Shown piece by piece: positions 1 through 25,239 of a stretch of DNA of 25,239 nt. Source of the DNA: an uncultured virus (IMG/VR IMGVR_UViG_3300017963_000022) (Duplodnaviria; Heunggongvirae; Uroviricota; Caudoviricetes); the IMG/VR virus record IMGVR_UViG_3300017963_000022; one strand, written 5' to 3'. A model generated the notes under the pieces. The model was not told the DNA's origin and made no database searches. It saw only the letters and a list, made by a program, of their open reading frames with translations. Numbering within the stretch: position 1 is the stretch's first letter; every line of letters starts with the position of its first letter. Both the position numbers and the translations under genes were made by a program.

Positions 1-234
1 ATTCTCTTCTGCTAATCCCTTATTAGTAAAAGGTTTTTTATCAGTCTTACCTGAGTACAATCTCCAAATCTCATCAAGTGGTAACAAAGAGTCCCATTTA
101 TTTTGGGTAGTTCCATAAGGAAGATCAGCAAGTATAAGGTCTACTTTAAGTCCTGCCCCTATAAGACTCTCCATCACCTTTAAACAATCTCCGTGATAGA
201 GAACTCCATTTGGATAGTTATACGCTTTGACCAT
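1..234 (-). CDS. DNA N4/N6 amino-methyltransferase, N-terminal part (runs off the window)
   Basis: Own translation (not in the ORF track): MVKAYNYPNGVLYHGDCLKVMESLIGAGLKVDLILADLPYGTTQNKWD. The 'GDCL..M' and catalytic 'DLPY' motifs are typical of beta-class amino-MTases. Confidence 0.85.
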   Translation of the reverse strand, partial: MVKAYNYPNGVLYHGDCLKVMESLIGAGLKVDLILADLPYGTTQNKWDSLLPLDEIWRLYSGKTDKKPFTNKGLAEEN

Positions 235-412
235 TCTTCAAAGGACACCATGAAGGACTATAGCCATCGACAAAACCAGAGATTAACTCTAGTCTTTCTT
301 CTTCGTTCATAATTATCCCACAGTAAACCACATCTTTAGGTGGAAACATCAATGCTTCCATTTCTCTGTCGTGGTGACGATGTTCACAAGTATTACAATT
401 AGGTGAAGTCAT
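218..412 (-). CDS. Small Cys-rich hypothetical phage protein (CxxC...C...PSWCPL)
   Basis: 64 aa ORF with a purine-rich RBS upstream; packed between neighbours; putative Zn ligands. Confidence 0.65.
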   Translation of the reverse strand: MTSPNCNTCEHRHHDREMEALMFPPKDVVYCGIIMNEEERLELISGFVDGYSPSWCPLKNGQSV

Positions 413-436
413 AACCTTTCCTCTCCTTAAGAGTTA

Positions 437-595
437 TTACTCTTCCTTATACTCAGAGAGTTTCATATCAATGCTACCATCACGATTAAATCGAATGGCA
501 TCTACAACATAAAACTTCTTCACATCAGCATAATACATTAATCGCATTGTTCCAGGTAAGCGATTAAACAGCCATGCAATAATTTTTTCAATCAT
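437..595 (-). CDS. Hypothetical protein, 52 aa (MIEKIIAWLF...YKEE)
   Basis: Own translation. The ATG lies just after the polymerase stop, with an AAGGAG RBS in the polymerase 3' end. Confidence 0.6.
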   Translation of the reverse strand: MIEKIIAWLFNRLPGTMRLMYYADVKKFYVVDAIRFNRDGSIDMKLSEYKEE

Positions 596-596
596 T

Positions 597-2528
597 TTAT
601 TCTCCTTTTGTCCAGTAATCTAACGGTGGCGAACAGTCTGCAACTGCTGGAATTTCTCCCAGGAATTGTTGTTCTGCTCGCTCCATTGTGGTAACTAAAA
701 ATTCTTGAGCTTCTGCTATTAAGTCCTCACGTACTTCCACTACAACTTCATCATGTACCTGTACTAAAAACCTAAAGTTCTCATGCCCAAACGGATTGCT
801 ATAAAACATATCTACCATAGCAATCTTTAGTGAATCTGCTGACCCACCTTGAATGATATGGTTAACTCCCTCACGCTTTATTCTGTTGACCCAACGTTTC
901 CTTGCCTTATAATCTTTGAAAGTGGTAAGCTCTTCGAAGAAACGCATACGCCCAAAAGGAGTCTTAGAATATAGTTTCTCAATTACTAAGTCTCCTGCTT
1001 TTTGAATAAAGATTGACAGTGCGGGGTGTGCTTTAAAGAAACCCCCTAGAAGTTCTTCAGCCTCATTCTCAGAAATATCCTCGTTCTTTTCTGCCATTCC
1101 AAAAGCAGATGTCCCATAAATAATAGAGAAGTTTACAGTCTTACCACGACTTCTTTGTTTCCCTGTTACCTCTTCAAGGGTAATACCAAAAATACCGGAT
1201 GCTGTTTTAGCATGAATATCTTCGCCGTTCACGTATGCTTCGATAATTCTTCTTTCTTTACTAACTGCCCCCATGAATCTCATTTCTGCTTGAGAGTAGT
1301 CACACGTTAATAATTTATATCCTGGTCTAGCCAGGAAACAATTCCGATATTTTTCCTCTTTAGGAATATTCTGCATATTGGGTTTATCAGAACTCCATCT
1401 TCCTGTAGCTGTTCCAGCCTGATTAAAAGTAGGATGGATACGTCCGGTTACAGGATGTATGTAGTCTTCCCAATTTCTTCCATAAGTAGTAGCAGTTTTA
1501 TTTTTCTTTGCAAAGTTAATAAGAGAGTCAATCAATGGAACTCCCTTATATCTTTCTAATGTTTTCTGTTGTGTATTTGCTACAGGTATACCACACAAAT
1601 GTAATGCTCGTTTCTTTTGAGCAATGCTCCCGACATTCCATACAGTCTTAAGTTCTTCCAGAATAAACTCTGGAGAAGTCAATGACTCTAGAAAAGTTAA
1701 GTCTACTCTCTCTACCTTTGAGTTCTTAACTGTAGGAACAGGAATATGGTAGTACTCATAAGCGGATACACCATCAGTAATTTCTTTGCTCGCTTCTTCC
1801 CAAGTAGTTTTGAAAACAAGCTCAGTAAGAAATTCTCGGAGCTTTGCTACTTCTTGTTCTGCTTCATCAGCAATTATTTTCCAAGCTTCCCAATCCAGAA
1901 GAACTCCGTCATACTCCATCTTTGCTACTACAGGAAGGAGTTTCATTTCTAACTCTATGACATGGACATACTTTCTGTTTTCTGCCAGCATCATTTGAAG
2001 CATCATAACTTCTTCTAGATACTTTACATCTAACGCAGAATAGGTAAGCATTTCTTCTGTGATTATCTCACTAGTAATAAACTGCTTACGAATATCTTTA
2101 TCTAAAGTTACACCACAGTATTCCTGTACAACTTTCTGTAATGTAGGATACTTATCTCTGCCTCTAGCAATACCAGCGGTATGTACCATTTCAGCAAGTT
2201 GAGTATCAAATACTTTTGTCAATAGTATATCAGTATTATGTAGGGTAAAACGCAAATCGAACTTTGCATTATGAGCAATCACTGTTTTCTGTGTAGCATC
2301 AATAAGTTCGATCAAGTATTTAAAATATTTTTTTGCGTCTTTACATGTTTCAAAGTTTAATAAGTAGGTTTTGTTTCCTAATTTAAACTGTGCTAGTCGG
2401 ATACGATCAGAGAAATAATCTATCCCTGAAGTTTCCAAGTCAAACCCTACAAACCCAACACCAGCCAAGTCCTTTTGAAACTCGCCTATGTCACGGGTAT
2501 CATTAATCAAAATATAAGATGGTTGCAC
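597..2528 (-). CDS. polA: Family A DNA polymerase (3'-5' exonuclease plus polymerase; no 5' nuclease domain)
   Basis: Exo motifs DLETSG, HNAKFDL, YSALDV. TGRWSS..PNMQNIP. Motif A DYSQAEMR, motif B RGKTVNFSIIYG (Phe at the 762-equivalent position), motif C QVHDE. GTG start with AAGGAG RBS. Confidence 0.97.
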   Translation of the reverse strand: MQPSYILINDTRDIGEFQKDLAGVGFVGFDLETSGIDYFSDRIRLAQFKLGNKTYLLNFETCKDAKKYFKYLIELIDATQKTVIAHNAKFDLRFTLHNTDILLTKVFDTQLAEMVHTAGIARGRDKYPTLQKVVQEYCGVTLDKDIRKQFITSEIITEEMLTYSALDVKYLEEVMMLQMMLAENRKYVHVIELEMKLLPVVAKMEYDGVLLDWEAWKIIADEAEQEVAKLREFLTELVFKTTWEEASKEITDGVSAYEYYHIPVPTVKNSKVERVDLTFLESLTSPEFILEELKTVWNVGSIAQKKRALHLCGIPVANTQQKTLERYKGVPLIDSLINFAKKNKTATTYGRNWEDYIHPVTGRIHPTFNQAGTATGRWSSDKPNMQNIPKEEKYRNCFLARPGYKLLTCDYSQAEMRFMGAVSKERRIIEAYVNGEDIHAKTASGIFGITLEEVTGKQRSRGKTVNFSIIYGTSAFGMAEKNEDISENEAEELLGGFFKAHPALSIFIQKAGDLVIEKLYSKTPFGRMRFFEELTTFKDYKARKRWVNRIKREGVNHIIQGGSADSLKIAMVDMFYSNPFGHENFRFLVQVHDEVVVEVREDLIAEAQEFLVTTMERAEQQFLGEIPAVADCSPPLDYWTKGE

Positions 2529-2624
2529 TAGTACTCCTTACCTATTTACAAAATTATTAAAATCGTGTATGATGGTTACAGTAAAGTTTACGATCTAAAA
2601 AGTTTCGGTAAAATAACTGTACAT

Positions 2625-2653
2625 ATCATACCATAAAACAAAAGATTTGTCTA
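2625..2653 (-). promoter_or_regulatory. Sigma70-type promoter for polA
   Basis: TAGACA-17 nt-TATGAT with an extended -10 TG. Confidence 0.7.
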
Positions 2654-2669
2654 TAGTACAAAAGTACTA
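2654..2669. promoter_or_regulatory. Palindromic operator TAGTAC-N4-GTACTA
   Basis: Perfect dyad abutting the -35 of the polA promoter; a near-identical copy lies at 3055-3070. Confidence 0.65.
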
Positions 2670-2957
2670 GTGGACTTCTTCTAATAAGGTAACAACATCG
2701 GTCTTAGTCCTGTATGAATTTTGAAATAAGACTTCCCCTATAGAACAGGTAAAGACCCTACATCTAACATTGTACTTTTTAATGCTGTTGGCATTACCTA
2801 ATCCATTAGCTACCCAAATACCCCCATTATCCCGCTTGTCCCTGAATACTTTATAAGGCTCAACCACAGACACACCTATAGGAAACGTCAGGATAGTAGG
2901 GTTATTTCTTAGACCCAATGATTGTAAATTTTGTGTCACGACTTTATAGTACTTCAT
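2667..2957 (-). CDS. Hypothetical phage protein, 96 aa
   Basis: AAGGAG RBS, downstream of the promoter at 3026-3054. Confidence 0.75.
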   Translation of the reverse strand: MKYYKVVTQNLQSLGLRNNPTILTFPIGVSVVEPYKVFRDKRDNGGIWVANGLGNANSIKKYNVRCRVFTCSIGEVLFQNSYRTKTDVVTLLEEVH

Positions 2958-3025
2958 TCAAAACTCCTTAACAGCGTTTTAATTAATTAACAATTAAACC
3001 TTCCAATGTCTAACTAGCCTTAAAC

Positions 3026-3054
3026 ATAATACCATAAAAATTACTAGGTGTCAA
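3026..3054 (-). promoter_or_regulatory. Sigma70-type promoter (leftward)
   Basis: TTGACA-17 nt-TATTAT with an extended -10 TG. Confidence 0.8.
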
Positions 3055-3070
3055 TGGTACAAAGGTACTA
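3055..3070. promoter_or_regulatory. Palindromic operator TGGTAC-N4-GTACTA between back-to-back -35 boxes
   Basis: Exactly fills the 16 bp between the two divergent TTGACA hexamers. Confidence 0.65.
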
Positions 3071-3099
3071 TTGACATTTAGATGAAAGTATGCTATACT
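3071..3099 (+). promoter_or_regulatory. Sigma70-type promoter (rightward, primase-nrdJ operon)
   Basis: TTGACA-17 nt-TATACT with an extended -10 TG. Confidence 0.85.
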
Positions 3100-3171
3100 A
3101 TGGTTACAAAAATTTGAACAAGGCAATTCGCCCTTTAAGGGACAAACCACAATTAAATAAGGAGGTGCTTA

Positions 3172-4047
3172 TTGAGTGTATTACTATCACTTATTGAGCA
3201 AGACTATACTCTGACAGGTCATGGAAGATACCTTAAGACTCTTGAGCACGACTCCCTAGTTATAGATACAACAAGAGATTTATTCTTTTGGAACAGCCGA
3301 GAGATAAATGGAGATGCGTATGTATGGCTCGTAAAGATTAAAGGGATGTCGCCGATGGAAGCTCGAAGAAAGTTACGTGAGCTTAAGACTATTGACAACA
3401 GAGTATATGTATCAGTGGATACTCCGAGCGGAGAAGAAATAGTAGTATACCCCAAGCTAGTACAGGTCTTTTGGGAGAACGGCAAGAGACACAGAGATTA
3501 CTGGTATGCTAGAGGTATTAGCGACCAGACTGTAGACCGTTTCCAACTAGGCTATAGCGAAGGGTGGTATACAATTCCTTTCTTTATTGATAACTCTTTC
3601 GTGAATTTTCAAATGCGAAGAGACTCTCCAGAGAAACGAGTTAAGAGTTGGTATCGAGGACTCGGCCCGATGCTCTGGAACAGAGATCTCCTCAAAACTT
3701 CTTCGAGTGTTATCATTACGGAGAGTCCTACAGATGCAATTTTATTAAGGCAACACGGATACCCTGCCGTAAGTCATAACGCAGGAGCAGGATTTTGGAT
3801 TAGCTCCTGGAACAAATATTTTATAGATCAAAAAAATATATACATTATTTACGACAATGATGAAGCTGGAAGACTTGGTGCGTCTACCGTAGCCGAAGCT
3901 CTAGGTGTGTATAGGTGTAAGATTTATACCTTTGATGGGTATGAAGAAAAGTACGACTTAGGGATGTGGTTTCTTGACAATATAGGCTCCGAAAGAAAAC
4001 TTGGTGAGCTAATAACTACGGAGGCAAAGCACAACTTTGAAGCATAA
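3172..4047 (+). CDS. DnaG-like DNA primase (TOPRIM)
   Basis: RGIS...FQLGY and TOPRIM motifs ITESPTDA and YDNDEAG. TTG start with AAGGAGGT RBS. Confidence 0.9.
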   Translation: MSVLLSLIEQDYTLTGHGRYLKTLEHDSLVIDTTRDLFFWNSREINGDAYVWLVKIKGMSPMEARRKLRELKTIDNRVYVSVDTPSGEEIVVYPKLVQVFWENGKRHRDYWYARGISDQTVDRFQLGYSEGWYTIPFFIDNSFVNFQMRRDSPEKRVKSWYRGLGPMLWNRDLLKTSSSVIITESPTDAILLRQHGYPAVSHNAGAGFWISSWNKYFIDQKNIYIIYDNDEAGRLGASTVAEALGVYRCKIYTFDGYEEKYDLGMWFLDNIGSERKLGELITTEAKHNFEA

Positions 4048-4414
4048 AAATTATTGTGTAGTATGTGATGGAGGTAAAAGAAGTGGATTGACTTATGGGT
4101 CGTTTGTAGTCTATGATCTTTCTGGAAAACAGATTGCACACAGAGCTATGATTTTTGGATTTGGAACTTCTCTTGAAGCTGAGTTCATTGCTATGTTAAA
4201 TTCTTTAGAATACTGTTTAGATAAAGGATACACTAGAGTTATCTTTAAAACAGATTCAGCAGAGTTAATTAAACATGTTACCCTAAAATCTAACACGAGA
4301 AAATCCCAGTTAAGAACATTGGGGAACACTATAAGAAGAAAGTTAAAACGACTTGAGTATTATCAACTAATCAAAGTTCCTCGGAACGAGATCAAAAAGG
4401 TATTAGGACATTAG
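4037..4414 (+). CDS. Ribonuclease HI-like protein
   Basis: CDGG, TSLEAEFIAM and TDS carry three of the acidic RNase H residues; VPR near the C terminus. Confidence 0.8.
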   Translation: MKHKNYCVVCDGGKRSGLTYGSFVVYDLSGKQIAHRAMIFGFGTSLEAEFIAMLNSLEYCLDKGYTRVIFKTDSAELIKHVTLKSNTRKSQLRTLGNTIRRKLKRLEYYQLIKVPRNEIKKVLGH

Positions 4415-4416
4415 AA

Positions 4417-4977
4417 ATGGAGATATTAGGATTGGATTTGGATGGGGTGCTTTATGATTGGCGTAGAGCAGTTTGGCCTATACTTTTAGTAGATGCCAAA
4501 GAGACCAGAAGTTTTCACGACTTTTGGTTTGAAGAAGAAAGAGCAGAACGAAACGGAACGTCTAAACATAATAAACTCTTTTGGAAAAACTTAGTAGCAA
4601 GAGAAGATTTATATAATAGTTGCCCACCAGCAAAGGGGGTTGTTGAAACTCTGTGGAAACTGAGCAAGAAATATAATCTTATATACATTACTCACCGACC
4701 AAAATCTGTACGCTTTGTTACAGAATGGTGGCTCAAGAGTTACGATTTCCCTGAAAGGGATATGTTGGTCATGTCCTCTCTACCTAAACACCTACTAGTA
4801 CGCCAGTATAATTGTACCTACTATGTAGAAGACAGAGAAAAAATCCTCAATTCAGAGTTGAGGAATGTTTGTTCTCTTTTTGGAATGAGGACAGGAACAA
4901 ACTATACATTAGAAGGCGACCCAAGAATAACATTCATTGATGAGATTCCAGAGTTGCTGAATTATCTTGGAGGATAA
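4417..4977 (+). CDS. HAD-family 5'(3')-deoxyribonucleotidase-like protein
   Basis: N-terminal DLDGVL, YITHR, K and YVEDR HAD motifs. Confidence 0.85.
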   Translation: MEILGLDLDGVLYDWRRAVWPILLVDAKETRSFHDFWFEEERAERNGTSKHNKLFWKNLVAREDLYNSCPPAKGVVETLWKLSKKYNLIYITHRPKSVRFVTEWWLKSYDFPERDMLVMSSLPKHLLVRQYNCTYYVEDREKILNSELRNVCSLFGMRTGTNYTLEGDPRITFIDEIPELLNYLGG

Positions 4978-5292
4978 ATGAATTTTAGAAAGTATCAACT
5001 AGAAGCAAAGATAACTGCAATATACCCAAGGGAGTATGATATAATCTACCCCACTTTAGGATTAGCAGGAGAAGCAGGAGAGGTTGCTGAAAAAATTAAG
5101 AAATACTTACGTAAGGATGGAGACCTTAATAAAGAAGACCTTACTAAAGAATTAGGAGATGTTCTTTGGTATGTTGCTAATCTTGCCTATGATTTGGGAA
5201 TAAATTTAGAGGATGTAGCAGTTACTAACTTAGAAAAATTGCGTGGAAGAAAAATACGTGGTACACTTCATGGTGAAGGAGATAACAGATGA
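4978..5292 (+). CDS. mazG: MazG-like NTP pyrophosphohydrolase
   Basis: LGLAGEAGEVAEKIKK...KELGDVLWY...NLEKL..R....G.GDNR. Confidence 0.93.
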   Translation: MNFRKYQLEAKITAIYPREYDIIYPTLGLAGEAGEVAEKIKKYLRKDGDLNKEDLTKELGDVLWYVANLAYDLGINLEDVAVTNLEKLRGRKIRGTLHGEGDNR

Positions 5293-5567
5293 GTTTTGAT
5301 TTTGCAGATGTACAAGAATTAAAGAAAGCAACTGAAGAGATGGCAAAGGCTATAGCAGAACTTGAACTAACAATTTCTGAAATAACTCCAATTATTCTTC
5401 TCCTTCTTAATGCCGTAGGGGGTGAATTTGTTATTGACCAAACACAAGAAATCACACAACAGTTTATTACTGCGGTATTGGAAAAGCAGATAGGTTTTAG
5501 GGTGGAGTCCATAGATGGACACGATATTGTAAAAGTAATTTTAATGACTGGCCTAGAGGCGGAGTAG
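5289..5567 (+). CDS. Hypothetical protein, 92 aa
   Basis: ATGA overlap with mazG and an AAGGAG RBS; ends 3 nt before nrdJ. Confidence 0.75.
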   Translation: MSFDFADVQELKKATEEMAKAIAELELTISEITPIILLLLNAVGGEFVIDQTQEITQQFITAVLEKQIGFRVESIDGHDIVKVILMTGLEAE

Positions 5568-5570
5568 TAG

Positions 5571-7487
5571 ATGTTTAATGACTTTCAACAAAGAATCTTT
5601 GAGTCAAAGTATGCTCAAGAAGGAGAAACCTGGGAAGAGGCGTGTTTACGAGTAGCTGTACATGTAGCAGAAGGAGAAGACAATCTTGAATGGATTGCTA
5701 AATTTTTTCAGATAATCTATGAGGGAGTCTTTATTCCTGGTGGTAGGGTTCTAGCTAATGCTGGAACAGGTATTGAAAACCTAATGAATTGTTTCGTACT
5801 CCCTATAGAGGATTCACGAGACAGTATTTATGAGACATTAGGAAACGCCGCTGAGATTTTTGCATGGGGTGGAGGTTTAGGATTTAATTTCTCTAAGCTT
5901 AGAGAGAAAGGAGCGTTGATTAGAACTACCGGAGGTAGATCATGTGGCCCCCTTCCATTTATGGGTCAGTTTGATTCTACAGGAGATGTTATTCATCAGG
6001 CTTCTCGTAGGGGAGCACAGATGGGAATTTTGAACATAGACCATCCAGACATTGAGGAGTTTATCCTGTGTAAATCAAAGCCCAATACAAAATTTGAACA
6101 AGCGATGATGGCGGTTAAGGGTAGGCTTGGCCTGACAAATGCAGATAAGGAAATAAGAGAACTAGGTTATACTTCTGAGAAAGATGACCAATATAAACTC
6201 TTAGAAATTGTAGAGAATGTTCTAGTTGAAACACAGCTAAATCACTTCAATCTCTCTGTTGGAATTACAGATAAGTTTATGGAAGCTGTACAAGAAGATG
6301 GAGATTGGGATTTAATTTCCCCCGATACAGGTGAGATTATAAAGACAGTGAAAGCAAAAAAACTCTTGAGAATGATTGCTGAAAGTTCGTGGCGATCAGG
6401 CGACCCAGGAGTTTTCTTTATTGATAGAGCTAATGAAGATAATATGGTTCCTGAGTATGGAGATATAGAAGCTACCAACCCTTGTGGTGAAGTACCCCTT
6501 CTCCCAAATGAGTCTTGCTGTCTCGGAAGTATTAACCTTCTTTCTTTTTGGGATAGAGATAGCGGTAAATTTAATTTTGAATTTTTTGAGTATGCTATTC
6601 GGGTGGCGACAAGGTTTCTCGATAATGTACAGGAAATCTCTAAAACAACGGTGGAAGAAATTAATAAAACCTCTAAAGGATTTAGACGACTCGGATTAGG
6701 TGTGATGGGATTTGCCGACCTACTCGCAGAAATGGATACTGACTACGGAAGTGAGAAGGCCCAGGAATTTGCAGAGTACTTGAGTTGGTTCCTATCTTAT
6801 TTCGCTTGGTCGGAGAGTATGAATCTTGCAGAAGAACGTGGAACATTTGAAGGTTTTGACTCTGAGTTAAACCAAGAAGTAATCTATAAAGCCCTAAGTT
6901 CTGAGTTTCTTCCAGAGGAAGTCAGAGAGTCTAAAGAAGAGAAACTAAAAGTACGTAACGTATCTGTAACGTCCATTGCTCCCACAGGAACAATTGCACT
7001 CCTAGCCGGAGTAAATTCAGCAATTGAGCCTTTCTATTCTTTGTATTATACTCGCAATGTGACATCGGGAATAGAAAATAAAGCACAGGATACCTATACA
7101 GAGTTTAATCCTATACTTATTCGTAAGCTTAAAGCTTACGGTTATGGTGATGAGCAGATAGAGTACATTACACAAGAGGTTAAGCGTACTGGTAGTATTC
7201 AACACATGGAGTTTATACCCGAACAAATAAGGTTTGCGTTTAAGATGGCTCATGATTTAAGCTGGAGAGAACACATTGATATTCAATCTGCATGGCAGAG
7301 GTTTACAACTAATGCTGTGAGTAAGACAATCAATATGCCACATTCAGCTACACCACAGGAGATTGAAGAAGCAATCATCTATATGTGGGAACGAGGTTTG
7401 AAGGGAGGTACAATCTATCGTGATGGTAGTAAAGCCTTTCAAATTCTCAACAATGGTGACTCTAAAGATTCTGGAGACTCCGCTTAA
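5571..7487 (+). CDS. nrdJ: Class II (adenosylcobalamin-dependent) ribonucleotide reductase
   Basis: PGGR, NCF, GGGLG.NFS.LR, RRGAQM, HPDI..F, TNPCGE, C.LGS.NL, R.LGLG.MG, SIAPTGT, VSKTIN. No beta-subunit gene adjacent and no ATP cone. Confidence 0.9.
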   Translation: MFNDFQQRIFESKYAQEGETWEEACLRVAVHVAEGEDNLEWIAKFFQIIYEGVFIPGGRVLANAGTGIENLMNCFVLPIEDSRDSIYETLGNAAEIFAWGGGLGFNFSKLREKGALIRTTGGRSCGPLPFMGQFDSTGDVIHQASRRGAQMGILNIDHPDIEEFILCKSKPNTKFEQAMMAVKGRLGLTNADKEIRELGYTSEKDDQYKLLEIVENVLVETQLNHFNLSVGITDKFMEAVQEDGDWDLISPDTGEIIKTVKAKKLLRMIAESSWRSGDPGVFFIDRANEDNMVPEYGDIEATNPCGEVPLLPNESCCLGSINLLSFWDRDSGKFNFEFFEYAIRVATRFLDNVQEISKTTVEEINKTSKGFRRLGLGVMGFADLLAEMDTDYGSEKAQEFAEYLSWFLSYFAWSESMNLAEERGTFEGFDSELNQEVIYKALSSEFLPEEVRESKEEKLKVRNVSVTSIAPTGTIALLAGVNSAIEPFYSLYYTRNVTSGIENKAQDTYTEFNPILIRKLKAYGYGDEQIEYITQEVKRTGSIQHMEFIPEQIRFAFKMAHDLSWREHIDIQSAWQRFTTNAVSKTINMPHSATPQEIEEAIIYMWERGLKGGTIYRDGSKAFQILNNGDSKDSGDSA

Positions 7488-7495
7488 AAAATAAC

Positions 7496-7536
7496 TTAAA
7501 AAAAGAGAGCTCCTATTCGGAGCTCTGCTCTTTTCT
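7496..7536. terminator. Bidirectional intrinsic terminator between convergent operons
   Basis: AGAGCTCC-TATTC-GGAGCTCT hairpin (7506-7526) flanked by an A-run and a T-rich tract. Confidence 0.8.
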
Positions 7537-7702
7537 ATTTTGAGTTCTTAAACAATAGCCAGAGAGGTGTAGGTTGCCTATAACTCCTTGAACATCTCTC
7601 ATCGCTGTCAAAAACCATACAGAGAGAGACGTTAGGATGAGACTGTTTTCCTAACCTTACAAACTGTTTGCCTTTGAGATATTCAAAAATATCCTCAATC
7701 AT
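7535..7702 (-). CDS. 55 aa ORF, partial paralog of 23973-24188 (possible remnant)
   Basis: Own translation MIEDIFEYLKGKQFVRLGKQSHPNVSLCMVFD...; 24 of the first 32 residues are identical to the 23973-24188 product. Confidence 0.6.
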   Translation of the reverse strand: MIEDIFEYLKGKQFVRLGKQSHPNVSLCMVFDSDERCSRSYRQPTPLWLLFKNSK

Positions 7703-7719
7703 CTTAAACTCTTTTTCTT

Positions 7720-8268
7720 TTAATCTAGTAGTAATTCAAGAACTTCGTTCTCAGGGTCAGTAATTAGTACTCCCTTGTTATGAAGTATCTCGTGTTGTAT
7801 TGTTGCCGCTTCTCCATCAGAGAACCATTTACTTCGATATACTCCATCTTCATTGTACCAATTTACAAGAACTGTTTTCCATCTTAAAACAGTAATTGGA
7901 TGCTCTAATCTAATAGAGCCACAATTGGTCAGTGTCTCTCTTTTACCATGTTGAGAGGATGTTCTGGAGATTGTAGGATTAATCATTATCCTAACGAAAG
8001 CAGATGAGAGTTTTCTCATTCCTACTAACCCAATAATATTAAATGGAATTGCTACATTAGCTCCGCTTATTCCATATGGTTTAGAATAATCTGAGAACTC
8101 CATTAGTGCAATTTCTCGAAGATGTTCACAACAAGCTAAAATTACTTTTTTGTACCCAGGAGAACTGTTAAAGAGACGTATGTTTACAGGTGGTAGTACA
8201 TTCCTGAGATAGACTAGATCATCAAAGTTTAAAATATGTGTCATATGATTATTAATTAAGTTTGTCAT
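7720..8268 (-). CDS. Divergent peptide deformylase-like protein
   Basis: GISGANV (motif 1-like), MINPTI, TNCGS (EGCLS-like), IQHEILHNKGVLI (QHExDHLxG-like). Start moved to ATG 8268, which has a GGAG RBS and follows the upstream stop. Confidence 0.8.
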   Translation of the reverse strand: MTNLINNHMTHILNFDDLVYLRNVLPPVNIRLFNSSPGYKKVILACCEHLREIALMEFSDYSKPYGISGANVAIPFNIIGLVGMRKLSSAFVRIMINPTISRTSSQHGKRETLTNCGSIRLEHPITVLRWKTVLVNWYNEDGVYRSKWFSDGEAATIQHEILHNKGVLITDPENEVLELLLD

Positions 8269-8275
8269 AGTCTTT

Positions 8276-8665
8276 TTACTCCAATCTAGGGTTAGTCGCT
8301 TGTCTCCAATCGCCATGAGGAACTGTTGGACGGGTTTGGAGTCTTTCTGGATTAGCATAGACATAGGTAAAAGCAGTTACTCCGTTACCTAATTTAACCT
8401 CTATACGATCATAGTGGTTCCATTCACCTTCTCCAGAATACCCTTCAAGAAGGTCTATTCGTTGGAGTTGGTCATCATTAATTTCAAAGACTTCTCCACG
8501 TATGACATCTTCTGGATTTCCCGTTGCTACTATGGCAGGGAAACCACCAAGAGAATACATGGTATAACCAGCTAATGTATTTGGAGTTCCCTCCTGTGGG
8601 TCTAGGAAACTTCTCCAATTACCTAGGCCAGTTAAAAGTGTTCCATAAACAAAAAGGGTGTGCAT
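8276..8665 (-). CDS. Gamma-glutamylcyclotransferase (AIG2-like)
   Basis: LFVYGTL, FPAI, GEVF, IDLLEG, Y.R, A.TY and GDW motifs. Confidence 0.92.
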   Translation of the reverse strand: MHTLFVYGTLLTGLGNWRSFLDPQEGTPNTLAGYTMYSLGGFPAIVATGNPEDVIRGEVFEINDDQLQRIDLLEGYSGEGEWNHYDRIEVKLGNGVTAFTYVYANPERLQTRPTVPHGDWRQATNPRLE

Positions 8666-8680
8666 AGTGTTAATTTCTCC

Positions 8681-9292
8681 TTAATTTAATTTGTAAGAGC
8701 GAAGTATGATTTTGTTTCTCGTTCTTGGGCTAACAAAATCAACTAGTTTTTTCCAACGGAGCTTTTTAATTAGACCATGAGAGCTTTCTTTGTCATTACG
8801 GTAAGAACATAAGAGAAGCCCATATCCATATTGTTTTGCTAGCTCAACAGCAAATTCTTGTAGAAGAGTTCCTAACCCCTGTTTTTGGAGACCTACATTA
8901 ACAAACATTCCTGTAAGGACAGCAATTCCACAGCACCCTGGAAGCGTAGCTAATGAGAATTGTGCTTTATTCTGATCTCCTACGTATAGGGAAAACTGTG
9001 TAGGACTGTTTTCCCAATTACCGCTATCTAAATCATCTATTTCTCCATTAGATATGCGAAAGTGGACAAAGGGTTTCTCTTCCTCAGTTTCAAAAAACTT
9101 AGCAAACTTCTTATGGAGTTTTGCGACTCTGTTATACTCGCCGTCTTTGTTAGCTTCTGGATTAAAAGAATCTCCCAAGAGTTCCTTAATAAGTATTTTG
9201 AAAATATCTGGAGATTTTCCTTGTACGCTTCGAAGATAGTTAATCTCCTCTTGAACCCAACTTGGGATAGTATTAAATTGCTTCTCGGTCAT
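8681..9292 (-). CDS. GNAT-family acetyltransferase-like protein with N-terminal extension
   Basis: Acetyl-CoA-binding motif A: MFVNVGLQKQGLGTLL. Confidence 0.7.
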   Translation of the reverse strand: MTEKQFNTIPSWVQEEINYLRSVQGKSPDIFKILIKELLGDSFNPEANKDGEYNRVAKLHKKFAKFFETEEEKPFVHFRISNGEIDDLDSGNWENSPTQFSLYVGDQNKAQFSLATLPGCCGIAVLTGMFVNVGLQKQGLGTLLQEFAVELAKQYGYGLLLCSYRNDKESSHGLIKKLRWKKLVDFVSPRTRNKIILRSYKLN

Positions 9293-9692
9293 CGGAATAC
9301 AACTCCTTTAGTTGTAGAAAGTACTGAAAAGGCATTACATTTACTCTAATTAGTAAAACTAATAGAGAGCTTTTCCATTTTTTAGAGGGTGGTTTTTGTT
9401 CTTTCGCAAGAACAATTCGATATTTCTCTGCTCGTGATTTTTGTGCGTGTGAGTCAATCTTAATCCAAAGTGAGTCAGAGATAAGAGGTAAGCCATCTTG
9501 AGATTTTGCACTGATTTGAGCAATAGCAAAGATACGATCTCCAGAAGTCTTCATAGCTTTAACATGTATTTGACCATGTAGGTTTGTGTAGTTATAGACT
9601 CGTGGTGATGGGTTATGAAGGGAACTCAAAATAGTTCTCTCTTGTTTGATAAGAAAAGTGTCTTTAAGTGAGATAGCTGGAACTGTTTGCAT
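9273..9692 (-). CDS. Hypothetical protein
   Basis: Overlaps both neighbours (TAATG coupling upstream); no motif recognised. Confidence 0.6.
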   Translation of the reverse strand: MQTVPAISLKDTFLIKQERTILSSLHNPSPRVYNYTNLHGQIHVKAMKTSGDRIFAIAQISAKSQDGLPLISDSLWIKIDSHAQKSRAEKYRIVLAKEQKPPSKKWKSSLLVLLIRVNVMPFQYFLQLKELYSDDREAI

Positions 9693-10150
9693 TAGTAGCT
9701 CCTTACAAGAGTGCTAAATTTCTTAGGAAGAAACTCTACTCCGATGTACTCACGAGTAAGAGAATCTAAAGCATACTCAGCATGGTCGGGTCTATAGTGA
9801 TCTTCGTCATAAGAGACAAAGACAACAAAATTGTTGTATGTCCAGGCAAAGAGAACAAAGATTCCACCACCATCTTGCGATGCACACATTAGAGAAATAC
9901 CGTTATACCTTATAGGTGTGGGGTAATCCCCTTGAACCATCTTTGAGTGTGCGTCCGAAAGAATAAAAGCGGTTAAGAGTTTTACTCGCATTTGTTCTGG
10001 TATGCCTGGAGCTCTTCCCATGTTTACACAGTTGTAAACTTTAGCTAATGGTTGGAGCTCATCTATTTCTATTGCTACTTTTCCAAACAAATAAGCTCCT
10101 TTTTTCTTTGGCAGTTCTGTTATGGAGAGGGTTTTAATTATTCGAGCCAT
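9692..10150 (-). CDS. Hypothetical protein
   Basis: Operonic ORF with an AAGGAG RBS; no motif recognised. Confidence 0.7.
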   Translation of the reverse strand: MARIIKTLSITELPKKKGAYLFGKVAIEIDELQPLAKVYNCVNMGRAPGIPEQMRVKLLTAFILSDAHSKMVQGDYPTPIRYNGISLMCASQDGGGIFVLFAWTYNNFVVFVSYDEDHYRPDHAEYALDSLTREYIGVEFLPKKFSTLVRSY

Positions 10151-11127
10151 CCATAGCTCCTTTCAAAGTCTTCAATTTTCTTAATAAACTCCCCCAGGTT
10201 TATAAAGAACTGAGCATTGTTGCTTGCATCCATTTTGTTTTTAGCTTCAGTGAGTTTAAGAACTCCTGAAAAGATTGGAAAACGGTCTTTGAGTTTTCGC
10301 ATAAAGCCACTATATAGGGGTGTTTTGATGTTCTGTTGCATACACTGGAAGAAGTACTGTGTAGAGGCTTTATCCTGAAACATGGTTTGGTGCATTTGCT
10401 TTTGAGGCCCATTCCACTGAGCTTCTTTGTACATGTTAAGTTGAATTGCTCCACTACTTCTGTACTTTTTGAGCCAAAATACAAAGAAGTACAGAAGTGA
10501 GAATGGGAGAAGGCCACAGTTTCTGCTGTATTGCTCAGTAAGAAAGTTGTTAAAAGCAGTCGGAGAAGTAAATACCTCAGTGTTGATTGACTGATTAAAA
10601 CTTCTCCAGAACCAGAGGGCGGCAGAAATTAGAATAGGGTTAATTCCACAATTGAGAATTAGCCTGTCATTTTCGATAACGACTGGAAGTCTGGAGTTGC
10701 TGGTAAGATATTTTGTTAACAAATTCTTCATGTTAGTCTTACCAAGATCGGTGAGTGTGTGCTGGTGGTTGATAATATGAATCTCAAAACCAGTCATAGC
10801 GTAGAAGTAGGTGGTGGTTGAGGCTGTAGTTTTAGAGGAGCCCTTCTTTCCTAAGTAATAAGCACCAATGAAATCTCGAAGAAGGCCAACAACAGCTTCT
10901 CTACATTTTGTTTTGGTGGTATACTTTATGGCCTTGGTGGTAGACTTCAAGAGATGTTTTATCATTGTAGAGCGTTCGGAGTTTCCATACAATTCAAATG
11001 CTGGAAAGATTTCATCATCTCCATCGGCTCGATTTGCGTTTGCTTGCATGGCCTCGTCTATAAGACGGGCTTCTTCTTCTCTTGAAAGATTCAGGCGAGC
11101 TTCAATAGTCCAGTAATAGAGTGCCAT
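10138..11127 (-). CDS. Hypothetical protein, 329 aa
   Basis: Long operonic ORF with an AAAGGAG RBS. Confidence 0.8.
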   Translation of the reverse strand: MALYYWTIEARLNLSREEEARLIDEAMQANANRADGDDEIFPAFELYGNSERSTMIKHLLKSTTKAIKYTTKTKCREAVVGLLRDFIGAYYLGKKGSSKTTASTTTYFYAMTGFEIHIINHQHTLTDLGKTNMKNLLTKYLTSNSRLPVVIENDRLILNCGINPILISAALWFWRSFNQSINTEVFTSPTAFNNFLTEQYSRNCGLLPFSLLYFFVFWLKKYRSSGAIQLNMYKEAQWNGPQKQMHQTMFQDKASTQYFFQCMQQNIKTPLYSGFMRKLKDRFPIFSGVLKLTEAKNKMDASNNAQFFINLGEFIKKIEDFERSYGWLE

Positions 11128-11150
11128 AATTTAAAAATCTCCTTTCTTAT

Positions 11151-12089
11151 CTATTCCAAACCTAAAGTTTGGAGAATGTCTTGTGAGTCTGCACGATTAC
11201 ATGCGGTTACTGCTTGAATTGTGCGAGGTAAGTAGTAGTCTACAAGCTCTTTGGCTACAGCTAAATCCTTTACTGCTAGAGAAACTGCATATGTAGCGGC
11301 CTCTATAACACGCTCAACAGTCTCTAAAGTTCGCAACCAGGATGCAGATAAAGAGCGATATTCTAATCCCATGTCTCCATTAGGATAGAGTTTTGATCTG
11401 TACCTACCAGGATTACCAAAAACTTCTTTCCGAAGAACCTCAAGTTCAGGCTCATCTGAAACAGCTACCCCCATATTTCCAACAGTGATAGCGAGAAGTC
11501 GGATAATTGTTTTTTGGTGTTGGTGCATATAATCTCCAAAATCAGCACTAATGCTCAAATGAAGATGTCCACCTAAACCTCGGTACTCCCAACCATCTAG
11601 GGTAACTGTCTCGCAGTTATAGGCGGAGTCTATTGCATCTTTATCGGGGTTACAACCAGCAATGGACGCTTGATACAGGTCTCCGTTTTGATCGAGTTTG
11701 TCAGTAAACATTGAAGCATCAAACTTTGATACAGGAGCAAACCAAGGCTTGTATCCTTTGGGCCTGAGAAATTCTTCAAGAGCTTCCCGTGCTTTGTGGA
11801 ACTTCTTGAAGAGAGCTTCCGCAGTTACAGAAGGAGAAAAATCGGTTTCTACAAGAGCAGAGTCTTGATACCACGTACCATCCTCCATCTTCAAAAAGAT
11901 GTGGTGCGGTATTTTTTCTCCGTCCATTGACTCATCCCAACGTTCTTCAAGAACTGGAAGAACTCCTTGATGAAAGAGAAGTGCGGGTGGATAAAGAGTT
12001 TTGATTGGTTCTACATCTTCTACTTTCACAACGGCGGCCTCCACATCAGAGGCAAACTTCAATCCTGCTACTTTCTGTACATTATTCAT
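11151..12089 (-). CDS. phiEco32-like COOH-NH2 ligase type 2 (glutamine-synthetase/GCS fold)
   Basis: FASDVE (GxDxE-like), QDSALVE, GCNPD, RGLGGHLH, R...FG..G.YR.K.Y and GLEYRSLS motifs. Confidence 0.88.
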   Translation of the reverse strand: MNNVQKVAGLKFASDVEAAVVKVEDVEPIKTLYPPALLFHQGVLPVLEERWDESMDGEKIPHHIFLKMEDGTWYQDSALVETDFSPSVTAEALFKKFHKAREALEEFLRPKGYKPWFAPVSKFDASMFTDKLDQNGDLYQASIAGCNPDKDAIDSAYNCETVTLDGWEYRGLGGHLHLSISADFGDYMHQHQKTIIRLLAITVGNMGVAVSDEPELEVLRKEVFGNPGRYRSKLYPNGDMGLEYRSLSASWLRTLETVERVIEAATYAVSLAVKDLAVAKELVDYYLPRTIQAVTACNRADSQDILQTLGLE

Positions 12090-12090
12090 A

Positions 12091-12468
12091 CTATTCTCCT
12101 TTAAGTTGTACAGTTTCTACGAGCTTTAAGAGTGTTTTACGCTCGTATCTATCTGGAAGCTCGTTTTCAATATCATCAGCATGTTGTTTACAATAGATTC
12201 CAGAGTGACCATTGAATATGGACATTTGTTCTAGTTCGACAATCTCGAAACACCTAGAACACTCGGCAGTTACTTCTGAAACATCGACTTCCGAGCTACA
12301 AGTTGCACAATAAAACTTGGTTCGGAGGTCTACTGAGTTCTGTTGCATTGGTACAAGTGATACATGAGAAACTTGTAGACACTTTCCTCCAAATACAGGG
12401 AGCCCCAATACTAAAAGATTTGGTAGAAGTAACTGTACCGGAGACGCACATTTTTTATGGTAAAACAT
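12091..12468 (-). CDS. Putative zinc-binding protein
   Basis: HKKC, CATC, CSRC and CKQH ligand pairs. Confidence 0.7.
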   Translation of the reverse strand: MFYHKKCASPVQLLLPNLLVLGLPVFGGKCLQVSHVSLVPMQQNSVDLRTKFYCATCSSEVDVSEVTAECSRCFEIVELEQMSIFNGHSGIYCKQHADDIENELPDRYERKTLLKLVETVQLKGE

Positions 12469-12476
12469 ACTATCTC

Positions 12477-13481
12477 CTAAATTACCATGATATGTTGAGC
12501 ATAGGTATTAGGTATACCTAACTCCTTCGCTACAAGAAGCGGTGACATTCTAAACTTTTCGTCCACATGGAAGAACAGCATTTGATTTTGGCAAATAATC
12601 TTGGAGACTTGAAAAGACATTACAATGTCCTGAACAACTTTTATTCTCGCTTGCGGTACTGCCCACTTTGATGGGTGATTTTCGAGAAGTTTTGATAGTG
12701 TTATTCGACCATCATAGAGCGCATCATCTTCTTCATCTTCAAAACTCGCATCAATGAGTTCACCGTCTTCAAGAGGTAGTTGCTCCATATCAATATCATA
12801 ACTAGCAAAAGCTTGAGTACAGTTTTTAAGCTGATCTCCGCTAGGAACCCAAGAACTCTTAATAGAGCCCTTTGGTTCAAAATATGTTTGATACCTTTCC
12901 AAGAGACTGTCTGGAATATCCAAACCAAGATGTCGTACCCATGCTCTCATCAAGAGTCGAAGACCAAAAAGCGAAGTTTTTCCAGAAGAAGATAATGAGC
13001 TCATTTTGTCTTTAAGATAAGCAACCTCTTGAAAAAATCCTTCCGCATCTGTTTTAACAATATCCCCTCCATATCCAGCCATTAAGATTGAAAGTGTAGT
13101 GTTTGTCTGTGGAGTTGGAAGACTGTTAAAATACTCTGGAGCTTCTGGATAACCATAGTGAACATTCCAAATAGCTTTTTCTGTGAGAAGGTCAACAAGG
13201 TATGTTCCTCCCTCTGAGTCTTCAGGATGAAGCCCTGAGTTCTTTATACAAACTCTAAGACGGTCTGCTGGCATCATGAGTTCTACAGAAGGTACAACAA
13301 ACTGAATTAAGTCGTGATGTATGCGAACATACGCTATGTAGGAGGCATCGAACTTATAGAAGAGATCGAAAGTTCCCATTTGGAGAAATGTTCCAAAGTC
13401 TGTACAAAAAGGTAGAACTTTTTCAAACTCAAAAGGCTCCTTTATTGCCTCAATTGGTTGTGAGAATGGTTTTTTAGCCAT
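12477..13481 (-). CDS. Hypothetical protein, 334 aa
   Basis: Long ORF overlapping the RuvB-like gene end; no motif recognised. Confidence 0.8.
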   Translation of the reverse strand: MAKKPFSQPIEAIKEPFEFEKVLPFCTDFGTFLQMGTFDLFYKFDASYIAYVRIHHDLIQFVVPSVELMMPADRLRVCIKNSGLHPEDSEGGTYLVDLLTEKAIWNVHYGYPEAPEYFNSLPTPQTNTTLSILMAGYGGDIVKTDAEGFFQEVAYLKDKMSSLSSSGKTSLFGLRLLMRAWVRHLGLDIPDSLLERYQTYFEPKGSIKSSWVPSGDQLKNCTQAFASYDIDMEQLPLEDGELIDASFEDEEDDALYDGRITLSKLLENHPSKWAVPQARIKVVQDIVMSFQVSKIICQNQMLFFHVDEKFRMSPLLVAKELGIPNTYAQHIMVI

Positions 13482-14298
13482 ACGAAGTTAAACTCCTTCC
13501 TTTAGAGTCTATTAGGAGCAATCCTTTTCTTATTAAGAATGGCTCAATTTCCTCAGTTATTACTTTGAGTGGTAGGTTTGCAACAGCCTGTACTCTCGCT
13601 AGACTGGCAACACCGCCAAGCTCCTGCAAAGCATTTAAATATTGTCTATCTCTGGTTGTTATACCTCCTTGTTCTGTACCTAGAATATTCAACATAAGCT
13701 CATGAATTGAGCTTTCAAAAGAATAATCGGAACTAAACTGAACAATTATTGAAACCCTCACAGCTAGTTCTTTTACAATTCTTGGAACTCCTCTACAGTA
13801 TTCCGCTAGAGCTAAACACCAATGCGGAGGAACGTCTGAGAGATTTCGTTTAAAGAACTCAATGAAAGCTATCTGTGCGAGTTGCTCTTTTGTATAGTCC
13901 TCAAAAACAAATTGTATACATCTATTTCGTAAAGGTTCTTCGAGAAGATCATATTTATTTGTGGCTAAAAGAAAGACATAACGCTCAGAACTCATGTAAT
14001 CATAGATTGTTTCCGGTGTTGAGAGTGTATGAACTTCATCTAGAAAATGAAAACGAGCCTGAGGTTTGAAATGTATTCCTGTTTTTGAGATTCGGTACTT
14101 GAAAGTACTCTTAAAGCCAGGGTCAAGGTAACTGAGAAAATAATAGGCTAAAGTACTTTTCCCGTATCCTGAAGAGGCTTCAAAGATTATATTCAAGTTT
14201 TCTCCTGAAAGGATAGATTGAGCAATAAGGGATAACTCTGTTTTAATATTTGTTTGTCCGATAAAACTCCTATCTATCTGTTCTAAAAAAGTAGGCAT
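13474..14298 (-). CDS. ruvB: RuvB-like AAA+ ATPase
   Basis: FIGQ, Walker A SGYGKS, Walker B FLDEVH, AT sensor 1, PLRNR arginine finger, RG.PR sensor 2, and a C-terminal winged helix EPFLI..G......GR. Confidence 0.85.
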   Translation of the reverse strand: MPTFLEQIDRSFIGQTNIKTELSLIAQSILSGENLNIIFEASSGYGKSTLAYYFLSYLDPGFKSTFKYRISKTGIHFKPQARFHFLDEVHTLSTPETIYDYMSSERYVFLLATNKYDLLEEPLRNRCIQFVFEDYTKEQLAQIAFIEFFKRNLSDVPPHWCLALAEYCRGVPRIVKELAVRVSIIVQFSSDYSFESSIHELMLNILGTEQGGITTRDRQYLNALQELGGVASLARVQAVANLPLKVITEEIEPFLIRKGLLLIDSKGRSLTSYG

Positions 14299-14308
14299 TG
14301 ATAATCTC

Positions 14309-15103
14309 CTAACCTGGAGTAGTTAACATGTCCTCAAGAACTTCTTCTGCTAGTTGTCTTGCACTCCCATTATCTAAACCAAAGGCAGTATTGGGCTCAA
14401 AGAACACTGTACCAACTTTTGTTGACCATCCAACATCTAGAGCAAAGAATCGCCCTGGAAGTATTCTCGATGCCTTGAGCACATCTGCACACATTCTTGG
14501 ATATTTATTTTCAGGCTCAAATCTTCTAGAGTACCTGTATTTGTCGTTGTGTCTAATTTTGATTTTTCGAGAATCGTTTTCGCCTGACCTCAGAACTTTC
14601 TTAGATACTCTAAAAATTCTAGGTTCTGTACCATTATTTTGTTTGTACACAAAGAACCGATATTCAGTTCTTACTGGAATATAGGAGCACCAATAAGCAC
14701 CGTGTACCCAATGGTTACTAAAAATCTCTGCATTTATGCAGGGGTACATTCCCTTACCCTTGGAGCCTGTAAGTGTAGTGCGAACAATTAAAGGAAAGTT
14801 CCTCTCTTCTGGTGGTGTTGATACAAACTTTGGAGAATTAAGACCATTTGCTAATAAAAGCTCAGAAACTTTTAGCTTGTCTATTAGGAATTTTATATCC
14901 TTGGCAGAATTTCTGTTAGTCTCTCTTCTTTGTTCTGATTGTCGAAGTTCATAAGAGTTTCCGTAACGAAGAAAAATTCTTGTGTCTCTTATAACTACAT
15001 TGCTTACACGAGAAGTTACGGGTATTTGTTCTCCAGAAAGTTCTTCAATGTGTTTAGAAAGGAGTTTTGCAGAAGGTAATGTTAGTTTTGCAGATACTAT
15101 CAT
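14309..15103 (-). CDS. ATP-grasp ligase (RimK/YheCD-like)
   Basis: DKLK, FPLIVR, GSKGKG, EYRFFV, FFALDV and FFEPNTAFGL motifs. Confidence 0.8.
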   Translation of the reverse strand: MIVSAKLTLPSAKLLSKHIEELSGEQIPVTSRVSNVVIRDTRIFLRYGNSYELRQSEQRRETNRNSAKDIKFLIDKLKVSELLLANGLNSPKFVSTPPEERNFPLIVRTTLTGSKGKGMYPCINAEIFSNHWVHGAYWCSYIPVRTEYRFFVYKQNNGTEPRIFRVSKKVLRSGENDSRKIKIRHNDKYRYSRRFEPENKYPRMCADVLKASRILPGRFFALDVGWSTKVGTVFFEPNTAFGLDNGSARQLAEEVLEDMLTTPG

Positions 15104-16425
15104 TCTTTATCTCCTCTTCTTGTAGTAAGTTCAATTGAGTGAAGTGTGTCTTCTGGAGTAAACATATATGGAAATTGCAGATCAGGAAACTGTTTATATA
15201 AACCACGAGCATCGTATGTTGTATAGGAGTTTCTTCTGATTTTTCTCCAACGTTTGAAAATTGTTTTCTGTTGTCCTGATTCTTCGAGGAAGGCTAAAGC
15301 GGGTTTTACAAAGATTAGAGTAAAGTATCGTAGGCTTTTTGGAGTAGCTCCAGCAAGTCCTGTACCAGTGAAAATAGTGAGAAGTTGGTCATATTCGTAA
15401 AGGGAGATTTCGCCCAATTGCTTCATTTGTTTTTCTACCAACCTCAAGGCTGTATCGGATTGTGTACTAGTAGTCGGAGTGTGGACAGTGCTGGTACCAG
15501 TTGCACGCTGAGCATGACTCCTTGCATGAGATGTATGGGCGGGGATTTGCTTTTGAGGTTGGTTTTTTGCTTTTGGGTAAACCTTTACATTTTGTTCAAT
15601 TTTTCCAATTTTTTCTAGTTTCTTACCCTTGACCTCGAAGATAGTTTCTTCTGCAAGAAGTTCTGGAGTTGTGTAGGTTAAGACAGCGTCTTTATGTTGT
15701 TTCCATATTTGAACTAGAAGATGTAGAGAATCTCGTAAACCTTCATACTCTGTGTTTACAACAAAGCCCACGTATTTCCCATTGACTGAAACTTCAGAGT
15801 AATGAAGTATTGCTTTTCCTCGAACAACATATACTTTTTGTGTGTGCATCTCTTCTATTAAGAAAGCAAACTTTCCATAAAACTCTTTCATAGCAGTTTG
15901 AAGAGCTTTCCTAACATTGACACTAATATTTTTGTAGAGTTTCTTTTCTCTACTTTTCTCATATTCTTGAGCAAATACTTCGAGGAACATTTGACTATCA
16001 ATCATGTCTGGAAACTCTTCTTCTGCTTTTTTGGCTCTTTCATCTTTTTGAAGATGTAGAGTTCCATTATGAGCAAGAATAAGTGTTCTCGAAGTGTCGA
16101 TGAAGGGATGTAAATGCTGTTCTCTTAGTTTATCGTTATCTTTTTCCTTTTTAGAGAAAGAAGATGTTGCTTTTCTCACATGTGCAATGACTGGATATTT
16201 TGGAAGTAACTCAACATCTACAAAATTATCGAAAAAATTGAGTTGATAATAAGGTGGTGTAAGTTGAACTCTGCGAAATCTTCCAGGACTTCCATTGTTA
16301 GAGATGTGGTAAGTCATCCCTACTCCATCATGGTGATCTTCTTTTGTATTATTAATCAAGAGAAGAGTTAGCAACTGTTTAGTTAGTTCTCGTTGGTTAA
16401 CATTAACAAGAGTTAGTTGGCACAT
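15100..16425 (-). CDS. Class II (Ntn) glutamine amidotransferase with C-terminal extension
   Basis: N-terminal Cys2 (MCQL), DGVG, AHVRKAT, HPF, AHNGTL and DS motifs. Confidence 0.9.
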   Translation of the reverse strand: MCQLTLVNVNQRELTKQLLTLLLINNTKEDHHDGVGMTYHISNNGSPGRFRRVQLTPPYYQLNFFDNFVDVELLPKYPVIAHVRKATSSFSKKEKDNDKLREQHLHPFIDTSRTLILAHNGTLHLQKDERAKKAEEEFPDMIDSQMFLEVFAQEYEKSREKKLYKNISVNVRKALQTAMKEFYGKFAFLIEEMHTQKVYVVRGKAILHYSEVSVNGKYVGFVVNTEYEGLRDSLHLLVQIWKQHKDAVLTYTTPELLAEETIFEVKGKKLEKIGKIEQNVKVYPKAKNQPQKQIPAHTSHARSHAQRATGTSTVHTPTTSTQSDTALRLVEKQMKQLGEISLYEYDQLLTIFTGTGLAGATPKSLRYFTLIFVKPALAFLEESGQQKTIFKRWRKIRRNSYTTYDARGLYKQFPDLQFPYMFTPEDTLHSIELTTRRGDKE

Positions 16426-16434
16426 TTTGTCTCC

Positions 16435-17631
16435 TTATGTACGAGAAGTTACTGTGCTATTGCGGAGTTGTCTTAGATTATCAAAGTGCCTAATCCTATC
16501 GCTTCCAGCTACAGTATAGAGATCGTGGTAAATAGGCTGATTAACCTTTTTTGCTAATACTCGTTCAGGAACGAACTTTTTGGACTCCCAATGTAGGGGA
16601 ACAGAGTGCCTGTCATGGAGATGACTCCTAACAAATCGTTCTTTTAGAATTGGTTGTGGAGTTGTTGAAATCATTTCTAAAAGTAGGTTTGCGTGTTTTT
16701 CTCCAAGTCCAGCAAGGTTGAACCAACGAGCCGCTACTTCTAGTGTCTCGCTAATTGGTGTCTCGCTGAAAACCGAATACTCCTTCATCAGCCCATTGGC
16801 TACAAATTCTTTCCAGGGAGCTACAACACAGTACTCAGCAAACTTTTGAACTGCTAGAAAGACAGAGAGAATTTTCATTGGGTCTAAAGAAAAGTTAAAT
16901 ACCCTGAGTTCCAAAGTACCTCGTGTGCGTCCATCTCGATTTTGTAAAAGATTTACAAGGTTAATCCAATGGTATCTCACAATAGGCCAACGAACTCTCG
17001 GTGCTAGTACAGCAGAATCTCCATAACGTAAGTAGAAATCTTCAAGAGTTTCTGCTTCAAGTAGAGCTTGTTTTGTAAAACACTGAGCCCAACCTCCAGG
17101 TACGGGAACAACTATAGGGCCGGAGCGTGTGATAGGACGAAAGTAGATTGAGTCAGAAGTCATTCCTCTGTGTTCGTATCCCATCCCTCCAATTGTAAAG
17201 AACATTTTCTCAAGATGAGCTCCAAGAATTAGTACTTTTTTGAGTACATCCAGGTTATTTACAAATGAGATGTGTACGTGAATGGAACTCCTGGTATTTC
17301 TTGGTTGTTCTCCACAAACCGACAACAAATTAGTAATCTGAATCAGTCTCTCAAGGAGTTCTTTTTCTCCCATTCGAGAGTTCCAAATTCGTGTGACTAG
17401 CTCGCCTCCTATTTTAGACTCAGAACGAGAAGCTACTTCATACGGAGACTTCAGTATATGAAGTCCAGTATTTCTACACTTTTGAGATTGAGTTTCAGTA
17501 GATACGTCATATGTTACTTTTACATCCAAATCTCTAAGTAGTTGGCTATTGCCGAGTTTACTTTGTGTAGGATAAAGGAACTCAAGTTCTAATCCAAAAC
17601 TTTGGAGAAGTTCAGGTATAGTATTTTTCAT
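16435..17631 (-). CDS. Putative amidoligase (Amidoligase_2 / COOH-NH2 ligase family)
   Basis: FGLELEF, D.S, ELVT, SIHVH, RY..INL and GTLELR.F motifs. Confidence 0.88.
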   Translation of the reverse strand: MKNTIPELLQSFGLELEFLYPTQSKLGNSQLLRDLDVKVTYDVSTETQSQKCRNTGLHILKSPYEVASRSESKIGGELVTRIWNSRMGEKELLERLIQITNLLSVCGEQPRNTRSSIHVHISFVNNLDVLKKVLILGAHLEKMFFTIGGMGYEHRGMTSDSIYFRPITRSGPIVVPVPGGWAQCFTKQALLEAETLEDFYLRYGDSAVLAPRVRWPIVRYHWINLVNLLQNRDGRTRGTLELRVFNFSLDPMKILSVFLAVQKFAEYCVVAPWKEFVANGLMKEYSVFSETPISETLEVAARWFNLAGLGEKHANLLLEMISTTPQPILKERFVRSHLHDRHSVPLHWESKKFVPERVLAKKVNQPIYHDLYTVAGSDRIRHFDNLRQLRNSTVTSRT

Positions 17632-17779
17632 ACTCTACCCTGACCTTTTTTTTGCGGATTATTCTTCTACGTCCCACACGATCTCTCTTTGGAAGATGCT
17701 GTTCTTTCTTTTTTCGAGAGATGTCTTGTTTTCGTTTCCCCTTCTCTTTAACTCTATCTAGATAATCATTCTCAGCCAT
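17612..17779 (-). CDS. Small highly basic protein, 55 aa
   Basis: Own translation MAENDYLDRVKEKGKRKQDISRKKKEQHLPKRDRVGRRRIIRKKKVRVEYEKYYT, with an AAAGGAG RBS. Confidence 0.55.
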   Translation of the reverse strand: MAENDYLDRVKEKGKRKQDISRKKKEQHLPKRDRVGRRRIIRKKKVRVEYEKYYT

Positions 17780-17782
17780 CGT

Positions 17783-18052
17783 TTATCTCCTTTCGTTAAC
17801 GTAGAACTGAGTTTCAATCTCTACAGTTTTTGAAATTTCTATAGAGACTACGGCATCGGTCAATAAGAAATTCTCCTCTATTTCATCTTCCTGTTTTACA
17901 TTTGGAAGAGATTTTGAAAATAGTTCTCCGACCAGTCTTGTCCAAGCATCCGTGAATGTTTCGTCTTCTTCGAGGACAATTACTTTTGTTAGCTCTCTAT
18001 TATTTTTTGTAAGAATAGAGAACGTTACCTGTACTACAATTTCGGTTTTCAT
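17783..18052 (-). CDS. Hypothetical protein
   Basis: Start moved to MKTEIV (AAAGGAG RBS). Confidence 0.7.
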   Translation of the reverse strand: MKTEIVVQVTFSILTKNNRELTKVIVLEEDETFTDAWTRLVGELFSKSLPNVKQEDEIEENFLLTDAVVSIEISKTVEIETQFYVNERR

Positions 18053-18082
18053 TTTACGCTCCTTTCTTAAAGTCACAGGTAA

Positions 18083-18156
18083 AACCCTGGGTGAGACTCG
18101 AACTCACAACACTCGGCTTAGAAGGCCGATGCTCTATCCAATTGAGCTACCAGGGC
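18083..18156 (-). tRNA. tRNA-Arg (UCU), no encoded CCA
   Basis: GCCCTGG TA GCTC AATTGGATA GAGC A TCGGC CT-TCT-AA GCCGA GTGTT GTGAG TTCGAGT CTCAC CCAGGGT forms a full cloverleaf. Confidence 0.95.
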
Positions 18157-18178
18157 TATTAATTAAATAAGCTCCAAT

Positions 18179-18313
18179 TTACCCCCTTCCTCTCGGCTTG
18201 GAAAGTGTCATTAGAACAAGACCACCTACTCCTAAAGCCGAGATAAAATAAATACCTACAACAAGGCCAAAGATGATAGCTGTAATGTAGAGACCTCCTT
18301 CAAATTTACCCAT
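18179..18313 (-). CDS. Small membrane protein, 44 aa
   Basis: Own translation MGKFEGGLYITAIIFGLVVGIYFISALGVGGLVLMTLSKPRGRG, with an AAGGAG RBS. Confidence 0.6.
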   Translation of the reverse strand: MGKFEGGLYITAIIFGLVVGIYFISALGVGGLVLMTLSKPRGRG

Positions 18314-18323
18314 GTTAAACTCC

Positions 18324-18476
18324 TTACCAATCTAACCATTCTTCTCCATTGTCTTCAGAGTCATCGTCAATAATTTCGAGCATTTCTTCTACATGCTCTT
18401 CAATAACAGGCTCCTCAACCGGAGAAACTTCAACCTCATCTGGTAAATCTGGAAATGGTGGTAGTACTGTTTTCAT
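18324..18476 (-). CDS. Small very acidic protein, 50 aa
   Basis: Own translation MKTVLPPFPDLPDEVEVSPVEEPVIEEHVEEMLEIIDDDSEDNGEEWLDW, with an AAGGAG RBS. Confidence 0.65.
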   Translation of the reverse strand: MKTVLPPFPDLPDEVEVSPVEEPVIEEHVEEMLEIIDDDSEDNGEEWLDW

Positions 18477-18486
18477 TTTATTCTCC

Positions 18487-18564
18487 TTATAAAGTTTTTA
18501 ACCATTGAGCAAGCTGGTACGCTAAGAACGCACCAAAAAGAAATCCTAGAGCGTAGCCAATCAT
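18487..18564 (-). CDS. 25 aa single-TM peptide
   Basis: MIGYALGFLFGAFLAYQLAQWLKTL with an AAGGA RBS; the stop abuts the next RBS. Confidence 0.45.
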   Translation of the reverse strand: MIGYALGFLFGAFLAYQLAQWLKTL

Positions 18565-18579
18565 ATTATATCCTTAACT

Positions 18580-18605
18580 AAAAGAAGCACTCTTGCGAGT
18601 GCTTC
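18580..18605 (-). terminator. Intrinsic terminator
   Basis: GAAGCACTC-GCAA-GAGTGCTTC followed by TTTT, just after the 18626-19021 stop. Confidence 0.75.
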
Positions 18606-18625
18606 AGTCTTAAATCTTTTTAAGC

Positions 18626-19021
18626 TTACATGAAGCCGAAGGGTTCTTCTTCTCCAGCTTTGAGAGCTTCTACAAAAGCCTGAGTTGCCTTTTTGTCTGT
18701 TAGTCTCCCCCTGCGTTTACCATGCTCGTGTGTGCGGGTGCGAGGTTTTTGTGACCGGAAGAGATACTTAACTGGTATCCTCTGTTGAACTTGTTTTGTG
18801 GTCTCGTCCCATTCTACACGATTTACAATTGGAAGGACATCCTCTTGAGAAATTAGTTCAAAACCGAGCTTTGCTGTGGCAATATTTCTCCACTTCCGTC
18901 CTTCCTTCTCTTCGAGAATTGCATAGAGTTGATTCTCTGAATCAGCCTCTAAAATAATACGCCGTCTCTTTTTAGTGTTTAGCTGTCCGAGAAGGTATAA
19001 AAATGAATCCTTGTTTCTCAT
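18626..19021 (-). CDS. Hypothetical basic protein, 131 aa
   Basis: Has its own promoter, an AAGGAG RBS and a terminator. Confidence 0.75.
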   Translation of the reverse strand: MRNKDSFLYLLGQLNTKKRRRIILEADSENQLYAILEEKEGRKWRNIATAKLGFELISQEDVLPIVNRVEWDETTKQVQQRIPVKYLFRSQKPRTRTHEHGKRRGRLTDKKATQAFVEALKAGEEEPFGFM

Positions 19022-19089
19022 AGTTTTACTCCTTTTCTAGAGTCTTGTTAATCTATTCGGAGTTTCTGAGGTGAACTCCTACTTATATA

Positions 19090-19158
19090 ATTATACCTCA
19101 GAATGTCAAGACTGTCAAGGGTGAGTATTCCTTTTTTAGAAAACTCGAAAATTGAGTT
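19090..19158 (-). promoter_or_regulatory. Consensus sigma70 promoter with conserved upstream element (copy 1)
   Basis: TTGACA(19118-19113)-17 nt-TATAAT(19095-19090); 19113-19158 matches 25027-25072 at 40 of 46 positions. Confidence 0.85.
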
Positions 19159-19358
19159 CATTGGTCTAAAAACCAAACATTATTCACTGACCATCTCCAC
19201 CAAACGTAAACATAACTCAAAATAGTTATGTAACCAATGGTAAAGTTAGCATAAAAAATTAAGCCAGAGCAGAATGTACTAAGCCAGAGAAAGAAGAAAA
19301 ATGCTCTATTCTGTTTTACGGAGTATCCAACATACTTCTTTTTTATTGTGATTTTCAT
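19158..19358 (-). CDS. Small membrane protein, 66 aa
   Basis: Two hydrophobic stretches; GAGG RBS; follows the upstream stop by 2 nt. Confidence 0.6.
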   Translation of the reverse strand: MKITIKKKYVGYSVKQNRAFFFFLWLSTFCSGLIFYANFTIGYITILSYVYVWWRWSVNNVWFLDQ

Positions 19359-19360
19359 TT

Positions 19361-20188
19361 TTAGTAAACCTCAAAAAGTTTGTAAGCAAGATAGAGATAT
19401 ACACCGACAATTACTCCGACAAAGAACAGGTAATAAAGAGCATCAAGAGCAAAATTAAACTTTGAAACATTATCAATTGTTTCTTGAATAGAGGTTTCAT
19501 AATTTACTTCGAGTCTACGGCGACCTAGTGGGTCACTGATCTCTCCATTTAAAAACCTGAAAAATACTGTAGCATTGAAAATACGAGGTAGAACTGCGTA
19601 TTTATATCGGATGTTTCCTATACGATCTCCAGGGCCATTTGGATACCAGTAGTTATTTCTCACATTTGTTTGTAATTCAGGAGTATAGATATTTTTTCCA
19701 GCGGTGTGTGTAGTATAGAAGCTAAATAGATGTGAAGGAAACTCTGCACCAGAGAAGGTATAAGAGTTACTAGCCCAAGTATTAGAGCCTACACCATCCC
19801 ACGAATATGTGACAACAGTCTCCGTAGTACAGTTACCGTCCTCATCACATGTAGTTACAGTGTCAACATGCATGGTATATCTCTGCTTATTGTAGTGAAT
19901 TATAGCAAAACTCCCAACAAGCTCAGGCACTTGTTGGGGTTCTTGTGCTACAAACTCACCAGTTGCGAGAACATCACCTGCATCGGTTCTCATGGTATAT
20001 TGAAATAACTCAGTGTTCTGGTCGATCTGTATAGCCTGAGAATACAGTTCTTGTTTTTCTAGCCGACTCTCGAAGATGGGTTGGTATGCAAAGATAGCAC
20101 CACCAATGGCGAGAAATAGAACAACTATTCCAATGAGCCACTCTTTCCAGGAAATGTCCTCATAGCCTCGTGAGTAGTAGTATGACAT
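19361..20188 (-). CDS. Membrane protein with N- and C-terminal TM helices and an extracytoplasmic domain (LemA-adjacent)
   Basis: Hydrophobic segments at both ends; translationally coupled to lemA. Confidence 0.8.
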   Translation of the reverse strand: MSYYYSRGYEDISWKEWLIGIVVLFLAIGGAIFAYQPIFESRLEKQELYSQAIQIDQNTELFQYTMRTDAGDVLATGEFVAQEPQQVPELVGSFAIIHYNKQRYTMHVDTVTTCDEDGNCTTETVVTYSWDGVGSNTWASNSYTFSGAEFPSHLFSFYTTHTAGKNIYTPELQTNVRNNYWYPNGPGDRIGNIRYKYAVLPRIFNATVFFRFLNGEISDPLGRRRLEVNYETSIQETIDNVSKFNFALDALYYLFFVGVIVGVYLYLAYKLFEVY

Positions 20189-20736
20189 TATTGATTACCC
20201 CCAAAGAGATCATCGGGCATCTCGGTGTCGGTGAACTCCAAATAAGAGTAATCAATTTTGTTGTAGCCCAAAATATTGAGAATGAGGCTGTTTGGAAACT
20301 TGCGAGTAAACTTCCGATACTCTTGAACGAAGGTATTCACAGTTTTCCGATGATTGGCAATGAGATTTTCAGTAATGGACAACTCATTCATCAACTCTTT
20401 ATAGGTGTCCACCGCCTGAAGTTCAGGGTATCTCTCGACAACCACTCCTAAATTGTATAAAGCCTCATCAACGTTTCCAGTTTCCGCTGAAGAACGAGCT
20501 TCAGTAATAAGCAGGAGTGTATCCTGCTCATAGGTACTGGCTTGCTCTACAACTTCCACCAAGCTCAAGATCAAATCAATTCTCCGTTTTTCTTGGATGC
20601 TCACATCTGAGAGGGTATTGTTGATCTTTTCCTCCAGGGTGATTGCGGAGTTGTATTTTGAAGCAAAACAACCTCCTAACATGAGGATAACCGCAATCAC
20701 AATTCCGATAAAAATGTATTTTTTGTCAATCTTCAC
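20188..20736 (-). CDS. lemA: LemA family protein
   Basis: N-terminal TM, YN...LEE, RR.DLI..LV, ERYPEL.A, L...EN.I...R and FP motifs. Start moved to GTG 20736 (GTGA overlap, GGAG RBS). Confidence 0.88.
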   Translation of the reverse strand: MKIDKKYIFIGIVIAVILMLGGCFASKYNSAITLEEKINNTLSDVSIQEKRRIDLILSLVEVVEQASTYEQDTLLLITEARSSAETGNVDEALYNLGVVVERYPELQAVDTYKELMNELSITENLIANHRKTVNTFVQEYRKFTRKFPNSLILNILGYNKIDYSYLEFTDTEMPDDLFGGNQ

Positions 20737-20969
20737 GACACTTCTCCCTGCTGGTTCTTCCAGCTTAGGATATAAAACACGATCAACATGACAAATGAGA
20801 AATCTCCAAAAAGTAGAACAGCTACCCAAGGATTCTCGACGCTCGCTAATTCAATTGGATTAGAGAGTAGGTAGATCGTGTTTACCCACGAACTAAATCC
20901 AAGTAGAGCGATACATAGACCGCCAATAAATGCGGCTCCATTGAAGAGATACATGAAACAGGACTTCAT
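20733..20969 (-). CDS. Small two-TM membrane protein
   Basis: AGGAGGT RBS; hydrophobic segments. Confidence 0.7.
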   Translation of the reverse strand: MKSCFMYLFNGAAFIGGLCIALLGFSSWVNTIYLLSNPIELASVENPWVAVLLFGDFSFVMLIVFYILSWKNQQGEVS

Positions 20970-20978
20970 TTCAACCTC

Positions 20979-21083
20979 CTAGTGTTGATTTTTTTGTTTG
21001 GCGAGAAACTCATCGACAATCATCCAAATACCAATTGCCAAGAGTGCTACTCCTGCACCACCAATAGCATAAGCTATAGGCAT
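20979..21083 (-). CDS. 34 aa single-TM peptide
   Basis: MPIAYAIGGAGVALLAIGIWMIVDEFLAKQKNQH with an AAAGGAGGT RBS. Confidence 0.6.
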   Translation of the reverse strand: MPIAYAIGGAGVALLAIGIWMIVDEFLAKQKNQH

Positions 21084-21264
21084 TTTAACCTCCTTTCTAA
21101 ATAATATAGGTGTTATCGTAAAGAGCTTTCCAAGCTACTTTAGCGATATTTTCAAGCTCCTTTAATACCATTCGTGGATGGAAGGAAAGAGTCTTGCATT
21201 TGTCTGTTGTAGACATATTTACTCATCAACTCAGGATAAAGAGTAGTTTCTACATCTGTTGACA

Positions 21265-21543
21265 TTATTTATCTCCTTTTGCAGAAGAAAACTCTTCTGC
21301 TATTTTTTGCTCTAGCTTAGAATAATCAACCTCAACAATGGTTCCTTTTAATGGGAGAGGACAGTGTACAGGAACAGGAAATTCTCCATTCGAAGAGGTC
21401 ATAGTGTTTTGTAATCGAGAACATCTACATGTTTCTTCAAATACTTCTTGTCCAGTCTCAAGTATATCCATTTGCTCACTGAGATCAGAGTATGGACACA
21501 TTGCACAGTCGCAAATCTCTAAAATAACAATTCGTTTAGCCAT
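21265..21543 (-). CDS. Cys-rich hypothetical protein (CxxC...C...PVHCPL)
   Basis: AAGGAG RBS; same Cys pattern as 218-412. Confidence 0.7.
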   Translation of the reverse strand: MAKRIVILEICDCAMCPYSDLSEQMDILETGQEVFEETCRCSRLQNTMTSSNGEFPVPVHCPLPLKGTIVEVDYSKLEQKIAEEFSSAKGDK

Positions 21544-21570
21544 TTTATTCTCCTTGTTTTAATTTACATC

Positions 21571-21697
21571 CATAAACAGGAGTAGAACTGCGATTACAGC
21601 CAGCACCACACGCAACGGTCTCGGTAATTTTATCAGCGAGGACTGAAGGGCTCTCTGGTCGGGGGAGCCCACTGGTTTACCGCTACTCCTGTTTATG
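21571..21697. ncRNA. Candidate structured RNA (15-bp closing stem, three internal hairpins), unidentified
   Basis: Perfect inverted repeat CATAAACAGGAGTAG / CTACTCCTGTTTATG enclosing GC-rich stems. Confidence 0.55.
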
Positions 21698-21716
21698 AAT
21701 ATAAAATAAAGAAGGG

Positions 21717-21754
21717 GGAGATGCACAAATAACGGAGGATACCTGTACATCTCC
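21717..21754 (-). terminator. Long hairpin, possible terminator or processing site
   Basis: GGAGATGTACAGGTA / TATTTGTGCATCTCC pair with G-U on the minus strand, followed by CCCTTCTTTATTTT. Confidence 0.45.
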
Positions 21755-21819
21755 TTTGGATTATAGGAACGTCTTAGAGAATATTATTGGGTTTGCATAT
21801 CTACCTCCTTTCATACAAT

Positions 21820-21937
21820 TAGGCATGGGGAGAATCGAACTCCCACTTTTCTCCAGAAAGGGAATACTCGGTAGCCCTTTTCACTACTACTCCCCCTTGC
21901 GAGACAGAAGAATGTACTACCACAATACGACATGCCT
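21820..21937 (-). ncRNA. tRNA-like RNA with a 54-nt insert in place of the anticodon loop
   Basis: AGGCATG TC GTAT TGTGGTA GTAC A TTCTT [54 nt] GAGAA AAGT GGGAG TTCGATT CTCCC CATGCCT A. Confidence 0.8.
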
Positions 21938-21964
21938 AACAAACTCTATTCTTCAGAGGAATAG

Positions 21965-23548
21965 TTATTCTTCTGTGATGAAGTTACTCATCACGTTTGG
22001 AGTAGCTGTATCAAAACCAACTACGTCCATCATCCCACGATCTCTTGGGTCTGCAATAGTAAAACCATTGGAGACCATACCCACAACAATGAGTTTGGCA
22101 GGGATGCCAGTTTTCTGACGGTAATTGTCAAGAGCTTGCTTCGGATGTACCGTTCTTCCAGCCCATGTTTCGGAGTCGGTGTAAACAATGAAAGCATCCA
22201 CAGGAATGTTTCTCTCCGTAGCATATGTCATTGGAAGAGCACAATCAGTACCACCCATCGGGATTGCAGAGACTTTGCGGATAATATCGTCAAGTCTCTG
22301 ATTTGGCGAAAGTGAAACAGGAACGAGATCATGAGAGAAAGCCATGATTGACCATTTTGGTTCCACTCTCGCAGTAACCATAGCCATTGCCGCAGAGCCT
22401 ACACGAGGAGTAATTCCCGTCATTCCTGCAATAGTCTCCCATTCCATTGAGGCTGATACATCCAGAGCCAGCATTGTTCTCTTTTCTGTGGGTTGCACGT
22501 TGCCAAAAGAGGTATAGAAAGCTGTATTGAGTGCATCAACAAGCTGAGAGACTGGATTCCAGGTCAAACTACCTCTTACTCCTTGTCCATTCTCATATGC
22601 TTTGAGTGCTACAAGCACACCCAATGGGTGAATACGAGCATACTTCAATAACTCATCGTTAGTGACACGCTCGATTACTGTGGAGAGGGCATCGGACATT
22701 GGAGCAATCAATCCAAGATTGGTCATCTTTCCGAGATTGCGAATCATTGCACCCAGGGGCATATTCTCCAACAGTGCTTCCCAAACTTCGGCATGATTGA
22801 GGAATTGTGTTGGGAGCATCTCACGAGTTAGATTGTGTTTTTGGATGAGTTTAACAATTTCGGCAACAGAGGTTGATGCTTTTGCTTGTTCATACGCACT
22901 CAGCAATGGGTGTTGTGGCTCTGTATTCTTGCCGACAATCCAACCAAAGATGTCGTTTTGCTCTGAAGTATCTGGTACAGGTTTGATGAGACGCAGGATG
23001 TCTGCATGAGACCAGCCATCACGTTGCTGATATTTCACAACTTGATGAGCGAGACTATCAGTTTTCCTGTTCTTATACCAAGAGGTTAGTCCCTCTTTAT
23101 AGAGTTTCCCCCGACCCCTGAACTGCTTACAGTACTCAACAAAATGGAACAAGTGAGTACCAATGCGAGCAACTTTTGGAAGCACTGAGAAAGCCAACTT
23201 GCGGGTTTCTTCATCTCCCAATCCTGCACACATCGCCAGGATAAACAGAGCAGGGTCATTCTTTGGAGCTCGTCCAGTTGTCGAGATTTCAACAACTCGG
23301 TTAACCACTCGAACACCATCTTCTTTAATGCACTCTAGAACGTTGAGGGCGTTGTCTTTGGTCAGTTTTTGCTCCTTGACATAATAAGTTCCCCCCTCAC
23401 TTCCGAGAATGAGAAAACGGTCAAGCATATGCCATGCCTCTGCCGCCCACCCAAAACCTCCAGCGTTATTCTGTACTTGGTCATCTCGACCAGGAATACG
23501 CTCATCTTGGGGTGTTTCTCGTGTACTAAATTTTTGGTACGTTTTCAT
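21965..23548 (-). CDS. rsr: Ro60/Rsr TROVE-vWA RNA-binding protein, 527 aa
   Basis: NNAGGF, LDRFLILGSEGGTYY, KYQQRDGWSH.D.LRL, MIDAS DVSAS, GGTDCALPM, VYTDSET and VVGFD motifs. Start moved to MKTYQ (AGGAG RBS). Confidence 0.96.
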   Translation of the reverse strand: MKTYQKFSTRETPQDERIPGRDDQVQNNAGGFGWAAEAWHMLDRFLILGSEGGTYYVKEQKLTKDNALNVLECIKEDGVRVVNRVVEISTTGRAPKNDPALFILAMCAGLGDEETRKLAFSVLPKVARIGTHLFHFVEYCKQFRGRGKLYKEGLTSWYKNRKTDSLAHQVVKYQQRDGWSHADILRLIKPVPDTSEQNDIFGWIVGKNTEPQHPLLSAYEQAKASTSVAEIVKLIQKHNLTREMLPTQFLNHAEVWEALLENMPLGAMIRNLGKMTNLGLIAPMSDALSTVIERVTNDELLKYARIHPLGVLVALKAYENGQGVRGSLTWNPVSQLVDALNTAFYTSFGNVQPTEKRTMLALDVSASMEWETIAGMTGITPRVGSAAMAMVTARVEPKWSIMAFSHDLVPVSLSPNQRLDDIIRKVSAIPMGGTDCALPMTYATERNIPVDAFIVYTDSETWAGRTVHPKQALDNYRQKTGIPAKLIVVGMVSNGFTIADPRDRGMMDVVGFDTATPNVMSNFITEE

Positions 23549-23576
23549 CAGCTTATCTCCTATAAGCAATAGTGAA
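23544..23576 (-). promoter_or_regulatory. Y-RNA-mimic hairpin over the rsr RBS and start codon (putative autoregulatory operator)
   Basis: UUC ACU AUU GCUUAU [AGGAG] AUAAGC U GAU GAA: a 6-bp stem around the SD, a bulged U, then G-U, A-U and U-A pairs using the AUG. Confidence 0.6.
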
Positions 23577-23580
23577 TAAA

Positions 23581-23645
23581 AAGAGAGCAAGTTGGTGATA
23601 GTGGGAGACATCTTAGCAGGATAACCCACTATCTTCAGCTCTCTT
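23581..23645 (-). ncRNA. Y RNA-like element A (65 nt)
   Basis: AAGAGAGC TGAAG ATAGTGGG TTATC ... CCCACTAT CACCAA CTT GCTCTCTT. Confidence 0.85.
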
Positions 23646-23659
23646 ATAAACTCAAAAGA

Positions 23660-23753
23660 AAGGAGAACAAGTTGTGAACTTGGGAGTTTAGGGCTCCTTT
23701 CGGAGTTCCCGCTGGTATAGGTTAGCGATAACCCAAATTCTTCAGTTCTCCTT
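23660..23753 (-). ncRNA. Y RNA-like element B (94 nt)
   Basis: AAGGAGAAC TGAA GAATTTGGG TTATC ... CTCC-GAAA-GGAG ... CCCAAGTTC ACAA CTT GTTCTCCTT. Confidence 0.85.
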
Positions 23754-23755
23754 AT

Positions 23756-23881
23756 TGAGCATGGTGAGATTTGAACTCACGACCTCCTGTTTTGAATGAT
23801 AACCCTCATACTTCAGCCTAACGGCAAGTGAGTGTAAAAGGGAAATGTATACAGGTGCTCTACCAACTGAGCTACATGCTC
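23756..23881 (-). ncRNA. tRNA-Y RNA chimera C: intact tRNA body with a permuted Y module in the anticodon loop
   Basis: GAGCATG TA GCTC AGTTGGTA GAGC A CCTGT [60 nt incl. CCCTTTTAC..CTT GCC GTTA GGC TGAA GTATGAGGG TTATC] ACAGG AGGTC GTGAG TTCAAAT CTCAC CATGCTC A. Confidence 0.85.
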
Positions 23882-23887
23882 ACAAAG

Positions 23888-23962
23888 TCTTGGGGCAAGG
23901 GGGGAGTCAGGGAGAAAAGCTTCTTCAACAAGGAGATAACCCTAAACTCATCAGCCCCAAGA
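23888..23962 (-). ncRNA. Y RNA-like element D (75 nt)
   Basis: TCTTGGGGC TGAT GAGTTTAGGG TTATC ... CCCTGACTC CCCC CTT GCCCCAAGA. Confidence 0.85.
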
Positions 23963-23972
23963 TATTTATGTA

Positions 23973-24188
23973 TTAAAACTCATCATATTGCTCGGCAATG
24001 ATCTCTCCACCCTCCATAGGGTCATTAGACCAGAGAACAAAAGAAATACCAATGTCGTCAGTTAAAGGCTCAATCTCAAGTCTATGACCATCATCAAAGA
24101 CAAGGCAACGTGAAACTCCAGGATTAGATGGTTTTCCGAGACCAACATATTGTTTTCCTTTGAGATACATAAAAATATCTTCTATCAT
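23973..24188 (-). CDS. Hypothetical protein, 71 aa
   Basis: Start moved to MIEDIF (AAGGAG RBS); paralogous segment at 7535-7702. Confidence 0.75.
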   Translation of the reverse strand: MIEDIFMYLKGKQYVGLGKPSNPGVSRCLVFDDGHRLEIEPLTDDIGISFVLWSNDPMEGGEIIAEQYDEF

Positions 24189-24199
24189 TTTTGTTCTCC

Positions 24200-24451
24200 T
24201 TACCAAGTAAAAAGAAACTTGTTCTTGCTTAGAGCTTCAAAATAAGACCAATCTCCAAGCAAATGTTCAGCAACTAATTCAGCCATTGATTGTTTCTTTT
24301 TATCAGAGACAGCCCCATCTAAGATGAAGCAGGGTGCAGAGATATTTCCACAATCAAGACCATTAACCTCTACGTGAAATTCATTCAGTTTAGTGTGAGT
24401 TACGACCAGTTCACCAGAGCCTTCCAAAAAGAACTCTTCAATAGTAGTCAT
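24200..24451 (-). CDS. Hypothetical protein, 83 aa
   Basis: GGAG RBS; operonic spacing. Confidence 0.7.
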   Translation of the reverse strand: MTTIEEFFLEGSGELVVTHTKLNEFHVEVNGLDCGNISAPCFILDGAVSDKKKQSMAELVAEHLLGDWSYFEALSKNKFLFTW

Positions 24452-24453
24452 CT

Positions 24454-24597
24454 TTATTCTCCATTATCTGACATATCTCGTGTGCGGTTATTTACTGCAA
24501 TGTCTGAAGTGCCAGGGTCGAGTAAAGCCCATATAATCGTAAGGGCAATAACAAACAACAAGAGTTTTCCACAAATAGTAAGAGTAATAGTATCCAT
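24454..24597 (-). CDS. Small membrane protein, 47 aa
   Basis: Own translation MDTITLTICGKLLLFVIALTIIWALLDPGTS..., with an AAGGA RBS. Confidence 0.55.
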   Translation of the reverse strand: MDTITLTICGKLLLFVIALTIIWALLDPGTSDIAVNNRTRDMSDNGE

Positions 24598-24731
24598 ATC
24601 ATTCCTTCTCGTTAGTGAGAAGTACTCCATAAACTATCTCATATCCCCAACCACAGGTACACCGAGCATGATAAGTGGCTTGTTCCTTAAAATAGAAGAT
24701 AGAGCCGTCTTTGTTTCGAAGAAAATCTCCT

Positions 24732-24842
24732 TTAGTATCGTCCGGACTCTTCCATGTGAGGGCCAAGGGCGTACCAGAGTCCACCACCAACCACCACAAT
24801 GAAAACTAAAACTCCAGCAATTACTTGACCAATGTCCATCAT
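24732..24842 (-). CDS. 36 aa single-TM peptide
   Basis: MMDIGQVIAGVLVFIVVVGGGLWYALGPHMEESGRY directly after an AAAGGAG RBS. It overlaps alternative ORF-track frames, so the call is uncertain. Confidence 0.5.
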   Translation of the reverse strand: MMDIGQVIAGVLVFIVVVGGGLWYALGPHMEESGRY

Positions 24843-24961
24843 TTTCTCCTTTAAACATAGATACCTCTGATACTAAAGTCCTTGAACTCTATCGCCATCA
24901 GGGTTTAGCCCCGAATATACTCTCCCAAGTCCAGGTAAATCTCCAAAACCAGAGGTTTGAC

Positions 24962-24990
24962 AAACTAAAAACTCCCCCGTTTGAGGGAGC
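24962..24990 (-). terminator. Promoter-proximal terminator-like hairpin
   Basis: GCTCCCTC-AAAC-GGGGGAGT followed by TTTTAGTTT. Confidence 0.5.
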
Positions 24991-25003
24991 CTTCGGCACA
25001 ATA

Positions 25004-25072
25004 ATTATACCATACTATGCTCATTTTGTCAAGGGTGAGTATGCGTTTTCTAGAATACTCGAAGATCGAGTT
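25004..25072 (-). promoter_or_regulatory. Consensus sigma70 promoter with conserved upstream element (copy 2)
   Basis: TTGACA(25032-25027)-17 nt-TATAAT(25009-25004) with an extended -10 TG; repeat of 19113-19158. Confidence 0.85.
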
Positions 25073-25239
25073 TTCGGGGTGATTTAATGCCCGAAAGACT
25101 CCGAAAAGAAAGATAAAATAGGAAAAATGAATAGAAGACTCTATTTAAAATAGGGGTAGGGTGCTGACAAAAGAAAAACTCAAATATATGAGCAAGTATT
25201 CAGATATTAGAGAAAAAGGGTATAAAACAGAGATAGATA

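Follow-up and report, generated by a model that had tools for sequence, protein, structure and literature searches.

The window, by which we mean the whole 25,239-nucleotide stretch of DNA analysed here, probably encodes a variant Ro60-Y RNA particle whose RNA and protein components have changed in concert, a residue triad suited to reading a bulged C having given way to one that would read a bulged U. Comparison of rsr loci points to three basic substitutions in two segments of the protein (Glu to Lys141, Trp to Arg146 and His to Lys189) that would accompany the change in the RNA. Across the range from bacteria to humans, the bulged cytidine has been regarded as a constant signature of recognition by Ro60, and a recurrent natural variant with U in its place names the residues likeliest to read the bulged base. 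A search of the literature returned neither Y RNAs with a bulged U nor co-variation of the Trp and His positions of Ro60, although the supplements of Chen et al. 2014 may hold variants.

The rsr gene and its protein

The rsr gene lies on the minus strand (23548-21965) and encodes a Ro60 orthologue of 527 residues, P0001. We take the ATG at 23548 as its start in preference to the alternative GTG at 23629, since a reading frame opened at the latter would run through Y RNA a, described below. Pfam assigns a TROVE domain (PF05731, E 2.4e-41) followed by a vWA_Ro60 domain (PF25045, E 2.3e-67), and the vWA domain contains the sequence LALDVSASM, which has the DxSxS form described as the MIDAS motif of the Ro60 vWA domain in PMC11277228. 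Similarity to solved Ro60 structures, as found with HMMER, spans residues 11-524 and is thus nearly full length, the matching chains coming from Xenopus (1yvp, E 1e-129), human (9nen, 5e-129) and Deinococcus (2nvo, 3e-123). The nearest named homologues of P0001 belong to Asgard archaeal MAGs (58-60% identity), and elsewhere the window resembles a large phage in its gene content as identified with PHROGs (DNA polymerase, primase, ribonucleotide reductase, clamp loader and peptide deformylase).

P0001 departs from the conserved His187 and G-W-G Trp of the Y RNA face, where alignments place Lys189 (codon 22982-22984, minus strand, at the lower end of the interval flagged in the earlier note) and Arg146 (codon 23111-23113, minus strand, corresponding to Xenopus W144). 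HMMER gaps P0001 against Xenopus 1yvp_A (RL--IKP), and residues 172-190 read KYQQRDGWSHADILRLIKP; over the Lys189 segment the protein aligns without gaps to human Ro60 and Deinococcus Rsr. These ungapped alignments, together with a family pattern that is either L-x-H-P or L-x-K-P, bear out the initial proposal that the equivalent of His187 is a lysine here. The L-x-[H/K]-P motif was located in 111 of 120 close homologues, a protein-only sample picked by similarity to P0001 with residue 189 disregarded, and the variable residue is His in 97, Lys in 12 (P0001 included), Ser in one and Phe in one. At position 146 the usual Trp stands in the context FRGWGR in most bacteria and phages, GGWGR in Deinococcus and MWGR (W144) in Xenopus. 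The third position, Lys141 (codon 23126-23128, minus strand), emerged from a scan of alignment columns; C-type proteins as a rule carry Glu or Asp there, the Deinococcus residue being Asp. Lys189 and Arg146 mark P0001 as a variant, and its membership of the Ro60/Rsr family is unaffected. In agreement with the earlier note, His187 is described as essential for Y RNA contact in the reviews PMC4030889 and PMC11277228, with H187S abolishing Y RNA binding; the G-W-G Trp position did not come up in our search of the Y RNA literature.

Y RNA modules of the window

The hexamer CTGAWG taken alone occurs at chance level in the window (31 matches, 32 expected). The composite CTGAWG-N3-9-GGGTTATC has 4 matches where 0.01 would be expected, all of them on the minus strand, which is that of rsr, and between 23620 and 23954. 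These correspond to four modules that read CUGA(A/U)G with GGGUUAUC 5 or 6 bases further downstream, and that are sited on the same strand at distances of 34-412 nt upstream of the rsr start. In each, C is the last base of the lower stem; then come a single U (at 23637, 23744, 23815 and 23953, respectively) and GA, which pairs with UU on the opposite strand. The vertebrate GGUCCGA helix and the bacterial GNCGAA motif (PMC4201824) are built alike, except that their bulged base is C. The reading is G-N-U-G-A-(A/U)-G in 4/4 modules, and the bacterial GNCGAAN0-1G is found in none of them.

Y RNA a (23582-23644, minus strand; bulged U 23637) is a short hairpin that scores 52.6 bits (E 4.6e-9) with R1, the covariance model introduced below, its twin L105:45-107 having been a member of the R1 seed. 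Y RNA b (23662-23751, minus strand; bulged U 23744), which was absent from the seed, scores 32.7 bits (E 1.8e-4). Against the Rfam model of nematode sbRNA (RF01656), Y RNAs a and b reach 35.4 and 28 bits, respectively, below the gathering score of 38. Y RNA d (23890-23960, minus strand; bulged U 23953) reads CUGAUG within the composite motif and scores 41.5 bits with R1 (E 1.6e-6), the RNA itself being in the seed. At gathering score, Rfam returned only tRNA matches in the window, and neither Y_RNA nor YrlA (RF02553) was matched there even at E values up to 10.

The remaining module is carried by a tRNA-shaped RNA (23756-23881, minus strand; bulged U 23815), which matches Rfam tRNA with 59.8 bits over positions 1-71, with a 60-nt insert, and which is not called by ARAGORN. 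The Y module takes the place of the anticodon loop and is closed by a GUUA loop, the 3' strand of its stem coming first and GGC-U-GAAG...GGGUUAUC after it. The minimum free energy fold is a cloverleaf with an inserted hairpin (z = -2.98). The order is thus unpermuted, with the Y stem at the anticodon position, while the tRNA-like domain of YrlA is circularly permuted.

Five motifs of the form C-U-GA(A/U)G had initially been counted as Y RNA motifs, and four of them stand as modules. The fifth, CUGAAG at 21951-21956, sits in the loop of a small predicted hairpin directly after the rsr stop (21940-21962, minus strand); since it lacks GGGUUAUC and has no match to R1, we do not regard it as a Y module. 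Downstream of rsr the fold also predicts a tRNA-like RNA devoid of a Y motif (21811-21942, minus strand), with a 10-bp acceptor-like stem, a T arm GGGAGUUCGAUUCUCCC and a long extended arm (z = -2.15, with 3/200 shuffles folding equally well). This RNA is called by neither Rfam nor ARAGORN and is a candidate part of the Ro60-Y system.

Sampling of rsr loci

About 300 rsr loci were compared. Similarity to P0001 gave 64 viral loci; Lys-type loci were gathered with a back-translated pattern requiring Lys (16 viral, at least 80 metagenomic and 25 from cellular genomes), and His-type loci with the same pattern carrying His, in viral contigs only (120 viral, 80 of them with flanks). The two types were collected with separate residue patterns, and the sample is enriched for Lys. 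De-replication at 97% identity left 176 full-length Rsr proteins.

Two methods were used to call modules. One, a Python routine that took no account of which base is bulged, demanded a fixed distance to GUUAYC and a 3' strand able to pair. The other, the covariance model R1, was seeded with 19 U-type and 33 C-type hairpins, its structure being supplied by hand because RNAalifold, run on a MAFFT alignment, gave the lower stem only. The R1 census covered 97 Lys-type and 100 His-type sources, and the His-type loci L213-L240 were called with the Python detector only. Two other detectors were discarded, an unanchored 4-nt stem being too noisy and a 6-nt stem giving wrong registers. The U-type motif comprises 14 specified bases, for which we estimate thousands of chance matches in public collections. 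Over 52 aligned modules the lower stem shows compensatory changes at 7/7 pairs. Above the bulge, two further pairs co-vary, the combinations being GA/UU, GG/UC and GG/CC.

Co-variation of the bulged base with positions 141, 146 and 189

The R1 census yielded 93 loci with matches, classified by the residue at position 189 and the bulged base as His/C (40), Lys/C (28), Lys/U (16), Lys/A (2) and His/U (1), the other 6 being C-type loci in which the rsr motif could not be parsed. Among the 176 non-redundant proteins the corresponding counts are 72 His/C, 33 Lys/C, 14 Lys/U and 2 His/U, with no RNA call in 55. The two His/U loci were judged spurious: in L010 and L206 the stems (CCGACU and AGUACU) are un-Y-like, and the covariance model finds no U module in either.

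The earlier note had suggested, as a possibility, that residue 187 and the bulged nucleotide co-vary. The two are indeed linked, Lys at position 189 occurring in 14/14 U-type and 33/105 C-type non-redundant lineages of this Lys-enriched sample, but they do not form a two-state switch: because Lys also accompanies a bulged C in 32-33 non-redundant lineages, it appears necessary for U and not sufficient. A scan of all alignment columns for association with U places positions 146, 141 and 189 at the top. Arg at position 146 is present in 11/14 U-type and 0/105 C-type lineages, and Lys at position 141 in 13/14 and 12/105, respectively. If Arg and Lys at the Trp position are taken together, they occur in 14 U-type lineages, in no C-type lineage and in 6 lineages that have no RNA call, mostly for want of long flanks, while Trp itself is retained in 93/105 C-type and 0/14 U-type lineages (Fisher p = 2e-18, ignoring phylogeny). 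Locus L116, at first read as a C-type locus with Arg or Lys for Trp, proved a regex artefact, the alignment reading FGGYTH. Neither did we observe Arg or Lys at the Trp position together with His at 189, in 108 His representatives or in the 97 His proteins of the protein-only sample. Judged from these sequences, the tight partner of the bulged U is the replacement of the G-W-G Trp by Arg or Lys, which tracks it better than the His187 position does.

Consistency within loci is high. All modules carry U in the window (4/4) and in L084, L140 and L287 (5/5 each), L154 has 4-5 such modules, and C modules were found in none of the U-type loci; the U is constant among the modules of one locus despite their different stems. 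L076 and L118 each have an A-bulge module with a Lys/Trp protein.

U-type systems also occur in cellular genomes and MAGs. Desulfonema magnum reads FRGRGR and has five U modules, a Thiotrichaceae MAG reads FRGRGR with two, and a Thermoplasmatota archaeon MAG lacks the Trp and has three; further examples come from Parabeggiatoa and Thiomargarita. Conversely, cellular loci of the Trp type that have modules are C-type in 16/16 cases. These genomes bear on the proposal with which the analysis began, namely that a single change, His187 to Lys, compensates for the change from C to U, and that it serves to insulate the phage pair from a host pair, the two being orthogonal. The presence of Lys in every U-type lineage, the phage-like character of the window and the fact that 4/16 Lys-type viral loci are U-type (L067, L068, L070 and L073) are in keeping with such a scheme. 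Lys is nevertheless combined with C in the 32-33 lineages noted above and in 16/25 Lys-type loci of cellular genomes (Lys/C loci include Acidimicrobiia, Microthrixaceae, Caldilineaceae and other Chloroflexota genomes), and it is the Trp position that follows the U exactly, which argues against His187 to Lys as the compensating switch. Orthogonality is likewise not supported as a general reason, since five cellular genomes or MAGs with a U-type rsr, D. magnum included, have that one rsr each and hence no co-resident C-type pair from which to be insulated. We therefore consider this explanation unlikely, and favour a change of RNA and protein together that involves the whole triad.

The base pair beside the bulge also varies with the protein. 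The partner of the G adjoining the bulge is C in 54/67 Lys/C modules and in 58/160 His/C modules, phylogeny being ignored, so the His187 position tracks this pair too, and the counts fit a role of position 189 near the bulge. It could then be argued that the triad is fitted to another feature of the RNA, such as this pair or the tRNA-embedded topology, or to an effector partner, the U being incidental. The pairing counts lend this some weight, but most U-type modules (21/26) retain the usual GA/UU arrangement, the tRNA-embedded topology is found in C-type (L042) and U-type loci alike, and the bulged U is the sole RNA feature that we have seen to be exclusive to proteins with Arg or Lys for Trp. 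An incidental U is accordingly highly improbable, and a triad that would read the bulged base itself is the reading we retain.

Origins of the U-type combination

A maximum likelihood tree of 92 proteins was built under LG+C20 PMSF with a quick search, the four trait columns being masked. It omits the mis-parsed L212, L132 and L116; a random draw of 42 from the 72 His/C representatives contributes 41 rows after this removal. On the best tree the U/C trait changes 7 times and the His/Lys trait 14 times, with many weak nodes, deep ones included. The U-type protein of L070 is nested within a starred clade (98, 97) of His/C proteins, and the lineage of the window (L105, less than 3% distant) clusters with proteins of the His/C and Lys/C classes (SH-aLRT 92%). 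When the 12 U-type representatives were forced into one clade, in a chosen subset of 42 rows that joined them to 30 C-type neighbours, the log-likelihood fell by 151.6 and the constraint was rejected (p-AU 5.9e-6). U-type proteins therefore do not form one clade, and the combination arose repeatedly. Transfer of a shared cassette is an unlikely source of this repetition, because residues 122-200, without the trait columns, are as similar between U and C types (identity 0.547 among U types, 0.545 between U and C).

Might the base and the residues have no functional link, both having been inherited together in one lineage or having drifted neutrally, with the base unread by the protein? Only 2 independent U/C contrasts fall on starred branches, which leaves the sign test without power, and it is not significant; the Rsr tree is weakly supported at depth; and L190, whose protein is of the His/Trp type, combines a U-bulge module with an adjacent C module, suggesting that a C-type protein may tolerate U. 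Set against these points are the AU test, the flanking segment, which bears no sign of common ancestry among U types, and the retention of U by modules of a locus whose stems differ. In animals, moreover, the bulged C is the primary determinant of Ro60 binding according to PMC4030889, and in the C-type system of a Thermus phage a C-to-U change in the CGAA motif of the RNA raises the KD from 16.6 to 49 nM, an approximately threefold loss (PMC12135203). The absence of any link is thus very unlikely, and joint change of RNA and protein remains the better account of the U-type loci.

A putative route from C to U recognition

The residues of the triad would lie at or beside the pocket that reads the bulged base, a contact suggested by the co-variation and by the reported role of His187. 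Cytosine presents an amino-group donor and can stack, which would suit Glu, His and Trp; uracil presents a carbonyl acceptor, which would suit the donors Lys and Arg. As acceptor and stacking residues suit C and donors suit U, the three substitutions would turn a protein that reads C into one that reads U. The presence of Lys at the His187 position with both bases makes it appear permissive, and Lys189 may have been the first step, with replacement of Trp by Arg or Lys, exclusive to U, as the committing one.

A wider generalisation, to which we give distinctly less credence, is that there are at least two natural and mutually discriminating classes of Ro60, C-readers with Glu/Trp/His and U-readers with Lys/Arg/Lys, the latter having evolved repeatedly from the former together with their Y RNAs. 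If this doubtful but possible scheme were true, it would amount to a small recognition code for the bulged nucleotide; U-type phages would have a Ro RNP of their own, safe from titration by the C-type Y RNAs of the host, and host Rsr would be unable to hijack the U-type RNP of the phage. U-type pairs may in any case offer ready-made orthogonal RNA-protein pairs for tethering.

Comparison with known Ro60-Y RNA systems

Vertebrate Ro60 (Xenopus laevis 1YVP/1YVR; human RO60 9NEN) has the same TROVE and vWA domains and matches P0001 over residues 12-524, and vertebrate Y RNA likewise has a lower stem, a single bulged pyrimidine and then GA paired with UU. The window differs in its bulge, which is U and not C, and in the protein, where Arg, Lys and Lys stand in place of Trp144, His187 and the residue at a neighbouring position; unlike P0001, vertebrate Ro60 also has a 6-residue insert before the Trp. 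The bulged-C consensus on which the initial proposal relied is as given by Chen et al. 2014 (PMC4201824), GGUCCGA in vertebrates and GNCGAAN0-1G in bacteria.

The YrlA/YrlB systems of Salmonella, Mycobacterium smegmatis and mycobacteriophages, as presented in PMC4201824, resemble the window in having Y RNAs near rsr on the same strand, several of them in a row within a few hundred bases. At least one RNA per locus of this class has a tRNA-like domain, to which the tRNA-shaped RNA of the window may correspond. The Y RNAs of the window also lie within 4 kb of rsr on its strand, the range applied by Chen et al. 2014. In contrast to these systems, the motif of the window is GNUGA(A/U)G instead of GNCGAAN0-1G, and its tRNA-shaped RNA shows no circular permutation, with open tRNA ends and a loop that closes the Ro-binding stem. 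Searches with the GNCGAA motif will miss U-type bacterial Y RNAs as a whole class, which includes those of Desulfonema, of giant sulfur bacteria and of some large phages.

Ro-like proteins are annotated in 361 phage records. The Thermus phage phiLo resembles the window in encoding its own Ro60 with Y-like RNAs (Yrl1 and Yrl2) just upstream, and PMC12135203 describes binding of the Y-like RNA to this C-type protein through basic residues beside helices alpha8 and alpha10. The phiLo motif is CGAA, however, and phiLo binding is weakened about threefold when the C of this motif is changed to U; phiLo Ro60 is too divergent to surface in a sequence search of solved structures.

Nematode sbRNAs (RF01656) share the blocks UGGGUUAUC and CAACUUG with the RNAs described here. 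They differ in being eukaryotic, and the review PMC4726728 states that the Ro60 orthologue of the worm does not bind most of them. While the RNAs of the window score under the family threshold, a U-type RNA from locus L106 matches RF01656 with 43.7 bits, above the gathering score of 38.

tRNA-embedded Y modules and the GGUUAUC block

Positions 23756-23881 (minus strand) form a complete tRNA cloverleaf with open acceptor ends, in which the anticodon loop is replaced by a Y module, the bulged-stem unit of Y RNAs, closed by a short loop. The same layout is found among the collected rsr (Ro60 orthologue) loci at L306:3966-4095, L083:2389-2519 and 2592-2722, L103:3031-3158 and 3165-3293, L307:1199-1327, L106:2803-2915, L154:1705-1831, L070:5081-5234 and L042:3507-3629. 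With the Rfam tRNA model, 14 long matches of this layout (113-154 nt) were obtained in 11 of 20 rsr loci, 10 of them carrying the strict Y motif, and the embedded modules occur both at U-type loci, whose Y modules have a bulged U, and at a locus with a bulged C (C-type, L042). While YrlA is circularly permuted, the tRNA-embedded Y module is its unpermuted counterpart. The tRNA ends are candidate sites at which RNase P and RNase Z may process transcripts inside the Y RNA array.

An alignment of 52 phage and bacterial Y modules (A1) highlights a near-invariant GGUUAUC block directly above the upper stem, present in the window at 23620-23627, 23727-23734, 23798-23805 and 23935-23942, all on the minus strand. 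The Rfam model of nematode sbRNA scores these phage and bacterial Y RNAs at 28-44 bits, with that of L106 above the gathering score. Together these similarities suggest that prokaryotic Y RNAs are related in sequence to those of animals at a deeper level than a previous review (PMC4726728) allows.

The rsr gene and its surroundings

The mechanically called rsr reading frame (21965-23629, minus strand) begins at a GTG at 23629 and would run into Y RNA a (23582-23644, minus strand). The ATG at 23548 is the likelier start, because it is preceded by GGAG and agrees with the N-termini of homologues. Immediately downstream of rsr lies a second tRNA-like RNA (21811-21942, minus strand), which combines an acceptor-like stem of 10 bp with a canonical T arm and one long, extended arm; it contains no Y motif and was called by neither Rfam nor ARAGORN. 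Elsewhere the window encodes a polynucleotide-kinase-like gene (4417-4977, plus strand) and, on the minus strand, a COOH-NH2 ligase-like gene (11151-12089), a RimK-like (S6 glutaminyl transferase) gene (14309-15103) and tRNA-Arg(TCT) (18082-18157), a possible RNA-repair theme around rsr.

Distribution of U-type systems and mixed loci

P0003 and P0018 (58-60% identity), the nearest named homologues of the window's Rsr protein P0001, come from MAGs annotated as Heimdallarchaeaceae and Promethearchaeota. Both are His-type at the position equivalent to vertebrate His187 (189 in P0001), and P0018 retains the Trp of the G-W-G motif. U-type Rsr is found in cellular genome records, possibly within prophages, namely the complete Desulfonema magnum chromosome (L287/L306), MAGs of Thiotrichaceae, Parabeggiatoa and Thiomargarita, and one Thermoplasmatota archaeon MAG (the cellular loci besides L287/L306 being L301, L281, L288, L290, L295 and L285). 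All five searched genomes carrying U-type Rsr have a single rsr.

Three loci break the rule that all Y modules of a locus share one bulged base. Locus L190 (His, Trp), whose protein is among the closest relatives of that of U-type L070 (59% identity), has one U-bulge module, CUGGAC (L190:4202-4268, minus strand), next to a C module, while L076 and L118 (both Lys, Trp) each have a single A-bulge module next to C modules. All three may be evolutionary intermediates.

At Lys-type loci with a C bulge (for example L071-L081, L091, L096, L100 and L139-L151) the modules frequently read CCGG(A/C)G with a 3' strand of CUCG, so that the bulge-adjacent base pair is G-C instead of G-U. In raw counts that ignore kinship, this G-C pair is present in 54 of 67 modules at Lys/C loci, compared to 58 of 160 at His-type loci.

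Follow-up and report, generated by a model that had tools for sequence, protein, structure and literature searches.

A permuted Y RNA-like handle at the ribosome-binding site of a phage Ro60 gene and its possible part in autoregulation

The ribosome-binding site (RBS) of rsr, the Ro60 orthologue in a 25,239-nucleotide stretch of DNA from an uncultured virus of the Caudoviricetes (the window), lies in a small hairpin that resembles, with its strands in permuted order, the Ro-handles of the Y RNA modules encoded upstream. The leader is like these modules in sequence and structure, its placement is non-random, and permuted handles recur at the rsr RBSs of related phages. Judging from the sequence, the best explanation, which we hold tentatively and at somewhat less than even confidence, is that the leader is a permuted mimic of the Y handle and that autoregulation by Rsr is plausible. 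Because each strand of the Ro60-docking site has its counterpart in the hairpin, Rsr may hold down its own production.

The rsr locus and its leader hairpin

All features described here lie on the minus strand. The rsr gene (23548..21965) encodes 527 amino acids plus a stop codon, and its translation contains the Pfam domains TROVE (2.4e-41) and vWA_Ro60 (2.3e-67); its N-terminus, MKTYQ, also occurs in the relatives L105 and L041. The AUG at 23548-23546 is the sole candidate rsr start with a Shine-Dalgarno (SD) sequence (SD score 5, spacing 8) and falls within a handle-like 5'-strand motif, C-U-G-AUG. Upstream lie four Y RNA modules: Y module 1 (23888..23962, element D of the earlier note; UCUUGGGGC-U-GAUGAG ... 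CCUUG-CCCCAAGA), the tRNA-like Y RNA 2 (23756..23881, its element C), Y module 3 (23663..23750; GAGAAC-U-GAAGAA ... UUCACAACUUG-UUCUC) and Y module 4 (23583..23643; GAGAGC-U-GAAG ... CAACUUG-CUCUC). UUUUUAUU comes after Y module 4, 12 nt ahead of the UCAC of the leader. The parts of Y RNA 2 follow one another as in an ordinary tRNA, save for a 60-nt insert at the anticodon loop, within which lies a permuted Ro-handle; with this insert the element scores 59.8 bits against the Rfam tRNA family, the only family in the window to reach its gathering threshold, and its cloverleaf appears in the minimum free energy (MFE) structure. ARAGORN called no tRNA at this element. Y module 4 scores 35.4 bits against the nematode stem-bulge RNA family (Rfam RF01656), short of the gathering score of 38.

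In the leader, the arms GCUUAU (23567-23562) and AUAAGC (23556-23551) pair over 6 bp into a core hairpin (23567-23551), the 5-nt loop of which is the SD sequence AGGAG (23561-23557). A bulged U and then G, A and U (23550..23547) follow in the sequence; the arms, the enclosed SD and the bulge described in the earlier note are borne out. On the opposite side stands a 3'-strand-like flank, UAUUCACUAUU (23568..23578), in which UCAC precedes UU running into the first G of the stem (UUG). Past the unpaired U23550, pairs are possible between G23549 and U23568, A23548 and U23569, and U23547 and A23570; ACU (23573-23571) is unpaired, and UUC (23576-23574) lies opposite GAA (23546-23544). The full fold drawn in the earlier note held for the core, the six pairs of which have probabilities of 0.93-0.99, but not for the three pairs past the bulge, which are drawn in the MFE structure and reach only 0.21-0.28 (about 25% populated); the outer UUC/GAA pairs have probabilities of 0.25-0.58. 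That complete structure attains only -2.7 kcal/mol, the core alone -4.8 and the MFE structure -5.1.

The hairpin is present in the MFE structures of both the 166-nt and the 446-nt (array) contexts, and its core also in the 446-nt centroid. It is lost in the fold of a fragment beginning inside Y3, where pairing to the freed 3' strand of Y3 replaces it; because the full-array fold retains the hairpin, this is an artefact of the cut. A reading of the hairpin as an intrinsic terminator was rejected, given that no U tract follows it and that a terminator scan found none.

The stability of the 33-mer is ordinary (z -1.08; 31 of 200 shuffles fold equally well), and the rsr RBS region ranks 11th of 44 by MFE among the candidate gene starts in the window, within the ordinary range for its RBS hairpins. 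Such values favour a possible, if doubtful, alternative: a functional RBS hairpin that acts without Rsr, either tuning the accessibility of the SD and AUG or serving as a 5'-terminal stabiliser after Y RNA cutting. Being built from duplicated Y-module sequence, this hairpin would explain the likeness to the Y RNAs as well, and the U-rich tract that closes Y4, 12 nt upstream, could plausibly be a site of processing or termination. It leaves unexplained, however, the flanks retained outside the stem (UUG, the pyrimidine bulge, GA and UCAC).

Likeness of the leader to the Y modules

The 5' strand of Y module 1 (23955-23948) is identical over 8 nt to GCUGAUGA of the leader, in keeping with the earlier claim that GCUGAUG repeats the motif of that module and contains the start AUG. 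All the 5'-strand columns that are invariant in the four Y modules (C, U, G, A, x, G) are present in the leader. On the 3' strand, UUG is invariant in all five rows of the alignment (four Y modules and the leader), and the base preceding it is C in the four Y modules and A in the leader. The U at the bulge is locus-specific, occurring in the leader and the four Y modules; CCGA dominates the regex-called modules of other loci. The outer GAA/UUC pairs of the leader are the same as the first upper-stem pairs of Y module 3. Finally, the order 3'-strand, loop, 5'-strand is that of the permuted module within the tRNA-like element (UUG-CC-GUUA-GG-C-U-GAAG, about 23827-23811), the equality of topology having been noted earlier and now confirmed.

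The leader is without the long terminal stem of the real modules, its strand order being reversed and its 6-bp stem closed by the SD loop. It is also without their upper stem and GGGUUAUC loop, the latter found in this locus and in Rfam RF01656, and no GGGUUAUC occurs downstream of the motif. The leader sequence G-C-U-G-A-U-G differs from the published GNCGAAN0-1G at two positions (C to U and A to U). The conserved Met-Lys N-terminus dictates AUGAA and leaves room for variation at only about 4 nt in the 5' motif. At E up to 10, an Rfam scan found nothing over 23544-23576 apart from the edge of a mir-46 match that is due to chance and has its centre on Y4.

A strict descriptor of the permuted handle (UUG, a stem of 4 or more, a loop of 3-45, C, a pyrimidine and GA), which was drawn up with the leader already known, matched 23 times in both strands of the window versus 17.4 times in shuffles. 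When the stem was set at 6 or more and the loop at 10 or less, the leader was the only match in the window. Over 189 loci, the tight descriptor gave 78 matches on the rsr strand and 23 on the opposite strand in 804 kb; the opposite-strand rate corresponds to roughly 1e-3 for a 28-nt target, and the leader is the only tight match at -11..+3 among these loci. CTGAWGA is common in the window (15 occurrences versus 11.3 expected). Chance is rejected as an explanation because both strands and the hairpin match together. On sequence grounds, then, we take the rsr RBS hairpin to be real and Y-derived, and its likeness to the four upstream Y modules to be real.

Tandem Y junctions automatically give a 3'-strand, a spacer and a 5'-strand, and the Y3/Y4 junction is itself a 6-bp descriptor match (23670-23635), which is consistent with an RBS hairpin acting without Rsr. 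That junction copies of this kind arise from tandem arrays would also accord with an evolutionary relic, that is, a decaying and functionless partial fifth Y module or Y-Y junction with the rsr start inside it by accident. The absence of the upper stem and its loop points the same way. We regard such a relic as rather unlikely, for the arms are perfectly complementary over 6 bp and the SD falls exactly in the loop.

Permuted handles at homologous rsr leaders

We compared 188 non-redundant homologous rsr leaders (window included) with 193 control gene starts, some of which are ORFs that are probably not genes. A strict permuted handle abutting or overlapping the rsr RBS was found in 23/188 leaders versus 2/193 controls (p 4.5e-6), and shuffled leaders held a mean of 3.4 strict handles. 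For the refuting condition of the earlier note, absence of the fold in homologous loci, the outcome is mixed: the strict handle is enriched, whereas the geometry of the window was seen in 3/188 leaders (the window itself counted) versus 0/193 controls (p 0.12). Relaxed descriptors at -11..+3 were not enriched (15/188 versus 10/193), and neither was the 5' motif alone near the AUG (8/188 versus 11/193), some definitions of it being commoner at controls. When each rsr leader was compared with the Y 5' strands of its locus, the longest shared substring had the same overall distribution as in controls (Mann-Whitney p 0.75); in the tail of 7 or more nt, there were 7/156 rsr leaders, all with the motif core, and 3/157 controls, one with the core.

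In the Rsr tree, strict-handle cases cluster around the window, the class-I loci described next being its neighbours there (a 28-member clade with a support of 0.943). Twenty of the 23 form class I, in which the handle lies 5' of the SD and ends 0-5 nt before it; the loci are phylogenetically clustered, and these 20 cases amount to about 4-5 lineages. Class-I leaders (L056, L005, L119, L102, L270 and others) belong to the sister clade of the window and resemble its leader in their permuted handle, UUG-stem-loop-stem-C-C-GAA. Unlike the window, they do not enclose the SD, have a C bulge and on the 5' side often possess an additional (upper) hairpin. Covariation in class I comprises double changes in 3 of 7 handle pairs, and in 9 of 11 pairs of the two-hairpin consensus. 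Why 20/188 related leaders should keep the full bulged handle just before, and not over, the SD is left unexplained by an RBS hairpin acting without Rsr. Run on the window with filters off, a covariance model of class I (R1) gave 21 hits, of which the leader ranked 11th (7.5 bits, E 4.6; not significant); the permuted module inside the tRNA-like element fared as poorly, at 7.6 bits.

Most homologous loci have no leader element. Of 31 new loci that made up an independent test set, two had a strict handle, two a relaxed one and 27 none; one member of this set, L299, has a U bulge and the SD within the loop. Within the 10-member clade of the window, L069, L067 and L105 have local hairpins, their stems changed in a compensatory way, with (closing pair)-C-G(A/G) 0-5 nt from the AUG, and three of the nine relatives (L041, L107 and L220) are without any such element. 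The window and L069 differ by compensatory changes at 3 of 6 stem pairs, and both L069 and L067 keep the core hairpin in position with compensatory changes, the 5' arm being a plain anti-SD (UUCUC, CUUC). This conservation of position, with such a 5' arm, suits an RBS hairpin acting without Rsr. As to the fold claimed in the earlier note, the hairpins of L069, L067 and L105 are analogous, but it is missing from 27 of the 31 new loci and scores only 7.5 bits with the covariance model. A functionless relic would agree with the majority of homologous loci managing without a leader element and with the insignificance of this score; yet analogous compensatory hairpins are present at a protein identity of about 55%, a distance over which intergenic sequence evolving neutrally should no longer be recognisable. 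No closer relatives that would allow a finer look at covariation were found, the next-best Rsr being <60% identical. A metagenome contig that is 100% identical, L065, adds nothing.

Proposed autoregulation and known systems

We suggest that the rsr initiation region may reproduce, in miniature and with circular permutation, the handle at which Ro60 docks on the phage's own Y RNAs, in the order of a 3'-strand (UCAC..UUG), a 6-bp stem closed by the SD loop, and a 5'-strand (C, bulged U, GA) running into the AUG. The four Y RNAs and rsr would be made as a single transcript: upstream of the Y array lies a weak sigma-70-like promoter candidate (23982..24009; 9/12 matches, with 2 sites in the region versus 2.0 expected from shuffles), from which Y1 to Y4 and rsr would be transcribed together. 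Rsr free of Y RNAs would dock on the weak hairpin and stabilise it; the docked protein would cover the SD and AUG and so block 30S binding, and excess Y RNA would compete Rsr away, which would keep the amount of Rsr close to that of the RNAs it partners. As in an operator, the SD forms the hairpin loop, the AUG lies within the 5'-strand motif, and there is likeness, albeit partial, to the primary RNA ligand of the protein. More tentatively still, the permuted handles in rsr leaders could be a new cis-operator through which phage Ro60 proteins gauge how much free protein there is relative to Y RNA and adjust their own translation. This operator would come in two forms, a two-hairpin form ending at the SD, in about 20 related phage leaders, and a compact form with the SD in the loop, in the window, L069, L067 and L299. 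No report of Rsr or Ro60 autoregulation, or of such an operator, was found in the literature searched.

Alternatively, Rsr might bind the leader to an effect other than repression, such as protection of the mRNA 5' end, processing of a Y-rsr precursor or delivery to PNPase. Published work describes the stabilisation of Y RNAs by Ro60 and the tethering of Rsr to PNPase by Y RNA (PMC4201824), as well as the attenuation of PNPase by phage Ro60-Yrl complexes (PMC12135203), and class-I handles sit beside the SD rather than over it. Nonetheless, we find non-repressive binding quite improbable for the window: its SD and AUG are inside the handle, and occlusion is therefore the simplest consequence of binding.

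Conservation of Ro60 and its Y RNAs extends from bacteria and phages to humans, in whom Ro60 is a major autoantigen. If autoregulation by Rsr is true, the leader would offer the first defined docking site on a target mRNA for any Ro60 protein, and would constitute a simple feedback loop in which a Y RNA mimic sits on the RBS of the Ro60 gene. It would also provide a minimal (about 35-nt) natural Ro60 ligand of a new topology, and indicate that Y RNA handles are re-usable as cis-regulatory mRNA elements. If the leader does not bind Rsr, it would be an ordinary RBS hairpin derived from duplicated Y RNA sequence.

Among the closest known systems is the Y RNA handle itself. In published work, the vertebrate handle is a GGUCCGA bulged helix, and bacterial and phage RNAs have a GNCGAAN0-1G or CGAA stem-bulge (PMC4201824; PMC12135203). 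GNCGAAN0-1G is thought to be the Rsr contact, and it is chiefly the 5' strand that Ro60 touches (PMC4201824). CGAA stem-bulge RNAs whose genes lie upstream of the gene for a phage Ro60 are bound by that protein, and a C-to-U change costs only about 3-fold in affinity (PMC12135203). The leader, a candidate Rsr site, would share with the Y handle, if its weakly populated extension forms, the closing G-C pair, the single bulged pyrimidine on the 5' strand, G.U and A-U pairing with a UUG on the other strand and the extra unpaired bases on the 3'-strand side. It departs from it in lying in an mRNA rather than a small RNA, in its permuted strands, in its stem of only 6 bp, and in having U for the published C and GAU for GAA.

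A second precedent is given by autogenous operators that mimic the RNA ligand of a protein, such as the E. coli thrS operator, which imitates tRNA-Thr, and those of the ribosomal proteins S8, L1, S15 and L20. Here too the gene for the protein would carry a reduced copy of the ligand across its SD and AUG, and the protein level would depend on how ligand and operator compete; unlike in those systems, the natural ligands of Rsr are on the same transcript, immediately upstream. The operator at which the coat proteins of MS2 and Q-beta act on replicase is, likewise, a phage hairpin with a bulged base that contains an initiation region. Although that repressor acts on another gene and its hairpin mimics no separate RNA partner, the rsr leader would resemble it in being small, weak alone and stabilised by protein to shut off translation.

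The rsr gene and its Y-RNA-like array

The last 3 kb of the window encode, on the minus strand, the Ro60 orthologue rsr (23548..21965, 527 aa; Pfam TROVE 2.4e-41, vWA_Ro60 2.3e-67), with four Y-RNA-like modules upstream on the same strand: Y1 (23962-23888), the tRNA-like Y2 (23881-23756; scored 59.8 bits by the Rfam tRNA model, 60 nt being inserted at the anticodon loop), Y3 (23750-23663), and Y4 (23643-23583), which matches RF01656 (nematode stem-bulge, Y-like) at 35.4 bits, below the gathering score of 38. When the 446-nt array is folded, each of the four Y modules forms its own structure and a small hairpin appears at the start of rsr (whole array, z -4.39; 0 of 100 shuffles as stable). A promoter-like site upstream (24009-23982) would yield one transcript, for which it is weak evidence, as two such sites occur where 2.0 would be expected. 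Among homologous rsr loci (L-numbers), only L065, a short metagenome contig, was found identical to the window.

The arms of Y2 follow the ordinary tRNA order (acceptor, D arm, anticodon stem, T arm), and its insert comprises an upper stem, GGGUUAUC, and a permuted Ro-handle (UUG-CC-GUUA-GG-C-U-GAAG), that is, the Ro60-docking bulged helix of Y RNAs in the order 3' strand, loop, 5' strand; ARAGORN made no tRNA call at 23756-23881. In topology it is the published YrlA layout circularly permuted, and the same build was seen by eye in L067, L069, L042, L047, and L103. The RF01656 match spans 23580-23647 (minus strand), GGGUUAUC and CACCAACUUG being common to Y4 and the family; Rfam at E up to 10 otherwise gave just tRNA and chance miRNA-type matches. 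An ordinary tRNA-Arg (anticodon TCT; 18082-18157, minus strand) lies in a phage-like region.

A handle-like hairpin at the rsr start

The earlier note proposed that the rsr initiation region (the leader, 23576-23544, minus strand) folds into a permuted Ro-binding helix. Reading the sequence confirms its letters and coordinates: UUC (23576-74), followed by ACU and AUU, a 5' arm GCUUAU (23567-62), the Shine-Dalgarno (SD) sequence AGGAG as loop (23561-57), a 3' arm AUAAGC (23556-51), U (23550), and then GAU-GAA, within which lies the start AUG (23548-46). The claimed identities also hold, since GCUGAUGA is the Y1 5' strand and the strand order is that of the Y2 handle. As for the fold itself, the 6-bp core is robust (pair probabilities 0.93-0.99), whereas the extended helix is marginal, with probabilities of 0.21-0.28 past the bulge and 0.25-0.58 for UUC/GAA; the note's full structure comes to -2.7 kcal/mol, less stable than the core by itself (-4.8) or the minimum free energy fold (-5.1). 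The hairpin is not unusually stable (z -1.08; 31 of 200 shuffles fold equally well) and ranks 11th among the window's 44 candidate ribosome-binding regions. Thus, its interest rests on resemblance, not energy.

This resemblance is extensive. In an ungapped alignment the leader contains all columns invariant in the four Y 5' strands (C, U, G, A, x, G), AUGAA being fixed by the conserved Met-Lys N-terminus and the 7-mer CTGAWGA being common in the window (15 copies, 11.3 expected). The UUG of the Y 3' strands is also present, with UCAC a few bases 5' of it as in Y2, Y3, and Y4, and the upper stem of Y3 begins with the same three pairs as the leader's outer GAA/UUC. A strict descriptor (UUG, stem of at least 4, loop 3-45, C, pyrimidine, GA) matches 23 times on both strands of the window, where 40 shuffles give 17.4. 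No match other than the leader combines a stem of at least 6 with a loop of at most 10; the descriptor was defined after the leader had been seen. Across 189 loci (804 kb), a tight version (stem of at least 5, loop of at most 12) matches 78 times on the rsr strand versus 23 on the opposite one, the leader being the only match at -11..+3 of an rsr start. We take these sequence comparisons to mean that the leader descends from a Y handle or has the shape of one, chance being no serious rival. That it is a functionless remnant of a Y-Y junction is quite improbable; this reading draws on the descriptor matches which such junctions form unaided (e.g. 23670-23635). At that junction (23635-23670, minus strand) the Y3 3' strand and the Y4 5' strand can form 6 bp around a loop of 19, a 'permuted handle'; alternative pairings of this kind arise automatically in tandem Y arrays.

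Permuted handles at homologous rsr starts

Of 224 loci fetched, 223 had a tblastn match and 217 a start call, giving 189 distinct 60-nt leaders, 188 with 90 nt upstream. As controls we took 193 distinct ATG ORF starts (at least 100 aa, with SD) from both strands of the same loci, excluding 300 nt on each side of the rsr start; some of these are probably not true genes, one that recurs antisense to rsr among them. Position classes refer to the GA relative to the AUG in strict handles with a pyrimidine bulge. Strict handles at -24..+3 occur in 23/188 rsr leaders versus 2/193 controls (p 4.5e-6; shuffled leaders, mean 3.4, maximum 8, 50 rounds). The arrangement of the window's leader, in which the GA falls on the spacer or the AUG (class II, -11..+3), is found in 3/188 (the window, L042, and L069) versus 0/193 (p 0.12). 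Class I, just 5' of the SD (-24..-12), accounts for 20/188 versus 2/193 (p 3.5e-5). No enrichment was seen for class II with relaxed descriptors (15/188 vs. 10/193) or for the 5' motif alone near the AUG (8/188 vs. 11/193), and substring matches between leaders and their own modules differ from controls in the tail only.

The comparative evidence marks class I as a genuine conserved element, a fully permuted Y handle with its free end directly against the SD. UUG, C-C-GA, and the closing G-C pair never vary, and 3 of 7 pairs show double changes, four of the seven being guaranteed by sequence selection. RNAalifold on 14 class-I leaders gives two adjacent hairpins, with compensatory changes in 9 of 11 pairs. 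Class-I loci often carry ordinary Y modules elsewhere too. In a search of the window with a covariance model of 19 class-I leaders, the rsr leader came 11th of 21 hits, at 7.5 bits (E 4.6).

The two-hairpin leader, of which we found no description, occurs in large phage contigs (e.g. L056:1387-1464) immediately before the rsr SD and consists of an upper hairpin, (C)AACC, and UUG-stem-loop-stem-C-C-GAA; it is also seen in L005, L119, L022, L002, L128, L124, L132, L117, L050, L051, L058, L052, L270, and others. In L102 (483-560), L103, L106, and L108, tandem Y RNAs precede a short permuted handle (CACUUGCC..GGGC-C-GAA) that is joined directly to the SD (GAAAGGAG), with another Y module just past the rsr stop.

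In a FastTree tree of 186 Rsr proteins, the window's clade (10 members, support 0.979) is sister to the main class-I clade (jointly 28 members, support 0.943). This region of the tree holds all 23 strict cases, and some 130 Verrucomicrobia-type or other bacterial loci have none; the 20 class-I cases therefore stand for about four to five lineages rather than for 20 separate events. In the clade of the window, L069 has a local hairpin (GUUCUC, GAAAG, GAGAGC, then C, then GAUG) with compensatory double changes relative to the window's hairpin in 3 of 6 stem pairs, L067 has GCUUC, AGAAA, GGAGC, C, and GGAUUAUG, and L105 has AUCCC..GGGGU, C, and GAAAUG. The 5' motif is present in L121 and L008, where a partner, if any, is distant; an upstream variant occurs in L184; and L041, L107, and L220 have no such element. 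Among 31 new viral loci fetched once the descriptors were fixed, one is class I (L270), one class II (L299, with U bulge and SD in the loop), two are relaxed matches, and 27 have none.

A different conserved hairpin pair occupies -45..+6 of rsr in L176, L167, L155, L163, and some 60 other Verrucomicrobia-type loci: GUGCCGRGAGUUGGCGGCAC about 15-20 nt 5' of the SD, then a stem GGAGGCC / AUGGCU in the start region. These loci also have a tight permuted handle at about -550.

Possible autogenous control by Rsr

The autoregulation suggested earlier is partly supported by the comparative data; relaxed class II, the 5' motif alone, the substring matches, and the class-I model speak against it. Rsr would dock on the handle-like hairpin at the rsr start and so block initiation, because the SD forms the hairpin loop and the AUG lies in the handle's 5' strand, with co-transcribed Y RNAs competing for Rsr; we rank this first among the readings, as a real possibility, short of probable. 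Its premise is supported by two papers: GNCGAAN0-1G is the likely Rsr contact and Ro60 contacts mainly the 5' strand (PMC4201824), and the Ro60 of a Thermus phage binds CGAA stem-bulge RNAs whose genes lie 5' of its own, single CGAA substitutions, C to U included, costing about 3-4-fold in affinity (PMC12135203). Somewhat unlikely is a functional ribosome-binding-site or 5'-end hairpin made from duplicated Y sequence without Rsr binding, and we think it very unlikely that Rsr binding leads instead to stabilisation, processing, or a PNPase-related effect.

Each of the five copies in the window (the leader and four Y modules) has a U at the bulge (CUGA). Across other loci, a rough regex census finds mostly CCGA variants, with 224 counts of CCGAA vs. 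19 for all CTGA variants together. This U may mark a changed specificity of the window's Rsr.

Like the earlier note, which knew of no Ro60 report of such control, our search of the main text of openly available papers found neither Ro60/Rsr autoregulation nor a Y-like rsr-leader element; 'autoregul' and 'mRNA' are both absent from the text of the phiLo paper. Autogenous control through mimicry of a natural RNA ligand is a well-known class of mechanism, exemplified by thrS, ribosomal-protein operators, and the MS2 operator. Use of this mechanism by Ro60, and the placing of a permuted Y handle in a messenger RNA, would add a new version to that class.

What the first reader, a model, noticed from the sequence alone, without database searches (positions are those of the whole stretch)
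23756..23881. Intact tRNA with a circularly permuted Y module in its anticodon loop: inverse topology of YrlA
Seen: canonical acceptor, D, anticodon and T stems. The 60-nt loop (23791-23850) has the Y 3' strand first (CCCUUUUAC...CUUGCC), a GUUA cap, then the 5' strand (GGCUGAAGUAUGAGGGUUAUC). Known: in YrlA RNAs the ends lie in the Ro-binding stem and the acceptor-like stem is closed by a loop. Here the ends lie in the acceptor stem, so RNase P, 3' trimming, CCA addition and perhaps aminoacylation are possible. Inference: a new Y RNA class or an evolutionary intermediate between tRNA and YrlA; potentially a chargeable tRNA mimic carrying Ro60.
Basis: partly seen in the sequence, partly recalled or inferred. 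Interest (0 to 1): 0.9.

Follow-up and report, generated by a model that had tools for sequence, protein, structure and literature searches.

The report
Y RNA built in tRNA order
A phage gene next to its Ro60 gene encodes an otherwise complete tRNA whose anticodon loop is replaced by a Ro60-binding Y-RNA stem, a rearranged and apparently undescribed form of the known tRNA-like Y RNAs.

Summary
On the minus strand, 23881..23756 is a full tRNA body (Rfam tRNA 59.8 bits). A 60-nt insert replaces the anticodon loop. The insert is a Y-RNA stem closed by GUUA, with the "3' strand" first and the "5' strand" second. Its CUGAAG...GGGUUAUC / CACUUG motifs match three ordinary Y RNAs flanking it. The array ends 30 nt before a phage Ro60/Rsr gene; the element itself lies 208 nt upstream.

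It is not a one-off. A rule-based classifier found the same tRNA-order architecture in 17 of 64 Rsr-encoding viral contigs, 3 of 80 cellular contigs and 8 of 80 metagenome contigs. Known YrlA-order RNAs occupied 13, 48 and 35 of those loci. Only 2 loci had both. Cultured actinophages carry the conventional order with the same junction.

It therefore reads as a circular permutation of YrlA with real tRNA ends, most likely matured by RNase P, 3' trimming and CCA addition, and bound by Rsr. Charging is untested and has no support for this copy (U-1:A73, no anticodon). However, 13 of 32 relatives carry the tRNA-His mark G-1:C73. Five literature searches found no description. Earlier notes of this scan saw a similar module on other DNA. 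Verdict: new variant of a known kind.

The parts
23756..23881 (-). tRNA-order Y RNA: a full tRNA body with a closed Y stem in place of the anticodon loop (type A: intact 5-bp anticodon stem)
   Evidence: Rfam tRNA 59.8 bits with a 60-nt insert; fold; own models R1 165.9 bits and R2 127 bits; classifier call; typed A.
23875..23881 (-). Acceptor stem 5' strand GAGCAUG. The base before it (U at 23882) can pair with discriminator A73.
   Evidence: Sequence; 7 of 7 pairs.
23823..23842 (-). Y-stem strand equivalent to the 3' strand of ordinary Y RNAs (CCCUUUUACACUCACUUGCC); it comes first here
   Evidence: Sequence. It pairs with 23818..23803 in the MFE. A CACUUG-type motif is shared with Y1, Y2 and Y4.
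23819..23822 (-). GUUA loop closing the end of the Y stem where ordinary Y RNAs have their 5' and 3' termini
   Evidence: Sequence; fold.
23798..23818 (-). Y-stem strand equivalent to the 5' strand of ordinary Y RNAs (GGCUGAAGUAUGAGGGUUAUC), with the presumed Rsr-contact motif. It has GCUGAAG, one mismatch from GNCGAAN0-1G.
   Evidence: Sequence; motif from Chen 2014; motif count in relatives.
23757..23785 (-). Variable loop AGGUC, T arm GUGAG-UUCAAAU-CUCAC, and acceptor 3' strand CAUGCUC. The discriminator A is at 23756, and no CCA is encoded (AUAAGG follows).
23889..23961 (-). Plain Y RNA 'Y4', end-paired, with no U-run of its own. It ends 7-8 nt before the tRNA 5' end.
   Evidence: Fold z -2.6; sequence.
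23662..23751 (-). Plain Y RNA 'Y2'. It starts 5 nt after the discriminator and is followed by UUUCUUUU.
   Evidence: Rfam ceN72-3 28 bits, below threshold; fold z -3.8.
23578..23645 (-). Plain Y RNA 'Y1', ending in a U5 run 30 nt before the rsr start codon
   Evidence: Rfam ceN72-3 35.4 bits, cut-off 38; fold z -4.7.
21965..23548 (-). rsr: Ro60 orthologue, 527 aa, on the same strand, 208 nt downstream of the element
   Evidence: Pfam TROVE 2.4e-41 and vWA_Ro60 2.3e-67; 45-47% identity to phage 'Ro-like RNA binding protein' genes.

Best explanation
This is a Y RNA of the YrlA functional type written in tRNA order. It is a non-decoding, tRNA-shaped RNA whose anticodon loop is replaced by the Rsr/Ro60-binding stem.

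Proposed working (steps 1-3 are inferred, not shown):
1. It is transcribed on the minus strand as part of a Y4 - tRNA-Y - Y2 - Y1 - rsr unit.
2. Because its ends lie in a normal 7-bp acceptor stem with a canonical D/T elbow, host tRNA enzymes would cut it out. RNase P would cut at the 5' end, which would also release Y4. 3' trimming and the CCA-adding enzyme would finish the 3' end.
3. The closed Y stem would bind the phage Rsr ring through the CUGAAG...GGGUUAUC strand. The tRNA-shaped half, now with a free 3' end, would tether Rsr to a tRNA-recognising partner, as proposed for YrlA.

Shown here: the sequence anatomy, its homology to Y and YrlA modules, its linkage to rsr, its conservation and covariation, and its near-exclusive alternation with YrlA-order RNAs across loci.
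For: (1) Anatomy. It has a full tRNA body with a 60-nt insert.

(2) The insert matches its neighbours. It carries the same variant Ro-stem motifs as the three plain Y RNAs of the same array. It lies 208 nt upstream of a TROVE + vWA_Ro60 gene on the same strand.

(3) Recurrence. The rule-based classifier requires a T-arm, a 7 of 7 acceptor partner and a D-arm, and does not use a covariance model.
- Viral loci: tRNA-order in 17 of 64, YrlA-order in 13 of 64, both in 1.
- Genome contigs: tRNA-order in 3 of 80, YrlA-order in 48 of 80, both in 1.
- Window: tRNA-order only.
- Metagenome loci: tRNA-order in 8 of 80, YrlA-order in 35 of 80, both in 0.
All 28 clean members listed lie on the rsr strand.

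(4) Same parts, permuted. Conventional YrlAs in Catera and Cashline have the same junction as the type B tRNA-order members: Y 5' strand, UUAYC, a 3-bp/7-nt mini-hairpin, 2 bp, the variable loop, then the T arm.

(5) Covariation. On the model-fitted alignment A8 (117 distinct rows, of which about 40 carry the Y helices), the three Y helices are 90-97% paired. All 11 of their pairs show changes on both sides. When partners are slid by 1-3 columns, overall pairing falls from 94.7% to 39-46% (A6 gave the same picture).

(6) The tRNA-like end matters in this class.
- M. smegmatis YrlA is cut by RNase P and CCA-tailed in vivo (Chen 2014, passages read).
- 36 of 93 distinct YrlA-order acceptor loops begin N-CCA.
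- 2 of 32 distinct tRNA-order members encode CCA.
Against: - No RNA data exist. Transcription, mature ends, CCA addition and Rsr binding are all unobserved.
- The window's motif GCUGAAG departs by one base from GNCGAAN0-1G. The strict motif is present in only 9 of 39 tRNA-order members examined, so motif-based arguments for binding are soft.
- The apical helix beyond the bulge is only 3 bp plus a GUUA loop, against about 8 bp in vertebrate Y RNAs (recalled). Whether Rsr tolerates a capped end is unknown.
- The covariation counts come from alignments fitted to the model.
- Promoter-like and terminator-like hits in the region are at chance level: 5 found against 5.4 expected, and 3 against 2.2.
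- The window copy lacks the GGGA/AGGA 3' junction that 7 of the 10 type A members have.
- The U-1:A73 pair could shift or weaken RNase P cleavage.
Confidence: 0.7

Rival explanations
1. It is a genuine decoding tRNA gene carrying an intron. The Y-like insert would be removed and the product would be a UGA-reading tRNA(UCA), a suppressor or Trp/Sec-type tRNA, for the phage.
For: The last 7 nt of the insert, AUUCAAA, have the form of an anticodon loop (U33, UCA, A37), directly before the anticodon-stem 3' strand. In 20 of 40 relatives an anticodon-like 7-nt loop is retained.
Against: - The insert is too small for a group I intron, and Rfam gave no intron hit in the window.
- Established knowledge (recalled): bacteria and their phages have no known protein-endonuclease tRNA splicing.
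- The insert is conserved as a Y module with covarying stems and always sits beside rsr.
- None of the other 9 type A relatives ends its junction in an anticodon-like heptamer.
- In type B the insertion lies between nt 28 and 29 of the stem, not at 37/38.
- Triplets of long-arm isotypes (Leu, Ser, Tyr) sit on short-variable-loop bodies, so the triplets are not cognate.
Confidence: 0.05
2. The tRNA body is only a processing signal (punctuation). It would recruit RNase P and 3' nucleases to cut the Y-RNA array into units, as tRNA-like elements do for other transcripts. The embedded stem would have no role of its own.
For: Y4 has no U-run and ends 7-8 nt before the tRNA 5' end. Y2 starts 5 nt after the discriminator. 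Y2 and Y1 have their own U-runs. tRNA-like structures that direct RNase P 3'-end formation are known (Wang et al. preprint, introduction passage read).
Against: In the relatives examined, the tRNA-order element largely replaces YrlA. Across 224 loci and the window, 28 loci and the window have the tRNA order, 96 loci have the YrlA order, and only 2 have both. This alternation argues that it is the YrlA equivalent, not an accessory. The embedded stem keeps Ro-stem motifs and covaries. A bare tRNA or mini-helix would suffice for punctuation.
Confidence: 0.15
3. It is a misread conventional YrlA or tandem array. The real RNA would start at the GGCUGAAG strand and pair with a Y 3' strand further on, or the gene would be a decayed tRNA hit by an insertion.
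For: Tandem conventional YrlAs, such as those of Cashline, do give spurious tRNA-order hits to my model (48.6 bits). Concatemeric arrays exist in which both readings are possible.
Against: - The window has only one set of tRNA halves, and they pair 7 of 7 with each other.
- There is no acceptor partner downstream; the classifier finds 0 YrlA-order elements in the window.
- The two Y strands are joined by only 4 nt.
- The next downstream Y 3' strands belong to Y2 and Y1, which are self-contained.
- Conservation of every tRNA tertiary position argues against decay.
Confidence: 0.05

Closest known systems
YrlA (Y RNA-like A) of bacteria and mycobacteriophages, partner of Rsr/Ro60 (Chen et al. 2014, PMC4201824; Wang et al. 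2018 preprint, 10.1101/312249)
   Same: It combines a Ro-binding stem with a tRNA-like domain (acceptor-type stem, D arm, T arm, elbow residues) and is encoded within a few hundred nt of rsr on the same strand. The junction is the same as the one I read in phage Catera and Cashline YrlAs.
   Different: The connectivity is circularly permuted. In YrlA the RNA ends lie in the Ro-binding stem and the acceptor stem is a closed loop, 'lacks a free CCA end'. Here the ends lie in the acceptor stem and the Ro-binding stem is capped by GUUA. No Rfam family other than tRNA reaches threshold on it.
M. smegmatis YrlA after processing (Chen et al. 2014)
   Same: That YrlA has a 7-bp acceptor stem, is cut by RNase P in the acceptor loop and receives CCA in vivo. 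Its mature form therefore also presents a tRNA-type end together with a Ro-binding stem.
   Different: The processed M. smegmatis RNA is in two pieces, open at both the acceptor and the Ro stem. The window RNA would be a single chain open only at the acceptor end. Its processing is predicted, not shown.
Ordinary Y RNAs: metazoan Y RNAs, nematode stem-bulge RNAs (Rfam RF01656 hits), D. radiodurans Yrn1, Thermus phage phiLo Yrl1/Yrl2 (PMC12135203, passages read)
   Same: The bulged helix has a conserved purine-rich 5' strand followed by GGGUUAUC and a CA(A)CUUG-type 3' strand. Three such RNAs flank the element.
   Different: In all of those the helix is formed by the RNA's own 5' and 3' ends. 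Here it is an internal hairpin in reversed strand order, inside a tRNA.
Circularly permuted tRNA genes of red algae and an archaeon (cited in the Wang et al. discussion), and two-piece permuted tmRNA genes (recalled)
   Same: They are a precedent that tRNA-shaped RNAs exist in both gene orders, related by permutation.
   Different: Those are processed back into normal decoding tRNAs or tmRNA. Nothing suggests that here.

Membership tests
tRNA (Rfam RF00005) | Cloverleaf with a 7-bp acceptor stem, D and T arms and conserved tertiary residues | tested here: met
   59.8 bits against a gathering score of 29, model positions 1-71. U8, A14, G18 G19, A21 and the T-loop UUCAAAU were read.
tRNA (Rfam RF00005) | 7-nt anticodon loop presenting an anticodon | tested here: not met
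   60 nt stand in place of the 7-nt loop and fold into a bulged hairpin. ARAGORN in default mode does not call it.
tRNA (Rfam RF00005) | Aminoacylation and decoding | not testable with these tools
   By inspection, no anticodon-independent identity set is present: no G3:U70, no long variable arm, no G-1:C73.
Y RNA (Ro60-binding module) | Bulged helix with a conserved 5'-strand motif (GNCGAAN0-1G in bacteria; Chen 2014) | tested here: inconclusive
   The window has GCUGAAG, one mismatch. The same variant occurs in Y1 and Y2, and Y4 has GCUGAUG. The strict motif is present in 9 of 39 tRNA-order members. By my own reading of the output, not a script count, a GNCG core is present in 36 of 39.
Y RNA (Ro60-binding module) | Helix formed by the RNA's 5' and 3' ends | tested here: not met
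   The strands are in reverse order and joined by GUUA.
Y RNA (Ro60-binding module) | Encoded near a Ro60 orthologue on the same strand (within 4 kb; criterion of Chen 2014) | tested here: met
   It lies 208 nt upstream of a TROVE + vWA_Ro60 ORF on the same strand.
Y RNA (Ro60-binding module) | Bound by Ro60/Rsr | not testable with these tools
YrlA | tRNA-like domain with T arm, D arm and acceptor-type stem joined to the Ro stem through the anticodon-stem position | tested here: met
   The junction is the same as in the Catera and Cashline YrlAs.
YrlA | Permuted order (Ro 5' strand, T arm, closed acceptor loop, D arm, Ro 3' strand); no free acceptor end | tested here: not met
   The order here is acceptor 5', D, Y, T, acceptor 3'. 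The classifier finds 1 tRNA-order and 0 YrlA-order elements in the window.
YrlA | Match to a curated YrlA covariance model | tested here: inconclusive
   No YrlA-named family appeared in any of 5 Rfam scans, including the Catera, Cashline, Cece and Trina loci that do hold conventional YrlAs. I therefore cannot tell whether the library has a usable model. The accession RF02553 comes from earlier AI notes and is unverified.
Intron-containing tRNA (group I or bulge-helix-bulge type) | Group I catalytic core in the insert | tested here: not met
   No Intron_gpI hit in the window at E up to 10 around the element. The same library did find a group I intron in L019.
Intron-containing tRNA (group I or bulge-helix-bulge type) | Bulge-helix-bulge motif at the exon-intron junctions | not tested
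   No formal scan was made. The MFE shows no such motif.

The most novel reading that the evidence does not exclude
tRNA-order Y RNAs may be single-chain Ro60 partners with a real, CCA-tailed and in many cases aminoacylatable acceptor end. In relatives the tRNA-His identity mark G-1:C73 occurs in 13 of 32 distinct members, against 1 of 81 ordinary tRNAs from the same loci. In addition, 20 of 40 keep a well-formed anticodon-like loop.

If these RNAs are charged, or are recognised as tRNAs by synthetases, EF-Tu, the ribosome or host anticodon nucleases, then phage Ro60 particles plug directly into translation or into tRNA-targeting defence, as decoys or as sensors.

The tRNA order would also be the ancestral state. 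YrlA would have arisen from it by shifting unit boundaries in concatemeric arrays such as L076.
Probability: 0.2. Interest if true: 0.85.

Novelty: new variant of a known kind. Interest (0 to 1): 0.66.

Why it matters
YrlA RNAs are regarded as circularly permuted tRNA mimics that lack a free CCA end, and their effector is still unknown. An un-permuted counterpart occupies the same genomic slot in about a quarter of the viral rsr loci sampled. Many conventional YrlA acceptor loops also encode N-CCA. Together these suggest that an open, tRNA-type acceptor end is part of how this class works, not a mycobacterial curiosity.

This narrows the search for the missing partner to factors that read tRNA ends: the CCA-adding enzyme, 3' exonucleases, synthetases and EF-Tu.

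It also gives concrete test objects:
- a one-piece RNA that is easy to transcribe;
- a copy in a cultured bacterium, Singulisphaera sp. PoT (L118);
- a plausible route by which tRNA and YrlA interconvert.

Tried and rejected
- Expression data: no RNA holder is listed for 23540-23990. Only three DNA metagenome runs hold it, and they may be its source.
- Close DNA relatives: blastn 'distant' of the array against 50,697 phage records found no match.
- Exact-pattern scan of viral contigs with the window's apical motif: it returned 70 loci, but none matched model R2 at E up to 0.001. I treat all 70 as chance matches.
- Whole genome: none is held for this window.
- Rfam YrlA family: it was never reported, even on phage loci with conventional YrlA, so it could not serve as a positive control.
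- RNAalifold on MAFFT alignments failed to find the Y stem because the insert was mis-registered. I switched to covariance-model alignments.
- Promoter and terminator scan: the counts equal the shuffled expectation. A -35/-10-like site at 24009..23982 (-), just upstream of Y4, is noted but carries no weight.
- Rsr tree for the direction or number of permutation events: FastTree only. Seven rows are on very long branches, at least some probably because I took the longest ORF of the locus. 10 loci were dropped for ORF length. At least 10 T/Y changes are needed, and tRNA-order is only weakly clustered (15 changes against a shuffled mean of 19.0; 2 of 500 shuffles as low). It is not decisive.
- Reviews by Sim & Wolin (2018) and Sim et al. 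(2020): not held. I could not check whether they mention this topology. The supplements of Chen 2014 were not opened.
- Neighbouring genes: no RtcB, kinase/phosphatase, CCA-adding enzyme or other RNA-repair gene was found in the window by Pfam or PHROGs.

Full report
**1. What is there**

The window looks like part of a phage genome. Pfam finds a family A DNA polymerase, a Toprim primase-like protein, a ribonucleotide reductase and a peptide deformylase. PHROGs adds phage families. No whole genome is held for it.

On the minus strand, Rfam's tRNA model matches 23881..23756 over its whole length at 59.8 bits. The single anomaly is 60 nt where the 7-nt anticodon loop belongs. Default ARAGORN finds only the tRNA-Arg(TCT) at 18082-18157. 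With introns allowed it calls this locus as a tRNA with a 53-nt 'intron'.

Read directly, the tRNA body is complete:
- acceptor stem GAGCAUG/CAUGCUC;
- U8 and D arm GCUC-AGUUGGUA-GAGC;
- anticodon stem CCUGU/ACAGG and variable loop AGGUC;
- T arm GUGAG-UUCAAAU-CUCAC;
- discriminator A.

No CCA is encoded, and the base before G1 (U) could pair with A73. The minimum-energy fold keeps the cloverleaf and turns the insert into a bulged hairpin (-39.3 kcal/mol, z -3.2).

**2. The insert is a Y-RNA stem in reversed strand order**

The same strand holds three ordinary Y RNAs:
- Y4 (23961..23889), directly upstream of the element;
- Y2 (23751..23662), downstream;
- Y1 (23645..23578), further downstream.

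Each folds as an end-paired stem-bulge-stem (z -2.6, -3.8 and -4.7). Each has (G/A)CUGA(A/U)G...GGGUUAUC on the 5' strand and a ...CUUG... motif on the 3' strand (CAACUUG in Y1 and Y2, CCUUG in Y4). Y1 and Y2 hit the nematode stem-bulge RNA family, which is the Y-RNA homologue, just below threshold (35.4 and 28 bits, cut-off 38).

The insert has the same two strands with the order swapped: CCCUUUUACACUCACUUGCC, then GUUA, then GGCUGAAGUAUGAGGGUUAUC. The end of the helix that carries the RNA termini in Y1, Y2 and Y4 is capped here. The GGGUUAUC end opens toward the tRNA's anticodon stem.

The array ends 30 nt before the start of a 527-aa ORF with TROVE (2.4e-41) and Ro60 vWA (2.3e-67) domains. 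That ORF is 45-47% identical to the 'Ro-like RNA binding proteins' of actinophages.

**3. It is a member of a recurrent class**

Using the Rsr protein I fetched four sets of rsr loci:
- 64 from viral contigs;
- 80 from species-representative genomes;
- 80 from metagenome contigs;
- 8 from cultured phages.

Some metagenome contigs are the same records as viral ones (for example L277 is L003 and L296 is L009), so these sets are not independent.

A covariance model made from the window copy alone (R1) found long relatives at 45-76 bits, ranked above ordinary tRNAs. I then built a second model from the 13 best hits (R2). It found 54 hits of 95 nt or more in the window plus the viral set.

Such models also score tandem conventional YrlAs (see section 4). 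I therefore wrote a classifier that does not use them. For every T arm it asks whether a 7 of 7 complementary acceptor strand followed by a D arm lies in one of three places:
- 45-62 nt upstream: an ordinary tRNA;
- 75-190 nt upstream: tRNA order with an insert;
- 3-45 nt downstream: a closed acceptor, meaning YrlA order.

| Set | Loci | tRNA-order loci (elements) | YrlA-order loci (elements) | Both |
|---|---|---|---|---|
| Viral | 64 | 17 (28) | 13 (17) | 1 |
| Genome contigs | 80 | 3 (5) | 48 (86) | 1 |
| Metagenome | 80 | 8 (9) | 35 (58) | 0 |
| Cultured phages | 8 | 0 real | 4 | - |
| Window | 1 | 1 (1) | 0 | - |

- The classifier is strict, so it undercounts.
- At least one long call is probably spurious: L011 819-974 spans two ordinary tRNAs.
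- In the cultured phages the one 'long' call (L069) is an ordinary tRNA.
- The three genome contigs with the tRNA order are the Singulisphaera sp. PoT chromosome, a Planctomycetales MAG and a Chloroflexia MAG.

The two orders hardly ever share a locus. This is what is expected if they are alternative forms of the same component. All 28 clean members examined lie on the rsr strand. On the model-fitted alignment the Y helices are 90-97% paired, and every one of their 11 pairs shows double changes. Sliding the partners by 1-3 columns drops overall pairing from 94.7% to 39-46%. The fit of the alignment to the model inflates these figures somewhat.

**4. Relation to YrlA**

The literature describes YrlA as a Ro-binding stem formed by the RNA's ends, joined to a tRNA-like domain. 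[quoted passage not shown] I read these as passages of the Wang et al. preprint and of Chen et al. 2014.

I read the regions upstream of the Ro genes of the phages Catera, Cashline, Cece and Trina, and found exactly that order:
1. Y 5' strand;
2. UUAYC;
3. a 3-bp/7-nt mini-hairpin;
4. 2 nt that pair with 2 nt after the D arm;
5. variable loop;
6. T arm;
7. acceptor 3' strand, loop, acceptor 5' strand;
8. D arm;
9. Y 3' strand.

Half of the tRNA-order members (type B, 20 of 40) have the same junction in permuted order. In them the Y arm is inserted between nt 28 and 29 of the anticodon stem, and a 7-nt anticodon-like loop (U at position 2, purine at 6) is retained. Ten of 40, including the window, keep a full 5-bp anticodon stem that opens into the Y stem (type A). 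Four are minimal forms (type C), and 6 did not fit my rules.

The anticodon-like triplets are diverse. They include Leu, Ser and Tyr triplets on bodies with short variable loops, so they are shape mimics and not cognate anticodons.

Tandem YrlAs of Cashline gave a spurious tRNA-order hit to R2 (48.6 bits), but there the acceptor halves pair only 4 of 7. In the window the opposite holds. There is one set of halves pairing 7 of 7, a 4-nt cap, and no downstream acceptor partner. The tRNA-order reading is therefore the only one available.

**5. How it probably works**

Three observations say the acceptor end matters in this class:
- M. smegmatis YrlA is cut by RNase P in its acceptor loop and CCA-tailed in vivo.
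- 36 of 93 distinct YrlA-order acceptor loops in my loci begin with N-CCA (for example UCCAGAU and ACCAAAU), against about 1.5 expected by chance.
- tRNA-order members have unusual ends:

| Feature | tRNA-order members (32 distinct) | Ordinary tRNAs, same loci (81) |
|---|---|---|
| -1:73 paired | 23 | 35 |
| G-1:C73 | 13 | 1 |

I infer that the window RNA is cut out of a Y4-tRNA-Y-Y2-Y1(-rsr) transcript by RNase P and 3' processing, and that this also makes the 3' end of Y4, which has no U-run of its own. It would then receive CCA, bind Rsr through the capped Y stem, and offer a tRNA-shaped handle with a free end to an unidentified tRNA-binding partner.

None of these steps is observed. No RNA run holds the sequence, and promoter and terminator scans are at chance.

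Weak points:
- the one-base departure from the GNCGAAN0-1G motif, although all four modules of this phage share it;
- the short 3-bp apical helix;
- the absence of the G-rich 3' junction seen in 7 of 10 type A members.

Charging of this particular copy has no support.

**6. Rivals**

- A spliced UGA-reading tRNA is suggested by the AUUCAAA heptamer and by ARAGORN's call. It is contradicted by the conserved, covarying, rsr-linked nature of the insert, by non-canonical insertion points, and by the lack of any intron signature.
- A pure processing signal explains the tight spacing to Y4 and Y2. It does not explain the alternation with YrlA or the conservation of the embedded stem.
- A misread tandem YrlA is excluded by the anatomy.

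**7. Novelty**

Five full-text searches found only three kinds of paper: the YrlA papers, the phiLo Ro60 paper (which describes ordinary end-paired Yrl1 and Yrl2), and passing mentions. None describes a tRNA-order Y RNA.

Two reviews were not available, and I did not open the supplements of Chen 2014. Chen et al. discarded hits overlapping tandem tRNA genes, which could have hidden such elements.

Earlier AI notes of this scan report a similar Y-like arm in the anticodon stem of giant-virus tRNA genes (e1-5471844). The scan has therefore seen this class before on other DNA, and that note fits my type B.

I file it as a new variant of a known kind. It works like YrlA and shares its parts, but it fails the family's defining connectivity.

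**8. Evolution**

The Rsr tree (FastTree; 143 of 153 rows; several mis-extracted long branches) needs at least 10 switches between orders and clusters the tRNA order only weakly. By identity the window's nearest Rsr relatives are L141 (58% in the tree alignment) and, at 56-57%, L041, L225-L228 and L263; by path on the tree they are L010, L041, L148, L112 and L042. Of these, L041, L042, L141, L225-L228 and L263 use the tRNA order. L010, L148 and L112 had no call.

Verrucomicrobia-labelled arrays such as L076 1590-2010 are concatemers. In them both the Y strands and the acceptor strands of neighbouring units are joined by short loops. Moving the unit boundary in such an array converts one order into the other. 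This is a natural path, but its direction is unresolved.

Noticed in passing
window 21820-21937 (-): A second tRNA-like RNA lies 27 nt after the rsr stop. It has a 7-bp acceptor stem (AGGCAUG/CAUGCCU, similar to the first element's), a canonical T arm, a reduced D arm, and a 54-nt hairpin without Y motifs in place of the anticodon loop. It scores 30.9 bits with R1 but only 13.9 bits with Rfam tRNA. The fold gives z -2.3. No relative was found among 302 fetched loci.
   Followed up: partly
YrlA-order elements in L073-L152 and L001-L064 (e.g. L076 1720-1726): 36 of 93 distinct closed acceptor loops of conventional YrlA-order RNAs begin with N-CCA (UCCAGAU, ACCAAAU and the like). This reads as an encoded discriminator plus CCA inside the loop, and suggests that opening of the acceptor is common in the conventional form too.
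   Followed up: partly
tRNA-order members, e.g. L042 2147-2269, L226 1193-1314, L263 701-821: G-1:C73, the bacterial tRNA-His identity mark, occurs in 13 of 32 distinct tRNA-order Y RNAs against 1 of 81 ordinary tRNAs of the same loci. L042 and L045-47 also encode CCA after C73. The window copy has U-1:A73 instead.
   Followed up: partly
L076 1590-2010 (Verrucomicrobiia MAG contig): This is a concatemeric array. Y 3' strand, short loop and Y 5' strand alternate with acceptor 3' strand, ACCAGAC and acceptor 5' strand. The topology of each unit therefore depends on where the transcript is cut.
   Followed up: partly
L048 4566-5178; L141 1411-1850; L041 2158-2409: These are tandem sets of two to four tRNA-order Y RNAs.
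   Followed up: partly
L071 2143-2351 (Rhodococcus phage Trina): GenBank annotates a 209-nt pseudo 'tRNA-OTHER' directly upstream of the Ro gene. It overlaps what reads as a conventional YrlA.
   Followed up: partly
window 11151-16425 (-): A run of genes has weak matches to COOH-NH2 ligase, an ATP-grasp (R2K / RimK-like) enzyme, a class-II glutamine amidotransferase and a RuvB/clamp-loader-like AAA protein. It may be a peptide-modification cassette.
   Followed up: no
window 20188-20829 (-): A LemA-family protein (Pfam 4.5e-26) also matches a PHROG annotated as a virion structural protein.
   Followed up: no
L019 6086-6303; L001 798-913: Rfam finds a group I intron (89.1 bits) and a wcaG RNA (56.2 bits) near rsr in two huge viral contigs.
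   Followed up: no
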